This document shows positions 1 through 64,000 of a stretch of DNA of 64,000 nt, piece by piece. This stretch comes from an uncultured bacterium (GTDB lineage Bacteria; Patescibacteriota; Minisyncoccia; UBA6257; 2-01-FULL-56-20): contig CAWHOC010000018.1 in assembly GCA_963830935.1 (NCBI GenBank), positions 3,402-67,401 of the forward strand, in the 5' to 3' direction. The first letter of the stretch is position 1; every line of letters starts with the position of its first letter. The notes beneath the pieces are model-generated. The model had not been told where the DNA came from. It worked only from the letters and a program-made list of their open reading frames with translations, and ran no database searches. Both the position numbers and the translations under genes were made by a program.

Positions 1-304
1 ACCACGCTAAACCGGCAGGGGAATGACGTCGGTACCCAATATCGTTCCGCGATATTCTATGACGACGCCGGCGCAGAAAGTCGCTGCGGAAAAGTTCATC
101 GCAGAGCTCAATGCGTCCGATCCCAAAGGGAAGCCGGTCGTCACCGAAGTGGTCCCGCTCGGCGAGTTCTATGAGGCCGAGGATTATCACCGGCAATATT
201 TCAAAAACCATCCGAACGCCGGATACTGCCAGATCATCATCGAGCCGAAAGTGGAAAAGTTGCAAAAACAGTTTGCAAATCTATTGAAAGAAAAATCAAA
301 ATAA
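1..304 (+). pseudogene. msrA: peptide-methionine (S)-S-oxide reductase MsrA; 5' end outside window, one frame change
   Basis: Frame 1 reads ..[14 protein letters not shown]. Frame 2 (ORF 23..304) continues ..[33 protein letters not shown], the MsrA C-terminal signature. One extra base lies between 61 and 73. Confidence 0.85.
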
Positions 305-322
305 ATTTAATGATATTAAATC

Positions 323-704
323 ATGAAAACCGACGAAGAATTAAAAGAGGAAAATCCGGAACTCTACCACGTCGCCCGCGAAGGCGGCACGAGGGCGCAT
401 TCAAGGGAAAATATTGGAACGAGCACTCGAAGGGAATGTACAAGTGCGCCGTCTGCGGCACCGAACTTTTTTCATCCGACACCAAGTTCGATTCGGAATC
501 CGGCTGGCCAAGCTTTACCGAACCGGTCAACCTGGAGAAAGTGGAACTGAGGACCGACCTCAGTTTCGGCATGGCGCGCACCGAAGTGATCTGCAAGACC
601 TGCGGCGCACACCTCGGCCACGTCTTTGACGATGGTCCGGAGGAAAAGGCGGCAAGCGATACTGCATCAACTCGGTATGCTTGGAACTGGAGAAGAAAGA
701 CTAA
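323..704 (+). pseudogene. msrB: peptide-methionine (R)-S-oxide reductase MsrB, two frame changes
   Basis: MKTDEELK..YHVAREGGT | EGAFKGKYWNEH..CAVCGTELFSSDTKFDSESGWPSF..CKTCGAHLGHVFDDGPEEK | GGKRYCINSVCLELEKKD*. Two CxxC pairs are present. Breaks lie near 391 and at A-run 644-647. Confidence 0.85.
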
Positions 705-2155
705 AGCGCCGCCAGATCCAGCGTCTGATCGATCCGTATCTGCTTCACAAAGTCCGGAACGTGGCTGACAAGGATCATCGCGCCCTCGTAGCGATCGAGC
801 GCTTTCGCGATGATCGGAATATGGCGGAAGTTGATGTGGTTCGTCGGCTCGTCGAGGATAAGAAGGCCGGGCGCTTCAAGCGATAATTGTGCGAAGGCGA
901 CGAGGCCTTTCTGGCCTTCGGAGAGCGAGCCGATCTTTGCGCGGAGCAATTCCGCGTCTATCAAAAATCCTGCCGCGTGCGAACGGAGCTTCTTCGTGAT
1001 CGCCTTCGCGCATCGCGCGTGCGAGCGTGTCCCAGACGGTGGCATCAAAATCGAGCGTGGAAAAATCCTGGCGGTAATAGCCGATGCGGGTGCCTGGTGT
1101 GACGATCTCGCCTTTGGCATGGCCGGTGGCAAGCGCTTCAAGCAGTGTGGTCTTCCCGATCCCGTTCGGGCCCAACGAGATGCAGGCGCTCGCCTTTCTT
1201 GAGATCAACCTTCACTTTTTTAGCGACCGCTTTGTGATTTTTGATGACGTTCACGGAAGTGAGTTCCAGAATGCGGCCGCTGATATCTTCCTGGCAGGGG
1301 ATGGCAAACTGCCGGATCGTGCGATCCTCCTGACGCGATTCCGGAATATCTTCCTCGAGCTCGTCGATCTTGTTCCACATTTTTTTGGCAACGTCGCGCA
1401 TGTGTCCGCCTTTCTGCGCGAAGAAGTTCGCCTGATCCTTGCGGTGCTGGATCTCTTTCTCGAGCCGCACTTTCTTCATGCGCTCGCGCTCCAGCCGCGC
1501 CGTGATCTCCGTCACCACATCAAAATAGTTGCCCACGTACTGCTCAACTTTTTTCGTGAAGCTGTCAAGATAGAGCACGCCTTGCGTGAACGCGTTCAAA
1601 AAATCGGCGTCGTGGGAAATCACGATGCACGTTTTCTGTGAATCCTTAATGAACTGGGTAAGATGTTCGATGCCCGCGTGGTCGAGATTGTTGGTCGGCT
1701 CGTCGAGCAGGAGCACATCCGGGTCCTGGATGATCGCGTGCGCAAGGAGCAAGCGCGCCTGCTGACCGCCGGAAAAGCTGCCGAACTTTCCGGTCGAGCG
1801 GCGCCGACAAGGTTCACCACGTCGAGCACTTTCTTGATGCGCGGCTCGATATCGTACATTTCTTGCCGGGAAACGCGGCGTTAAAAAAATCTAAAACGGT
1901 GGAATCCAGTTGGTCGCGGGGGATCACCTGCCGCGCCATCGCCATCGTAAGGCCGCCCTCCACGATCACGTCGCCTTCCTCCGGGTGCAGCTCGCCCGCG
2001 ATCAGCCGGAACATCGTGCTCTTGCCCGCGCCATTCTGTCCCATCAGCGTGATCTTCGCCCCGCGCCGCACGGAAAAAGTGGCCTCGCTCAAAATAGGCT
2101 TCTTGCCGTACACAAACGTCACATTATTGAATCGGAGGATTACTTCGTTTGCCAT
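701..2155 (-). pseudogene. ABC-F family ATPase (two ABC cassettes, no TM domain), about 4 frame changes
   Basis: GQNGAGKST .. FSGGQQARLLLA..LLLDEPTNNLD .. VGPNGIGKTTLL .. LSEGQKGLV..LILDEPTNHI. Pieces lie in ORFs 1814..2155, 1620..1859, 1138..1752, 876..1208 and 701..1141. Confidence 0.85.
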
Positions 2156-2256
2156 GAGTGTTTAAGTTATTTAACAATAGAACAACGCGCGGTCTGCGCG
2201 TCGTGAGGTCAGTATAATATATTTTCTATGGTTTGGCGAGTTCAAAGCACCTCGAT

Positions 2257-2286
2257 AAAAAACCGTGAGCGGATGAATGCTCACGG
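2257..2286 (-). terminator. intrinsic terminator downstream of the 2367..2895 gene
   Basis: Stem CCGTGAGC (2263-2270) / GCTCACGG (2279-2286) with an 8-nt loop. On the minus strand it is followed by a T6 run (plus-strand A-run 2257-2262). Confidence 0.6.
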
Positions 2287-2366
2287 TAAAAGCTTGCGAT
2301 CATACGACGAGTTCTCGGATACCCGGACTGGTCGGCGCTTCTTCACGATCGTGCGAATCAATGTCG

Positions 2367-2895
2367 TCATCCGCAAGTATTCCTGACCCATCGGGCCAGG
2401 AGGAAAAGAAAAATTCTTGGCATTTTTCCATTCCCGCATTGGCTTTCTCGGCTTCTTGTTGAGCGGCGCATAACCGCTTTTGTTTTTCCCCGAGGGGTGT
2501 CTCGGCTAAGACTCAACTCCGCTCTAATTTCCATAACCTTAAGCAGAGCGTCGCTAGCGGCGGTAATTTTCCCCTCGAGTATGCCACGGGCCCACAGTCG
2601 AAACTTTCGCCGTTCTTCCAGGGTAGCCGGGAAAAGTTTTCCTTTTTGTGCAAGGACAACTTTCCAATACTGAATAGTGGTAAGTGCCGGACCGAATCGC
2701 AAGTAGCACACCAGGACTATGCCAAAGACAAAACATGTGTCCACGGCAATCGTCAGCATCGCAAGCGTCCAATTCCGGGAAAAAAGGACGTATACGACAT
2801 CAATGAGCCCTGTGAGCATCCCCCAACAATAGAAAAACAGTCATCAACGCGTCATACTGGTTGGCAAGCTTCGGGCTGATGGTTCCTGATCGCAT
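2367..2895 (-). pseudogene. hypothetical membrane protein
   Basis: ORF 2367..2819 has hydrophobic helices. A better start (ATG 2895) follows GGAGGA and is one frame off, joined through a G5/C5 run at 2820-2824. No family recognised. Confidence 0.4.
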
Positions 2896-2978
2896 ACCCC
2901 TCCTCCAATCACCTGAGAGAAACTGGGGATAGCATACACATGCGGACTCCTCTTTGGAAAGGGAGTAGAGGCGTGGGA

Positions 2979-3941
2979 CTATTTCTTTGCTTTAATTGTA
3001 TTCAAAAGCTTCTGTACTTTCTTCAAACTCTCGTCATCAATGATAGAGATTGCGATGACCTTCGGGTCTATTTTTTTGAGCTTGGTGAGAATGGATTTCA
3101 ACTGCTTTGCGTCCACCACATCCGATTTCGTCAAAAAAGATGCTCCGGCTTTTTGAGGAGTGCCTTGCTGTACGCGCCGAGCTCGGCGCGGATCGTTTTA
3201 TAATCGGCGACCGGAGTGGGGGATTCGGCTGAGATGAAGTGGAAGAGCGTGCGCGTGCGCTCGATGTGGCGCAGGAAGCGCGTGCCAAGCCCTTTGCCCT
3301 CGGACGATCCCTCGATAAGCCCCGGGATGTCCGCCAGGATCAGTTCGTAATAGGTGCCGAGGTTCGGCTCGAGCGTGGTAAAAGCGTAATTCGCCACCTT
3401 ACTCTTAGCATTCGTGAGCTCGTTCAATAAGCTGGACTTTCCAACATTCGGTAAACCGACGAAGCCGACGTCGGCGATGAACTTCAGCTCCAGGCGGAAC
3501 TCAAACGATTCGCCAGGCAAACCGGGCTGGAATTGTTTTGGCGTGGTATTGCGCGACGAGCGGAAAAGAAAATTGCCTTTGCCACCATTGCCGCCCTTGG
3601 CGAGCAACACGCGCTCGCCGACGTGTTCGATCTCGAAGTCATCGCCCGTCGTCAGGTTGTGTGCGATCGTGCCAACCGGCACTTTCAGGATAAGGTCCCG
3701 CGGCATCGTGCCCATCGCGGAACTGGCCGCGACCATCAGCGCCGTCTGCGGCGGCGAATTCTTTTTTAAAGCGGAACTGGCCAAGCGCAGAGAGATCGGA
3801 CACTCCTTCCGCGTAAACACTGCCGCCCAAACCGCCACTCCCGCCCGCCGGTCCCAGCGACATTAAATTCTTATTAAAAGCCACGGCGCCTTTGCCGCCG
3901 TGTCCCGCTGAGATCCGAACGTTTACATCATCGATGAGCAT
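2979..3941 (-). pseudogene. obg: GTPase Obg/CgtA, two frame changes
   Basis: MLIDDVNVRISAGHGGKGAVAF..GGSGGLGGSV (Obg fold) | DLILKVPVGT..LLAKGGNGGKGN..VGLPNVGKSSLLN..DIPGLIEG | LTKSDVV... Breaks lie at the A6 run 3133-3138 and near 3700. Confidence 0.9.
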
Positions 3942-4006
3942 ATATGTTCATCATACAGGGGAATGGGGATTAATGAAAAGATTTGTTCGAATCCCCCTCT
4001 CTCCAA

Positions 4007-4973
4007 CTAGGTTTGCATCCTGATTGCACCGGTCAACGTTTGAAGAATATCTGATGGGGAGTTTTGAATCCGAGGCGCTTTCTCGGACGGTCGTTCAGTC
4101 TGCTTCACCGCATGAGCGAGTTCTTTGGCAGTGATCAGGTTGAAGTCGAGGGATCTTGGGAAATACTGCCGCAAGAGTCCGTTCGTGTTCTCATTCGTGC
4201 CACGCTCCCAGAAGTGATACGGATATGCAAAATATACCATCGCGCCGCTTTTTTCCTCGAGCCGTTCCCAATCGGAAAACTCCGGTCCGTTGTCGAGCGT
4301 AAAGGTCTTGCGCTTTGCCCGAGGAATACGATGAAAATATTGGAGCGCAAGGGTGGTGAGCAGCTCGGCGCGCATCTTGGGAAGAAGGTATGCAATCAGG
4401 TATCCGCTCCGACGATCCACGAAGGTCACGATGCGTACGCGTTTGTCGCGCCCCTGGATGGTGTCGCCCTCCCAGTCGCCGAGCCGTCCGCGGCGTTCGA
4501 TAATCGTCGGGACGCTCATCAATACGGCGCTTCTTTGCTTGCTCCCGCCGCTCGTCACGGATCTTGGTGCCACGCTTCCTGCGATATCTGCCTTTTTGTT
4601 GCCGCAGATATTGCTTGAGGTGCGGTGCTCGCCCGTGAATATATCGATATATGGTGCTTGCGTGTACCGAGCATCAAGACCCCCGCGATCTGTTCCGGCG
4701 ATTCATGTTCCTTAAGGAGCTTCACGACCGTCCGCAAGAAGAGCGCCTTTCATGCTTCGCGTGCCTTCCATGGCGGCAATGCGGGTGATACGTTTTTTTC
4801 TTCTCACTTCGCGCTGCATCGTATGCGTCTCTTCCGCCCTGTGCGCGGATGTGACGAGAAACGGCGCTATGATCCTTGCCAATCGCTTCGGCAATCGCCC
4901 GAATGCTGTATCCAGCCCGCAGCATGCGGGCGATGACCGACCAATCCTCCTTTCCGATGTGAGTATGTGACAT
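4007..4973 (-). pseudogene. IS30-family DDE transposase, at least 4 frame changes
   Basis: N-terminal HTH (WSVIARMLRAGYSIRAIAEAIG), ESPEQIAGVL, ERRGRLGDWEGDTIQG..FTLDNGPEFS..YFAYPYHFWERGTNENTNGLLRQY, split over ORFs 4722..5033, 4555..4737, a third frame and 4007..4573. Confidence 0.8.
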
Positions 4974-5048
4974 ATCCCCAGAGCATGAGGCATGGAAAAT
5001 GGCGGTGCAATTAGCCTGCAAACTTTGGTGCAATCAGAATGCGAATCC
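4010..5048 (-). mobile_element. IS30-family insertion sequence
   Basis: Imperfect terminal inverted repeats GGTTTGCATCCTGATTGCACC (4010-4030) and GGTGCAATCAGAATGCGAATCC (5027-5048) enclose a DDE transposase. The ORF ends inside the left IR. Confidence 0.8.
5004..5023. repeat. extra IS30 IR-like copy in tandem with the right IR
   Basis: GGTGCAATTAGCCTGCAAAC matches the reverse complement of the left IR at 17/20 positions. It lies 3 nt from the outer copy at 5027-5048. Confidence 0.6.
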
Positions 5049-5060
5049 ACTCCATCAGCA

Positions 5061-5089
5061 TTGACATAATACAAATAAAATGTATTATA
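5061..5089 (+). promoter_or_regulatory. sigma70-like promoter at the IS30 boundary
   Basis: TTGACA (5061-5066), a 16-17 nt spacer, then TATTAT/ATTATA (5083-5089). Confidence 0.35.
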
Positions 5090-5110
5090 TGACCAGACAG
5101 CCAACTCATC

Positions 5111-5302
5111 ATGAGGTGGCTAAGTGGAGGAATCATGCTTGGCGATGAGGTAGATACTCGGTCAACACCTGTTGAAATCGGAGCTCTTTGTCCCGTTTGT
5201 TGCAACGGCAATATTGACGAGGATCTTCAATGTCAAAATTGCGACACAGAGTTTTGTTCGCAGTGTGGCGGATTGATTCGCAGTCGAGATGCGGGCGAAT
5301 AA
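5111..5302 (+). CDS. small Cys-rich (zinc-ribbon-like) hypothetical protein
   Basis: CPVCC..CQNC..CSQCG motifs. The start could instead be ATG 5135. No family recognised. Confidence 0.3.
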   Translation: MRWLSGGIMLGDEVDTRSTPVEIGALCPVCCNGNIDEDLQCQNCDTEFCSQCGGLIRSRDAGE

Positions 5303-5387
5303 ATTTCGCCAGTGTCGGTGCGATAAGGATGAAGGAGACGAGGAGAAAGAGCTTGTGTAAGGGTTACGGCTGGTGCACTCGGGCTAG

Positions 5388-5426
5388 GAGCTAGGTTCTA
5401 AACTTTGAACCTAGCTCATTTTTTTA
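5388..5426 (+). terminator. intrinsic terminator
   Basis: 11-bp stem GAGCTAGGTTC (5388-5398) / GAACCTAGCTC (5407-5417) followed by a T7 run. Confidence 0.55.
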
Positions 5427-5473
5427 TCCTATATTGAAGCCCATTTTTTCGAACGTCGTCCCACACTGCCTTC

Positions 5474-6184
5474 CTACATGCTCGCCTCCGACTCTTCCGA
5501 TTTGATTTGTTCCAAAATTTTATCCGCCACCTGCTCGGGCGTGTCTACTTCCAAGCCGCGCGCACGCGCCTGCTCGGCATAGGCATCGGCGGTTTCCGGC
5601 CGGGCATTGACCGAATTTTTCCCAAAGCTCGTCGCCGTCATCTTGGGATGGAAGACGCTTACCACTATGTGATCTTTCTCGAGCTCCGCGCGGGCGGTGA
5701 GCGAGATCGCGTTCAGCGCGTACTTCGTAGATGCATATGCGGAAAGATTCGGGTAATAATTCTTGGAAACCCGCGAGCTGATATTGAGGATCATCCCGCC
5801 GCCCTGTTCACGCATTTTCGGGATCACAAGCTGCATCGCATAGAGCGGCGCATACACGTTCAAGTTCATAATGTGCTTATATTTGTCGATGTCGATATTT
5901 TCCGCAGGACTGTACATGCCCTGACCAGCGTTGTTGATCAAAATATCAATACGGCCGTCGATCTCCATCGTCCGGTCGATCAGATTTTGGATGTCCGCCT
6001 GCTGGGTCATGTCGGTATGCACGGCGACGGAGCCCACGAGCTCGTGCGCGAGCGCGGCAAGCTTCTCGTCCGAACGCGCGGCGAGCACCACTTTTGCGCC
6101 GGCGTGCGCCAGCTTCCGCGCGATAGCTTCACCGATGCCATCCGACGCGCCCGTCACGATGATGACCTTATTCTTTATCTCCAT
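5474..6184 (-). CDS. SDR-family short-chain dehydrogenase/reductase
   Basis: Intact 236-aa ORF with TGASDGIGEA (TGxxxGxG), NNAG, and S..YxxxK (YASTKYAL). Confidence 0.85.
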   Translation of the reverse strand: MEIKNKVIIVTGASDGIGEAIARKLAHAGAKVVLAARSDEKLAALAHELVGSVAVHTDMTQQADIQNLIDRTMEIDGRIDILINNAGQGMYSPAENIDIDKYKHIMNLNVYAPLYAMQLVIPKMREQGGGMILNISSRVSKNYYPNLSAYASTKYALNAISLTARAELEKDHIVVSVFHPKMTATSFGKNSVNARPETADAYAEQARARGLEVDTPEQVADKILEQIKSEESEASM

Positions 6185-7253
6185 GCTTATCTACTACAGT
6201 GCCATTGACCGCATCTTTCAGTTCCGGCGCGGGCGCGCCCTCAAGTAACGCGAATAGTTTGTTCTGGATGATCATCGCCTCAGCGGTGCGATGGAGCTCC
6301 TGCTCCTTGCGTTCCGGATAGCGCGCCTTGAGTTGAGTGATGAGGATATGGATATCGCGATCCTCGGCCACAATATTTTCTTTCTTACGGATCTCCTGAA
6401 CGACCAAACTCATGCGAAGGTCATCCTCGATGAGCGTGCGCTCGTCTTTTTCCAACTGTTCGGCGGTCTTGCCGACCTGCTTCAAATATTCCTCAAGCGA
6501 GAGACCGGCGGTCTTCAACTGTTCATCGCGATCCGCCAAAAATTCATACAATTCCTGGTCCACGAGCAGCTGCGGCACATTTATTTTGGCGTGCTTTACG
6601 ATCTCCTTGATCATTTCTTCACGGCGGCCGTCCTTCATGTGCAGGACCTTTTCCTGTTCAAGCTGCTTTTTGAGCTCCGCGCGGAAATCCGCAACCGTGT
6701 TGAAGTTGCCGAACTGCTTGACCGTCTCGTCGGTGAGCGGGGGAACGGGCGCGTCCTTTGCAGCGTTCGCCATCGGCGCGATCATCTTCTGGATCCGCTC
6801 GAGCGCCTCATCAATGTCTTTTTCCGTCACATCGGTCGGATCCTTTCGTTCAAAAATCGTCTTGCCGATCTTTTTATAGTCAGGAAGCGAGATACCCGGG
6901 AAAAGCGCGTAACGGATCTTGAACTCAAGTGGGTTCTTGGGCGCGATCTTCGTGATGACGACCTGCGGCCGTCCGACGATGTTCAGCTTCTCATCCTGCG
7001 CGATCTCCTGCATGGCATCACGCACCGCTTCGTTCGCGGCGTTCTCCAAAAGCTCCATCTCGCCGATATGCTCGCGCACTTTCTCCTGCGGCACTTTGCC
7101 CTTGCGGAAACCGGGGAGTGCAAAATCCTCGGCCAGCTCCGCGAGCGCCGCCAATGAATATTTGTCCAACAGCGCCACTGGCACCTCTGCTTGAAACTCG
7201 ATGTCGCCGTTCTTCTCGCTCAGTTTCTTTAATTTTGTATATGATTTTTCCAT
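6168..7253 (-). CDS. tig: trigger factor, short form apparently lacking the FKBP/PPIase domain
   Basis: MEKSYTKL.. with the ribosome-binding signature GFRKGKVP. The N-terminal and C-terminal arm regions are recognisable, but at about 361 aa there is no PPIase segment. Confidence 0.8.
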   Translation of the reverse strand: MEKSYTKLKKLSEKNGDIEFQAEVPVALLDKYSLAALAELAEDFALPGFRKGKVPQEKVREHIGEMELLENAANEAVRDAMQEIAQDEKLNIVGRPQVVITKIAPKNPLEFKIRYALFPGISLPDYKKIGKTIFERKDPTDVTEKDIDEALERIQKMIAPMANAAKDAPVPPLTDETVKQFGNFNTVADFRAELKKQLEQEKVLHMKDGRREEMIKEIVKHAKINVPQLLVDQELYEFLADRDEQLKTAGLSLEEYLKQVGKTAEQLEKDERTLIEDDLRMSLVVQEIRKKENIVAEDRDIHILITQLKARYPERKEQELHRTAEAMIIQNKLFALLEGAPAPELKDAVNGTVVDKHGDKE

Positions 7254-7262
7254 AGCCGCTTG

Positions 7263-7291
7263 ATTGTACCGTAAGATCAAACTATATCCAA
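7263..7291 (-). promoter_or_regulatory. promoter of tig (near-leaderless)
   Basis: Minus strand: TTGGAT, 17 nt, TACAAT, 9 nt, then ATG at 7253. Confidence 0.45.
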
Positions 7292-7308
7292 GAGCGCCTC
7301 AGATGTTA

Positions 7309-7337
7309 TTGACATGATGATCATGGTTGGGTACGCT
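7309..7337 (+). promoter_or_regulatory. promoter of the 7343 ORF (leaderless)
   Basis: TTGACA (7309-7314), 17 nt, TACGCT (7332-7337), 5 nt, then ATG at 7343. Confidence 0.45.
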
Positions 7338-7342
7338 AATAG

Positions 7343-7672
7343 ATGGCACATCTGCCCCAGGGGCATCAAATGTCTTCTCACCTTGTGGTGACGGAAGCAA
7401 CCGCAAAAATACCCACCGGCGAACGCTGCTGCGATCTCATAGAGAAACTATCACTTTATGAACTGCATGCATTGTTCTACAAAGACCTGGATTTCCAGGT
7501 ATGGTTTCTCAACCACGTCCTTGAGGGCAAGTGCGAACCCTGCGCGAAAAAACTCCGGGATTGTCACCCCGTGGTAAACGAAAGGGAATTCCGTATGCGG
7601 ATAGCCGAATATCTTCATTCGGGACAAGCACAACTCGCAAACTTTCGGCAATCGGCCACATCGGCCGCATAG
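7343..7672 (+). CDS. hypothetical protein
   Basis: 109-aa ORF directly behind a consensus-like promoter. No family recognised. Confidence 0.35.
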   Translation: MAHLPQGHQMSSHLVVTEATAKIPTGERCCDLIEKLSLYELHALFYKDLDFQVWFLNHVLEGKCEPCAKKLRDCHPVVNEREFRMRIAEYLHSGQAQLANFRQSATSAA

Positions 7673-7722
7673 GCAACCTCATCGCACGATCCATACCAAG
7701 ATCGTGCGTTTTTCTATTTTAT

Positions 7723-7729
7723 TTCCAAA
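7723..7729. repeat. target-site duplication, left copy (TTCCAAA)
   Basis: Identical 7-mer flanks both ends of the IS1595-family element (7723-7729 and 8638-8644). Confidence 0.7.
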
Positions 7730-8637
7730 GGGTAATGTCTAACTTCTGCCACCAAATTTCTTTCGGGCGATGAGTTCGAATAGAATCTTTTCTTGATCTG
7801 ATAATGGGATATTTCGATGGTTGAATCGCCAAGCGATCTCACCGACAAAGAGCGGGAGATGCTTTCTCCGCATGCCGCCAATACAGGAAAGCTTGCGTTT
7901 CAAAATACCCCAAAACCCTTCGATATGGTTAGTATGGATTTCACCACGCGCCAACTCACCGCCATCATGGTCGACATATTCATGCCGCCATCCGTGCTTT
8001 GGTAGCATGCGATACATTTTGAATCCATCGGTATATACAAACGCATGAGGGACGACCCGCTTCCGGAGCAGGAAGAGGATGAAGTGGATATCGAGCTTCT
8101 TTGGTTCTACGATGACGAAGGCCTTGCCCGAAGCGCGATCAAAAAGGCCGACAATGGGCAGTTTGTCGGTGCCGTGCCCTTTCTTCGCCTTGATCCTCCG
8201 GATATGCAAACGCTTGTTCTTGCGCTGGCCGCCGATATACGTCTCGTCGAGCTCGACGGGTCCATGGAATATCGGCAAGACATCAGCGGTCATGCAGATG
8301 CGAAGATGGTTCAGCATGTGTAGTACGCGGCATCGTGGAATGGAGGTTTCGCGCATGACGGCTTTCATTGTTCGCTCGCGGACGAATGTCGCGATGCAAT
8401 CTTTCCACTCATCAGTGGTTGAGCGGATACCCGATACCGGATATCGCTTCACGCTGAATTCCCGGCGACACTTTTTACACTTTCTTTTCTCTCTCCGCAA
8501 TCTCCACGACCGACCGAACGAACAATACGGACACGTTATTTTGGTGGCAATGTTAGACATTCCACCAGTATGCGGCGAAATCCTTTATGCTGCCGCAAAA
8601 AATGAAGATACAGAGGTGGCAAACTTAGACATTACCC
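7730..8637 (-). mobile_element. IS1595-family insertion sequence
   Basis: Terminal IRs GGGTAATGTCTAACTTCTGCCACC (7730-7753) and GGTGGCAAACTTAGACATTACCC (8615-8637), flanked by the direct repeat TTCCAAA. Encodes an intact transposase. Confidence 0.85.
7739..8560 (-). CDS. IS1595-family (ISXO2-like) transposase
   Basis: Intact 273 aa. N-terminal zinc ribbon CPYC..CKKC, then DETYIGG..GHG..DGFKMY..HEYVDH..HTNHIEGFW typical of the family. Confidence 0.9.
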   Translation of the reverse strand: MSNIATKITCPYCSFGRSWRLRREKRKCKKCRREFSVKRYPVSGIRSTTDEWKDCIATFVRERTMKAVMRETSIPRCRVLHMLNHLRICMTADVLPIFHGPVELDETYIGGQRKNKRLHIRRIKAKKGHGTDKLPIVGLFDRASGKAFVIVEPKKLDIHFILFLLRKRVVPHAFVYTDGFKMYRMLPKHGWRHEYVDHDGGELARGEIHTNHIEGFWGILKRKLSCIGGMRRKHLPLFVGEIAWRFNHRNIPLSDQEKILFELIARKKFGGRS

Positions 8638-9144
8638 TTCCAAAATACGATATTCCTGTTCTCCGCCGGGCGCCTTGATCGTCACGATATCATTCTTTTC
8701 ATGCCCGAGGAGCGCGGCACCGAGCGGCGAGGTGTGCGAGATGCGTCCGCGCGAGGGATCGGTCTCGGACGAGCCGACGATGCGGAATGTTTTTTGCGTC
8801 GCGCCGCTGGCCTTTTTTATTTCCAAAACCACCGTGGATCCCAATCGGATCCTTCCGGAAGCGTCGGTGCCGGCAGGGATCACTATAATGCGCTTGAGCT
8901 GATCCTCTATATTTAAGATCTGTCCTCGCGTGCGACGCAGGATCCCTTTCGATTCTTTATACTCCGCATTGTCGGAACGATCACCGTACGCGGCGGTGCG
9001 CGCCGCTTCTTCGATCACAGCGGGCAGCGAATCCTTCAGTCGCGCGAGTCGCGCCTCCAAACGCTTTACACCCTCGGGCGTAAGATATACCGGTTCGGTG
9101 TTCGGCGGGGGACGGCGGCTCCATTGTCTCCTGGGGATCTGCAT
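8632..9144 (-). CDS. greA: transcription elongation factor GreA; last codons and stop supplied by the IS1595 IR
   Basis: YLTPEGVKRLEARLARLK..AAYGDRSDNAEYKESK..RIRLGSTVVLE..FRIVGSSETDP..ISHTSPLGAALLGH. The stop TAA at 8632-8634 lies inside the IS right IR. Confidence 0.9.
   Translation of the reverse strand: MQIPRRQWSRRPPPNTEPVYLTPEGVKRLEARLARLKDSLPAVIEEAARTAAYGDRSDNAEYKESKGILRRTRGQILNIEDQLKRIIVIPAGTDASGRIRLGSTVVLEIKKASGATQKTFRIVGSSETDPSRGRISHTSPLGAALLGHEKNDIVTIKAPGGEQEYRILEG
8638..8644. repeat. target-site duplication, right copy (TTCCAAA)
   Basis: See 7723-7729. Confidence 0.7.
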
Positions 9145-9151
9145 GGCTCCC

Positions 9152-10320
9152 TTACTGATACTGAATATAGCTCGGCTGTGGGCTGAGCTGGAGCACTTGT
9201 TGCGGCGTGAGCATCCCGGTGCTCGGCGGCAGGAGATCGTTCTTATAGAACAGCTTGAATCCGGTGAACTGCACGGGCTCGGCGGCCTCGACGCGCTGCG
9301 TACGTGTTGAGCTTCTTTGCCTGCGAACCCCAGCCGTCCATATCGATCACGATCTGCACCTGCGGCAACGGCGTGATGTCTTTGATAATTTGTCACCATA
9401 TCTTCGGTGAAGCGGTGCACTACCAAAATCTTTGGCGGTAGATTATTTTGCGTGTACGATGTTTGCCAAATAGTTCGCCGCCCAGTTGATGTCGCTCGCG
9501 CTCATCGTGCCGATCTCCTGGTCCGGCTTTACGCCCGGCTCCATGTCGAATTCCGGATCGAGCGAGAGTTCCACGTTCGGCAATTTAAAATATGACGCGT
9601 ATTGCGGAACCTCCGTTTCCACATTGCTTTGCCCGACCTGAAAGTCCAGGAACACGAGCCCGTTCACCGGCGCCATCAGTGCGATCGCTTTATCCACCTG
9701 GCTGTCCGGCATGCGCAGGCGATATTTTCCGTCCGCGCCGGCGCTGCCTTGCGCGGTGACAACGATGTAGTCGAGCGCCGGGATGACAGGCGTCGATGGG
9801 ATCCGCCGCCGCGCCACTCGGCAGTCGTCGAGGCGAGCATCGCCATCATCTGATCGGTCGGATACTGTCCGAGCACGCCCATCTGCGTGGAATAAAAATT
9901 GCCGTAATACGCGACGATGCGGTTGAAAGGGAGCAGTGCGCCGGCGTCGGGCAATGGTGCGGTTTTGACCGGCCACGCGCTCACGCCCGGGACGGTCTTT
10001 GTTGTCTTCGAAACCTGGATCGTCGTCGTGCTCGGAATAGTAGAGGTAACGACGATAGTGATCGTGCGTGGTGGGACGTTGGCGATCGCGAGCAATTTTG
10101 CGTTATACGCTGCGGCGTCGATCGGCGTGAGCGCCGAGAGGGAACTGCTCGTGGAATCAACAGTACTCGTAGAACCGGTCAACGATTGCCCGGACGCTCC
10201 CCAGCACTTTGTACGTTCCGCAAAAAATATTCGTGAGAAAAGCGCTGTAAAAGATCCGCAGAAGATCCCCACCGCAGCGACGATCAGAAATAGCGATCCT
10301 TTATGAAAATAGTTGTGCAT
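9152..10320 (-). pseudogene. membrane-anchored secreted protein, possibly a glycoside-hydrolase-like fold (family not recognised), 2-3 frame changes
   Basis: N-terminal TM (LFLIVAAVGIFCGSF) and a Ser/Thr linker. Then RIVAYYGNFYSTQMGVLGQYP..LDFQVGQS..LSLDPEFDM..ILVVHRFTEDMV..VIDMDGWG..GFKLFYKND, spread over ORFs 9676..10323, 9443..9976 and the upstream part of 8632..9426. Confidence 0.5.
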
Positions 10321-10353
10321 CAATAGCGTTAGGATACCACATCCGGCGAGGCG

Positions 10354-10894
10354 CTAGAACTCCACCGTCGGCTTCGCCGCTCCGCCGTTCGCGAAGGGAT
10401 GTTTGATCTCGCGCATCTCCGTCGCAAGGTCGGCGGCGTCGATCAATTCCTGTGGCGCGCCGCGCCCGGTGAGGATAAGGATGCGGTCGTCGGGATAGTT
10501 TTTGATGGCGGCAAGCACGTCCTCGACGGCGAGGAGGCCGAGCGAGAGCGCGACGTTGATCTCATCAAGCACAATCAGGTGCCATTTGCCGGAATTCTTT
10601 TCTTCGATGAACGTCGCGAGCGCCTCGCGCCGCCGCCTCGCGATGTTTTTCGATCGGCAATGGGTCGCCAAGAATGCCCACGAATCCCAATCCCATTTTT
10701 CGGATCTCAAAGCGGTCCGCGGGGATACGTAACTATGTGGCAAACTCGTCCTCGCCCGAAACCCACGGGCCTTTGATGAATTGGATCATGAGTGCCGACT
10801 TATCGCGCCCGAGTACCCGCATCATCTGTCCGAGCGCCGCAGTCGTTTTTCCTTTTCCATCACCGGTAAAGAGGAGTATCACGGATGTCATCAT
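10354..10894 (-). pseudogene. CobA/CobO/BtuR-family P-loop protein (cob(I)yrinic acid a,c-diamide adenosyltransferase-like)
   Basis: MMTSVILLFTGDGKGKTTAALGQ..MIQFIKG | ..WHLIVLDEINVALSLGLL..LILTGRGAPQELIDAADLATEM..KHPF. Frame change near 10740. Confidence 0.7.
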
Positions 10895-10940
10895 ACTCCA
10901 GTGCCAAAATTGATGCATAGTGCCAGGCCGATAAAGGCCC

Positions 10941-10970
10941 TTGACAAATTTAAGAAAATACTGTTAGTAT
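10941..10970 (+). promoter_or_regulatory. orphan promoter (TTGACA, 18 nt, TGtTAGTAT)
   Basis: TTGACA 10941-10946 and extended -10 TGTTAGTAT at 10962-10970. An ATG lies 6 nt downstream, opening only a 7-codon ORF. Confidence 0.4.
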
Positions 10971-11241
10971 GCGGGTATGTTTCTTATGAAACATTCATAG
11001 GAACTAGCTGGATGCGTTTAGAACTCTCAACTGGATGGATTTAAATATAGAAATGAAGAAGATGAGTTTTGTATAAAAGAAAAAGCGGCGTCGTCCGTAG
11101 ACAACACCGCCAGTTTTTTGGAATCAGTAAGCGGCTATGCCAGAATCCAAATCGATGTAGACCTCCTGCGGATTTGATGAGCAAGTAAAGACCTTCTGCA
11201 CGCGCAGAGATCTGCCTCTGCCCCTCGTTTTCCCTGGAGGA

Positions 11242-11538
11242 TTAACGACTTTGAAGGACACGCCGTCTAGAACTATTTCTCTCGCCTGGCTGAAGTGGGC
11301 GATTGAAGGCGCTCCTCGGCTTTACCTCCGTAAAAAGGTTGTGGTATTCCTTCGCCCAATCGATCTCGCTCCAATCGAAGAGGGTAAGTGTATGCCTACC
11401 TATCTTCTTGTAAGCGGCGCAGACATCTGGCTTATCACGATTTTCTTTCATTCCTTTTTTGATTTCAACCAGGATGCTCCTGATCGCATCCTCGATGGTT
11501 ATTTCTCCCGTCATGCTCGCAATCTCCTTTGATCTCAC
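11242..11538 (-). CDS. hypothetical protein
   Basis: 98-aa ORF. Its start overlaps the stop of the upstream membrane gene (ATGA). No family recognised. Confidence 0.35.
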   Translation of the reverse strand: MRSKEIASMTGEITIEDAIRSILVEIKKGMKENRDKPDVCAAYKKIGRHTLTLFDWSEIDWAKEYHNLFTEVKPRSAFNRPLQPGERNSSRRRVLQSR

Positions 11539-12008
11539 TCGTGCAGAGTGATAGTCTGAGTGGGAATTTCAATCGGCTTCTTTGCATTACCCACGGCGAT
11601 GAAAACGACTGCCAGTAAGGCGCAAGCGAAAGCCGCAGAATGATAAGGCGTTGGAACTTCCTTAACCCAAACGAATTTGATCAACGCTACGACAACCGGC
11701 AATAGTACCGCGAGGATGGTTATGGTGATCGCGTTACCTCCTACCGTGAATGCGCCGATGTAGAAGAAGTCAGCGACAAAGAAGTTACTGCCCCGCACGC
11801 GAAACCAAAGGTCATTTCCGGATGGTAATGTCGTCGGTTTTCCAGCAAAACGTTGGTACAAGTAGAGACCCAACGCGAGCGGGAGCAGGACGAAGTACCA
11901 GCCGACGAGCAGACTCGGTGTTGAGTACTGTTTAAGACGAACGTCGATGATCGTATTCGTGATGGCATACATCACGAGTCCAATCAGAGCATAAATCACT
12001 GATTTCAT
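11535..12008 (-). CDS. small multi-pass membrane protein, EamA/DMT-like single domain
   Basis: 157 aa with four to five hydrophobic helices. The assignment is a weak family guess. Confidence 0.45.
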   Translation of the reverse strand: MKSVIYALIGLVMYAITNTIIDVRLKQYSTPSLLVGWYFVLLPLALGLYLYQRFAGKPTTLPSGNDLWFRVRGSNFFVADFFYIGAFTVGGNAITITILAVLLPVVVALIKFVWVKEVPTPYHSAAFACALLAVVFIAVGNAKKPIEIPTQTITLHE

Positions 12009-12080
12009 GACTGCCTCCAGCTTAACTAGATTGACAAACTTTCCGAATAAAATGATAGCATATAAAAGGTATTTTGTCTA

Positions 12081-12150
12081 GCTAGGATATCTGAATAGAA
12101 CCAAGATAAACGCCTTCAGAGGGCGCTGTCCGACCATTAGACGATCCCCC
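12081..12150 (-). tRNA. degenerate tRNA-like sequence (Gln CUG-type anticodon arm), probably a pseudo-tRNA
   Basis: GGGGGAT-C-GTC..GAC-A-GCGCC-CTCTGAA-GGCGT has a good anticodon arm and a GGTTCTATTC T-loop-like motif. The T stem fails, the 3' acceptor (ATCCTAG) pairs only 5/7, and there is only 1 nt between the acceptor and D stems. Confidence 0.3.
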
Positions 12151-12155
12151 AAAAA

Positions 12156-12769
12156 TTAGTATTGGCGAAATTGCAAAAGATTTTTCAATCTTTCTACCTC
12201 CGCTTTTTCTCCTAATCCGTATAGCATTATGCCGCACCTCGGGATGAAATTCAAGTCGCCGGAGAGCATTTTCGACAATTTTTTAAGAGGTAAGGATTTG
12301 TGTTTACAAATCCAAAATTATATGTGCACGTTGGAAGATGTATAGAAAGATATGCTTCCGCTTCATAAAGTCCGCGTAAAAAACGAATAAGATACGATTC
12401 ATTAATTTCAATCCATGTCGGTAGCACATGAGGAAACTGTTCTTTATTACCCGTGGGTATTCCTAGTCGTTTTGAAATAAATTTCTGATATAAACTTATT
12501 CTCACAGCGTTAGAACTCCGCGCTTTTGCAACAGTGGGAACCTTATTAAAAAGCAATTCGGTCATCAATACATAGCGACGGACAAACCCCATCTTGGCAA
12601 AATCGCCAACTATAGTGATGCGCTCTGTTCTGGGGAACACCTGAATATTCCCATCGCCCAGTACTACACCAATATATTCAGCAAGATCGCCGCTATGGGG
12701 AATATCGGCATACTGAACACGGTGGCTATCCCACCATTTCTTAAAATTATCGATCCTTCTCGCCTTCAT
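12156..12769 (-). pseudogene. LAGLIDADG-family homing endonuclease, free-standing; two homopolymer frame changes
   Basis: Two LAGLIDADG motifs (LAEYIGVVLGDGNI and IRFLRGLYEAEAY). The C terminus ..NPYLLK | IVENALRRLEFHPEVRHNAIRIRRK | AEVERLKNLLQFRQY* is restored by removing one base from T6 (12279-12284) and one from T5 (12204-12208). Confidence 0.75.
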
Positions 12770-12882
12770 AGTGCGAGAGATCTTTCAGCGCAAGAAAGAG
12801 GTCGTTGAATCATATAATCCTTCCCGGATTATACGCTCCCGACATTAAATCTTTATTAAATTAAGCTTTATCCAATAAGCCT

Positions 12883-14007
12883 CTATGAGAGATTCTCTAC
12901 GAGCGCCACTTCGAGCGGCACGATGGCGAAGGGGGAGTAGCGCATCTCCGCGTACGCGCGGATGAGCGCCTTGATCATTTTGACGAGCGTAGCAACGTCC
13001 GCGCCCGCGCCGAGCGCGATCACGCCCGCTACCTCATCGCGCGTGAGGTCCCGCTCCATCACCGGCTTAAGCGCCGGATTGATCTTGAGCGAAAGCACCT
13101 TACGCAAATAGTGGATGAGGTCTTTGGTAAACTGCACCAGGTTGTGGCCGTCCTCGTTCAGCTCGTTCAAGTAGCCGAGCGCGCCCTTCACGTCGCGCGC
13201 GACGATGAACACCGCGAGTTCGTGGACTTTCTTGAGGCCGGTGCGGCCGGTCACACGCTCCGCGTCGGCGAGCGAGATGCCCTTGGCGCTTGCGCCGGTG
13301 CCACCGCTGAGCGACGACATCTGGTCGAGCAGCGACTCCGCGTCGCGGAAGCTTCCTTCCGCCGCCGCGGCGATGAGCTCGATCGCGGCATCATCGATCT
13401 TTATCTTTTCTTTCTTTGCGATGGACGTCAGCTTTTCGATGATGATCGCCTTGGACAACTTCTTGAACACGAACCGTTGGGCGCGCGAGGTGATCGTGGG
13501 CGGAAGTTTCTCAAACTCGGTTGTGGCCAAAATGATCACCGCGTGCTTGGGCGGCTCCTCGAGTGTCTTAAGCAGCGCGTTGAACGCCGCGCCGGTCAAC
13601 ATGTGCGCCTCGTCTATAATATAGACCTTGTGATCGGCGCTCGCGGGTGCGGTGCGGATGTTCTCTTTAAGATTGCGGATCTCGTCGATGCCGCGATTGG
13701 ATGCCGCGTCGATCTCCACCACGTCAAACGAGTTCTGCGCGTCGATCGCCAGGCATTCGCGGCACTCGTTGCACGGCTCACCGAGCTTGGCAAATTCCGG
13801 ATCATCGCGGCGCTTCTCGCAATTGAGCAGCTTTGCGATCAACCGCGCCGTCGTCGTCTTGCCCGTCCCACGCGCGCCATAAAAGATGTAGGCCTGCCCA
13901 AGCCGCCCGGCCTTCGCGGCGTTCTTCAATATCTCGACGTTCGTCTCCTGGCCGAGCACGTCATCCAGCTTCTGTGGGCGGTATTTGCGATAGAGCGCTT
14001 GTGCCAT
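12883..14007 (-). CDS. dnaX: DNA polymerase III subunit gamma/tau (short form)
   Basis: Intact 374 aa. YRKYRPQ..GQE, GARGTGKTT, a Cys cluster CNECRECLAI, and VYIIDEAHML. Confidence 0.9.
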   Translation of the reverse strand: MAQALYRKYRPQKLDDVLGQETNVEILKNAAKAGRLGQAYIFYGARGTGKTTTARLIAKLLNCEKRRDDPEFAKLGEPCNECRECLAIDAQNSFDVVEIDAASNRGIDEIRNLKENIRTAPASADHKVYIIDEAHMLTGAAFNALLKTLEEPPKHAVIILATTEFEKLPPTITSRAQRFVFKKLSKAIIIEKLTSIAKKEKIKIDDAAIELIAAAAEGSFRDAESLLDQMSSLSGGTGASAKGISLADAERVTGRTGLKKVHELAVFIVARDVKGALGYLNELNEDGHNLVQFTKDLIHYLRKVLSLKINPALKPVMERDLTRDEVAGVIALGAGADVATLVKMIKALIRAYAEMRYSPFAIVPLEVALVENLS

Positions 14008-14015
14008 GTACGTCT

Positions 14016-14021
14016 ATTATA
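14016..14021 (-). promoter_or_regulatory. -10 box of dnaX (leaderless)
   Basis: Minus strand: TATAAT, 8 nt, then ATG at 14007. Confidence 0.4.
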
Positions 14022-14167
14022 CGCTGGAAATGTTAAAAAATCATTAAATCTAATTTGACCTACCGTTGAAAAGGATTATTCTGGTATTAGGACTCAAGAA
14101 AAGTCCTATGCCTTCGGGCCGACCCCGCCCCATAGATGTCTTGCTAGCAGACCGGGCGGGGGTAACT

Positions 14168-14638
14168 TTATAGAATATTCAAAAGAAATCGAAGCTTGAG
14201 CGACTCAAATTCGCCTTCCGACATGATTGCGGAATAATAAAAAAGGCGTCGACTATCCAATGTGCGCGCCTGCGAAAGCAGCGCAATACTTACACCAGGA
14301 TCATTAATCACGGTAAAAAAATCTTTACCGAATTTTGGTGTATGGGTTAACGGAATGCCAAAGAATATCTTGTTGGAAAACTTTTTGAGGATAAGCACTG
14401 GACGAAGAAATTTTCTAACATCCCCATCCTGTTCATGCCCGATATTTGTTCCTAAATAACAAAACCAAATCTCGCGTTCTTTAAAAGAAAACCTAGGAAT
14501 AGTATTGTCTAGTTTTGACTTTTTCTCATTCCAGCGGTCAAAATCCTTTTCCATCCATATCAGCATACGCACCGAGGCATTAAAACTATTTAAAAATTGA
14601 TTCTCCGGCCCATTTCTTCTATCATCATGGTATTGCAC
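14168..14638 (-). CDS. PemK/MazF-like toxin-fold protein (solitary)
   Basis: REIWFCYLGTNIGHEQDGDVRKFLRPVLILKKF..IPLTHTPK resembles the MazF/PemK core. The true start is probably internal (ATG 14566 or 14554), because 14638 abuts the scpA start. Confidence 0.55.
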   Translation of the reverse strand: MQYHDDRRNGPENQFLNSFNASVRMLIWMEKDFDRWNEKKSKLDNTIPRFSFKEREIWFCYLGTNIGHEQDGDVRKFLRPVLILKKFSNKIFFGIPLTHTPKFGKDFFTVINDPGVSIALLSQARTLDSRRLFYYSAIMSEGEFESLKLRFLLNIL

Positions 14639-14640
14639 CC

Positions 14641-15432
14641 ATGGAATATGAAACGCGCGTAGGGGAATTCAGCGGCCCCCTCGAGAAGCTGCTCGAGCTC
14701 ATCGAGGCGGAAAAGATGGATATCAACGAGGTAAGTTTGGCCAAGGTCACGGATGATTTTTTGCGCTATCTCGATAAATTCAAAAAAGGGATGGAGGCGG
14801 ACACCGCAGGCGCCGCCGATGCGGAGAACAAATTTCGCGTGGATCTGCGCGTGCTTGCTGACTTCGTGTCCGTCGCGAGCAAGCTGATTTTTTTGAAGTC
14901 AAAATATTTATTGCCGGGCTTGGCGCTCACGCAGGAAGAAGAGGCGGACATCAAAGATCTCGAAGCGCGCCTGCATATCTATCAACAGCTCAAGCCCGCG
15001 ATCAAACTGATCCATCGGCTCTGGCTCACAAGCCATAAGTCGTTCAGCCGGCCATATTTCCTTGGCCGCGGCACCGGCAACGTTCCCGGGCAATCCATGT
15101 TCTATCCGGGCGGCAATCTGGATATAGACGCGCTCACGGCCGCGCTCGGCGGCATCTTTGAGACAATGAAAACGTACGACCTCGAGACGGAGACGATCCG
15201 CGAAAAGATCGTCACGCTCGAGGAAAAGATCACGGAAGTGCTTGGCCGTATCCAACAACACGGCGATATGCACTTCAACAATCTTTCGGGTGAAAAATCG
15301 CGCGGCGAGATGATCGTGGTCTTCCTCGCCATTTTGCATTTAGCGCGCGAACAGCTCGTGCTCCTGGAGCAGATGGATAATTTTTCTGATATAATGGTGA
15401 AGAAAAATAATGAAAAAGTGGTGAGAACATGA
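14641..15432 (+). CDS. scpA: segregation and condensation protein A
   Basis: Intact 263 aa. EFSGPLEKLLELIEAEKMDINEVSLAKVTDDFLRYL is a typical ScpA N terminus. Overlaps scpB (ATGA). Confidence 0.85.
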   Translation: MEYETRVGEFSGPLEKLLELIEAEKMDINEVSLAKVTDDFLRYLDKFKKGMEADTAGAADAENKFRVDLRVLADFVSVASKLIFLKSKYLLPGLALTQEEEADIKDLEARLHIYQQLKPAIKLIHRLWLTSHKSFSRPYFLGRGTGNVPGQSMFYPGGNLDIDALTAALGGIFETMKTYDLETETIREKIVTLEEKITEVLGRIQQHGDMHFNNLSGEKSRGEMIVVFLAILHLAREQLVLLEQMDNFSDIMVKKNNEKVVRT

Positions 15433-16008
15433 AACATACACGCGCATCGCTCGAGGCATTGCTCTTTATTCACGGAGAACCGCTATCGTACAAAAAAATA
15501 CAGTCGGTGTTGGAAATAGAGAAAGAGGAGCTGGAGACCCTCATCAAGGAATTGAAGGCTGACTTGGAGTCCGACGCGCGCGGATTGCAGCTGATCTCCG
15601 ACCGTGAAAAAGTTCAGTTGGCCACGAAGCCTGAATTCAACAGTATTCTGGAAAGCTTCATGAAGGAGGAGATTTCCGAGGACCTGACGCCGGCGTCGCT
15701 CGAGGCGCTCTCTATTATTGCGTACCTCGGGCCGATCTCCCGCGCGCGGCTGGAATACTTGCGCGGCGTGAACTCCATCGTCATCTTGCGCAGCTTGATG
15801 ATCCGCGGACTCGTGGAGCGGTTTCCCGATCCGGAGCATCCCGGCAAGCTTCCTTTACCGCGGCACATTCGACCTTATGAAGCATCTCGGCATCAAAGAG
15901 AAAGGCGAATTGCCTGATTACGAGAAGTTCCAAGAGTTATTAAAAGTATTCGACCAACCGGCCGCAAGCGAGGGCGATGCCAGCGCGGAGCAGGCCACCG
16001 TACAATGA
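15429..16008 (+). pseudogene. scpB: segregation and condensation protein B, one frame change
   Basis: LEALLFIHGEPLSYKKI..LTPASLEALSIIAYLGPISRARLEYLRGVNS..LMIRGLVER | FLYRGTFDLMKHLGIKEKGELPDYEKF. Break near 15850. Confidence 0.85.
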
Positions 16009-16982
16009 GGCACTCCGAAAAGTTCGTTTTTTTATTTGTTGTGATCGTTGCCGTGTTTTTCGCGCGGTTCGCGTATCCCACGATATCCGGCGTGCCGTCG
16101 CTCGTGCGCGACAATCCTCCGCAAACAGCTGACGCGCAGGCCGTGACATCGCCACCAACACTTGTGCTTCCACAGACCTCACTGAACGGCGCCAATGCTG
16201 CAGCCGTCGGAGGTAACGATGTCACGGCAACCTCCACCACTTCCACAACCTCATCGATCCCGGTTTTCAGTAGCCAGGCATACATGGTGGCCGATCTTAC
16301 GTCGGGCAACGTCCTCGCGGGATCGAACATCGCAAAACGATGGCCGACCGCGTCACTTACGAAACTGATGACGGCCACGCTCGTGCTCGATCAGCTCTCC
16401 GCGAGCACCACGATCACCATTTCGCCGCAGATGTTCGCCGCAGACCCGGACGAACACACGCTCGTGCTCGGCGGCACCTATACCGTCGGAGATCTTCTCC
16501 ACGTGATGCTTATGCCGTCGAGCAACGTGGCGGCGCAGGCGATGGCGGATTACATCGGGACCGCGCAGTTCATGAGCGAGATGAACCAGCGCGCCACGCA
16601 GTGGGGGATGACCGAAACATATTTTGCGGATCCCTCCGGCATTTCCGCCGCGAACGAATCGTCAGCGAGCGACCTTCTGATCCTCGCACAACACATCTAC
16701 AATAATTATCCCGACATTCTCGCGCTTACAAACACTCCCGTGACGACGATCACCGAGCTGAACTCGGGGAAGCGGATCACCGTGCGGAGCATCAACAATT
16801 TCGCGGGCACGCCGGGCTTCGTCGGCGGAAAGACGGGCAACACGCCGCAGGCGGACGGGAATCTTCTTTCCATATTCAACTACCAGGGCGATCCGGTGTT
16901 CATCACCGTGCTCGGCGCGCCCGCATTGCCGTTCCAGGATACGACGGCGCTCTACTCGTGGTATAAAAACGACTATAAATAA
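16005..16982 (+). CDS. D-alanyl-D-alanine carboxypeptidase (S11, PBP5/6-like)
   Basis: Intact 325 aa. N-terminal anchor, then SLTK (SxxK), SSN (SxN) and KTG motifs. Confidence 0.85.
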   Translation: MRHSEKFVFLFVVIVAVFFARFAYPTISGVPSLVRDNPPQTADAQAVTSPPTLVLPQTSLNGANAAAVGGNDVTATSTTSTTSSIPVFSSQAYMVADLTSGNVLAGSNIAKRWPTASLTKLMTATLVLDQLSASTTITISPQMFAADPDEHTLVLGGTYTVGDLLHVMLMPSSNVAAQAMADYIGTAQFMSEMNQRATQWGMTETYFADPSGISAANESSASDLLILAQHIYNNYPDILALTNTPVTTITELNSGKRITVRSINNFAGTPGFVGGKTGNTPQADGNLLSIFNYQGDPVFITVLGAPALPFQDTTALYSWYKNDYK

Positions 16983-18043
16983 ATGTTGCTCTCGCAATCG
17001 ATGCTGCTCAGTGAGGCGGTGCGGGTCACGATACTGACCACGATCTCTTTTGTTGTCGCGCTCCTCGTCACGCCGCTCTGGTTCAAATTCATCGTGAAGT
17101 ATAAGTTCGGGAAGCAGCTGCGCGACGGAGCGGCGACGCCGGTGTTCGCGGAATTGCACAAAAACAAATCGGGGACGCCGACGAGCGGCGGGCTCATCAT
17201 CTGGACGACCGTCGTCGGCATGGCGATCTTCTTTGATGTCATGAACCACATCTTCGGCGGCGTGTGGCACTATTTCAATTTCATCGATCGCGCGCAGACC
17301 TATCTGCCTATCGCCGCATTCCTTATCGCTGCGCTCCTCGGCCTGCTCGACGATTACTTGGGGTGCTCAAGCTCGGCGGTGCCTCCGGCGGGGGATTGAA
17401 GATCCGGCAGAAAGCGGTGTTCTACGCCATCATCGCGCTCATCGGCGCCTGGTGGTTCTATTTCCGCCTGGATTGGAACATCCTCCAGATCCCGTTCATC
17501 GGCAACGTGACGATCGGCTGGTGGTACATCCCGATATTCATCTTTATCATCTTCGCGGCCGCATTCAGCGCGAACGAGACGGATGGGTTGGACGGCCTGC
17601 TCGGCGGCGTATCGCTCTTTGCGTTCGTATCGCTCGCCACGGTGGCGTTCGTACTCCACAGCTATGACCTCGCGGCGTTCTGCGGCGCCGTGATCGGCGC
17701 ACTCCTCGCGTTTCTCTGGTTCAACATCTATCCCGCAAAGTTCTTCATGGGGGACACCGGCTCCATGTCGCTCGGCATCACGATCGGCGTCATCGCCATG
17801 CTCACGAACACCACGCTCATCCTGCCGTTCTTCACCGTCATCCTCGTCGTTGAATCGCTGTCCGTCATTATCCAGACGATCTCCAAAAAACTGCGTCACG
17901 GCAAAAAAATATTCCGCTCCACGCCGATCCACCATCACTTCGAAGCGCTCGGCTGGCCGGAATCCCAAGTGACGATGCGCTTCTGGATCATCAGCGCCGT
18001 CTTCTGCGCGCTCGGGCTCGTGATCTTCTTCCTCAGCCACTGA
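16983..18043 (+). pseudogene. mraY: phospho-N-acetylmuramoyl-pentapeptide transferase, one frame change
   Basis: ..GTPTSGGLI..LLGLLDDYLG | ..ANETDGLDGL..NIYPAKFFMGDTGSMSLG..PIHHHFE. Break near 17360. Confidence 0.9.
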
Positions 18044-18118
18044 TTTAGAATTTTTTAATGATTATTTGATCAAGTTTTAATGGTCATTGTGCTACGGTGA
18101 CTTCGCCAGCGGCAAAAC

Positions 18119-18190
18119 GGGCCGGTGGTGAAAGGGTATCACGGCCATGTTGCCACTTGGCAGTTCGGAGTTCGACTCTCCGCCGGTCCA
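18119..18190 (+). tRNA. tRNA-Ala-like gene with a non-canonical (8-nt or 6-nt) anticodon loop
   Basis: Acceptor GGGCCGG/CCGGTCC gives G1-C72, G2-C71, G3:U70, with A73. D arm GTGA-AAGGGTA-TCAC; T arm CGGAG-TTCGACT-CTCCG. The anticodon arm GCCAT-GTTGCCAC-TTGGC is 18 nt instead of 17, and contains both UGC and GCC. No encoded CCA. Confidence 0.6.
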
Positions 18191-18217
18191 CAAAACCACT
18201 GGCGTCGAAAACCGAAT

Positions 18218-18245
18218 TTGACATTCATAGAGCACCGAGTACTAT
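18218..18245 (+). promoter_or_regulatory. candidate promoter inside the tRNA 3' trailer
   Basis: TTGACA (18218-18223), 16 nt, TACTAT (18240-18245). Confidence 0.35.
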
Positions 18246-18251
18246 GAATAT

Positions 18252-18322
18252 CGAAGTGGCAACATGGCGTGGTGCTCTTCATCACGTAGTAATAAAAAAG
18301 GTCCGGCAACGGGTCTTTTTTA
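18252..18322 (+). ncRNA. candidate ~70-nt sRNA or structured 3' trailer carrying an antisense block to the tRNA anticodon arm
   Basis: AAGTGGCAACATGGC (18254-18268) is the exact reverse complement of 18144-18158. It is followed by a small hairpin, then a terminator: A6, GGTCCG-GCAA-CGGGTC, T6 (18294-18321). Confidence 0.3.
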
Positions 18323-18388
18323 TTTATTTTAGATTCGTCATTTTCTGCTAATTTGAGAATCTAATTCTGATGGCTTTTAATGTAATTA

Positions 18389-18397
18389 TGTTATTCT
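18389..18397 (+). promoter_or_regulatory. extended -10 box (TGtTATTCT) 5 nt upstream of ATG 18403
   Basis: TGTTATTCT followed by aaacc, then ATG. Confidence 0.4.
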
Positions 18398-18402
18398 AAA
18401 CC

Positions 18403-18912
18403 ATGAGTAATCCCCAAATTTTTAAAGCTGATCCAAAAGCAGTAGATGCTGGCAAGGTTCTACAAAGCCTAACACTTTTGAGTTCGCTACCTGGCCGCCA
18501 TCCAACATCGAGCTTGGGAACCTTTGAGGGAAAAACGAAAAATACGAATGATCGTATTGCATTTGAGGATGATCAAGTAAGTGTTTACGAAGATCATCTT
18601 GAGCAAAAACATGGGACGGTAATAAGTGATATCTATTTCAAAGATATTACGGGCGTCGAGGTTTTGAGGACGCCCAAGGAGAAAGTAATTATGTATATCA
18701 CTATCAATTCAAAAAGCGGAGTGAATGTAGTCGCAGGTCTTGAAAAGATGGATGCAATTATGGCAATTATTGCTGGGCATATTGATCAGGGCTTTATCAA
18801 GGAAAGCACCATGGGAACTGCTTGGATTGCCAACTCTAAAAAGCTGACATTCTTTTTTGTCGTTGTCGTAATCGTATTGATTATAGTGATTGCTTTTAAC
18901 CTGAATAGATAA
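18403..18912 (+). CDS. hypothetical protein with a C-terminal TM anchor (AT-rich gene)
   Basis: 169-aa ORF with C-terminal FFFVVVVIVLIIVIAF. Composition is clearly more AT-rich than its neighbours. No family recognised. Confidence 0.45.
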   Translation: MSNPQIFKADPKAVDAGKVLQSLTLLSSLPGRHPTSSLGTFEGKTKNTNDRIAFEDDQVSVYEDHLEQKHGTVISDIYFKDITGVEVLRTPKEKVIMYITINSKSGVNVVAGLEKMDAIMAIIAGHIDQGFIKESTMGTAWIANSKKLTFFFVVVVIVLIIVIAFNLNR

Positions 18913-18970
18913 TTTGTTGGACCATCGTCTCATTCTACCCAACATTAAGTGGAGTGGTTAAATAAAGTGT

Positions 18971-19093
18971 GCGCCTCTGCTCCGCGCATACCCTTGAAGG
19001 GCGTCTCGGAGCCGCGAAGGCGGCGAGAGCCGAGGCGGCCGGTCAGCAGAACGGAACGCCGTACCTTCAAGGGTATGCGCGGAGCAGAGGCGC
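18971..19093. repeat. 123-nt GC-rich hairpin with perfect 30-bp inverted repeat arms
   Basis: GCGCCTCTGCTCCGCGCATACCCTTGAAGG (18971-19000) is exactly complementary to 19064-19093. The 63-nt interior contains nested hairpins: CTCGG..CCGAG enclosing GCCGC-GAAG-GCGGC. Confidence 0.9.
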
Positions 19094-19102
19094 CTATCTT
19101 AT

Positions 19103-19130
19103 TTGACTATCCGCGCGCGTTTGCTATACT
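19103..19130 (+). promoter_or_regulatory. rpsB promoter (leaderless)
   Basis: TTGACT, 16 nt, TATACT, 7 nt, then ATG at 19138. Confidence 0.55.
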
Positions 19131-19137
19131 TTCTCCT

Positions 19138-19938
19138 ATGCCCGAAGACACGGTAGTATCGATGCAAAACAACCAGACGTCCGGATATCCGGCGGAGGGG
19201 TCCCGCGAAATGATGGATGCGGGTGTTTTTTATGGCCGCAAAAAGAGCAAGACGAATCCGAAGATGCGGCCGTATGTGCTCGCGAATCGCGGCGGGATCG
19301 AGATCATTAACCTTCAGAAAACAGAAGAGATGATGGATACCGCGGCGGCATTTATCAAGGAGCGCGTGCGCAATAACGGACTGGTGTTGCTCGTCGGCAC
19401 CGAACCGGCGGCGGAGTTCTCGCTTACCGCGCTCGCAAAAAAGTTGAATCTCCCGTACGTCACGACCCGCTGGGTTGGCGGCGCGATCACAAACTTCAAG
19501 ATCATCGCCAAGCGCGTGGAACATCTGAAGCAGCTCCGCGCGGACCTCGCCTCCGGCGCACTCGTCAGCAAGTATACGAAGAAAGAACGTTTGGAAATGG
19601 AGCGTGAGATGAAGCGCCTGGAAGAGTTGATGGGCGGACTGGAGCTGATGACGAAAGAGCCGGACGTCGTGGTCATCGTCGATCCGATCCTACATCACAC
19701 CGCGCTCAGCGAAGCAAACACAAAGAAGATCCCGGTGGTCGCGCTCGCGAACGTGGATGCGGATCCGGACAAGATCGCGTATATCGTGCCGGGGAACGAC
19801 AAGGCGAAAAAGAGCATCGATTGGTTCCTGGAGCGCGTTGGCAAAGCATACGAAGAGGGAGTGAAGATGCGCGCGGTGGTGGCACCTGCCGCCCCGGCGG
19901 AAGCGGCAGCCGCTCCGGCACCGAAGACGGAAAAATAA
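19138..19938 (+). CDS. rpsB: 30S ribosomal protein S2
   Basis: MMDAGVFYGRKKSKTNPKM..GIEIINLQKT..LLVGTEP..RWVGGAITNF..VVIVDP..EANTKKIPVVALANVDADP. Ala/Pro-rich tail. Confidence 0.9.
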   Translation: MPEDTVVSMQNNQTSGYPAEGSREMMDAGVFYGRKKSKTNPKMRPYVLANRGGIEIINLQKTEEMMDTAAAFIKERVRNNGLVLLVGTEPAAEFSLTALAKKLNLPYVTTRWVGGAITNFKIIAKRVEHLKQLRADLASGALVSKYTKKERLEMEREMKRLEELMGGLELMTKEPDVVVIVDPILHHTALSEANTKKIPVVALANVDADPDKIAYIVPGNDKAKKSIDWFLERVGKAYEEGVKMRAVVAPAAPAEAAAAPAPKTEK

Positions 19939-19957
19939 ATTGCGGGCGAGAAAAAAG

Positions 19958-19966
19958 TGGTATAAT
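19958..19966 (+). promoter_or_regulatory. extended -10 box (TGgTATAAT) 8 nt upstream of the tsf ATG
   Basis: TGGTATAAT at 19958-19966; ATG at 19975. Confidence 0.45.
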
Positions 19967-19974
19967 TGAAAACT

Positions 19975-20438
19975 ATGGAAACCAAAACAGCGGTCAAAAC
20001 AGAGGCGGTTCAAAAATTACGGGAGATCACGAGCGCGGGCGTGATGGATTGCCGGAAGGCGCTCATCGAAGCGAACGGCGACATTGATGCCGCGGTCAAG
20101 ATCATCCGCGAGAAGGGTCTGGCAAAAGTTGAGAAGCGCGCGGACCGGGCGACCGGCGCCGGGCTCGTGGAATCGTATATTCATAACGACCGGATCGGCG
20201 TGTTGCTCCATTTGAGCGCGGAGACGGATTTTGTGGTGCGCTCGGCGCCGTTCAAGGCGCTCGCGCACGACCTCGCGATGCACATCGCGGCGGCCGCGCC
20301 GGCGAACGTCGAAGAATTGCTCGCTCAGCCATACATCAAAGACGAATCCCGGACGGTAAAGGATATCGTCGGACGAGGTGATCGCGAAGGTAGGGGAGAA
20401 CGTCACGGTCGAGCGAGTTCTATCGCATCGAAGCATAA
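19975..20438 (+). pseudogene. tsf: elongation factor Ts (short form), two frame changes near the 3' end
   Basis: VQKLREITSAGVMDCRKALIEANGDIDAAVKIIREKG..GAGLVESYIHNDRIGVLL..ETDFV..YIKDESRTVKDIV | VIAKVGENVTVER | FYRIEA*. Confidence 0.85.
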
Positions 20439-20452
20439 ATGGAAGTATCAAA

Positions 20453-20776
20453 ATGGAATTCGTCTTCACCATCATCCTGATGATCTGCCTCGGCACCGTG
20501 CTGTACCTTACGGTCCAGGCATTGCCGCGCATCGAAGAGGTGCCGTCGGATGAAAAAGGATTTTTGGAGCGATGGGCGCATTCGGAGGTGCCGGAAAAGA
20601 TCGATGCCGCGTTCAATAATTTTCTGGCAAAGTTTTTGCGCCGCACAAAAGTGCTCATCCTAAAGCTGGACAACATCCTCGCGCGGCATCTGCAAAAGAT
20701 AAAGCCGGAGGAGGACAAGCGCCCGAACATTGATTTTAAAGAGATTAGCGGGCAGAATAAGGAAGAGGAGAAATAG
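20453..20776 (+). CDS. small membrane-anchored hypothetical protein
   Basis: MEFVFTIILMICLGTVLYLTV.. (N-terminal TM). Forms the second half of ORF 20378..20776, starting 15 nt after the tsf stop. Confidence 0.45.
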   Translation: MEFVFTIILMICLGTVLYLTVQALPRIEEVPSDEKGFLERWAHSEVPEKIDAAFNNFLAKFLRRTKVLILKLDNILARHLQKIKPEEDKRPNIDFKEISGQNKEEEK

Positions 20777-20797
20777 GAGTGGAATAATTAAATAAAT

Positions 20798-20884
20798 GCG
20801 TCGGTGGCAGAGCGGTCAAATGCTCGAGACTGTAAATCTCGCGCCCTATGGGCTACGCAGGTTCGAATCCTGCCCGGCGCACCA
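20798..20884 (+). tRNA. tRNA-Tyr (GTA), long variable arm, encoded CCA
   Basis: Acceptor GCGTCGG/CCGGCGC, anticodon arm CGAGA-CTGTAAA-TCTCG, variable arm CGCCCTATGGGCTAC, T arm GCAGG-TTCGAAT-CCTGC, ACCA end. Confidence 0.95.
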
Positions 20885-20947
20885 AAAACAAAAAGGGGCG
20901 ATTGATGATGTCCCTGACCTTTTTTCCCTTTCATGACTGCTATTGTA

Positions 20948-21200
20948 CTACTTGAGTTGTCTTTTTTTGATTTCGGAGATGTCTTCCAACTCGTAGTCAC
21001 GGACGAGTAAAGCGTACTCCGTATCAGTTCCTTGCCGGTGTTCAAACCCTACAATCTCCAGGCCGATTTTTTTCGCGGCAATTTGTATTGACCTGGCAAT
21101 CACGAATTCCCACAGGAGAAGATCCGATCATCAATCGTTCTCCTGGGTATACTGCCCATTTTATCAAAGATAGAACATCGAGTCTCCTCCTTGGAGTATT
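20948..21200 (-). pseudogene. possible GNAT-type acetyltransferase remnant
   Basis: Minus-strand fragment ..GERLMIGSDLLLWEFVIARSIQIAAKKIGLEIVGFEHRQG..YALLVRDYE.. in at least two frames. Only vaguely GNAT-like. Confidence 0.2.
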
Positions 21201-21227
21201 TTCGCTGCGTTGCGTACTGATTGGATA

Positions 21228-21730
21228 CTAGGTGTCCAATAGGCCAAAGTCAAGCTTGGAATGGTATGTATGAAGCTGGTTCGAAAATGGTCCAGTCGGG
21301 TGCACACAATAATTACCCAGCAGCAGCGAGATAATCTTTGAGCCTCCCTTTGAGATGGGGAACGGCATCACTCGCGCAAGATAACAGCGGCACTCATCAA
21401 TTTCCATTTTTGGGGCCTCGGAGCCAAACACAATGGTGGCAAGTTGCTCTTTGGGGATACGAGCTGCCATAAAATAAGCACGTTGATTCAGGTCGTGCAT
21501 CGCGGGATACTCTTTTTGCCAAATAATCGCACCAGGGAGAAGATGAAGGGAAAACTCTTCCTTGATCTCTTGTGACGCATTCGAATCGGGGTTTCACTAT
21601 CTTCCCGGCCTCCGCCGGGGAAATCCCAACATATTGGCAATCCGCAGATCTGCCGCTTGTTGTCGCGTAAATATACCAGCAATTTGTCTCCAATGAAGAG
21701 ATCTATTTTTACTCCAACGAAGTCATTCAT
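21228..21730 (-). pseudogene. NUDIX hydrolase, frame changes near 21570-21590
   Basis: The NUDIX box GGGREDSETPIECVT(R)EIKEEF can be rebuilt across three frames (ORFs 21488..21730, 21397..21693, 21228..21500). One break sits at an AGAG repeat. Confidence 0.7.
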
Positions 21731-21806
21731 GTCGTTTACTATAGCAGAAACCCAGAGAACCGTTCGAATATCCTCGAATCGAGTGCACTAATGGTATGAT
21801 AATTTC

Positions 21807-21978
21807 ATGAAGCAACTAAAGATCTGCCCTCTTCGGCGACATTATTTTCATCTTTTGGATCGTGTACAACGGTATAGATGAAGGGTTCAAAAATATCGCT
21901 ACCATCCAGGGGATCGTGCCACTGGTGCTCATCGTTTTACTGATCTTAAACGTCACACTTTTATATAAATCAAAATGA
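21807..21978 (+). pseudogene. possible small membrane protein
   Basis: MKQLKI.. then ..LFGDIIFIFWIVYNGIDEGFKNIATIQGIVPLVLIVLLILNVTLLYKSK* after one frame change. The stop overlaps the next ATG. Confidence 0.25.
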
Positions 21979-22432
21979 TGGACATCGGCATCGATTACGT
22001 GGGCATCTCGACACCTTTTTACTGCAACGACGGCAAGGGACATTTTCTTCTCCATAAGCGGAGCGTGAACACGCGCGACAAACATGGCCGCTGGGATCCC
22101 GGTTCCGGCAAATTGGAGTTCGGAATGCAGCTTGAGGAAAACGTGCTTAAAGAGGTCGCCGAAGGAGACCGGCTGCGCCGGTATCATTCAGGAACAACTT
22201 CCCGCGCACACCATCCTCCGCGAATGGAACGGCAAGAAAACGCACTGGCTAGCGGTGCCATTCTTCCGTGAAAGTTGACCCGAAAGAGGCAAAGAACAAC
22301 GAGCCGCACAAGATCGACGAGATCGGCTGGTTCACACTGGACGGCCTTCCACAACCGCTGCATTCGGGATTCCAATACACCTTCAACCGCTATAAGACAT
22401 TTTTCGATAAATACCGCGGGCAGGGGACTTGA
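21975..22432 (+). pseudogene. NUDIX hydrolase, two frame changes
   Basis: GSGKLEFGMQLEENVLKEVAE | ETGCAGIIQEQLPAHTILREWNGKKTHWLAVPFF | VKVDPKEAKNNEPHKIDEIGWFTLDGLP.. Confidence 0.7.
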
Positions 22433-22465
22433 AACGAAAACATGAACCTGTTATAGTGATTCCCA

Positions 22466-23767
22466 ATGAGGCGCCATCCAGGCCTATTTTTATCGCTTAT
22501 CATCATCGTCGCGATCATCGGCGGGCATGTTCGTCTATCCGAAGGGTTCGGGAACCAGTTGAGCCGTGGAACCTTGGCCTCGATCTCGTCGGCGGCAGCC
22601 AACTGGTCTATCAGATAGATCTCTCCAAGGTCTCCTCGACGGACCAAGATTCCGTCGTTTCCGGTCTGCGCGATGTGATAGAAAAGCGCGTCAACCTGTT
22701 CGGCATCAGCGAGCCGGATGTCTACACCTCGCAGACGGTAATCAGGCACAGCTCATTGTGGACCTCGCCGGCGTCAACAATGTGAGCGATGCCATCAACG
22801 AGATCGGACAGACGCCGCTCCTGCAGTTCGAAACGGTGTGACGCCGGATCGAGCACGGCATCGACGGCATCGAGTTTCGCCGCTGAACGCGCTCAGCGCG
22901 GCGTCAACCACGCAATATATCCCGACGAACCTGACTGGGGAATACATCACGGGTGCGACAGCTGACATTCGACCCGACGACGAGCGCGCCGACAGGTGTC
23001 CATTTCGTTTAACGAGCCAGGGGGCGACAGATTTTCCAGAAGATGACGGCGGCGAATGTCGGCAAACCGCTCGCGATCTTCCTTGACAGCCAGCTGATAG
23101 AGGCGCCGATCGTGCAGGAGGCGATCTCCGGAGGGTCAGGCCGTCATCAGCGGCGGATTCACCGGGAGACCGCGCAGCAGCTCGTAGAGCGGTTCAACGC
23201 CGGCGCACTGCCCGCGCCGATCACACTCGAGAGCCAGCAGACGATCAGCCCGTCGCTCGGCTCCAATTCGCTCAATAAGTTGATCGTCGCCGGCATCATC
23301 GGCACCCTGCTCGTGATGCTCTTTATGATCTTCTATTACCGCCTACTCGGGCGTCTTCGCCGCGCTCGCGCTCGTGATCTACATCGCGCTCACACTCGGC
23401 GTTTTCAAACTGATCTCCGTCACGAATGAGCCTCGCGGGTCTCGCGGGATTCGTCCTCACGATCGGCATCGCCGTGGACGCGAACATCCTCATATTCGAA
23501 CGCATCAAAGAGGAGCTCAAGCGGGGACTGCCCAAGCTTCGGCGATCGAGGAAGGGTTCCGCCGCGCGTGGCCATCCATCCGCGATTCGAACACCTCCAC
23601 GATCATCACTGCCGATCATCCTGTATTTCTTCACCTCCAGCTTCGTGCAGGGCTTCGCGCTCACGCTCGGTATCGGAACGCTCGTCAGCTTGTTCAGCGC
23701 CATCACGACGACGCGGCTCTTCCTGCGCTTCTTCCTAAAAGACGATAAGACGCCGCCAAAAGCATAA
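22466..23767 (+). pseudogene. secD: protein translocase subunit SecD, many frame changes
   Basis: N-terminal TM, LGLDLVGGSQLVYQIDLS, RVNLFGISEPDV, VGKPLAIFLDSQLIEAPIVQEAISGG, then TM block GIIGTLLVMLFMIFYY..GFVLTIGIAVDANILIFERIKEE..WPSIRDSNTSTIITA, spread over about 8 ORF pieces. Confidence 0.85.
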
Positions 23768-23780
23768 ATAATCCACCACC

Positions 23781-24679
23781 ATGTTCAACATCGTAGGACA
23801 TAAAAAAATCTGGTTCACCCTCTCCATCATCCTGGTGGGCATTGCCGTCATCGCCGTCGCGGCATTCGGCTTCCAGCAGAGCGCAGAGTTGAAAGGTGGC
23901 ACGCTGTGGGAGTTCAAGATACCGGCACAAAATCTTGTCCGTGACGGATGTACAAAACGAGCTCGTTAACAATCTGCACATCACGGACGCGCAGGTGAGC
24001 TGCGATCCGGGCAACCAGTCGTTCCTCGTGATTTCGGATCCATCACCGAAGCGGCGCACCAGCAGTACATCACGGAGCTCCAGCAGGTCTGGCCGTCGTT
24101 CCAGGAACTGAGCTTCCAGTCCATCGGCCCTTCGGTCGGCGCCAATTTAAGGAATGATTCCATCATCGCGATCATCCTCGTGCTCGTCGGCATCTCGCTC
24201 TACATCGCGTTCGCGTTCCGGAAGGCGTCGCGCCCGATCAGTTCGTGGAAGTACGGATGGATCACGCTCCTGACCTTGTTCCACGACGTCGCGATCCCGG
24301 CGGGCATGCTCGCCATCCTCGGCCACTTCGCGAATGTGCAGCTCAATCGGACATCATCGTGGCGCTCCTCGTCGTCATGGGCTTCTCCGTGCACGATACG
24401 ATCGTGGTCTTCGACCGCATCCGCGAAAACCTTTTCGACCATCGCGGCAAGATGCCGTTCGCCACGATCGTGAACGATAGCGTGAACCAGACGCTCGCGC
24501 GCTCCATCAACACCTCGCTCACGTTGATCCTCGTCCTGCTCGCGCTCTACTTCGTGGGTCCGGCGGACCTCCAATACTTCGTGTTGACGCTGCTTGTGGG
24601 AGTGACGACGGGTATCTACTCGTCGATCTTCATCGCAAGCCCGGCGCTCGTGGTGACGAGTCGGAACGAGAGCGTCTAG
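23781..24679 (+). pseudogene. secF: protein translocase subunit SecF, about 3 frame changes
   Basis: MFNIVGHKKIWFTLSIILV..GPSVGANLRNDSIIAI..FRKASRPISSWKYG..LFHDVAIPAGMLAILG | DIIVALLVVMGFSVHDTIVVFDRIREN. Confidence 0.85.
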
Positions 24680-24807
24680 CGACGGCGAGTAGGGTTATCC
24701 CCAGTTTCTTGACTACGCTTATAATTTAGTTTAATATGTTTTAGAATAGTACAGGATAAATCGAGTGCAGTCCAGACCGAGCCGTGAGGGGCTAGGGCAA
24801 TGGGCAC

Positions 24808-24836
24808 TTGACATTAATATCAATATAATATACAAT
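24808..24836 (+). promoter_or_regulatory. sigma70-like promoter upstream of the 24854 gene
   Basis: TTGACA (24808-24813), 17 nt, TACAAT (24831-24836). Confidence 0.5.
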
Positions 24837-24853
24837 ATCCCTGATATAAACAT

Positions 24854-25882
24854 ATGGCATCCATCATAAAGATCATCGCGACTTCATTGAATGGCCTTAA
24901 CCCCCGCCAAAAGGAGGTTATTACGGCCCGTTTTGGCTTGGACGGCAAGACCGACGGGGAAACGCTCGCCGCGATCGGCGACCGGATGAACGTCACCCGC
25001 GAGCGGGTGCGCCAGATCGAGAACGGCGCGATCGCGCTCGTAAAGGCAAATATCGTAAGAACCCGGAAGCGGGCGCTGTTTTGGATAAAGTGAAGAAGTT
25101 CATCGCCGCGCGCGGAGGGGTCTCCGGCAAGGCGGACGTGGTCCGGTACGCGACGACGCTCACGAGCGGCGTGCGCGAGAACCATCTGGACTTCCTCGCG
25201 GAGGCATCCGGCGTTTTCAATCTTCACCGCGAGGACGATGCCTTCAAGCCGTTCTATTATGTGAGCGATAAGGACCTCAAGACCGCGAGCGCGTTCGTGA
25301 ACGGCTGGGTGGGATTCCTGAAATCGCACAAGGAGAAAGTGTTCAGCGATTCGTACCAGGTCCAGCTCGCCAGTTTCGTAAAGACGAAGTCCGTCGACCG
25401 GGAGGTCGCGGAGAACTATTTGAGCATCGCGAAGCAGATCGACACGAACCCGTACGGCGACGTAGGCCTGCACGAGTGGCCCGAGATCAGTCCGGCGACC
25501 GTGCGCGACAAGATCTATCTCGTCCTCAAAAAGAAAGCGGAGCCGCTGCACTTCGAGGATATCGCCACGCAATCAACAAGGTTGGATTTTGACGACCAGA
25601 AGGCGCTCGCGCCGACCGTGCACAACGAACTTATTAAGGATAACCGCTTCGTGCTCGTCGGTCGCGGCATGTACGGCCTGAAGGAACACGGCTATGAACC
25701 GGTACCGCGCGCGAGGTGATCGCGAAAGTTTTGAAGACGAAGGGTCCGCTAAGGCGAACGACGTCGTGACGCACGTGAACGCCCAGCGCTTCTTCAAGCC
25801 GAACACGATCCTCATCAATCTCCAGAACCGCAACTTCTTTGAGCGCATGAACGACGGCAGGTACCGCGTCCGGGAATCCTAA
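24854..25882 (+). pseudogene. sigma-70 region-4-like HTH protein with C-terminal winged-helix (HARE-HTH-like) modules, two frame changes
   Basis: LNPRQKEVITARFGLDGKTDGETLAAIGDRMNVTRERVRQIENGAIALV (sigma r4 pattern). Later IYLVLKKKAEPLHFEDIA..VHNELIKDNRFVLVGRGMYGLKEHGY and ..VIAKVLKTKGPL..FERMNDGRYRV. Confidence 0.55.
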
Positions 25883-25937
25883 GACCGGAAAGCCCGACTA
25901 GACCGTTTACAACGCAGAAAGTTGATAATTGTCATAT

Positions 25938-27208
25938 ATGGGTAACATATTTTTCGGCATCATTCACAGAGCATCCTCGTCGTTTGGAACGCGGTGTGGT
26001 GGTTCGTGTTGCCGCTCATTGGTCTTCTCATCCTCTGGGAAGCCTGGCTTTTGCATCTTCATTGGAAGTGGGTCACCCATATCAAATGGAAGATCCTTGA
26101 GATCAAAGTGCCGAAGAACATCCTTAAGACGCCGAAGGCGATGGAGCAGATCTTTGCCGCCGCGCACGCGCCGTACACCTACGGCATTTCGCCGTATCGT
26201 AAATATTGGCTCGGGCAGGAGGAATACTGGATGATCTTCGAGCTTATCGCCAAGGCCGGCGAGACGCATTTTTATCTCCGCGTGCCGGCCGAGTTCCGGA
26301 ACATGATGGAGTCCGCGATCTATGCGGCATACCCGGAAGCCGAGATCACGGAAGCGGACGATTACCTGGACGAGATGCCGCACATCCTCCCAAACGAGAC
26401 GTTCGACGTCAATGGTTTGGAAGAAGTGATGCGCCACGAAATTATCTTCCGATCCGAACCTATCTCGCGTTCGAAGATCCCACGGAAGAGCGCCGCATCG
26501 ATACCATCGCGCCACTCATGGAGGCAATGTCCAAATTGAAGGGCGACGAACAGATGTGGTTTCAGGTAGTCATCAAGCCGACGGGCGAGGCGTTCCGCAA
26601 GGAAGGGGAGGAGAGAGATAAAGAAACTCCTCGGGATCGAAGAAAAGAAAAAGGCCAGCATGTGGCCGAAGTTGGATCTTGGCATCACCATGGGCGAAGC
26701 GCTCCGGGCGCCGTTCCAGCACCCGGGCGAAGCGGACGCCCATAAAAACAATAAAGAGGAAAAGTTCCCGCGCTTTTTGATGACGCCGAACGATAAAGAG
26801 ATGGCCGACGCCATCCATCTCAAGATCTCCAAGATCGCGTTCGAGGCGACGCTGCGCTTCGTGTATATAGAGCGGCGCGGCGCCACGGCGGATACCGGCC
26901 ACGTCAATTCCATCCACGGCTTCATCCGCCAGTTCAATACGCAGAATCTGAATCAGTTGAAGCCATACACCGCGACATCGACGGCGGGCTATACGGTCAA
27001 AGGCATGTTCAAGAAGACCCGCATCCGGGCAAAGAAGCATTATCTCTATGAGAACTATCGCCATTTCGCCCCGATGCATCACGAGTCCATCCTCAACATT
27101 GAGGAGCTCGCGAGCGTGTACCACTTCCCATTGGCGGTCGTATCGACGACCGAGCTTGAAAAGGTGGAATCGCGGAAGGGGAGTCCGCCGACATCGCTTC
27201 CTATATGA
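25938..27208 (+). pseudogene. membrane-anchored protein of unknown function, partner of the downstream ATPase; at least 3 frame changes
   Basis: N-terminal helices (WWFVLPLIGLLILWEAWLL), then KILEIKVPKNILKTPKAMEQIF..FELIAKAGETHFYLRVP..YPEAEI..MWFQVVIKP..LRFVYIERRG..LASVYHFPL. Pieces in ORFs 25929.., 25994.., 26206.., 26660..27208. Confidence 0.5.
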
Positions 27209-27228
27209 GGAATCGAGGATAATATAAT

Positions 27229-29237
27229 ATGGCACACGGAAAATCACCAAACGACATCACGCCGATCGGCTATCATAATTACCGCGGCAACGCGGACCAG
27301 AAATTCGGCGTCAAAGTGGACGACCGCCGCCGCCACGTGTACGTCGTTGGAAAGACGGGCGTCGGGAAATCGACGCTGCTCGAGAACATGGCGATCGCCG
27401 ACATCGAGGCTGGCCGCGGCATCGCGTTCATAGACCCGCACGGCGAATCCGCGGAGAAATTGCTCGACTTCGTTCCGGAAGAACGCCTGGACGACGTGAT
27501 CTATTTCGATCCGTCGGATATGGAATACCCGATCGCGTTCAACCCGATGGAGCAGGTGGGCAACGAGTTCCGCCACCTCGTCGCGTCCGGCATCATGGGC
27601 GTGTTCAAGAAGATCTGGGTGGACGCGTGGTCCGCCCGTATGGAATACATTCTGAACAACACACTGCTCGCACTGCTCGAACTTCCCAACTCTACCCTGT
27701 TGGGTGTTTTGAGGATGTTCGCCGAGCCGCCGTACCGCAAGAAGATCGTGGACAATCTCCAGGACCCGGTCATCAAGGCGTTCTGGCAGAACGAGTTCGC
27801 GCGTTATTCGCAGAAATTGGAAACCGAAGCGCTTGCCGCCATTCAAAACAAAGTGGGGCAGTTCGTTTCGAATCCGCTCATCCGGAATATTTTGGGCCAA
27901 TCCCGTTCCACGATCAACATGCGCGAGATCATGGACACCGGCAAGATCTTCATCGTCAACCTTTCAAAAGGCAAGATGGGGGAGGATAACTCGGCGCTGC
28001 TCGGCGCCATGATCATCTCGCGGCTCCAGCTTGCGGCGATGTCGCGCGTGGACATCCCGGAGGAGCACCGCCGCGATTTCTATCATGTACGTGGACGAGT
28101 TCCAGAATTTCGCCACCGACTCCTTCGCGAGCATCCTTTCCGAGGCGCGCAAATACCGCCTCTCGCTCACGCTCGCGCACCAGTACATCGGCCAGCTCGT
28201 CACGAACGACGGCAACACCAAAGTGCGCGACGCGGTGTTCGGCAACGTGGGAACCATCATCACGTTCCGCGTCGGCGCCGCGGACGGCGAATTCCTGGAA
28301 AAGGAATTCATGCCGGAATTTTTGCAGAACGATCTCGTGAATCTTTCCAAGGCGAACATCTATATCAAGTTGATGATCGACGGCGTCTCGTCCAAGCCGT
28401 TCTCGGCGACGACGCTCCCGCCGCACATCCAGCCGCTGCAGTCGTACAAGGACATCATCATCAAGAACACGCGCGAACATTACGCGGTGCCGCGTGCGAT
28501 CGTGGATGCGCGGATCGCGAGCGAGTGGAATACGAACAGCGAGACGGCGATAAACGAGAAGCTCGGCCGGCGCGACGAGCGTCCGCTCTCGCAGGTGCTG
28601 CGCCCAGGCGGCACATCCGCCGCAGCATCAACGCGCAGGACGCGTGGGCGACGCGCTTTCGCGCGACCGCTATATGCCGCCGCGGGCATCATCGGGGCCT
28701 TCGTCCATAGCGCCCCGCGCAACTTCTTCGCCATCGTCACCACAGACGTCGACACCGGCGCAGGCCCCCTTACAACAGCCGCGCACCGCGTCGCGTCCCG
28801 CTTCTTCATCTCCTTCGCCAGCTTCGTCTTCATCTTCACCTTTAACTTCAAGCGCAAGTACCCCCGCCCGGCGCGAGACTCCCACAGCTCAGCCCGTCGC
28901 ACCATTGCAAATGGAGAAAGTAAAAGAGGTCACCAAAGAACCGCTCACCCCTACCGCCAAAGAGATCATGGCGGATGCCGCGGCGCCGCCGGAGATTCCG
29001 GATTCTTCGCCAGTTGCCACCCCGACGACAACGCCACCCGCCGCGGCGCCGAAACAGTTCGTCCGCCCGAAAGTGGATATCGAAGAGTTGCGCCGCTCGA
29101 TCAACGAGTCGCTGAAGAAACAATCAGAGGAGAAATGCTACGTCCGTTGTTGCCACGGCCACGGCCGCGGCCGCAACTGCAGCTGCAACCACCACGACAT
29201 CGCCATCCGCACCGAAGCATACACAGATAAACACTGA
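27229..29237 (+). pseudogene. VirD4/TraD/TraG-like (type IV coupling protein-like) P-loop ATPase with a long Pro/Ser/Ala-rich tail; at least 2 frame changes
   Basis: Walker A VVGKTGVGKSTLLEN; Walker B DFYMYVDEFQNF; ARKYRLSLTLAHQYIGQL. The low-complexity tail ends with PKVDIEELRRSINESLKK. The exact 3' end (29237 or 29272) is uncertain. Confidence 0.7.
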
Positions 29238-29270
29238 GCCGCCCGGCGCACGGGCCGCGAAGAAGCAAGC

Positions 29271-29915
29271 GTGATGCGCTTCCACATCCTCACGATCTTT
29301 CCCGGCATGTTCGATTCGTATCTTGATGAATCGCTTTTTAAGCGCGCCCAAAAAAGTAAACTTGTTTCCGTACGGGCATACGACCTCCGCGCGTTCACAA
29401 AAGACAAACATAAAAAAGTGGATGACCGGCCGTTCGGCGGCGGTCCCGGAATGGTGTTGAAAGTGCAGCCCGTGTGGAATGCGGTGAAGAAACTCAAAAG
29501 TGGAGCGTTGAAGAAAGGCAAAACGCGCGTCATCCTTTTCTCGACCCGCGGAAAAATGCTGGACGCGAAAGTTGCCCGGCGCCTCGCCAAGTATGACAAC
29601 CTCGTCTTGATCTGCGGACGGTACGAAGGCGTGGACGAGCGCGTGGCCGAGCACATCGCGGATGAGGAGATCTCGATCGGGGATTACGTGCTCTCAGGCG
29701 GCGAGCTCCCGGCGCTCGTGCTCATGGAAGCGGTCAGTCGCCAGCTCCCGGGCTTCCTCGGCAAGGAAGAGTCGCTCGAAGAGGTGAACGGCTCGTTCCC
29801 AACGTACACGCGCCCGGAGATCTTCGCGCCGGCAAAGGGAAAGAAATGGCGCGTGCCGCCGGTATTGCTCTCCGGTAATCATAAGAAGATCGACGAGTGG
29901 CGCAATAAGCGATAG
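29271..29915 (+). CDS. trmD: tRNA (guanine37-N1)-methyltransferase
   Basis: Intact. RFHILTIFPGMF..VDDRPFGGGPGMVL..GRYEGVDERV..EISIGDYVLSGGELPALVLMEAV. Confidence 0.9.
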   Translation: MMRFHILTIFPGMFDSYLDESLFKRAQKSKLVSVRAYDLRAFTKDKHKKVDDRPFGGGPGMVLKVQPVWNAVKKLKSGALKKGKTRVILFSTRGKMLDAKVARRLAKYDNLVLICGRYEGVDERVAEHIADEEISIGDYVLSGGELPALVLMEAVSRQLPGFLGKEESLEEVNGSFPTYTRPEIFAPAKGKKWRVPPVLLSGNHKKIDEWRNKR

Positions 29916-29980
29916 ATCGGCGGCGCGGCGGCGTCACGCGTTTTTATATTCTTTTAATGTAGCATCCGTATGATTGACGG

Positions 29981-31402
29981 ATGCGCGTATCGACACGGGT
30001 GGGGGATATTTCCTTTGGTGCCGCGGTGGCGTTTCTTTTTGGCGTGTTCGCGGCGAACATGGGATGGAACGTGTGGCCGCTCGGTGCGCTCGGGATTTTA
30101 TTATCCGTAGCGACCATCACATTTTTTCCAAAGCACGCGATGTGGAAGTTTGCCGCGATATTTTTCTTCGCCGCTATCGCTGGTGTTTTTTATTATCACG
30201 CCTATGTTAACTGGCAGATGGCGCATACGCACATGCCCACGGGAAAGCAGGCGGCGTTCTTTGGTATCGTGACGACGGAGCCGAAGCCGGCGGGAAACTT
30301 TACGATGCTTACCGTTTCCTTATCACGTCCCTATGCCGGCACGGTAGATATCTTTACCACGCCCGGCAGCCAGTTCTCGTATGGCGATGAGTTGTGGATA
30401 CAAGGAACGCCCGATGCTTCGAGCGATGCGGGCGAACCACCGGCAGTGTTCCTGCCGAGAATGCGCGTGATCGCGGAGCATCAGGGATTCTGGCCAGAAG
30501 AAGTGTTAATCGAGATAAAGTCAGCCATTACAAAAAAGATCGTTGAAGCGTTCCCCGCGGATCAGGCGGCGCTCCTTGCCGGGATCATGATCGGCACCAC
30601 GGGCACGGTGGGCGCTGCGCTCAAGGCGCAGATGGAAACGTCGGGAACCACGTACATCGTAAACATGTATGGATATAAGATCGCGGTCATCACGGCAGCA
30701 CTCGCGGCGGCGCTGAAAGACCGCCTGCCTCGCAAGATGCTGCTATGGATCACGCTCGGGGCGGTGGCGCTGTTCGTGTTCGCATCGGGCGGCACGATCT
30801 CCGCGGTGCGCGCGGCCATCATGGGCTCCTTTGCCGTCATCGCTCGCGGCACGGGGAGGATGTTCAACCCGCGCAACGCGGTGACCTTCGCCGCGCTCGG
30901 CATGGTCCTCCTGAACGCGACGCTCCTCACCGACGCCGGGTTCCAGCTCTCATTCCTCAGCTTTCTCGGCATCTATTACCTCGGGCCGCCGATCAATAAT
31001 TATTTCCATTGGGCCGATGGGGGAGCGCTCCAGTGGAAAGAACACGCGATGCTCTCGCTCGCCACCAACCTCGCGATCCTGCCGATCGTCATGAACACGT
31101 TCGGCGAATTCTCGCTGACGTCGTTCATCTCGAACATCCTCATCATGATCCCATGGCTCGCGGTGATCGTCTTCGGCGCGCTGTTCGTCGCCGCGAGCTT
31201 TATCTCTTCCGCGCTCGCGTTCTGCGCCGCGCAGATCGTGGGCATCCTTTTGCGCTATGAGCTTTGGGTCATTCACGTATTTTCCGTCTTCACACTAGAG
31301 ATGCCTGCCGTATTCGGTTCATCGCTCGTCATCGCACTCTATTACGGCATTCTGATCATCTTCGCACACTACTATGCCGCGCCAGCGCAAAAAGATCATT
31401 GA
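29981..31402 (+). CDS. comEC: ComEC/Rec2-family DNA internalisation channel (membrane domain only)
   Basis: Intact 473 aa, polytopic. An N-terminal OB-like segment (FFGIVTTEPKPAGNFTMLTV) is followed by the competence-domain helices. Confidence 0.8.
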   Translation: MRVSTRVGDISFGAAVAFLFGVFAANMGWNVWPLGALGILLSVATITFFPKHAMWKFAAIFFFAAIAGVFYYHAYVNWQMAHTHMPTGKQAAFFGIVTTEPKPAGNFTMLTVSLSRPYAGTVDIFTTPGSQFSYGDELWIQGTPDASSDAGEPPAVFLPRMRVIAEHQGFWPEEVLIEIKSAITKKIVEAFPADQAALLAGIMIGTTGTVGAALKAQMETSGTTYIVNMYGYKIAVITAALAAALKDRLPRKMLLWITLGAVALFVFASGGTISAVRAAIMGSFAVIARGTGRMFNPRNAVTFAALGMVLLNATLLTDAGFQLSFLSFLGIYYLGPPINNYFHWADGGALQWKEHAMLSLATNLAILPIVMNTFGEFSLTSFISNILIMIPWLAVIVFGALFVAASFISSALAFCAAQIVGILLRYELWVIHVFSVFTLEMPAVFGSSLVIALYYGILIIFAHYYAAPAQKDH

Positions 31403-32269
31403 TGTCGCGAGTGCGATCATCCTCCTCGCGCTCATCACACTCGACGCGGCGCTCTGGAAAAATATTTTGACGGATCGCGCCACGCCGGGGTCGGACGTTT
31501 CCACCGCGCGGATATATTTTCTACCGGTCACGCAAGGCGAGTCCTCGCTGCTCGTCTTGCCGAACAGCGTGACCGTGCTTACCGACGCCGGCGCGGACGC
31601 TGGCATTGTGGATGATCTCCAAAAGGCGTTACCTTCGGGCAACGCATCGTACATCGATCTCGCCATCATCTCGTATCCGCAAGCCGCGAACTACGAAGGA
31701 TACCAATATCTTCTCCAGCACGACCGGATCGGCGCGTTCCTCTATAACGGGCGGAGTGATACAGCGCACAAAAGCGAATGGCAACAGCTTATGGCGACGA
31801 TCGCGCAAAAACATATTCCACTCATCACGATCGGGGCAGGGGATAGGATCCGCTACGGCGGTGCGGGCAACACTGGCGGCGGCGCAGAGAAATAGATATT
31901 CTCTCTCCCAACGCCGCGTTCGCGCATAGCCCCGACCCGGCCGACACCGGCATCGTGGAGCGCGTAATAACGCCGAAGTTCACCGCGTTACTCGCGGCAG
32001 ACATCGGTGTGAACGTGGAGGGCACACTACTCGCCCGCAGCAACACCGATCTGAGGGCGAACATCCTGAAAGCGCCCTTCCCAGGTCTGGGCACCGCCGC
32101 CGGCGACGCCTTCATAAGGGCCGTCAGCCCGCGAACGATCGTCGTCATGCCCGGCATCAAGAACACGCCAAGCGCGCCCACAAAGGCGATGCTCGCGCAC
32201 CTCGCGTCGTCCACGACGGCGACGATCGGCGCACCGGGGCACGGGGCATTTTTGTTGTATAATAAGTAG
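31374..32269 (+). pseudogene. ComEC C-terminal-type metallo-beta-lactamase-fold protein encoded separately; about 2 frame changes
   Basis: N-terminal TM, IYFLPVTQGESSLLVLPNSVTVLTDAG..DLAIISYPQAANYEG | EIDILSPN..ITPKFTALLAADIG... The start overlaps the comEC end. Confidence 0.65.
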
Positions 32270-32271
32270 AC

Positions 32272-33836
32272 ATGACACTGCTTATCAAAAATGTCCAGAT
32301 CGTCGGCGACCCGAGCGGTCTAAATAGCACGCCAAAAGGCGTGACGGCCGGCTCCGACGTGTTCGTGAGCGATAATAAGATCTCCGCGATCGGAAATTTC
32401 CCTAATAAAAACGCCGACCTGGTGCTCGACGGGCAGGGCGCGTACCTCTCCGCCGGCTTCATCGACGTGAACACGGGTTCCGATCACTATCTGACGCTCC
32501 TCAACAGCCCGAGCCAGGAGGATTTTCTCCGGCAGGGCGTGACGACGACGATAGGCGGAATGTGCGGGGCGTCGCTCGCGCCGCTCTTATACGGCACGTT
32601 GGAGGCGCTCCAAAAATGGGGCGACCCGAACCGCATCAATGTGAACTGGCACACGATGGCGGAATTTTTGGCAGTGATGGACAAGCGCCCCACCGGCGTG
32701 AACTTTGGAACGCTCGTCGGCCACGCCACCATCCGCCGCGCGCTCGTGGGCGAAGCGATCCGCGATCTCACGAAGAACGAACTCGGCGTATTCGAGCGCA
32801 CGCTCGAGACGGCGCTTTCGGAAGGCGCGTTCGGATTATCGAGCGGGCTCAATTATGTTCACTCGCGGAAAACACCATACGCGGAATTGCGCGCGCTCGC
32901 GGAGATCGTAAAAAAATATAACGGCGTGTACGCGACGCACCTCCGGCGCGAAGCCGCCGGAATAAAAGAATCCGTGGAGGAGACGATCAAACTCGCGCGC
33001 GAGACGGGGGTCTCCACGCTCATCAGCCATTTCATTCCGTTCATCGGCGCGGAGAAGGAGTACGAGGAGGCGCTCGCGTTGATCGATGCGCTTCCGCCGG
33101 ACGTGAACCTTCACTTTGATATTTTCCCGTCCACCATTTCGCTCCGGCCGATCTATACCTTTTTGCCGGAATGGGTGCAGACGGGCGGTGTGGCCGTCAT
33201 GCAGGCGAATATCCAAGACGAGTGGCTCCTGCCGCGCATCAAAAAAGATATTCCGGAGTTCGACGCGGAAAATTTTGTCGATCGCGCAAGCCACCGGCAA
33301 CGAGAGCTTGGTCGGGAAGTCATTGAAGGACATGATGGAAATCTATGAGTATGAACGACAGCCGCGACGCGCTTCTGCGCCTCATGCAAACGCTCGGTTT
33401 GAAGGGGAGCGTGCTTTATAAGAATCTTGATACCGACCTCATCGCCCGCGCGATCGCGTCGCCGCGCGCGCTCATCGCATCGAGTGCGCCGAGCATCGGC
33501 GCCGGCCCGTCGGGCGAAAAGCATCTGAAGTCCGACCGGACAACATCCACGTTTTCCGCATTCCTGTCTCTCGTGGAGGAGAAAAAGATGATGTCCTTCG
33601 AGGACGCGGTCCGGAAGATCACGGTCACGCCCGCGAAGAAAATGGGCATCGTGGGCAGGGGAGCGATCGCCGAAGGAAATTACGCCGACCTCGTGTGCTT
33701 CCGCGGCGGCGACGTGAAGTTCACCATCGTGAACGGCCGCGTGGTGGAAAAGGAGAACGAGTTCCAGTCGGTATTGCCGGGAAAGATACTGCGCCATTCC
33801 GCGCCCACGAAAAACGCTAACAAGCGGCCGGCATAG
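32272..33836 (+). pseudogene. amidohydrolase-superfamily protein, N-acyl-D-amino-acid deacylase-like; two frame changes
   Basis: LDGQGAYLSAGFIDVNTGSDHY..GVTTTIGGMCG..GAFGLSSGLNY..YATHLRRE..STLISHF.. | ..GRGAIAEGNYADLVCF. Breaks near 33290 and 33345. Confidence 0.7.
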
Positions 33837-33840
33837 CATC

Positions 33841-34953
33841 ATGGCAAAGAACGGACGACGATCCAGCGCCGGCACACCAGATTATTTTTTGTTGGCGGGG
33901 CTGTGCGTCCTGCTCGTCTTCGGGCTCGCGATGCTCGCGTCCGCGTCATCAGACATCGGCAAAGAACTTTTCAATAACAGTTATTATTATCTTGAGCACC
34001 AGTTGGAGTTTGGGTTGACGATCGGGCTCGCAGGATTTTTGGTCGGCTACTTCGTCCCTTACTTTAAGTTCAAAAATGTGGCGTTCATCCTTTTGCTCAT
34101 AAGCATGGCGGCACTCATTCTCGTCTTCACTCCACTCGGCACGGCCGCGAGCGGTTCCACGCGCTGGCTCCGGCTCGGCCCGCTCAGCTTTCAGCCGGCG
34201 GAGCTGATGAAGCTCACGTATATTTTGTATCTCGCGGCGTGGCTTTCGAACGCTAAGTTCAAACGCGCCACGGACTTTCAATCCGGGCTACTGCCCTTCG
34301 CGATCATCTCCGGCTTGATCGCGGTTCTTCTGATTCTGCAACCGGCGACGAGCACCGTCGCGATCCTGCTCGGCGCCGGGCTCATCGTGTATTTCGTGAG
34401 CGGCGCGCCGTGGAAATATATCCTAGGCATCCTTGGCATCGCCATCCTCGCCGTAGCGATCGTCATCATGGTCACGCCATACCGGCGCGCCCGCATCATG
34501 GCCTACCTTAATCCAACGCAAAACCTGCAAGGGCAAAACTATCAGGTCAACCAGTCGCTCATCGCGATCGGTTCCGGCGGGTTCTGGGGCCAGGGATATG
34601 GTCAGTCGGCCTCAAAGGCCAGCTATCTGCCGACGCCGATCGACGACTCGATCTTTGCGGTCGTGGCGGAAGAGCTGGGCTTCGTCGGCGCCGGCGCGCT
34701 CGTGGCGCTCTTCGGGATCGTCACATTCCGCATGTTCTGGCTCGCGCGCCGCGCCGGCGACCAGTTCGGGCGCATGATCCTGATCGGCTTCGGCACGGTC
34801 ATCGCGCTCCAGGCGTTCGTCAACATGGCGTCGATCTCGGGCATCATCCCGCTCACCGGCGTACCGCTGCCGTTCGTGAGCTACGGCGGCACCGCGTTGG
34901 CAGTTTTTATGACGATGGCGGGTGTGGCGCTGAACGTTACGCGGTATAATTAA
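33841..34953 (+). CDS. ftsW: FtsW/RodA/SpoVE-family (SEDS) protein
   Basis: Intact 370 aa, 10 TM. SFQPAELMKL, QSLIAIGSGGFWGQGYGQS, LPTPIDDSIFAVVAEELGF, PFVSYGGTA. Confidence 0.85.
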   Translation: MAKNGRRSSAGTPDYFLLAGLCVLLVFGLAMLASASSDIGKELFNNSYYYLEHQLEFGLTIGLAGFLVGYFVPYFKFKNVAFILLLISMAALILVFTPLGTAASGSTRWLRLGPLSFQPAELMKLTYILYLAAWLSNAKFKRATDFQSGLLPFAIISGLIAVLLILQPATSTVAILLGAGLIVYFVSGAPWKYILGILGIAILAVAIVIMVTPYRRARIMAYLNPTQNLQGQNYQVNQSLIAIGSGGFWGQGYGQSASKASYLPTPIDDSIFAVVAEELGFVGAGALVALFGIVTFRMFWLARRAGDQFGRMILIGFGTVIALQAFVNMASISGIIPLTGVPLPFVSYGGTALAVFMTMAGVALNVTRYN

Positions 34954-34965
34954 CGGAACGAAAAC

Positions 34966-36100
34966 ATGGCCAACAACGAAAAGTTTCGCGTAGTATTCAC
35001 GGGCGGTGGGAGCGGGGGACACATCTATCCGCTGATCGCGGTGGCGGAGGCGCTGCAACGGCGGCTCGCCGCAGCTGAACGCGCCGGCGGAGATGATCTA
35101 TCTCGGACCGAAGGATGAATATAGCGCGCTCCTCGCCGGGCACGGCGTCGAGCTCCGGCCGATCGCTTCGGGAAAATTGCGCCGCTATATGTCCGCGCAA
35201 AACTTTTTGGACGCGCCAAAGTTCGTGATCGGATTTATTCAGGCCTTGTGGAAACTTTATTTCATCATGCCGGACGTCGTCTTTTCGAAAGGCGGCACAG
35301 GCGCATTGCCCGTCGTCATCGCCGCATGGTTCTATCGCATCCCTATCGCGATCCACGACTCCGATGCCCAACCCGGCCTCACGAACGTCCACTCCGGCCG
35401 CTTCGCCACGCGCGTCTTCCTGAGCTTCGAACGCGCGGCAAAATTCTTCAAAAGCAATAAAGTGATGATCACCGGTTCGCCGCTCCGCTCCGAACTCCTC
35501 GGCTCGCGCCAAACAAAAGAGCAGGCAAAGGAAGCGCTGGGGTTTGATAAATCACAGCCGCTCACGATCATTCTCGGCGGTTCGCAGGGCGCGCAGCGCA
35601 TCAACGAGTTCGTGGTCGCGTACCTCCAGCAATTCGTCGCGGTCACGTCCGTGATGCACCAGACCGGCTCGGGAAATTTCGAGGATATCAAAAAACTTGC
35701 CGCAGCGGCCGTCACGGAGACGCCGATCAACACCCGCTACATTCCGTTGCCATATTTTGACGATATGAAGACCGCGCTCATCGCGGCGGATCTCGTCGTC
35801 GCGCGCTCCGGCAGCTCCGTGTGCGAGTTTGCGTCGTTCGGCCTTCCCGCGATCCTCATCCCGCTCGCCGATTCCGCCAACGACCACCAGCGCGTGGACG
35901 CCTACGAGTTCGCCAAGAACGGCGCCGCGATCGTCATTGAAGAGGCGAACCTCGTGCCCGGCATCTTCTTCGCGGAGCTCAAGAAGATCCTGACGGACAG
36001 CGACCTGCGCGCCAAGATGAGCGCGGCCTCGAGCGCATTCTTCATCCCTGGCGCGGCGGAGAGGATCGCGGAGGAGTTGATGGCGATAAGCACGACATAG
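34966..36100 (+). pseudogene. murG: UDP-N-acetylglucosamine--N-acetylmuramyl-(pentapeptide) pyrophosphoryl-undecaprenol GlcNAc transferase, one frame change
   Basis: MANNEKFRVVFTGGGSGGHIYPLIAVAEAL | ..MIYLGPK..FSKGGTGALPVVIAAW..ILGGSQGA..ARSGSSVCEFASFGLPAILIP. Break near 35075. Confidence 0.85.
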
Positions 36101-36176
36101 GGGAGTTGGGACGAAGTTGGAAGACCACGGACACGATGCTCCGAGCTTTTTACCTATTGTCTGGTGAGTCAATAAA

Positions 36177-36185
36177 TGCTAATAT
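36177..36185 (+). promoter_or_regulatory. extended -10 box (TGcTAATAT) 6 nt upstream of ATG 36192
   Basis: TGCTAATAT followed by aaaaaa, then ATG. Confidence 0.4.
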
Positions 36186-36191
36186 AAAAAA

Positions 36192-36587
36192 ATGAATCTG
36201 GATAAGGACACACTATTATATCTCGTCGCTTGCGATTCTATTATTGTGGATGATATTACAAAAAAGCCCGGATACATAGGCATCTTTGATCTCTTAGTTA
36301 TCCCCCCAAAGCAGGAAAAATTACTGTACTCGTTCAATATTGGTGGCAAGATTTTTACTCCAAAGGATGGGGAGATGGAAGTAAAAATAAATATCATCGG
36401 TCCTGATGGTAAGGTTTTCAAGAGCACCACAACTAAATCGGTCGTTCAAAAAGGAGATGTGGATATGAGGTTCGGATTTCATATTGTTGAATTTACACTC
36501 GCCGGAAAATATATATTAAAGGCATTAATAAATGGAGTAGAAGCCGACGACGGAGATAGATACTATTTTGATGTAGTAAAATTATGA
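36192..36587 (+). CDS. hypothetical protein (AT-rich islet)
   Basis: 131-aa ORF, predicted soluble with beta-rich-looking repeats of hydrophobic/polar residues. No family I can name with confidence. Confidence 0.45.
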   Translation: MNLDKDTLLYLVACDSIIVDDITKKPGYIGIFDLLVIPPKQEKLLYSFNIGGKIFTPKDGEMEVKINIIGPDGKVFKSTTTKSVVQKGDVDMRFGFHIVEFTLAGKYILKALINGVEADDGDRYYFDVVKL

Positions 36588-36667
36588 ACGATACCCCTAC
36601 TCAGCAAACTGAGCAGAAGGCAAGGAGCCCGCAGACATTAATGGAGCAAAAACGGGTGATTATTTAG
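36584..36667 (+). CDS. possible 27-aa peptide
   Basis: ATG overlaps the upstream stop (ATGA): MNDTPTQQTEQKARSPQTLMEQKRVII*. Supported only by translational-coupling geometry. Confidence 0.2.
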   Translation: MNDTPTQQTEQKARSPQTLMEQKRVII

Positions 36668-36669
36668 GT

Positions 36670-36930
36670 GTGACATTGGAACTCCTGAAAGAAATTCAGG
36701 AGGTTGAAGGCAATGTAAAAAAATTGGCGGGAGAAATCGAACAAAAAACAAAAGATATAGAATCTGTAAGAACTTTAACAGTGGTTGGTCTTATCGCCTT
36801 AGTAATTATAGCCGTTGGGGTGGTGATAGACGTTTGGAATAACAAAGGAGCATCAATTCAGGTTCTCTCTAGTCAGATTAATCAGCAAAATGTTCTTCTC
36901 CAAAGCGTTCTCGATAAATTAAGCAAGTAG
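36670..36930 (+). CDS. hypothetical coiled-coil / single-TM protein
   Basis: GTG start 3 nt after the peptide stop. LLKEIQEVEGNVKKLAGEIEQKTKDIES, then TM LTVVGLIALVIIAVGVVI. Confidence 0.4.
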   Translation: MTLELLKEIQEVEGNVKKLAGEIEQKTKDIESVRTLTVVGLIALVIIAVGVVIDVWNNKGASIQVLSSQINQQNVLLQSVLDKLSK

Positions 36931-36995
36931 AGTGTCGAGAAATTAAATAGCGGCGCCTTCCAAGTAGGAGAGCGCCGCTTTTGCCGAAGATCGGC

Positions 36996-37286
36996 TTACT
37001 GATGCAGATGGCTGAAGAACCGGACGTATACAACAAGGACGATAATTGCGCTCGTAATGACGCCGCTGATCGCCATCCCCCAGAATAACGCCCACGATTT
37101 GTCGCGATGCCCCAGTTGCGCAAACGTAATCTGCACATAAAGGAAGATCGCGAGCATGCCGAGTGAAGTGCCGCCGACGTTGTTAGTCGTCCACAACGCC
37201 CAGAACTGGGCGCCATCGCCACGATGTTCACAAAGCTGGCTGACCACGCACGACCATCGAGTGAGAAATAATTTGCCAAATGGCAT
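36996..37286 (-). CDS. hypothetical small membrane protein
   Basis: 96-aa ORF with two or three hydrophobic helices, immediately downstream of 37289..37887. Confidence 0.35.
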   Translation of the reverse strand: MPFGKLFLTRWSCVVSQLCEHRGDGAQFWALWTTNNVGGTSLGMLAIFLYVQITFAQLGHRDKSWALFWGMAISGVITSAIIVLVVYVRFFSHLHQ

Positions 37287-37288
37287 AC

Positions 37289-37887
37289 CTAACTCCCTTC
37301 TGGGTTACCAAACATGATCTGAGAGCGACGACCCCATGTAGAGATGACACCGAGAATCGGCACCACCATCAGGAACCACCATTGCGGTTTTGTCCGATCG
37401 CTACGGGGTGAAACATTGTTGATCGAGGTAACTGCGAACGCCGCCGTCCACAGATACCAAGGAATCGATTGTTCAAGCTTACCGTCCCGCCACACACTGA
37501 CGATGGTCGGTATGAACAGAGGATCCCCAAGGGTTCCGGCGAGGACGAGATTTGCGTAGATCGCATTTCTCTCTCTTCCACCAGACCCAGCACGCAGCGA
37601 TACAGAGAATGAGAACGATCCATGCCATCGTGTCGAGCGGAGCGAGTTTGCCCATGCCCAACGCGAAGACCCAGACCACAAAGCATCCCACGGCGCCAGT
37701 AAAGAACTGTGCCGTCACCAGTGCATCTTTCGATCCCTTCCAGAAGGTGATCGCGTTAAGGCCATGCAAGGGAGTGCCAAACTGTCCACGACGCCGGGTT
37801 CGGCACGGAGCCACCGGCATAGACTTGGAACCGGTACATGGTGTAGGCAAGTCCAGATAAAACAGCCGCCAAAATTGAAAGGTACAC
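37289..37887 (-). pseudogene. hypothetical multi-pass membrane protein, two frame changes
   Basis: GTG 37887 is preceded by AGGAGGTGA. VYLSILAAVLSGLAYTMY..NPASWTVW | ..FFTGAVGCFVVWVFALG..WIVLILCIAACWVWW | ..AIYANLVLAGTLGDPLFIP.. Confidence 0.4.
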
Positions 37888-38020
37888 GATTCACCTCCTA
37901 GTGTGATTCGTGGATATATTATACGCCATTCATATGGTCTATGTCAATAGCACTCGAATTCAATAAAATCAGCCCTAAAATGCCAAGATTCCAGCCCTAG
38001 CCTTACCCCCCATTTTTTCG

Positions 38021-39526
<1,506 letters not shown>

Positions 39527-39587
39527 TACTGGGGGTGCTATAATTGGGATATGGACAGAGATTAAGAAGAATCAGTCGTGTTCGTGC

Positions 39588-40071
39588 TTGAATTGGCTAT
39601 CGTGGCCGTTCTGATCGGCTTGTTGATATTCTGGTATTACCAACCACACCGTTCGGATACGATCACACAAACTTCCAACACATCTGGTACCCGAGTCTAG
39701 TTCTCCCGAGTTTGTCATACCGGAATGGGGTGTCCAATTTCAACTACCTCAGGATATGAAAGACCTAACATATTCAGTGAACCTGGAGAGGGGTATAGCC
39801 TCTTTTTCCACGCAACAATTACAAAATATAGATCCCGGTTGTTCTCCGGCGAACGATGCCATTGGAACACTGGGGCGTTCGCCGCTTGACCCTAAGACCT
39901 TCGTGAATTCTTCCCCGCGTATCAGCTCATCGAGGGATACGAATATCGCTTTATAGAGAGAAATTCTGGATCCTGCTCCACGGACACTACGGCGGCCGTA
40001 TTGGCAATCCACCAAGAAATGGAATTGGAAAATGCTATCACCCAGACATTACAACCGGTGACAGCGCCATA
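39588..40071 (+). pseudogene. hypothetical secreted/anchored protein, about 2 frame changes
   Basis: VFVLELAIVAVLIGLLIFWYY (TM) | SSPEFVIPEWGVQFQLPQDMKDLTYSV.. | ..YQLIEGYEYRFIERNSGSCSTD... Confidence 0.35.
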
Positions 40072-40083
40072 GCTATAACATTA

Positions 40084-40929
40084 ATGGAAAACGAACAACA
40101 ACCGATCACGAACGTGCCAGCAAGAGCACATGGCAATACATGGCGAAGCATTGGCAAGCGACGACGGCCTGCGTCCTTGTGGCTGCAGCGGTTGCCGTCA
40201 TCGGATTGTTCAGCAATATTCCCCAGCTCTTCATCGTCACCTTTATCATATTGGTCATCGGATATGCCGAGTAAATTCACTTGTCGAAACGGAGTTCATT
40301 AAACAATTTGCTACCGCTAACGGCTATTCTTTTTCGTCCAAAGGGAATCCGGCGGAGATGACCGGCGCGCTATTCCGGGCAGGCCACAATCAAAGTATCG
40401 CGGACGTAGTGAGTGGCATGTATCAGGGATATCTTATCCAATTATTTCTCTATTCATATGTCATCGGATATGGCAAGGGCGCGCATACGTATATCTACAG
40501 TGTTTTCAGGTTACAGTTCGACACCGAAATGCCAGACCTCTTTTTGGAGCAGAAGAATATCCAGTGCAGGGCCTTGTTCTAAGTGGCTTTGGAGGAGGAA
40601 AGGAACTTGTGTCGCTTGAAGGAGATTTCAATAAATATTTCAAATTGAGCGTCCCGAAAGGATACGAAGTTAAGGCACTTGAAGTGTTCACGCCCGATGT
40701 CATGGCGACTCTGATCGATAAATGCAAATTCTTCAACGTGGAGATTGCCGGCACAAATATCTATTCATATATTCACCTGGTGCGGTCGGGAGGGAAGATG
40801 TTTTAACCGAGGTTCTATGGCGTCGCGCAATACTTTGCGCAGGAGCTGGCCCGGTACTTTGTGCGCATGAAAGCCACACTCGTGGCAGAGCAGGGTATTA
40901 TACAGCCGCCAGCCGCTGGAGCCGTATAA
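40084..40929 (+). pseudogene. membrane protein, DUF3137-like (tentative), several frame changes
   Basis: TM ACVLVAAAVAVIGLFSNIPQLFIVTFIILVIG, then ..ETEFIKQFATANGYSFS..GMYQGYLIQLFLYSY..VSLEGDFNKYFKLSVPKGYEVKALEVFTPDVMATLID, reminiscent of the DUF3137 pattern. Confidence 0.35.
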
Positions 40930-40948
40930 AAAAGGGGAGCGTGATATA

Positions 40949-41467
40949 ATGAAAGCAATGGAAAAAGTTGCCATGAAGAACCGCATGATGTTCTTTGGCG
41001 GCACGGCGAGCGTGAGCGTGGTCGCTGTTTTATTTTTTTAATCGCTGCCATAGCCGCCAGCGCCCCAAGCGGCGCTCGCGTACGCGGTCGGCTCGAACCC
41101 GACGAACATTACTCCCAGCACTTCGATCGGCAGCAGTAGTACCTTCGATATCGGAAATTCGCTCCAAAATCTCGTTTCGCCGTTCACCAATTTCTTCGGC
41201 AGCTTGAAGTTGAACAGTAACAACAATACGACGATAAATTCGGGCGGCCAGACGGCGGCCGGGTCGTCAAGTTTCGATTTCATGCCGACTGTCTCGAATG
41301 GCGCGCAAAACATCTTGAGCCAATGGTTAAGCCAGTTTGACAATTGGTTCTACGGAGTGAGCGGGGTGCGCCTGTCCGGAATATTCTACGTGCTCCTGAA
41401 CGCGATCTCATGGACGCTCGGACTGGCACAGCGGGTGGTGAACTGGCTGTTGGGATTGTTCCATTAA
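40949..41467 (+). pseudogene. hypothetical secreted/TM protein with two close in-frame stops or compensating indels
   Basis: M(KAM)EKVAMKNRMMFFGGTASVSVVAVLFF * SLP * PPAPQAALAYAVGSNP..SQWLSQFDNWFYGVSGVRLSGIFYVLLNAISW... TAA at 41039 and TAG at 41051. The alternative frame between them reads LIAAIAAS. Confidence 0.4.
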
Positions 41468-41477
41468 TAAATAATTT

Positions 41478-43021
41478 ATGTGCGGAATATCTGCGATCTT
41501 TGGCGAAGAAAAAGACAAAGAAGCAAAATTAAAACTCTCGCTCTCTAAGATCGCTCATCGCGGCGATCCTGACATCAATTTGAATATCAAATTTTTGACC
41601 ATGGCGCACTGGGAGTAGATCGCTCGCTATTGTAGATAGGCAATCCAGTAAGCAGCCGCAATCCGGCGAGCACGGAGAAGTGTCGGTAATATTCAACGGC
41701 GAGATATTCAACTTCAAAGAACTGACCGACCGACTCCGCTCATTGGGCCATACGTTTACGACGACGGGGGATACGGAAGTGCTTGCCCATCTCTGGGAGC
41801 AATATCACGAAAGGATGGTTCGAGCTGGATTCGGAAATGTTCGCATTTCTTATATTTGATAAAGAAACGAACGAAATATTTGCCACGCGGGATCGGATTG
41901 GCGTAAAACCGCTCTATTACGCTTTTGATAAGGACGATACCATGTACCTCGCGTCGAGATCAAGGCGCTGGTTTGTTTTGAAGATCTGAATGAAATTCAC
42001 GAATTCCTCCGGGAAGTTATTACTTCAAGAGCAAGTTTAGAAAATATTTTTGATTTTGAAAATACGCAGGGGAGTGCCGTGGATAAAAATATGTTTCACG
42101 ATCTCCTGGAAAGCGCAGTGAAAAAACGCGTTCAAACCGAACTGCCCATCGCGGTATTCCTGAGCGGTGGCGTGGATAGCAGTTTAGTGATGGAACTCGC
42201 AACGCGTTTCCATAAAGATGTCACTGCGCTCATCTTAGGCACACCGGATTCGGCCGATTACATGAACGCCATCAGATTGTGCAAAGAAAAAGATTGGAAA
42301 TATAAAGCGATCGAGCCGAAGATCGATTACGAAAAAGATCTATCCGATATTGTTTATTTTGTGGAATCGTACGATCCGAATATTGTTCGCCATTCATTTG
42401 CCAACGACGCGATATCAAAATTGGCACACGAAGCTCCGATCAAAAGTTGTCCTGACCGGCGAGGGTGCCGACGAGCTATTCGCCGGATATAACGAATTCC
42501 TCGAAATGGAAAAACGAAAGATCGATCTTGGATGTAAACTGCTTTTGACGTCCATGTCTAAAGGAAATCTTATGCGCGTCGATAAAATGGCGATGAGATA
42601 TACCGTGGAGATCCGCTGTCCGTTTTTTGATCAAAAAATTGTGGAGGCCGCGATATCTATGGACCCTTCATTAAAGATCGGCGAACACGATGGAAAACAA
42701 TTTACCAAGTTTATCCTAAGAAAAGCCGCCGCGCATTACATTCCGGAATATAGCGCGTGGAGGGACAAAATGCCGTTCGCGAACGGCGCTGGGATGGATA
42801 TTGGGGTCAACTATAAGAGGGCGGATGGTATTTTGGGCAAAATAGCGGAACGGACCGTCTCGGACGAACAATTCAAAAAAATCCAACGCGACGCTCCGGA
42901 ATATAAATTAGAAACTAAGGAAGAGGTGATGCTATTTAATTTGTACCGATTATTCGGATACGATCGATTTGTTGAAGGAAGGGAACGATTGATAGTGAAA
43001 GACACATTATTAACGGTTTAG
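41478..43021 (+). pseudogene. asnB: asparagine synthase (glutamine-hydrolysing)-like protein, many frame changes in the N-terminal half
   Basis: MCGISAIFG (Ntn Cys2), ..FNGEIFNFKEL..GDTEVL..RDRIGVKPLYY.. and the synthetase domain FLSGGVDSSLV..LTGEGADELFAGY. ORF 42350..43021 is intact. Confidence 0.75.
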
Positions 43022-43151
43022 AGGTATAAAGGCCTTTTCAGCTATCTATCTGTTACAAAAGAATTAATGGACGACAGATGAGGTTTCTAAAGACCTCTAT
43101 TCCCTCGCATCTTCCATAACACCCGCAGTTCAGGCACAATGATTTCATACC

Positions 43152-43797
43152 ATGAAGAATGTACTACTGATCCTCCTTGTGATTTTGGTGATCGCAATCG
43201 GTTTTGATCTGGTCGCCACCGTCGCAAAAGCGTTTGACTCGGGATCATTTTCGTCGCTTTTTCCGGGACTCCCCTCCGCGGGCAATTTCGGTGGCGCCAT
43301 CGGTGGCCTGAAATCCATCAACTTCAACATCTTCGACAAGGGCGGCGACGGATATAAGTACATCACGCAGGGTTACGGCCGCACGCCGTGGTCGTACATG
43401 TACATCGACGGCTGGCATAACGGCATCGACATCGCCGCGGATTACGGTGCGCCCATCTACTCGCCCACCGACGGCATCGTCATCGCGACGGGCGACCAGG
43501 ACAATTATTGTCCGCGCCGCGCGTTCGGCCGCTTCGTCGTCGTGGAAGACGATACGAATCATCTCGTCCTGATGTTCGCGCACCTCGCCGACATTCCCGT
43601 CACGCCGCTCGAGGTGGTAAAGAAAGGGCGGTTTGATCGGCACCGTCGGCGCGAGCGGCGACGAGACGGGCACGCATCTCCATTTTTCAATTTTCCAAAG
43701 CGGCACGTTCAGCATGGCGCCGGCACACGGCTGTGGTCCCTACCCGCAAGGCCACGACGTGGACCCGCTCGATTACTTGGGGACGACATACCAATGA
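43152..43797 (+). pseudogene. M23-family metallopeptidase (peptidoglycan DD-endopeptidase-like), one frame change
   Basis: N-terminal TM, HNGIDIAADYGAPIYSPTDGIV..FVVVEDD..LVLMFAHL.. | GQLIGTVGASGDETGTHLHFSIF. The listed 351-aa ORF fuses it artificially to the next gene. Confidence 0.8.
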
Positions 43798-44207
43798 ATG
43801 CACGCGTACGCGGAATTATTATTGACGACGATAAGATCGCTTTGATCGAAAGGGTAAAACCGGATCGGACCTATTACATTTTTCCGGGTGGCGGCGTTGA
43901 GCCCGGCGAAAATCATTCGCAAGCATTGCAGCGTGAGATGAAAGAAGAGCTCGGCATCGATGTCAGTGTCGGCAATCGCTTCGGCGAACATCACGCCACC
44001 GCTTCCGACGGGCAGGAGCTGGTCAACTATTTTTACCTCTGTAAACAAACCGGAGGCACGTTCGGAACCGGCGACGGACCGGAGTATCAACCGAACACTC
44101 CCTATGCCGTGGACGGCACGCATGATCCGGTGTGGGTTCCCCTCTCAAAACTTCCCGAAATAAATTTACAACCGGAGGATATCAAGAAACTTGTCATGGG
44201 GTTATAA
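43794..44207 (+). CDS. NUDIX hydrolase
   Basis: MNARVRGIIIDDDKIALI..PGGGVEPGENHSQALQREMKEELGI (complete NUDIX box). The start overlaps the M23 stop. Confidence 0.8.
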   Translation: MNARVRGIIIDDDKIALIERVKPDRTYYIFPGGGVEPGENHSQALQREMKEELGIDVSVGNRFGEHHATASDGQELVNYFYLCKQTGGTFGTGDGPEYQPNTPYAVDGTHDPVWVPLSKLPEINLQPEDIKKLVMGL

Positions 44208-44218
44208 TATAACCAACC

Positions 44219-45595
44219 ATGAAACCAAACGTTCATTTCATCGGCATCGGCGGGATTGGGATGAGCGGTTTGGCCCGCTATTTTCTTGCTCATGGATGGC
44301 GTGTTTCTGGCTCCGACGCCGCTAAAGGCGTAATGACGCAGGAGCTCATAAAAGAGGGCGTACGGGTCAAAATTGGGCATAAAAAGGGCAATATACCGGC
44401 CGGGACGGGCCTAGTTATCTATAATAGGGCGGTTCCCGCCGATAACCCCGAATTGGCCGCGGCGGAGCGGGCTGCGCGAGGTCAAAAGGGGCTCGTCGTT
44501 CTCCCCTATTCCCAGGCGCTCGGACGGATCACGGAAGAGTACGAGACGATCGCCATCACGGGTTCGCACGGCAAGAGCACGACGACAGCGCTCGCCGGAC
44601 TCGCGCTCACACGCGCCGGACTCGATCCGACCATCTTGGTCGGCACAAAATTGACGGATCTTGGCGGGAAAAATATCCGGATCGGACGCGGGCCGTACCT
44701 CGTGCTCGAGGCCGATGATTTCCATGCCGCATTTTTGGATTATTCTCCCGCCATCGCGATCGTGACGAACATCGATCGCGAGCATATGGATTTTTATAAA
44801 ACATTTGCGAACGTCAAGCGCGCATTTTTGAAATTTCTTGCACGAACACGGCGCGGCGGCACACTGATCCTGAACCGCGACAACGTGCCGCTCTATTCTT
44901 TGCGCACGGCGATCGCGCATCTGGCAAAGAAGCGTGAGTTGAAGGTAATATGGTTCTCTCTGCGTGGCGCGGACGCAGCAACGGCGCGAAAGATAAAAAG
45001 ATAATTCCGATCCCGGGCGAGCACAATATTTCGAACGCGCTCGCGGTCATGGCGCTCGGCAAAGTATTAAAAATTCCTGAAAAGAAAATCTTCGACCGCG
45101 ATCGGTTCGTACCGCGGCGCGTGGCGCCGGATGGAGCTCAAAGGAACATTAAAAAATACTAAAATCCTTGTCTATGACGATTATGCCCATCATCCGACAG
45201 AGATCCGCGCGACGCTCGCGGCGTTCAGAGAAAAATTTCCCCACTCCCCGATCTTCTGCATCTTTCAGCCGCACCAGGCAAAGCGCCTCAATATTCTTTT
45301 CAAGGACTTCGTCGGTGCCTTCGACACGGCCGACATCGTGTTCATCCTCCCGCTCTACAAAGTGCTCGGCCGCGACGAGAAGTTCGCGCACGACTCCGCG
45401 GCGCTCGTGCGGGTAATGCAAAAGCGCTCGCCGGGCAAACTGATATTTTATCTCGAACATCCGGAGAAGATCCGCGCCGCCGTTCAAACCATCTTAAAGA
45501 ATCTGCCGCCACAAAAAGGGCTCCCCCGCTCCCCCGTTCTCGTGATGATGGGCGCCGGCGACATTTCCGACCTTACCGTAAAGCTGTTGAAATAA
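44219..45595 (+). pseudogene. murC: UDP-N-acetylmuramate--L-alanine ligase, 2-3 frame changes
   Basis: VHFIGIGGIGMSGLARYF..ITGSHGKSTTTA..VLEADDFHAAFL..IVTNIDREHMD | IPGEHNISNALA | ..VYDDYAHHPTEI..FQPH. Confidence 0.85.
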
Positions 45596-45619
45596 TTTAT
45601 TACGTCACACTCACCACAC

Positions 45620-46393
45620 ATGTCACTCTTCGACGAATTCAAAGATGTGAACGATTTCAAGGAGCAGTGCGGATACACGATCGACGGCGACTGGTATCCG
45701 CGCGTCACAAAGATCGTGACGATCAAGGCCAAGCCCGCGCTCTACTATTATTACGGCGAGGCCAAGAGTTATCGTGCGGCGAAGGAATCGACGGAGCGCT
45801 CGGCGGCGGAAGGAACGATGCTGCACGAGGCAGTGGAGGGATTGCTGCTCGGCAAGACCGATGAGATCCCGAAAGCGGTGACGCCAGCCGTGCGCGCGTT
45901 CCAGGATTTTTTCGAGAAGAACCACATCCATGTAACGCCGGAACTCGTGGAACGCCGCATCGTGAACCGCGACCATCGCTACGCGGGCACGGTGGACGCG
46001 ATCGCGCGGATCGGCGGCAAGCTCGGTGTGTTGGACATCAAGACCTCACAGTCGATCTATCGCGACTACTGTCTGCAGACCTCGGCGTATATGGACGCGC
46101 TCAAAAATGAATTTGAGGATCTCTCCACACGCTGGATCTTGAAAATTGATCAAGTGCAAAAATGTTTGCGTTGCGGCGCGATCCGACGTGTGAAGGGCGG
46201 CCGGGAAAAGATAAAGACCGATTGGAAAGACCGAACCCAGCGTGAGTGCCTGCATGAGTGGGGCGAACTCTACGGCGATATCGAGCTCAAGGAATTCCCC
46301 TCCTGGCACGACGACTTTACCGCGTTCCTTGGCGCCAAGCGGCTGTGGGAATGGGAGAACGAGGAATGGCTCAAAAAGGCCGCATATCTCTAG
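45620..46393 (+). CDS. PD-(D/E)XK-superfamily nuclease-like protein with a Cys/His insert
   Basis: Intact 257 aa. GTVDAIARIGGKLGVLDIKTSQS (D..D-x-K) and QTSAY motifs. Insert CLRCG..ECLHEW. Confidence 0.55.
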   Translation: MSLFDEFKDVNDFKEQCGYTIDGDWYPRVTKIVTIKAKPALYYYYGEAKSYRAAKESTERSAAEGTMLHEAVEGLLLGKTDEIPKAVTPAVRAFQDFFEKNHIHVTPELVERRIVNRDHRYAGTVDAIARIGGKLGVLDIKTSQSIYRDYCLQTSAYMDALKNEFEDLSTRWILKIDQVQKCLRCGAIRRVKGGREKIKTDWKDRTQRECLHEWGELYGDIELKEFPSWHDDFTAFLGAKRLWEWENEEWLKKAAYL

Positions 46394-46556
46394 CTTTTCT
46401 GTAACTTTCCACAGGTCCCGCCGTACTATAAAATAGTTCGGTATACTTATCTGACTGGGACAGACGCGTTTGAAAGGTCGAAATTCATAGACGTTGCCTC
46501 CCGGAATAAACGAGAAACGTGAGTGTTAATAAAAATAACTATACCTCTCTTACATC

Positions 46557-46850
46557 ATGTCAAAAACAGGAAAAATAATTATGTGGGTGGTCATTGCGGT
46601 GATCGTGATCGGCGGAATTTGGTGGTGGTGGGCCGCGAGCCAAACTGGTGAGCCGGCAATGAATTCGAACAGCTACGGCAATACTCCGGCAACGAGCACG
46701 GGCTCCACGACGGGTGCGACAACGACCGACTCGGATCAGGCGATCAACCAGGATATGACGAGTGTGGACGCGCAGATGAACGGGTTGAGCTCGGACAACG
46801 CGAGCGTGACCCAGAGTATGAACGATCAGCCGGTGCAGCAGGCGCAATAA
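46557..46850 (+). CDS. small TM-anchored Thr/Ser/Asn-rich protein
   Basis: MSKTGKIIMWVVIAVIVIGGIWWWW, then a low-complexity polar tail. Confidence 0.4.
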   Translation: MSKTGKIIMWVVIAVIVIGGIWWWWAASQTGEPAMNSNSYGNTPATSTGSTTGATTTDSDQAINQDMTSVDAQMNGLSSDNASVTQSMNDQPVQQAQ

Positions 46851-46878
46851 CGCGCACGAACCTAATCATTAAAAAATC

Positions 46879-47747
46879 ATGAATAAAAAATATCTAACGA
46901 TCATCGCTTCGGTCGGCGCCGCACTTGCGATCGTCGCAGCGCGGCGTTCCCCGCTCTTACCCAGGCCGTCGGGTTTGGATTGGGAGCGAACGCTAACGCA
47001 TCGGCGTCGGTTTCCGCGCTTGGCATAAAGGTGGGCGCCGCCGTTGGCGCAACGCTCGCCGCGCGGATGAAAGACATCACAACGCGCGCCGACAATGAGA
47101 TCACGCGCCGCATGAACGCTTTGAATGCGCTCAGCGCTCGCGTGAACGCCATGGTGCGCTTGTCGGCGACCGATAAGAGCAATCTCTCAACGTCCATAGC
47201 GAGCCAGATAACCGCGATGAACACGTTGCAGGCGCAGGTCGCGGCGGACGCGGCGGCGAACAACACGAGCAGCTTGAAGACCGACGTGAAGTCCATTACT
47301 TCGTCATACCGCATCTTCATCCTTGTGCTCCCACAAGGAGCGATCGAGGCGGCATCCGACCGAGTGCTCACGATCGTAAGCACTATGAACGACCTCGGCA
47401 CCAAGTTCTCGGCGCGGATCAGCGCGGCGGCAACCGCCGGCAATGACGTGACGGCGGCACAAGCGTCGCTCACCGACTTCAACGCGAAGGTCGCGGACGC
47501 GAACACGCAGGCGACCGCAGCGGCATCGGAAGTGGCTTCGCTCACGCCGGATAACGGCAACACCACAGTGGAGGCCTCCAACACCGCGGCGTTGAAAGAC
47601 GCGCACTCTAAGATACTTGCAGCTCAGCAGGATTTTGTGACCGCCCGCGCTGACGCGATGGCGATCATCAATGACCTCGCAGGGTTCAAGGTCTCGGCGG
47701 CGGCAAGCGCGAACGCCACTGCGACCGCATCAACGAGCGCGTACTAG
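46879..47747 (+). pseudogene. secreted Ala-rich alpha-helical hypothetical protein, one frame change near 46930
   Basis: Signal-like MNKKYLTIIASVGAALAIV, then ORF 46980..47747 with long helical Ala/Thr-rich repeats. Confidence 0.45.
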
Positions 47748-47766
47748 TGTAAAAAAAACAAAAAAA

Positions 47767-47828
47767 GAAGCCCTGTTCTTTGCCGAACGGTCATCTGCTG
47801 GGAGGCAAAGAACAGGGCTTCTTTTTAT
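47767..47828. terminator. bidirectional intrinsic terminator between convergent genes
   Basis: Perfect 18-bp stem GAAGCCCTGTTCTTTGCC (47767-47784) / GGCAAAGAACAGGGCTTC (47804-47821), with an A-run before and a T-run after. Confidence 0.7.
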
Positions 47829-48520
47829 TGCCACACGGTCGCGACCGGTACGGTCGAAGAGCTCGCGATGTTCGGCAAGCTCGATGATGTTTCCGCAATG
47901 GTGCCGACCTCCGCGGTCCACGCACTGCTTGAGGAGTTCAATCCGTTAAAGATCAGCGTACTGCTCCCCAACGGGCCGGGAGAACAACCATAGTTGGCTG
48001 CGACACCCTCGGCGGTGATGGGCAATGTGCCGGTGAACGGCGTACAGAGCGTGCCATCGGCGAGCTGTATGAGCCACGCCCAGTCGGACGGCGGAGTGCC
48101 GGGCGGGATCGTGGGCGTCGGAAGCGGCTTGGTAAGTTTGAGCACAAACGTGGAAGTGGAGTTGAGCAGGATGGGATTCACGTTGCACAACAAGCTGCCC
48201 GTGCTGTTCGGGATTTGGAAGCACGGATCACTGATATTATTGCCCACCGTGCAACGCCACGCGTCGACGCGGAACGGCGCGGCGATGGAGTTCGTCCAAC
48301 AGGAACCGTTCTCGACCGGCGTGGAACTTGCCGGCGCGGCGGGAACGTACGCGATGACCTGCGTCGCGGGCGTCACTGGGGCGCTTTGCGAAGACGTGGA
48401 CGTGGTTTGATTCCCTGCATTGGGATTTATTGTGGAAGGATTCGCAAAGAATTGCCCGACGCCGAACAGCACGACCAGCGCGAGTACCACTACGACAATT
48501 ACTTTATTGGTCTTATTCAT
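47825..48520 (-). CDS. secreted Cys-containing hypothetical protein
   Basis: Intact 231 aa. N-terminal anchor VIVVVVLALVVLFGV, a Thr/Ser/Pro linker and eight Cys. No family recognised. Confidence 0.45.
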   Translation of the reverse strand: MNKTNKVIVVVVLALVVLFGVGQFFANPSTINPNAGNQTTSTSSQSAPVTPATQVIAYVPAAPASSTPVENGSCWTNSIAAPFRVDAWRCTVGNNISDPCFQIPNSTGSLLCNVNPILLNSTSTFVLKLTKPLPTPTIPPGTPPSDWAWLIQLADGTLCTPFTGTLPITAEGVAANYGCSPGPLGSSTLIFNGLNSSSSAWTAEVGTIAETSSSLPNIASSSTVPVATVWQ

Positions 48521-48540
48521 GATCGGAAACTACATTAAAA

Positions 48541-49263
48541 TTACATAAATTTGAACGTGCCGACGATGTTCTGCATCACCGAATCGATCTGCTGTTCGCT
48601 GAACGGCTGCAGGTTATATGACGCAGGATAATTCGCGATCTGGCCCGAATGGACGGTGTATTCCACCGCGTAACATTTGCCGGCATGGAGGGTGCGGTAA
48701 CTCGTCGTCTCGTAATAATTTCCCGCGCCGGCGTCGGCCGATTTGAAAACGGTAAAGTTGATGCCGTTGATCGTTGCGCTCGAAGTTGCGGTTGCCGGTC
48801 CCCCGCTCTGATCGGGCGTAAGACATGCCGCGATGGCAATGTTATTGGCGCTCGCGCCGACGGTAAGCGTCGCGTCAACGAAGTTGGTCTGCGGCTCGAA
48901 CGCGCGCGGGACGGTCAACGTGAAATATTTCACCCCGGACGCGTTGGCATTCAAACGCCAGTCGGTCGATGGCGCGGCGGAATAATTATCCTGCGTGTCA
49001 AAATCTAGCGGGTACGCAATGCTGAAACCGCCGGAGGTATTATTGGAATCGCTCTGCCATGCGGAAGGATCACTGTAGTAAGAAGTGCCGACACCGGAGA
49101 CGGTTGACGTGGCCGCCGCGGCGATCGTCGACGTTTGCCCGATTGCCGCAACCGTTTTGCCGTATTGCGTTCCGTAATAAAACCCGATGAACGGCAACGC
49201 CACAAAAAGTGCCAGAGCAATGAACTTGGAGTACCACGTCACTTTATTCCATTCGATCTTCAT
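48541..49263 (-). CDS. secreted/anchored hypothetical protein
   Basis: Intact 240 aa. N-terminal TM FIALALFVALPFIGFYY and a Thr/Ser/Ala-rich region. No family recognised. Confidence 0.45.
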   Translation of the reverse strand: MKIEWNKVTWYSKFIALALFVALPFIGFYYGTQYGKTVAAIGQTSTIAAAATSTVSGVGTSYYSDPSAWQSDSNNTSGGFSIAYPLDFDTQDNYSAAPSTDWRLNANASGVKYFTLTVPRAFEPQTNFVDATLTVGASANNIAIAACLTPDQSGGPATATSSATINGINFTVFKSADAGAGNYYETTSYRTLHAGKCYAVEYTVHSGQIANYPASYNLQPFSEQQIDSVMQNIVGTFKFM

Positions 49264-49299
49264 ATTGATAGTATACTCCTCTTTAGGCGTCCGCGCCCA

Positions 49300-50046
49300 T
49301 TATACCTGTATCTTCGAGAAGAAGTAGCTGCCGAGGCCAAGGAACACCGCAGTGATGACGGCAAGCACGGCAAAGTCGAGACCGAGCCCGAAGCTTCCGG
49401 TGTTCGCGAGGAGGATGCGAAACGAATCGATGCCATACGAAAGCGGATCGAACTTGACGATCCCCTCGAGGACCGCGGGCAGACCGCTCAACGGGAAGAG
49501 CGCGCCGGAGAGGAAGAAGAGCGGCATCACGAGGAAGTTCATGATGAGCTGGAAGCCCTGCATGTCATTGAGTAGTGATCCGATCATCGAGCCAAGCGCG
49601 GCAAAGAGCAGTGCGACGAGCAGCATAAAAACGATTGCGACGGGCACGAGCGCCCAACTGTACGGGCGGAACCCGAAAATCGTGACGAGGATGAGCACCA
49701 GCAATCCCTGCATGGTGGCGACGGTGGCGCCGCCGAGCGTGCGGCCGATCATGATGTTCAGGCGGTTTACGGGCGCGACGAGCGTCTCTTTAAGGAAACC
49801 GAACTGACGGTCCCAGATGATCTGGATGCCGGAAAAGATGGCGGTGAAGATGATGCTCATACCGATGATACCCGGCGCGAGGAATGTAAAATAGTTTCCC
49901 TCCCCCGCTTTCGCGAACACCGAGCCGAGGCCGTAGCCAAGCGCAAGCAAAAAGAGCAGCGGCTGGCCGAGCGAGCCGATAATGCGCGACTTCGAGCGGA
50001 AATAACGCTTGATCTCGCGGAGCCATAATATGTAGATCGTTTTCAT
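49300..50046 (-). CDS. ABC-2-type transporter permease
   Basis: Intact 248 aa with six TM helices. Immediately downstream of the ABC ATPase. Confidence 0.75.
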   Translation of the reverse strand: MKTIYILWLREIKRYFRSKSRIIGSLGQPLLFLLALGYGLGSVFAKAGEGNYFTFLAPGIIGMSIIFTAIFSGIQIIWDRQFGFLKETLVAPVNRLNIMIGRTLGGATVATMQGLLVLILVTIFGFRPYSWALVPVAIVFMLLVALLFAALGSMIGSLLNDMQGFQLIMNFLVMPLFFLSGALFPLSGLPAVLEGIVKFDPLSYGIDSFRILLANTGSFGLGLDFAVLAVITAVFLGLGSYFFSKIQV

Positions 50047-50078
50047 AGGATTTTAATGTTTGATATTTGATTCACGCA

Positions 50079-50885
50079 TTAGCGCCTTCCTCCGCCGCGC
50101 CACATGCGGCTGTGCGAGCGCATCTTGTCGGTCGCGCTCGCGTCTTCGTCGCGGATCACGGTGCCGGTGAATTTCAGGAACGCGTTCTCGAGGGAATCGG
50201 TCTGGGTTTTCGCTTTCAATTCGGCCGCGGTGCCGGATGCGATGATCTTCCCATGATCGATGATGGCGATCCGCTGGGCGATGCGTTCCGCTTCCTCCAT
50301 ATAGTGCGTCGTGAAGAATACCGTGATGCCCTCGCTCTTGTTGAGGTCCTGAAGATAGCTCCACATATGATTGCGCGTCTGCGGATCGAGGCCGAGCGTC
50401 GGCTCGTCCAAAAACAATACGGTGGGATGATGGAGCAATCCGCGCGCGATCTCGAGTCGCCGCTTCATGCCTCCGGAAAAATCCTTCACCTGACTGTTGC
50501 GCCGATCCCACAATTCCACAAAATTGAGCAGGGTCTCGATCCGCTCCTTGCGCACCTTGCTCGGGACGCCATAGAGCACGCCGTGCAGGTTCATATTCTC
50601 GATCGCGGTAAGGTCGTCGTCCAGGCTGGGATCCTGGAACACGATGCCAAACGAGTGCCGCACGGCGTCGGCGTCGTCCGCCGCGTCATGGCCGTTCAGC
50701 GTGATGTCCCCGCTCGTGGGATTGAGGATGGTCGTGAGCATCTTGATGGTGGTGGACTTCCCCGCTCCGTTCGGCCCCAAGAACGCGAAAATCTCGCCTT
50801 TCTTAACGCTGAAAGAGATGTTGTCCACGGCGGTGAAATCACCGAATTTCTTGACCAGGTCCTTTACTTCAATGATATTCTCCAT
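50079..50885 (-). CDS. ABC transporter ATP-binding protein (DrrA/ABC-2 type)
   Basis: GPNGAGKSTT, FSGGMKRRLEIA, VLFLDEPTLGLD, TTHYMEEA. Confidence 0.85.
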   Translation of the reverse strand: MENIIEVKDLVKKFGDFTAVDNISFSVKKGEIFAFLGPNGAGKSTTIKMLTTILNPTSGDITLNGHDAADDADAVRHSFGIVFQDPSLDDDLTAIENMNLHGVLYGVPSKVRKERIETLLNFVELWDRRNSQVKDFSGGMKRRLEIARGLLHHPTVLFLDEPTLGLDPQTRNHMWSYLQDLNKSEGITVFFTTHYMEEAERIAQRIAIIDHGKIIASGTAAELKAKTQTDSLENAFLKFTGTVIRDEDASATDKMRSHSRMWRGGGRR

Positions 50886-50891
50886 AATTTA

Positions 50892-50897
50892 ATTATA
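50892..50897 (-). promoter_or_regulatory. -10 box of the ABC ATPase operon (leaderless)
   Basis: Minus strand: TATAAT, 6 nt, then ATG at 50885. Confidence 0.4.
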
Positions 50898-50980
50898 AAC
50901 CATAATTATTAACTTACTTAACTACCCTGTGGATAACTCCCAAAACGGGTGTAATAGATGAAACGAATCGGCGGCTTCTA

Positions 50981-50989
50981 TGGTATAAT
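50981..50989 (+). promoter_or_regulatory. extended -10 box (TGgTATAAT) 8 nt upstream of ATG 50998
   Basis: TGGTATAAT followed by acgaatat, then ATG. Confidence 0.45.
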
Positions 50990-50997
50990 ACGAATAT

Positions 50998-52578
50998 ATG
51001 AAGAAAATAATAACACGGCTCGGATTCAGTAAAAAAACGACCATCGTCACCGTCGTCGTGGCGGCGCTCGTGATCGCCGCCGGCTATTTTTTTGTTGTTT
51101 CCCAGAATAGTAATAAATACCAATTCGTTTCCGTGACGAGCGGGTCCATCACGCAGGTGGTGAGCGTCACCGGCAACACGACGCCGATCCAAAGCCTCGA
51201 TCTCTCGTTCCAAAGCGGTGGCACGATCGCCGCGGTATATAAGAATGCCGGCGACACCGTAAGTGCGGGCGATACGCTGGTGGCTCTGGATACCAGTTCG
51301 CTTCGCGCACAGCTCGCGCAGGCGCAGGCCTCCGTGGCCTCAGCGCAGGCGAACCTGCAGCAGCTCCAGGCCGGACCGACGCCGCAAGCAATCCAGGTTG
51401 CGCAGACTGCCGTGACGGCGGCACAGCAATCATTGGCGAACACTTACTCCGGGACCCCGAACGCCGTAGAGGACGCATATGCGAAAGCGACCGATGCCGT
51501 GCGAAATCAGATCGGCGCCTTCTATAACAACCCCGACTCGAGCAATCCGCAACTCTCATTCTCGATCAGCGATCCCGGCATCATGAACAACGCGGATACG
51601 GAGCGTAATCAGGTCGCTCAAGAGCTGAGCGGATGGCAGGCGGAGATAACGGCGTTTTCTTCGACCACCACGCCGCTATCCACCTCGACCCTCACCCAAG
51701 CACTACAGAACGCGACCAATCATCTTTCTGTCGTTTCCACCATGCTGAACACCGATGCCACGGCTGTCATAGATGAGAATGGACTTTCTACAAGCACGGT
51801 CAGTGTCTACCGGAACGATGTCGCCGCGGCGATCACAGAAGTGAACGGCGCTTCGAGCGGAATCAACACCATCACGCAGACCATCGCCTCACAGGAAGTA
51901 GCCGTGGCACAGGCGCAGGCACAACTCGCCGAGACGCTTGCCGGATCAACGACGAACGCGATCGCGGCCCAACAAGCGCAGGTCGCGGCCGCACAGGCGA
52001 ATGCGCAAAGCATCCAGGTAAATATCAATAATGCCTCGCTCGTCTCCCCCATTGGCGGCATCGTGACGGTACAGAACGCGAAGGTTGGACAGATCGCAAC
52101 GCCCGGCCAGACGATCACGTCCATCATCTCGGCAAATAACTTTGAGGTGGATGCGTACGTTCCGGAAACGGACATCGGCAAAGTCGCGGTGGGTAATTCC
52201 GTCAATATGACATTCGATGCCTTCCCCGGCGAAAACTTTGCCGGAAAGGTATTCTACATCGACCCCGCGGAGACGATCCAAAGCGGCGTCGTTGACTATC
52301 TCGTAAAGACCTCTTTCACCACGCCCGACCCGCGCATCAAGAGCGGTCTCACCGCCAACCTGGATATCGATACGCAGACGGATGCGAACGCGCTCATCCT
52401 TCCGGAGTATGCCGTCATCCAGAACGCGAGCGGTACGTACGTGGATATCCTGCAGAACGGTAAAGAGACGCAGGTGCCGGTGACGCTTGGCATTCACGAC
52501 CAGAGCGGCAACACGGAGATCACGTCCGGCGTGACTAATGGTGAGCAGGTCGTGAACGTCGGCTTAAAAACACCATAA
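50998..52578 (+). CDS. HlyD/MacA-like periplasmic adaptor (membrane fusion) protein
   Basis: Intact 526 aa. N-terminal TM, long coiled-coil (LRAQLAQAQASVASAQANLQQLQ..), then beta-barrel segments (SPIGGIVT.., FPGENFAGKVFYIDP). Confidence 0.7.
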   Translation: MKKIITRLGFSKKTTIVTVVVAALVIAAGYFFVVSQNSNKYQFVSVTSGSITQVVSVTGNTTPIQSLDLSFQSGGTIAAVYKNAGDTVSAGDTLVALDTSSLRAQLAQAQASVASAQANLQQLQAGPTPQAIQVAQTAVTAAQQSLANTYSGTPNAVEDAYAKATDAVRNQIGAFYNNPDSSNPQLSFSISDPGIMNNADTERNQVAQELSGWQAEITAFSSTTTPLSTSTLTQALQNATNHLSVVSTMLNTDATAVIDENGLSTSTVSVYRNDVAAAITEVNGASSGINTITQTIASQEVAVAQAQAQLAETLAGSTTNAIAAQQAQVAAAQANAQSIQVNINNASLVSPIGGIVTVQNAKVGQIATPGQTITSIISANNFEVDAYVPETDIGKVAVGNSVNMTFDAFPGENFAGKVFYIDPAETIQSGVVDYLVKTSFTTPDPRIKSGLTANLDIDTQTDANALILPEYAVIQNASGTYVDILQNGKETQVPVTLGIHDQSGNTEITSGVTNGEQVVNVGLKTP

Positions 52579-52592
52579 GAACGCCTGAATGA

Positions 52593-53303
52593 ATGATCGA
52601 GGTCAAAGATCTTAAAAAAGATTATGTGGACGAAGGCGACGTCACGTCCGCATTGCGGGGCGTTTCCTTTACGATCAAAAAAGGTGACTTCGTCTCCATC
52701 ATGGGACCATCGGGCTCCGGCAAGTCAACGCTCGTACAGATATTAAGCTTTTTGGATCGTTCGACCGGCGGCAGTTACACGTTCCTCGGCAAAAGGATCG
52801 ACGATCTCTCCGATGTGGAGCTCGCGCACATCCGCAACAAGAGCATCGGGTTCGTGTTCCAGTCATTCAATCTGCTAACGCGGCTTTCGGTGTACGAGAA
52901 CGTGGAGATCCCGCTCATCTATTCTGATGTGCCGGTGGGTGAGCGTAAAAAATTGATCGAGGATGCGGTGCATAGCGTCGGTTTGGATGAAAAACTCCAC
53001 GTGGAAACCGCCAAGCTTTCCGGCGGACAGAAACAGCGCACCGCGATCGCCCGCGCGCTCGTGAACGATCCCGACATCATCTTTGCCGACGAACCGACGG
53101 GCAACCTCGACTCCGTATCCGGCGCACAGGTGATGAGCATCCTCGACAACCTGCACGACGCCGGCCGCACCGTGATCCTTGTGACGCACGAAACGGCCAC
53201 GGCTGAGTTTGCGGACCGCATTATCCGCCTGCGCGACGGCGTGATCGAGAGCGACGAACAGGTCAAGAATCCCCGCCATTCCAAAAAGGAATTCATTAAA
53301 TGA
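52593..53303 (+). CDS. MacB/LolD-type ABC transporter ATP-binding protein
   Basis: GPSGSGKSTL, LSGGQKQRTAIARAL, IIFADEPTGNLD, VTHE. Confidence 0.85.
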   Translation: MIEVKDLKKDYVDEGDVTSALRGVSFTIKKGDFVSIMGPSGSGKSTLVQILSFLDRSTGGSYTFLGKRIDDLSDVELAHIRNKSIGFVFQSFNLLTRLSVYENVEIPLIYSDVPVGERKKLIEDAVHSVGLDEKLHVETAKLSGGQKQRTAIARALVNDPDIIFADEPTGNLDSVSGAQVMSILDNLHDAGRTVILVTHETATAEFADRIIRLRDGVIESDEQVKNPRHSKKEFIK

Positions 53304-53322
53304 TCATTAACCACTATTTGGC

Positions 53323-54574
53323 ATGCGCGTAAGCGATCTCATCAAATCATCACAGGCGACGCTCAAGCACGGCAAGATGCGCTCGCTTTTGACGATGCTC
53401 GGCATTGTGATCGGTATCTCGTCCGTGATCATCTTGATGTCCATCGGCGCGTCGGCGCAACAGTATATCCTCGGCCAAGTGCAGGGGCTCGGCTCCAATC
53501 TGATCATCGTGATCCCCGGCGGCACGAACAACGGTAAGTTCTCATCCCCCGCCTCCGCGCAGGGCATCGTCGTCACGAGCTTGGTCCAGCAGGACGTGGA
53601 TGCGCTTTCAGCGTGACCCGTCGGTGGCGGCGGTGACGGAAGAGGAGCGCGGACAGGGCACCGCGTCCTTTGAGGATAACAGCGAGGTGGTCACCTTCGA
53701 CGGCGTGCCGGCGAATTTCTTTACCGTCCGCAATTTCGTCGTCCAGAACGGATATGCATTCACCGACAGCGACGTACAGGCATATAACCACGTGGCGGTC
53801 ATCGGGCCCTCCCTTGCCGATACACTCTTTGGCGCCGGATCGGATCCCGTCGGCCAATATATCGAGGTCAAGAACATCCAGTTCCGTGTCGTCGGCGTGC
53901 TCGCCTCCACCGGTACCGGGGCGTTCGGTATCGATCAGGATGATATTGTGATGGTCCCCATCACGCGTGGCGCAAACACAGATGCTTGGTATCACTTATT
54001 TCAACGACATCATGGTGCAGGCGAACAGCAACTATAATATCAGTTTCGCGCAGCCGCGGGTGGAGAATATTCTTGGAACAGGACCATGGGATTACCAATC
54101 CGGACCAGGATGATTTTACGATCGAGACCCAGCAGAGCGTCCTCTCGTTGCTTGGCAACATCACAAACATCCTGACACTGTTCCTCGCCGCGATCGCGTC
54201 GATTTCTCTCGTCGTCGGCGGCATCGGCATCATGAACATCATGCTGGTGTCGGTCATCGAGCGCACCAAAGAGATCGGCCTGCGTAAATCCGTCGGCGCC
54301 ACCAATAAGGATATTCTTCAGCAGTTCCTCGTGGAATCCGTCATGCTCACATTCATCGGCGGCATGATCGGCATCGCCGTCGGTGCATTTGTCGTCGGTC
54401 TGGCATGGCTTGTCATCACGAAGGTCGCCGGCGTGGCATGGACATTCGAATTCCCGCTCAGCGCCATTCTGCTCGCCGTCGCCGTTTCCAGCATCACCGG
54501 CATCGCGTTCGGTATCTATCCCGCCCAGCCAGGCGGCGCGGAAGAGCCCGATCGAGGCGCTTCGCTACGAGTAA
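53323..54574 (+). pseudogene. MacB/FtsX-family ABC permease, about 4 frame changes
   Basis: MRSLLTMLGIVIGISSVI.., a periplasmic domain, ..GIGIMNIMLVSVIERTKEIGLRKSVGA..FGIYPA | RQAARKSPIEALRYE*. Confidence 0.8.
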
Positions 54575-54581
54575 TAAAAAA

Positions 54582-54608
54582 CCCTCCGGATCATCCGGAG
54601 GGTTTTTT
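54582..54608. terminator. bidirectional intrinsic terminator
   Basis: CCCTCCGGA-tca-TCCGGAGGG followed by T6, with an A-run upstream. Confidence 0.7.
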
Positions 54609-55024
54609 ATCTTCTATGCGCGCGCCTTTTTTTGCGCTTTTTTTTCTTTACTACCGCCTTTTTCTTCGGCGCGTGCTTCTTTGACATCTTCATCGCTTCC
54701 GCATGGATCTTCGTCCACTGGCCCTTTAATTCTTGCCCGGCGGCAATGATGTCAGCCGTGCGTCATCTTATTCACCGAGCCATAACGCTTGATCGCCTGA
54801 TCGACCATGGTGGCATATTCCTTCTCGCTCAGCTTCTTGGCCGCCTTTGCGTGCTTCACCACTTCCTTACGGGCGTCCATCACCCACTTTTTCGCCTTTG
54901 CTTTGGTCTTTTTATCCGAAAGCAGATACGCTCCGGCTGCTGCCGCGATCGCCGCAGCGGTCACCGCGCCACCGATCTCCCATGCCCTGGCATTGCTCCC
55001 TTTCTTCTTCTTTTTTGTTGCCAT
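54607..55024 (-). pseudogene. Lys/Ala-rich YtxH-like small protein, one frame change near 54755
   Basis: MATKKKKKGS..GGAVTAAAIAAAAGAYLLS.. | ..DIIAAGQELKGQWTKIHAEAMKM... The family call is tentative. Confidence 0.3.
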
Positions 55025-55051
55025 AGTAGTTAGTACATAATTAAAATTTTA

Positions 55052-55324
55052 TTATTTCTTCGACCTTGTCTTTGCCTTTTTGAAAAGGTTCCTGACGAAC
55101 ATCATGAATCGCTCAATGCGAAATCCTTCCTTCTTTATATCACCCCGCAGTTCACCGATGTCCTGGCGGAACAACACCGTTTCCTCCTTTACCTGCTTGG
55201 TTATCTCTTTGACATCGCTCAATACTTTTGCCAGATAAATGAGCGCGACCGTGAGCGCGATGCCCACGATGACGACCACGATCGTCGTCACAAAGAAGAT
55301 GTCCGCGTGGATCAATGTGTCCAT
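55052..55324 (-). CDS. small TM + coiled-coil protein (DUF948-like, tentative)
   Basis: MDTLIHADIFFVTTIVVVIVGIALTVALIYLAKVLSDVKEITKQVKEE... Confidence 0.35.
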   Translation of the reverse strand: MDTLIHADIFFVTTIVVVIVGIALTVALIYLAKVLSDVKEITKQVKEETVLFRQDIGELRGDIKKEGFRIERFMMFVRNLFKKAKTRSKK

Positions 55325-55574
55325 AAGTATGATGATATCATAGTGAAGTGGAAGTGGCTTTACCAAGCAGCAGCAGTTCCATGCTAAATAAAATGAAATA
55401 CGAAGCCCGCACCTATTAAAGTAGATATGCCTATCGTAACGCGATGGTAAGCATACTCACCTTACGTTTCACCACTTGTGAGCATTCGAGCCTAACGCTA
55501 CGCAAGAAAACGAAGCAGTGATCGTTAGGGAAATATCCGTTGGGATCGGAGACATCCTGACCAACCAGTATTGT

Positions 55575-56812
55575 CTAAGTAAGATATGCAAAACTAGAAC
55601 TAAGTGCCGACCAAGTACTCGTTTCCTTTTTGTTCCAAAGGTGTTTCGGCCATAGCCGGTCGAGCGCCTTCTGTTTGTCCGCGAGCGGGAGCCGCGTCTT
55701 TCGCACCGCGCGGCCGAGCATCATGATCGTCTCGTCGTACGTTTTGCGGTCCACGGGATACGGCGTGGCATCCTTGCCGCCATGGGCAAAGCTGTAGCGC
55801 GCCGGATCTTCGTACGACGGCGCGGCGCCGTAGATAATCTCGCCCACGAGCGCGAGCGCGCGGACGGTCTTTGCGCCGACGCCTTCGGTGGCGAGGAGCT
55901 TCTCATAGCTTTCCGGTTTCTCGTCCGTCACCTTTGCCAAAATCTTTTCCAGATATTTGCTCTTGGCAAAATCCTCGTGGACCACCGGATGGTATCTGAA
56001 CTCGCGCGTATTCAAGATTGAGCAGGGTGAGTTGCTGGCTCGTGGCGCCCGTCGCCGCCGATCTGGATCTTCGCCATCTGCGAAAGCCGCGAGGAATATT
56101 TGCGCAGGAGCGTGATGTCTTTCATGAGCGTCGCGTAGCCCGCGTGCGTGAGCTCGGTGGAGATCTCGCGGGTCTTGTCGCTCTTTGCGGCGCTGAGATC
56201 AAGCACGGTCTTGAGCGTCACCGGCGACGAGATCCCGGAATGCGGTTCGGACACAAGGTCGTTCACATCCTCCGAATACCAATGGTAGCGCCGCGCGGAT
56301 TGTTTTTCCTGGTTCATCCCCTGCTGGACGACCGCCCACGCACCGCCCCGCGAGAAGAAGAACGCATGATGGTAGAGCTGGAATCCGTCCTGCACGAGCG
56401 CTGAATCCACCTTTGCGCTCATCTTGGAGTTGTATACCAGTTTGTTCGTCTGCGCCACGGGTAAGGCCAGCCGGTCGCCCCACGTCCGGATCTCGTCCGG
56501 CGTCTTGCGCGACGTCTTTCCCTTTCCACCCGCAATCACAATACCAAAATCCGCCTCGTGCCCGCGGATCGCTTCCTTGAGCGCCGCGGTCAAGATAGTG
56601 GTGAGGCCGCTCGCGTTCCAATCGAATGCGAGCACCGTGCCAAGCGACTGGAACCACGCCGGGTCCGCGATGCGCTTTATGAACTCGTCCGGGCCGTACT
56701 CGGCCACGAGCACATACATCATTTCACGCCCGAGTTTTACCATGCGCTCGAAAAGCCACGGCGGGCAATGGCCGGTGTCCAAACCGAAAGAGGCTATGCC
56801 CCGCTGGATCAT
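55575..56812 (-). pseudogene. DUF763-family protein, one frame change near 56015-56060
   Basis: MIQRGIASFGLDTGHCPPWLFERMVKLGREMM..AFDWNASGLTT.. | ..FRYHPVVHEDF..LLATEGVGAKTVRALALV matches my recollection of DUF763. Confidence 0.6.
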
Positions 56813-56840
56813 GCCTCTATTATACTGCTTTTGCTGGAGA

Positions 56841-57068
56841 TTATTCCCCGTCCATCAGCTTCAACTCAACTTCATCCAGACGTACTTCCGCGCGGTCCAT
56901 ACGGTTCTCAAGCTTATCCGTTCTCTTATCTACAAAATCAAACTTTTCAAAAATCAGCTTAAGCGTTCCTTCTATTCTTTCAAGAAGCATACCGATATAT
57001 CGCTCACCCTCCTCACTCATTATACCCTTAGGAATTTTTGGAAGCATAATGTCCATCATATTCTCCAA
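56841..57068 (-). CDS. small coiled-coil hypothetical protein
   Basis: 75-aa AT-rich ORF. No family recognised. Confidence 0.3.
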   Translation of the reverse strand: MENMMDIMLPKIPKGIMSEEGERYIGMLLERIEGTLKLIFEKFDFVDKRTDKLENRMDRAEVRLDEVELKLMDGE

Positions 57069-57131
57069 AATCAGAATGTCAAAAGCTTTTTAATTGAAAT
57101 TTAATGATCACAAATTGGCGAGTTCTAGCGT

Positions 57132-58220
57132 TTACAGCAGCCCGCTTACATCCCGTATCGTCAACACCACCATAAGCGTCAAGAGCAGCGCAAAGCCCAC
57201 TCCATTGATCCATGCCTCAACTTTGTACGGCATCGCCGAGCCTTTTATCTTCTCGACGATCACCACAAGAAATCGTCCACCGTCGAGCGCCGGGAACGGA
57301 ATGCAATTGACGATCATCAGGTTGATGGAGATGATGCCGAGCAGCTGCAAAAGATACGCGAGCCCGATTTTGCCCGTCTCTTCCGCGATGCCGAAGATGC
57401 CGACGGGGCCGACGACATCGGCAGGGATGGATGCGTGGACGAATATCTGCTTGAGCAGTTCATAGAACGCCTGGAGCGTAAGCCAGGAGATGATCACGGC
57501 GTCCTGCAGGCCGTCCCACAGCGCGCGAAAGAAATTTTCCCGCGCGGCGCCGCCCTCTTCGAGTGCCACGCCGAGCGCGCCCTGGTTTGCCGGCGGGTTC
57601 ACGCGCGGCGTCATCGTGAAACTCATGTCCTTGTCATTGCGGATCACGGTGACGGTGATCGGCTGGCCTTCGTGCGCGTCAACGTAATTGATGAAACTTT
57701 GCGAATCGGTATAGCCCTTCACGACGTCGCCGGACTGCAATCCCGCCGCCACGGCGGGCGAACCCGGTTCCGTCCCGGAAATAATAAGGGTCTGCGGGAC
57801 GCCGACCATGAACACGATCGCGATGAGCAACCAGCCGAGAATAAAGTTCATGAAGACGCCCGCGAGCACGATCAGGCTCTTTTTCCACGCCGGCTGGTTA
57901 TAGAAGAGCCGCGCTTTTTCTTCATCGGTCATCGCGGTTTGCGCCGCGGTGGGTGACGGCGATCCTTCGGTGCCATCGGGGCTCATGCCCTCGAACTCTC
58001 CGCGCTCGCCGCTGATCCTCACGAATCCGCCGAACGGCAGCCAGTTCACGCTATACTCGGTCTCGCCATTCTTTGGACGCCATGCGAACATGCGCGGCGG
58101 AAAGCCGATGCCGAACTCGTCCACTTTCAGACCGAACAACTTTGCCACAAAAAAATGTCCCGCCTCGTGGCCGAGAATGAGGAGCGACAGTCCGATGATG
58201 ACAAGAATGATGATGAGCAT
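57132..58220 (-). CDS. rseP: RIP metalloprotease RseP (M50 site-2 protease)
   Basis: Intact 362 aa. HEAGHFFVAK (HExxH), a PDZ-like segment (PGSPAVAAGLQSGDVV) and NLMIVNCIPFPALDGG. Confidence 0.85.
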   Translation of the reverse strand: MLIIILVIIGLSLLILGHEAGHFFVAKLFGLKVDEFGIGFPPRMFAWRPKNGETEYSVNWLPFGGFVRISGERGEFEGMSPDGTEGSPSPTAAQTAMTDEEKARLFYNQPAWKKSLIVLAGVFMNFILGWLLIAIVFMVGVPQTLIISGTEPGSPAVAAGLQSGDVVKGYTDSQSFINYVDAHEGQPITVTVIRNDKDMSFTMTPRVNPPANQGALGVALEEGGAARENFFRALWDGLQDAVIISWLTLQAFYELLKQIFVHASIPADVVGPVGIFGIAEETGKIGLAYLLQLLGIISINLMIVNCIPFPALDGGRFLVVIVEKIKGSAMPYKVEAWINGVGFALLLTLMVVLTIRDVSGLL

Positions 58221-58229
58221 GATATGATG

Positions 58230-58790
58230 TTATTCGCCGAGTTCGTTCAGTTTGCCGTTCACCATCGCCTCCACCTCCCCGTTCGCCTTGTCGGTCGCCT
58301 TCTGGATCTTCTCCTTGCCCTTGAAAGAATCGTCTTCCGTGATCTCCTTTTTATTCTCGGAGTCCTTCAGCCGCTTGACCGCGTCCTCGCGCCGCGCGCG
58401 GATCTGGATGCGCGCCGCTTCGGATATTTTTTTGACAAGCTTGGACATCTCGTCGCGGCGCTCGTCACCGAGCGGCGAAAGCGTGGCGCGGATATTGTTC
58501 CCGTCGTTATTGGTGGAAAGGCCGAGGTGCGCGTCGTCGATCGCTTTCATGATCGCGCCGATCGCGCCCGGATCCCAGACCGTGATCTGGATGGTCCGCG
58601 GCGGAAGAATGGTAAGTGACCCCAGCTCGCGGATGGAGAGCTGCTGTTCGTAGAGATTGAGCTTGATGTCCTGGATCATATCCGGCGACGGACGATTGCC
58701 GCGGATCTGTCCAAAGTCCTGCTTCAACTTTGTCGTCACGCCGGCGAGCGCGACCTCGAGATCTTTTGTTATTTGTTCGGAGATGGTCAT
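58230..58790 (-). CDS. frr: ribosome recycling factor
   Basis: Intact 186 aa. FGQIRGNRPSPDMIQDIKL..LSTNNDGNNIRATLSPLGDERRDEMSKLVKK..IRARREDA. Confidence 0.9.
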   Translation of the reverse strand: MTISEQITKDLEVALAGVTTKLKQDFGQIRGNRPSPDMIQDIKLNLYEQQLSIRELGSLTILPPRTIQITVWDPGAIGAIMKAIDDAHLGLSTNNDGNNIRATLSPLGDERRDEMSKLVKKISEAARIQIRARREDAVKRLKDSENKKEITEDDSFKGKEKIQKATDKANGEVEAMVNGKLNELGE

Positions 58791-58806
58791 TCAAAAAATT
58801 TAACAA

Positions 58807-59698
58807 TTATTTCATAAGTGCCTCTAGCTGAAGCCGAGGGTTCAAGCCAAAGTTGTTCACACCTTCATAAAGTTTTAATGTCTTGTGCCAGAAGGCGGAC
58901 TTTGCTTTTGACGCGGTTTCCCACGCCAACGTCATTATAACAGCATCAAGGAATATCCGTAAGCTGAAGTCGTCCGGCTCGATGAGCTTCTTCACAAAGT
59001 CGCGGCGACCGGCCGATGTAGTTTTGAGGAACGCTTCCGCGAGCTCCAGATTTTTTTGGAACGCTTCGTCGTGCAACATTCGCCAGGCGATGCCCGGCTT
59101 TCCAAGCGAACGCTTGGCAAGCGTCGTTGCCTTGGCTTTCGTAAGATGCTCCTCGCTTGCAAGCCACTTCTCGATCGTTTCCGTCGCGACCGCGCCGAAA
59201 TATATCTTGGGCAGGCGCGAGACGATCGTCGGCAAGATGCTCTCGATGTCGGATGTTATCAGAATGAGCAGTGATGATGCCGGCGGTTCTTCGGTGATCT
59301 TGAGCAACGCGTTCTGCGCCTCGGTCGTCAGTAACTCCGCGTTATCGATGATCAGCGTGCGCCGCGCGCTCGTGTTCGGCTTCTGCCACAAAAATGTCTT
59401 TACCTCGCGCGCCGCGTCGATGCCGATCGAGTCCCCGCTCGCCTCGACGTCGAGCATCTTCATGAACGCGATGTCGATGATCTTGATATCCTGCAAAACT
59501 TCTTGATGATCGGCGGAACCATCACGCCCACTCCTTGGAAGTTCGAACACACCCTTCTCTAAATAGTGCCCAAGCGCTGCGGCGACCGTCCGCTTCCCCA
59601 GCATCGCCGGGCCGACAAAAATATATCCGTGGCCAAGCACGCCGCGTTCGTTTAAGATCTTTCAGGTCCGCAATGATGGCGTCGTGGCCGATGATCAT
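58807..59698 (-). pseudogene. holB: DNA polymerase III delta' subunit-like clamp-loader protein, one frame change near 59655
   Basis: MIIGHDAIIADLKD | LNERGVLGHGYIFVGPAMLGKRTVA..IIDNAELLTTEAQNALLKITEEPP..LILITS..LPTIVSR. Confidence 0.75.
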
Positions 59699-60706
59699 TT
59701 ATCGCTTATTGAGCAACGTCCTCTTATACGTGTCCAAGTGATTCAAGATGAGCCCGGTGCCTTTTGCCACGCAAAAGAGCGGGTCTTCGGCAACGTACGC
59801 CTGCACGCCCAAGAACCGTTCAAAGAATTCCGGGAGGTGATGGAGCTGCACGCTGCCGCCGCTCAAAATGATCCCCTTCTCCATAATGTCCGCCACGAGC
59901 TCCGGCGGCGTCACATTGAAGACATTTTGCACGCTGCTCGCGATCTCGATGAGCAACGGATTCAGCGCTTCCGCGATCTCGTTCGAGTTAATGACGACAT
60001 CCTTCGGCAAGCCGGTCACGAGGTCGCGCCCGCGCACCTGATATTCCATTTTTTCCTTCGTTGGCATCGCCGAACCGATCTCGATCTTCACCTGCTCCGC
60101 GGTCTGCTCGCCGATCGCGAGCGCATATTTCTTCTTTATATAATCCATGATCGCCTGATCGAACTTGTTGCCCGCGATGCGGAGCGAATTCCAGGAGACG
60201 ATGTTGCCGAGCGCGATCACTGCCTGCTCGGATGTGCCGCCGCCGATGTTGATGATCATGTTCCCACTGCGCGCGTTGATCGGGATACCGGCGCCGAGCG
60301 CGGCGAGGATCGGTTCGCGAACGATGAACGCGTTGCCCGCGCCCGCTTCACGCGCGGCGTTCATCACGGCGCGGCGTTCGGTCTGCGTGATGCCCGCCGG
60401 AACAGAAATGACGACGTCCGGTTTAATGATATTCATCCAGCCCGACGCCTTCGAGATGAAGTACGTGAGCATCGCCTTCGTAATATAGTAATCCGCGATC
60501 ACGCCATCCTTTAAGGGGCGGTACGCAACGATCTCGTCCGGGGTGCGGCCGATCATCTCCTTCGCCTCCGCGCCCACCGCGAGCACGGTATTATCGGGCT
60601 GGGTGAGCGCCACGATCGTGGGCTCGTTGATGATGAATCCCTTTCCCGGCACAAAAACAACGGTGTTAGCCGTGCCCAAATCGATGCCGATTTTCTTGCC
60701 GAACAT
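59699..60706 (-). CDS. mreB: rod shape-determining protein MreB
   Basis: MFGKKIGIDLGTANTVVF..NEPTIVAL..AVINVPAG-like ISVPAGITQTERRAV..IINIGGGTSE..ILSGGS. Intact. Confidence 0.9.
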   Translation of the reverse strand: MFGKKIGIDLGTANTVVFVPGKGFIINEPTIVALTQPDNTVLAVGAEAKEMIGRTPDEIVAYRPLKDGVIADYYITKAMLTYFISKASGWMNIIKPDVVISVPAGITQTERRAVMNAAREAGAGNAFIVREPILAALGAGIPINARSGNMIINIGGGTSEQAVIALGNIVSWNSLRIAGNKFDQAIMDYIKKKYALAIGEQTAEQVKIEIGSAMPTKEKMEYQVRGRDLVTGLPKDVVINSNEIAEALNPLLIEIASSVQNVFNVTPPELVADIMEKGIILSGGSVQLHHLPEFFERFLGVQAYVAEDPLFCVAKGTGLILNHLDTYKRTLLNKR

Positions 60707-60713
60707 GATTGCT

Positions 60714-60742
60714 AGTATAGGCGAAAAAGACCCTTGGCACAA
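60714..60742 (-). promoter_or_regulatory. mreB promoter (leaderless)
   Basis: Minus strand: TTGTGC, 17 nt, TATACT, 7 nt, then ATG at 60706. Confidence 0.5.
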
Positions 60743-60978
60743 GCATTATCGTTCGCAGTTGGTCGCATATTCTTTTATTGATGGCTCCAGAAGGGACTAA
60801 CCTTGTCTTTTCAGAATTGCCCCTTCGACCTTATTCAGGCATTTAAGGTCGCGGCAAAATCAAGTCACCGCAATCATTATTCTCATTGCTATCTTCGAGA
60901 TGCCAAATTTCGGTAGAACTTAAATTTTTCCAATTACACATTCGGAGAAGTTTTAGATAATTTTAATCGCCTCTTTCA

Positions 60979-60984
60979 TAGAAT
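60979..60984 (+). promoter_or_regulatory. -10 box (TAGAAT) 6 nt upstream of ATG 60991
   Basis: TAGAAT followed by ggcggg, then ATG. Confidence 0.35.
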
Positions 60985-60990
60985 GGCGGG

Positions 60991-61383
60991 ATGGAAATTC
61001 CCCGCGAGAGTTACGCCGACGCAAAAAAGAAGGCAAAAGCATTTTATAAGAGCATCGGTCGAGTGTGGTGTCCGGCGGTGAATGAGTATGTGATTTTTGA
61101 CAGTGCCGGATTCAGACATCTCATTCAAAAGACGGCTATCCCACGATCAAGAGCTGAACAACTCCGCAGATTTGCGTTACTGCCCCACGTGATAACTATT
61201 TTGAAGAAACCGGATGTTATACCTCGTCATTTTGTGAAAGATGCTCACGAACCGCCGATACATCTATGGGTGTTTATCGAAGTTAAAGAAGGTGTGCGTG
61301 TTACCATTGTTATTAGACAATCTGGAAATGGGAAATATCACTTTTTCAGTATTTACGGAAAGAAACAAAAATCCACGCAATGA
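60991..61383 (+). CDS. hypothetical protein
   Basis: Intact 130-aa ORF, basic. No family I can name. Confidence 0.4.
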   Translation: MEIPRESYADAKKKAKAFYKSIGRVWCPAVNEYVIFDSAGFRHLIQKTAIPRSRAEQLRRFALLPHVITILKKPDVIPRHFVKDAHEPPIHLWVFIEVKEGVRVTIVIRQSGNGKYHFFSIYGKKQKSTQ

Positions 61384-61524
61384 CACGTGGGTCTTTGGTA
61401 TACCCGCTATCAGCCCTTGTTGCCGATAGGGAGCTCTGAGCCCCCGCAGGTATGTTTTTATTCTATCCCTTTTTGTGTGTGCGTCAAACCAGATTTAATG
61501 ATTTTTTAATAATTGCAAAACCGG

Positions 61525-62841
61525 TCAAACCCGTGTAATATCCGCGCCCAGCTGCCGTAACCGCTCATCGATCCGCTCGTATCCCCTGTCGATCTCTTCC
61601 ACGCCATCCACCTCGGAGACGCCCTGGGCGACAAGCGCGGCGAGGATGTCCACCATGCCGGAGCGGAGGTCGCGCACGTGAAGGGCCTTGCTCGTGAGCA
61701 CGGTCGGCCCTTCGATCGTCGCAAAGTGATAATGGTTCTTGCCTTGCAGGCGGCAGGGATCGTTCGGCGGGCAGTCGATCGTCACTTTTATCTTTGCGCC
61801 CATCTCGTTCAGGTCCATCGCGTACGCGAAGCGGTCCTCGTAGATCGTTTCATGGATGGTGGAAATGCCGTGCGCCTGCGTGAGGAGCACCGCGAGCGGC
61901 TGCTGCCAGTCGGTCATGAATCCGGGATGAACGTCCGTGCGGATCTCGAGCGGCTTAAGCCCCGCGTTGCTTCCGTCTAGAGCGGCGGCTTTCCAAAACG
62001 CGATGCCGTCGTTCGTCACTTCGTACTCTCCCCCCATGCGCCGCACGGCGTTGAGGAATGTGATGAGGTGTTCCTGTACGGCGCCGTTCAGCATGATGCG
62101 GCCGTTCGTCGCGATCGCGAGACACGCCATGGAAACACACTCGTTCCGATCCGCGAGCGCGCGATGCGTAACGCCGTGCAGTTTCGCGACGCCATCGATC
62201 GTGATCGTGCGCGGCGGACAGAGCTCCACGATCGCGCCCATCTTCTGGAGCATCTTCATGAGCTCGATGATCTCCGGCTCGAGCGCGGCGTTCTTGATGA
62301 CGGTCTTCCCCTTTGCAAGCACGGCGGCGAGCATGATGTTCTCCGTGGCGCCGACGCTCGGGAAGCGCAGCTCTATCTCCGCGCCGTGCAGGCCGTCCTT
62401 CGCCCACGCGTGATAGCTGTCCTTTGTGATCTCTATCTGCGCGCCGAGCTTTGACAGCCCCTCCAAGTGAATATCCACCGGCCTCGGCCCGATCTTATCC
62501 CCGCCCAAAATCGGCACCTCGGCCTCGCCAGTGCGGGCAAGCAACGGCCCGAGCGCGAGGATCGGAATGCGGTTGCGCCGCGAGAGCGTGTGCACAAGAT
62601 TATTTTTGATGACCGGCGTCGCGATCTTCAGGACCGGGCCGGCCCGTTCGATATCGCTCCCGATGCTCTTTAGGAGCTCGATGATGATGTCGATCTCCCC
62701 GATCTCCGGCACGTTTTCCAAAATGCACGGCTCGTCAGTGAGGAGCGACGTTACCATCATCTTCGACACCGCGTTCTTCGCTCCCGCGATCGTGATCTCT
62801 CCGAACAGCGGCTTCCCTCCTTTAATGATAAATTTTGCCAT
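61525..62841 (-). CDS. murA: UDP-N-acetylglucosamine 1-carboxyvinyltransferase
   Basis: MAKFIIKGGKPLFGEITIAGAKNA..LENVPEI..GGDKIGPRPVDIHL..RALHVRDLRSGMV. Intact. Confidence 0.9.
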   Translation of the reverse strand: MAKFIIKGGKPLFGEITIAGAKNAVSKMMVTSLLTDEPCILENVPEIGEIDIIIELLKSIGSDIERAGPVLKIATPVIKNNLVHTLSRRNRIPILALGPLLARTGEAEVPILGGDKIGPRPVDIHLEGLSKLGAQIEITKDSYHAWAKDGLHGAEIELRFPSVGATENIMLAAVLAKGKTVIKNAALEPEIIELMKMLQKMGAIVELCPPRTITIDGVAKLHGVTHRALADRNECVSMACLAIATNGRIMLNGAVQEHLITFLNAVRRMGGEYEVTNDGIAFWKAAALDGSNAGLKPLEIRTDVHPGFMTDWQQPLAVLLTQAHGISTIHETIYEDRFAYAMDLNEMGAKIKVTIDCPPNDPCRLQGKNHYHFATIEGPTVLTSKALHVRDLRSGMVDILAALVAQGVSEVDGVEEIDRGYERIDERLRQLGADITRV

Positions 62842-64000
62842 GGAGGAATTCTTCAAGCTTGTCGATGTGCACGCGCTCCTGCGTGCCCGTGTCGCGATCG
62901 CGCACCGTCACGGTGTTCTTGTTCGCTGCCCCATCATCGCCGTCGCCTTCGCCCAGCGTGTCGAAGTCCACCGTGATGCAAAACGGCGTGCCGATCTCGT
63001 CCTGCGCGTAATAACGCTTGCCGATATTGCCGCGATCATCCCAGGCCACCGTAAATCTTCTTCCATCGGTGCCTGTGAACATTTCGTAAACCTCGCGTGC
63101 TTTTTCCACGAGCGCCGGCTTGTTCGCGAGCAGCGGGAAGACGGCGGCCTTGTATGGCGCGAGGCGCGGCGGGAACTTGAGGTACACGCGCTCCCCCTCC
63201 TCGCGATAGCTGTCGAGCATTACCATCGCCATCAGACGATTGATACCCACCGCGGGCTCGATCACATGCGGCACGAACTTCTTGCCGGATGTCGGATCGG
63301 TGTATGAAAGATCCACGCCGGAGAACTTCGTGTGCTGTTTCAGATCGTAATCGGTGCGGTATGCCAAGCCCCACAGCTCTTTGAAGCCGAATGGGAACTT
63401 ATATTCCATATCCTCGGTACGTTTGCTGTAGAAACTGCGCTCTTCGTCGCCATGCTCTCGCCAGCGCAACGCGTCGGCCGCGACGCCGAGATTCTCCGTC
63501 ACGAACTTCCACATGTCCCCTTTCCACTGTTCATATAATTTCTTCCAATCGGTCTCGTCTGGGTCAAAGAAATATTCTATCTCCGCCTGTTCGAATTCCA
63601 ATGTGCGGAAGATGAAGTTGCCTTTTGTGATCTCATTACGAAAGCTTTTGCCGAGCTGGCCCACGCCGAACGGCAATCGCACACGCGTGGAATCCAAAAT
63701 ATTTTTGAAACTGATGAAAATACCCTGCGCTGTCTCGCCGCGGAGATACACTTTCGACTGCGCCTCCGGCACGATACCGACATGCGTTTCAAATAAAAGA
63801 TTGAACTTGCGCACCGGCGTCCAATCGAACTTGCCGCAAACGGGACATTTTATTTTTTCCTGCTGAATGACCTCGTCAAGTTCTTTTTCGGATTTTCCTT
63901 CAACACTGATCTTCTCACCCTTCGCTTCGAAATGGTTCTCGATCAAATGATCCGCACGCGTGCGGGAGTGGCATGCTTTACATTCCACCATCGCGTCAAC
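62822..64000 (-). CDS. glyQS: glycine--tRNA ligase (class II, dimeric GlyQS type); N terminus beyond window
   Basis: ..NLLFETHVG..YLRGETAQGIF..LPFGVGQLGKSFRNEI..RTLEFEQAEIEYF..IEPAVGINR..GNIGKRYYAQDEIGTPFCITVD. Confidence 0.9.
   Translation of the reverse strand, partial: VDAMVECKACHSRTRADHLIENHFEAKGEKISVEGKSEKELDEVIQQEKIKCPVCGKFDWTPVRKFNLLFETHVGIVPEAQSKVYLRGETAQGIFISFKNILDSTRVRLPFGVGQLGKSFRNEITKGNFIFRTLEFEQAEIEYFFDPDETDWKKLYEQWKGDMWKFVTENLGVAADALRWREHGDEERSFYSKRTEDMEYKFPFGFKELWGLAYRTDYDLKQHTKFSGVDLSYTDPTSGKKFVPHVIEPAVGINRLMAMVMLDSYREEGERVYLKFPPRLAPYKAAVFPLLANKPALVEKAREVYEMFTGTDGRRFTVAWDDRGNIGKRYYAQDEIGTPFCITVDFDTLGEGDGDDGAANKNTVTVRDRDTGTQERVHIDKLEEFLHGKIYH

What the first reader, a model, noticed from the sequence alone, without database searches (positions are those of the whole stretch)
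18191..18325. 3' trailer of the tRNA carries a perfect 15-nt antisense copy of its anticodon stem-loop, with its own candidate promoter and terminator
Seen: AAGTGGCAACATGGC (18254-18268) is the exact reverse complement of GCCATGTTGCCACTT (18144-18158), which is the 5' stem strand, the loop and the first 2 nt of the 3' strand of the tRNA anticodon arm. A 15-nt perfect match within about 130 nt is very unlikely by chance. Between the two copies lie two hairpins (18203-18221, and ATTCATAG..CTATGAAT at about 18224-18249) and a TTGACA-16-TACTAT promoter-like pair. That promoter would start an RNA right at the antisense block. A strong terminator (A6, hairpin, T6) ends it at about 18322. The tRNA is also bracketed by GCCAGCGG (18105-18112) and CCACTGGC (18197-18204), which pair at 7 of 8 positions. 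Inference: either a cis trailer that sequesters the pre-tRNA anticodon arm, or a ~70-nt sRNA targeting that tRNA. tRNA spacer/sRNA pairing has precedent in E. coli 3'ETS-leuZ, but antisense directed at an anticodon arm is not something I know to be described.
Basis: partly seen in the sequence, partly recalled or inferred. Interest (0 to 1): 0.6.

Follow-up and report, generated by a model that had tools for sequence, protein, structure and literature searches.

The report
tRNA mimic with its own antisense RNA
A small group of ultra-small (Parcubacteria) bacteria carries a roughly 290-base non-coding locus in which a tRNA-shaped RNA that cannot decode is followed, on the same strand, by a short RNA segment that has co-evolved to base-pair with its "anticodon" arm; this pairing matches no described RNA family and its function is unknown.

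Summary
18144-18158 is the exact reverse complement of 18254-18268. With G-U pairs, about 30 bp link tRNA-like positions 8-41 to the downstream block plus hairpin H3.

I found the locus in 17 distinct sequences from Parcubacteria MAGs and metagenomes. They carry 14 different arm sequences, each matched by its own antisense block. In the 15-bp helix, 97.5% of cells are paired, 9 of 15 pairs show two-sided changes, and 0 of 500 shuffles do as well.

The "tRNA" is not a canonical tRNA:
- Rfam's tRNA model does not hit it.
- ARAGORN calls a 2- or 4-nt anticodon in 16 of 17.
- The arm is always 18 nt with a 6-nt variable loop.
- The acceptor, D and T arms are tRNA-like, and G3·U70 is invariant (alanine-type identity).

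TTGACA-16-TAYYAT is conserved, the antisense block starts 4-9 nt after it, and a terminator follows. This fits a ~70-nt sRNA.

Best reading (inferred): a tRNA mimic plus a dedicated antisense RNA that switches it from the tRNA fold to an extended duplex. The locus is sporadic, sits in at least three genomic contexts and has one decayed copy. Function is unknown and expression is untested.

The parts
18075..18098 (+). Upstream promoter-like region P1: conserved TTTTAAT (18075-18081), about 9-10 nt, then an extended -10 TG-n-TACGGT (18090-18098).
   Evidence: Conserved in all homologues that have upstream sequence, in both the mraY and rpsF contexts. T1, A2 and T6 of the hexamer are invariant. 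The same motif precedes ssb in L116. Function as a promoter is inferred.
18105..18112 (+). Leader strand of the leader/trailer helix (GCCAGCGG).
   Evidence: Pairs with 18197-18204. A leader/trailer helix is predicted in every one of the 15 homologues that include a leader, with unrelated sequences in the two subfamilies (A: GCCAGCGG/CCACTGGC; B: (CGG)TCAATG/CATTGA..(CCG)).
18119..18190 (+). tRNA-like RNA. Acceptor stem 18119-18125/18183-18189 with G3·U70. D arm 18128-18142. Non-canonical 18-nt 'anticodon' arm 18144-18161. Variable region AGTT. T arm 18166-18182. Discriminator A18190. No encoded CCA in the window (CAA follows).
   Evidence: ARAGORN calls tRNA-??? with a 2-nt anticodon. Rfam tRNA gives no hit at E<=10; the only hit is the mascRNA tRNA-like model at 22.5 bits. 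Acceptor stem is 98% paired with 3 covarying pairs and G·U at 3:70 in 16/16. T stem is 100% paired. D stem is invariant.
18144..18158 (+). Sense strand of the long-range helix: 5' strand, 6-nt loop and 2 nt of the 3' strand of the arm.
   Evidence: Exact reverse complement of 18254-18268. 15 pairs, 97.5% of cells paired, 9 pairs with two-sided changes, 0/500 shuffles as good. 13-18 contiguous bp in 14 of 16 homologues.
18197..18204 (+). Trailer strand of the leader/trailer helix (CCACTGGC).
   Evidence: see the leader entry.
18218..18245 (+). Internal sigma-70-type promoter-like site P2: TTGACA (18218-18223), 16 nt, TACTAT (18240-18245).
   Evidence: Scan gives 10 of 12 matches. TTGACA was found in 11 of the 12 homologues the script printed before it stopped (TTGACG in L091, compensated in the palindrome). 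For all 16, the alignment shows TTGACA in 15 and TTGACG in L091. Spacer is 16 nt in all, -10 is TAYYAT, also in L093 where the intervening sequence differs. rpsB in the same genomes uses TTGACT-16/17-TATAMT. Activity not tested.
18223..18249 (.). Inverted repeat H2 (ATTCATAG ... CTATGAAT) overlapping P2.
   Evidence: 92% paired with 3 covarying pairs, but G·U versus A·C cells are 4 versus 6, so there is no strand bias. It could be an RNA hairpin in read-through transcripts or a palindromic DNA operator.
18254..18268 (+). Antisense block, the predicted 5' end (seed) of the sRNA.
   Evidence: Complement of 18144-18158. It starts 8 nt after the -10 hexamer in the window and 4-9 nt after it in 11 of the 12 homologues the script printed (11 nt in L086, which has a 1-nt deletion in the block). 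It is mostly unpaired in the sRNA folded alone.
18268..18286 (+). Hairpin H3 (CGTGGTG CTCTT CATCACG). It is also a degenerate antisense copy of the D arm.
   Evidence: Local hairpin 95% paired, one covarying pair, G·U 11 versus A·C 1, which points to + strand RNA. The alternative pairing with GGUGAAA.GGUAUC of the D arm is chosen by RNAalifold and by most single-sequence MFE folds.
18291..18324 (+). Intrinsic terminator (A-tract, GC hairpin, T-tract; potentially bidirectional).
   Evidence: Conserved with covarying stem pairs in 15 of 16 homologues.

Best explanation
This is a self-contained non-coding RNA locus of about 290 bp, found in one clade of Parcubacteria (Paceibacterota). It encodes two complementary partners in tandem on the same strand.

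Partner 1 is a tRNA mimic. It has a genuine tRNA core (acceptor, D and T arms, U8/A14/A21, G18G19, TΨC-type loop), an alanine-type acceptor end (G1-C72, G2-C71, G3·U70, C4-G69 invariant; A73 in 15 of 17), and a leader/trailer helix that extends the acceptor stem. Its 'anticodon' arm is 18 nt with a 6-nt loop of freely varying sequence, so it cannot act as a decoder.

Partner 2 is a ~70-nt RNA made of a 15-nt single-stranded 5' seed, hairpin H3 and a terminator. It is predicted to start at a near-consensus internal promoter, and it is also present in cis in any read-through transcript from the upstream promoter.

Shown:
- The seed and the arm are kept complementary by many independent compensatory changes, on the + strand RNA.
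- The acceptor stem also covaries.
- Simple helix-geometry reasoning, not a computation, suggests the tRNA fold and the full extended duplex cannot coexist: a roughly 30-bp duplex would have both ends tethered to adjacent points of the acceptor/T stack by about 8 nt.
- The nearest-neighbour model favours the duplex by 10-27 kcal/mol.

Inferred mechanism: the antisense RNA invades the weakened arm (conserved 31:39 mismatch, 6-nt loop), zips through the D arm, and converts the mimic from an L-shaped tRNA-like molecule into a long duplex. This would inactivate it, block its processing, or mark it for a double-strand-specific nuclease. In other words, it would be a dedicated RNA-RNA control pair.

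What the mimic does when free is not known. Acceptance of alanine by AlaRS is the most concrete testable guess.
For: - Exact 15-nt complement; chance about 0.017 per window.
- Homologues: 2 of 80 related GTDB loci, 16 metagenome loci and 2 more via S2 neighbours, giving 17 distinct sequences and 14 distinct arms.
- Long-range helix: 97.5% paired, 9 of 15 pairs with two-sided changes, 0/500 shuffles, slid controls 40-48% paired. Per-sequence contiguous pairing is 13-18 bp in 14 of 16.
- Cognate arm/seed duplexes are -26 to -35 kcal/mol. Most non-cognate pairs between distant members are -6 to -20, though some non-cognate pairs reach -27 to -33.
- G·U versus A·C: 7 versus 2 in the long helix and 11 versus 1 in H3, pointing to + strand RNA.
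- Acceptor stem 98% paired with 3 covarying pairs and G3·U70 in 16/16; T stem 100% paired.
- RNAalifold, run without guidance, picks a 30-bp helix between tRNA-like nt 8-41 and seed plus H3.
- The extended fold beats the cloverleaf-enforced fold by 10-27 kcal/mol (mean 18.6) in all 16. In trans the cofold gain is -6.5 to -24 kcal/mol.
- P2 hexamers and the 16-nt spacer are conserved, also in L093 where the intervening sequence differs. The seed starts 4-9 nt after the -10 in 11 of the 12 sequences the script printed. rpsB in the same genomes uses the same promoter type.
- The sRNA alone folds as a free 5' seed, hairpin and terminator.
- The locus occurs in an opposite-strand context between rpsF and ssb, so it must carry its own promoter and is not a leader of a neighbouring gene.
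Against: - No expression data: neither promoter, neither 5' end nor the 3' end has been observed.
- P2 overlaps a covarying inverted repeat (H2), so the hexamers could be conserved for an RNA or operator role rather than as a promoter.
- If both partners sit on one read-through transcript, a separate sRNA is not strictly needed.
- D-arm:H3 pairing has almost no covariation, because both sides are nearly invariant. In the most divergent member (L093) the H3 3' half no longer complements GGUGAAA.
- The conserved leader/trailer helix, which in subfamily B pairs with the encoded CCA, argues against a free aminoacylatable 3' end unless the RNA is processed.
- T-loop positions 54/55 vary in 4 of 17 (CTCGA, TCCGA), which is unusual for RNAs handled like tRNAs.
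- Distribution is narrow and sporadic, so any function is dispensable.
Confidence: 0.5

Rival explanations
1. One-piece structured RNA or conformational switch. The whole 18103-18322 transcript is the functional unit. The arm:block helix is an intramolecular element, either part of one native fold or one state of a co-transcriptional or ligand/protein-driven switch between a tRNA-like and an extended fold. The 'promoter' hexamers are conserved RNA or protein-binding motifs, and no separate sRNA exists.
For: - Covariation cannot tell cis from trans pairing.
- There is no terminator between the tRNA-like part and the block, so P1 or mraY read-through transcripts contain both.
- The MFE of every full-length homologue contains the long helix.
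- H2 and the leader/trailer helix covary as parts of a larger fold would.
Against: - TTGACA, the exact 16-nt spacer and TAYYAT are kept even where the intervening sequence and H2 differ (L093). In subfamily B, TTGACA is not part of any predicted pairing.
- The seed sits at the predicted +1 in most members.
- H2 shows no + strand G·U bias.
- The acceptor stem and the full long helix are geometrically incompatible by my helix-geometry reasoning. A single static fold would then be excluded, leaving only a switch version.
Confidence: 0.25
2. RNA-only toxin-antitoxin (addiction-type) module. The stable tRNA mimic is harmful when free, for example by titrating AlaRS, EF-Tu, RNase P or the ribosome. 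The short antisense RNA from the strong promoter neutralises it. This would explain the selfish-looking distribution and the paralogues with private specificities.
For: - Presence is sporadic among close relatives. There are empty sites, a decayed copy in L115 and at least three genomic contexts.
- One 829-kb genome lacks the locus at both sites examined.
- There are probably two copies in one MAG with mutually poor cross-pairing (L007/L088: cognate -30/-28 versus cross -11/-18 kcal/mol).
- The antisense partner has the stronger consensus promoter. The target is closed by a 5'-3' helix, as in type I toxin mRNAs (my own knowledge of hok/sok-type systems).
Against: - Nothing shows toxicity.
- No mobile-element genes are linked, and there are no hits in phage or plasmid collections.
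- The locus sits among core genes.
- L084/L092 arms cross-pair well.
- Sporadic distribution is equally explained by simple loss of a dispensable RNA.
Confidence: 0.15
3. An ordinary decoding tRNA whose 3' trailer transiently masks the anticodon arm during maturation.
For: - Cloverleaf-compatible acceptor, D and T arms.
- A leader/trailer helix, as in some pre-tRNAs.
Against: - No Rfam tRNA hit at E<=10.
- The arm is 18 nt with a 6-nt loop in 17 of 17, and ARAGORN gives 2- or 4-nt anticodons in 16 of 17.
- The loop triplet changes among close orthologues (GCC, GAC, ACC ...), which a decoder could not tolerate.
- The locus is absent from many close relatives.
Confidence: 0.04
4. A DNA-level inverted repeat with no RNA function: a remnant of an inverted partial tRNA duplication or a MITE-like element, kept complementary by gene conversion.
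For: - The downstream segment looks like a degenerate antisense copy of tRNA-like nt 8-41, so an inverted duplication is a plausible origin.
- Unrelated long hairpin elements do exist in these genomes.
Against: - 14 arm variants are each compensated, while the flanks differ by transitions that keep only + strand G·U pairing. Gene conversion would make flanks perfectly complementary and strand-symmetric.
- Promoters and terminator are conserved.
- The locus is single-copy in the window.
- No terminal inverted repeats or clear target duplications.
Confidence: 0.03

Closest known systems
Antisense-RNA control pairs (plasmid CopA/CopT, ColE1 RNA I/RNA II; type I toxin-antitoxin Sok/hok, Sib/Ibs). 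From my own knowledge.
   Same: A short RNA with its own strong promoter and terminator is fully complementary to a stem-loop of a partner RNA. The target stem-loop has a small loop and a destabilising mismatch in its upper stem. The interacting sequences diverge quickly while staying complementary. Paralogues have private specificities.
   Different: Those pairs are complementary because they are transcribed from opposite strands of the same DNA. Here both partners are on the same strand, about 100 nt apart, so complementarity must be maintained by selection on two separate sequences. The target here is a tRNA mimic, not an mRNA or a replication primer.
3'ETS-leuZ of E. coli (pre-tRNA 3' external transcribed spacer acting as an sRNA sponge).
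   Same: A functional RNA segment lies in the trailer of a tRNA-type gene, and its role depends on base pairing.
   Different: 3'ETS-leuZ pairs with unrelated trans sRNAs (RyhB, RybB) and comes from a real tRNA operon. Here the trailer pairs with its own upstream tRNA-like RNA, has its own promoter-like site, and the 'tRNA' is not a decoder.
tmRNA (SsrA) tRNA-like domain
   Same: A tRNA-like acceptor/T-arm module with G3·U70 and mostly A73, which is the AlaRS identity set. A long helix emerges where the anticodon stem would be.
   Different: There are no pseudoknots and no tag reading frame. ARAGORN finds no tmRNA and Rfam gives no tmRNA hit. The D stem is intact. The acceptor stem is formed within one contiguous 72-nt unit.
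YrlA, the bacterial Y RNA with a tRNA-like domain (abstract of bioRxiv 10.1101/312249, listed)
   Same: A close tRNA mimic that keeps the tertiary-interaction nucleotides, lacks an obviously free CCA end, and has a non-standard 'anticodon stem' that leads into another helix.
   Different: No Rfam Y RNA/YrlA hit. In YrlA the 5' and 3' ends form the Ro-binding stem at the anticodon position and the acceptor stem is closed. Here the ends extend the acceptor stem, and the anticodon-side helix is made with a downstream segment. No link to Ro/Rsr genes was seen.
Non-proteinogenic tRNAs used for cell-wall cross-bridges, and RNA toxins of type VIII toxin-antitoxin systems (CreT/CreA, SdsR/RyeA). From my own knowledge.
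   Same: These are tRNA-type or small RNAs that act outside decoding. The type VIII systems give a precedent for RNA as the harmful partner, neutralised through RNA pairing.
   Different: Non-proteinogenic tRNAs keep a normal anticodon arm. No Fem-type transferase link was tested. Toxicity was not tested. The neighbouring mraY and dacC genes accompany only one of the three contexts.

Membership tests
Canonical tRNA (Rfam RF00005) | Cloverleaf with acceptor, D and T arms and the conserved tertiary nucleotides (U8, A14, G18G19, A21, T54Ψ55C56, A58). | tested here: met
   Acceptor stem 98% paired, T stem 100% paired, D stem invariant. TGGTGAAA.GGTATCAC and TTCGAYT are conserved. However, positions 54/55 vary in 4 of 17.
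Canonical tRNA (Rfam RF00005) | 5-bp anticodon stem with a 7-nt loop and an anticodon conserved among orthologues. | tested here: not met
   The arm is 18 nt in 17 of 17. Pair 31:39 is mismatched in 11 of 16. The loop is 6 nt (YYRMCA) and variable. ARAGORN calls a 2- or 4-nt anticodon in 16 of 17.
Canonical tRNA (Rfam RF00005) | Scores above the family threshold with the tRNA covariance model. | tested here: not met
   No RF00005 hit at gathering score or at E<=10 on 18000-18420. tRNA-Tyr at 20798 scores 58 bits in the same run.
tmRNA | tRNA-like domain with G3·U70 and an A73-CCA end. | tested here: inconclusive
   G3·U70 in 16/16. A73 in 15 of 17. CCA encoded in 7 of 17 and paired with the leader.
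tmRNA | Tag reading frame, pseudoknots, and detection by tmRNA models (including permuted forms). | tested here: not met
   ARAGORN finds 0 tmRNA in the window and in 17 elements. No Rfam tmRNA hit. No conserved ORF: the ATG at 18264 is absent in homologues, and indels are not multiples of 3.
Alanine-accepting RNA (AlaRS substrate) | G3·U70 wobble pair in a 7-bp acceptor stem, A73, and a free single-stranded 3' CCA. | tested here: inconclusive
   The sequence determinants are present. A free CCA end would require processing that cannot be assessed. The leader/trailer helix covers the 3' side. Charging is not testable with these tools.
Trans-acting antisense sRNA with a dedicated target | Extended complementarity to the target, maintained in evolution. 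| tested here: met
Trans-acting antisense sRNA with a dedicated target | Own promoter and intrinsic terminator that define a discrete small transcript. | tested here: inconclusive
   Consensus-like, conserved P2 and terminator, with the seed at the predicted +1. No transcript data.
3'ETS-type pre-tRNA spacer sponge | A spacer excised from a genuine tRNA precursor that pairs with independently encoded sRNAs. | tested here: not met
   The upstream gene is not a genuine tRNA. The spacer's covarying partner is its own upstream arm. The seed varies too fast to serve conserved external partners.
YrlA / bacterial Y RNA | Match to the Rfam Y RNA/YrlA models; a Ro-binding stem formed by the RNA termini. 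| tested here: not met
   No hit at E<=10. The termini here extend the acceptor stem. A Ro/Rsr gene was not searched for genome-wide.
Toxin-antitoxin-like (type I / type VIII) RNA module | Sporadic, multi-context distribution with decayed copies and paralogue-specific pairing. | tested here: met
Toxin-antitoxin-like (type I / type VIII) RNA module | One partner is toxic when the other is absent; the two differ in stability. | not testable with these tools
   Needs expression experiments.

The most novel reading that the evidence does not exclude
An RNA-only two-component module. A non-decoding, alanine-identity tRNA mimic has its activity gated by a dedicated, rapidly co-evolving antisense RNA encoded just downstream on the same strand. 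It behaves as a dispensable, duplicating and possibly addictive (type VIII-like toxin-antitoxin) element, and paralogous copies in one genome keep private 'address' sequences.
Probability: 0.2. Interest if true: 0.85.

Novelty: new variant of a known kind. Interest (0 to 1): 0.64.

Why it matters
tRNA mimics (tmRNA, Y RNAs, viral tRNA-like structures) and antisense RNA pairs are each well known. I found no described case, in Rfam 15 or in the literature searches I ran, of a tRNA mimic that carries its own same-strand, co-evolving antisense partner able to unfold it.

If the model holds, three things follow:
- It would give a compact natural example of an RNA whose tRNA-like shape is switched off by a private RNA key.
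- It would offer a lead into RNA-based regulation, or RNA-based selfish elements, in the poorly understood ultra-small Patescibacteria.
- The 14 natural arm/seed variants would be a ready-made set of candidate orthogonal RNA-RNA pairs.

The invariant G3·U70 makes one function directly testable: charging by AlaRS.

If it turns out to be only a dispensable structured RNA of one clade, it is still a new RNA family with unusually clear covariation.

Tried and rejected
- **Known RNA family.** Rfam at gathering thresholds over the whole window and at E<=10 over 18000-18420 gave nothing except a weak mascRNA (tRNA-like) match.
- **Phage or plasmid origin.** No matches in viral contigs, phage records (one insignificant 42-nt hit) or plasmids.
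- **Protein-coding.** The ORF 18097-18351 (84 aa) is not conserved. Homologues differ by indels that break the frame.
- **Leader or attenuator of rpsB.** Rejected. The element ends in a strong terminator, rpsB has its own promoter and appears leaderless, and the element also occurs on the opposite strand between rpsF and ssb.
- **Functional link to the downstream ORF 18403-18912.** Rejected. The ORF has no Pfam hit and is absent next to the element in relatives.
- **An extra closing helix between the 5' region (18088-18091) and 18285-18288**, suggested by a column-pair scan. Rejected on inspection as spurious.
- **MITE-like transposition.** No terminal inverted repeats. The left end TTTAAC and the right flank TTTGAC are similar 6-mers, but I could not call a target duplication.
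- **Second copy in the window or in the other 78 GTDB loci.** None found.
- **Universal presence in the clade.** Rejected. Many empty mraY|rpsB sites, and one 829-kb genome lacks it at both sites examined.
- **Literature.** Four full-text searches returned results (tRNA-like with Parcubacteria, candidate phyla radiation, antisense/anticodon stem/AlaRS, Patescibacteria noncoding RNA) and found nothing matching. A fifth search errored on a term.
Full report
**1. The observation.** GCCATGTTGCCACTT (18144-18158) and AAGTGGCAACATGGC (18254-18268) are exact reverse complements. The repeat finder extends this to 28 nt at 79% complementarity. In 60 simulated 64-kb first-order Markov (dinucleotide-frequency-matched) sequences, a perfect 15-nt inverted repeat within 300 nt occurred once (mean 0.017). 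The other listed features are also present:
- TTGACA-16-TACTAT at 18218-18245 and the terminator at 18291-18324.
- The ATTCATAG/CTATGAAT hairpin.
- The GCCAGCGG/CCACTGGC bracket.

The + strand RNA 18095-18330 folds to -108 kcal/mol (z = -9.3). The minus strand gives -89 kcal/mol (z = -5.9). In that fold the pairing is far larger than 15 nt. It runs from the D arm through the 'anticodon' arm (18133-18158) against 18254-18278.

**2. The 'tRNA' is not a normal tRNA.** ARAGORN reports tRNA-??? with a 2-nt anticodon. Rfam's tRNA model does not hit at its threshold or at E<=10; only the mascRNA tRNA-like model matches weakly. By eye, and then by alignment, the molecule has:
- a 7-bp acceptor stem with G3·U70 and A73;
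- a 4-bp D stem with A14, A15, G18G19 and A21;
- a 4-nt variable region ending in U48;
- a standard T arm.

The arm between them is 18 nt: a 6-bp stem with an internal mismatch and a 6-nt loop.

**3. Organism and neighbourhood.** Flanking genes are dnaX, scpA, scpB, a D-Ala-D-Ala carboxypeptidase and mraY upstream, and rpsB and tsf downstream. MraY relatives are Parcubacteria/Paceibacterota MAGs, and the dacC-mraY-rpsB-tsf order is conserved.

**4. Relatives of the element.**
- Of the 80 closest GTDB loci, only L002 and L007 carry it, at the same place.
- A pattern scan of metagenome contigs found 16 more loci. None were found in viral contigs.
- Neighbourhoods of S2 homologues added L102 and L114, plus a decayed copy, L115.
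- In total there are 17 distinct sequences with 14 different arm sequences.
- ARAGORN sees a tRNA shape in 17 of 17 but a 2- or 4-nt anticodon in 16.

**5. Covariation.** On the 16-sequence alignment A2:
- The 15-bp arm:block helix has 97.5% of cells paired. Nine pairs have changes on both sides. No shuffle of 500 reached the observed scores, and slid controls gave 40-48% pairing.
- Each homologue has 13-18 contiguous pairs. The exceptions are L086 (a 1-nt deletion) and L092 (two mismatches). L102 adds another compensated change.
- The acceptor stem is 98% paired, with pairs 5-7 covarying and G·U at 3:70 in 16/16. The T stem is 100% paired with one covarying pair.
- The local arm hairpin is weaker (84% paired). 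Pair 31:39 is mismatched in 11 of 16, but its loop-closing pair covaries in 16/16.
- A leader/trailer helix is predicted in all 15 homologues that include a leader, with unrelated sequences in the two subfamilies.
- H3 and the terminator stem also covary.
- G·U versus A·C counts are 7:2 for the long helix and 11:1 for H3, so selection acts on + strand RNA. For H2 the count is 4:6, so H2 may equally be a DNA palindrome.

**6. Two incompatible folds.**
- RNAalifold, run without guidance, chooses a 30-bp helix joining tRNA-like nt 8-41 to the block plus H3. Most single-sequence MFE folds do the same.
- H3 is in effect a degenerate antisense copy of the D arm. Its differences are transitions that keep G·U pairing.
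- My helix-geometry estimate (reasoning, not a computation) is that a roughly 30-bp duplex, tethered at both ends to adjacent points of the acceptor/T stack by about 8 nt, cannot coexist with the covariation-supported acceptor stem. The RNA would then have two alternative states.
- The extended state is favoured by 10-27 kcal/mol (mean 18.6) over a cloverleaf-enforced fold in all 16 homologues. As two molecules, the cofold gain is -6.5 to -24 kcal/mol.

**7. One RNA or two?**
- The internal TTGACA, 16-nt spacer and TAYYAT are conserved across the family, also in L093 where the sequence between the hexamers differs. L091 has TTGACG in place of TTGACA. The script printed 12 of the 16 before it stopped; the rest were read from the alignment.
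- In subfamily B, TTGACA is not part of any predicted pairing.
- The antisense block begins 4-9 nt after the -10 in 11 of the 12 sequences printed (mostly 7-9; 11 nt in L086).
- rpsB in the same genomes is driven by TTGACT-16/17-TATAMT placed 7 nt before its ATG. This promoter type is therefore in use.
- The predicted ~70-nt product folds as a free 5' seed, hairpin, A-rich linker and terminator.

I therefore favour a separate sRNA. Any transcript from the upstream promoter-like region (TTTTAAT ... TG-n-TAnnnT, conserved in both contexts; the same motif precedes ssb in L116) would also carry the block in cis. None of this has been seen as RNA.

**8. Distribution.**
- The element lies between mraY and rpsB on the same strand in the window, L002, L007, L081, L085, L086, L089, L092, L094, L102 and L114.
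- It lies between rpsF and ssb on the opposite strand in L083, L084, L088, L090 and L095.
- It lies next to a deaminase gene in L091.
- Many close relatives have an empty mraY|rpsB junction holding only the rpsB promoter.
- L115 keeps only the promoter, the leader and the 5' third of the mimic, fused to the terminator's 3' half.
- One 829-kb genome lacks the element at both sites examined.
- L007 (439-kb contig) and L088 (460-kb contig) come from one metagenome, and both are in NCBI as TPA Paceibacterota contigs. They are probably one ~0.9-Mb genome with two copies. Their arms cross-pair poorly: cognate -30/-28 versus cross -11/-18 kcal/mol.
- L084-type and L092-type copies co-occur in two metagenomes, and those two do cross-pair.

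**9. Interpretation.**
- *Shown:* a conserved non-coding locus with a tRNA-shaped RNA that cannot be a decoder, and a downstream same-strand segment kept complementary to its arm by selection at the RNA level.
- *Inferred:* the segment is made as a ~70-nt sRNA and is also present in cis. It converts the mimic from its tRNA fold into an extended duplex, so it acts as a dedicated negative regulator or a processing/decay trigger.
- *Speculative:* the free mimic is recognised by AlaRS (invariant G1-C72, G2-C71, G3·U70, C4-G69; A73 in 15 of 17). Against easy charging are the leader/trailer helix covering the 3' side, and the CCA being encoded in only 7 of 17.

The sporadic, multi-context distribution with decay and private specificities resembles toxin-antitoxin RNA modules, but toxicity is untested.

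**10. Comparison with known systems.** The closest analogues in how it works are antisense RNA control pairs. The differences are that both partners here are on one strand and the target is a tRNA mimic. It is not a member of the tRNA, tmRNA, Y RNA/YrlA or 3'ETS-sponge families, because defining features of each were tested and not met (see the membership table). Rfam 15 and the literature searches gave no description of it.

**11. Verdict.** The finding is real and more substantial than reported. The mechanism is plausible but unproven, and the distribution is narrow. I score interest 0.64 and rate it a new variant of known kinds (tRNA mimic plus antisense RNA).

Noticed in passing
window 18957-19107 (arms 18957-19000 / 19064-19107); also L116 about 3445-3570 and L101 upstream of rpsB: A long GC-rich inverted repeat (44-nt arms, 89% complementary, ~30-nt perfect core, 63-nt interior) lies between the low-GC ORF and the rpsB promoter. 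Its interior shares GGAGCCGCGAAGGCGGCGAG with a similar perfect hairpin between rpsF and ssb in L116. L101 shares a different stretch of the window's interior and 3' arm (around CCGGAACGCCGT...). This looks like a dispersed hairpin or MITE-like repeat family of these genomes.
   Followed up: partly
window 19103-19140; L007, L092, L098, L103, L104, L106: rpsB appears to be leaderless. TTGACT-16/17-TATAMT is followed after exactly 7 nt by the ATG (19138 in the window). In relatives without the element, this promoter starts within a few bases of the mraY stop codon.
   Followed up: partly
window 12081-12151 (minus strand): ARAGORN calls tRNA-Gln(CUG). Only the 5' half (acceptor strand, D arm, anticodon arm) looks right. 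There is no convincing T arm or 3' acceptor strand, and Rfam's tRNA model does not hit it. It may be a truncated tRNA remnant.
   Followed up: no
window 16983-18043: mraY is split between two reading frames (16983-17399 and 17264-18043). Relatives have one intact 350-355-aa MraY. This is a frameshift, either a pseudogene or an assembly error.
   Followed up: no
window 18330-18950: A low-GC stretch (42% against about 55-58% around it) holds an ORF of 169 aa (18403-18912) with no Pfam hit. It is absent from the mraY-rpsB spacer of relatives, so it is likely a recent insertion.
   Followed up: partly
L115 1789-1900: A decayed copy of the element. The promoter region, the leader and the tRNA-like 5' part up to the D arm are fused directly to the 3' half of the terminator (CGGGTCTTTTTTATTTA). 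This shows loss by internal deletion.
   Followed up: yes
L116 about 3590-3625; element P1 regions in all loci: The motif AGTTTTAAT-N10-TGCTAGAAT precedes ssb in a genome without the element and resembles the element's upstream region. It may be a second common promoter type (AT-rich upstream box plus extended -10) in these bacteria.
   Followed up: no
L097 873-2246: In one relative the region upstream of rpsB carries IS-type genes (Y1 transposase, HTH_Tnp_1, rve integrase) instead of mraY. This junction is therefore a site of rearrangement.
   Followed up: no
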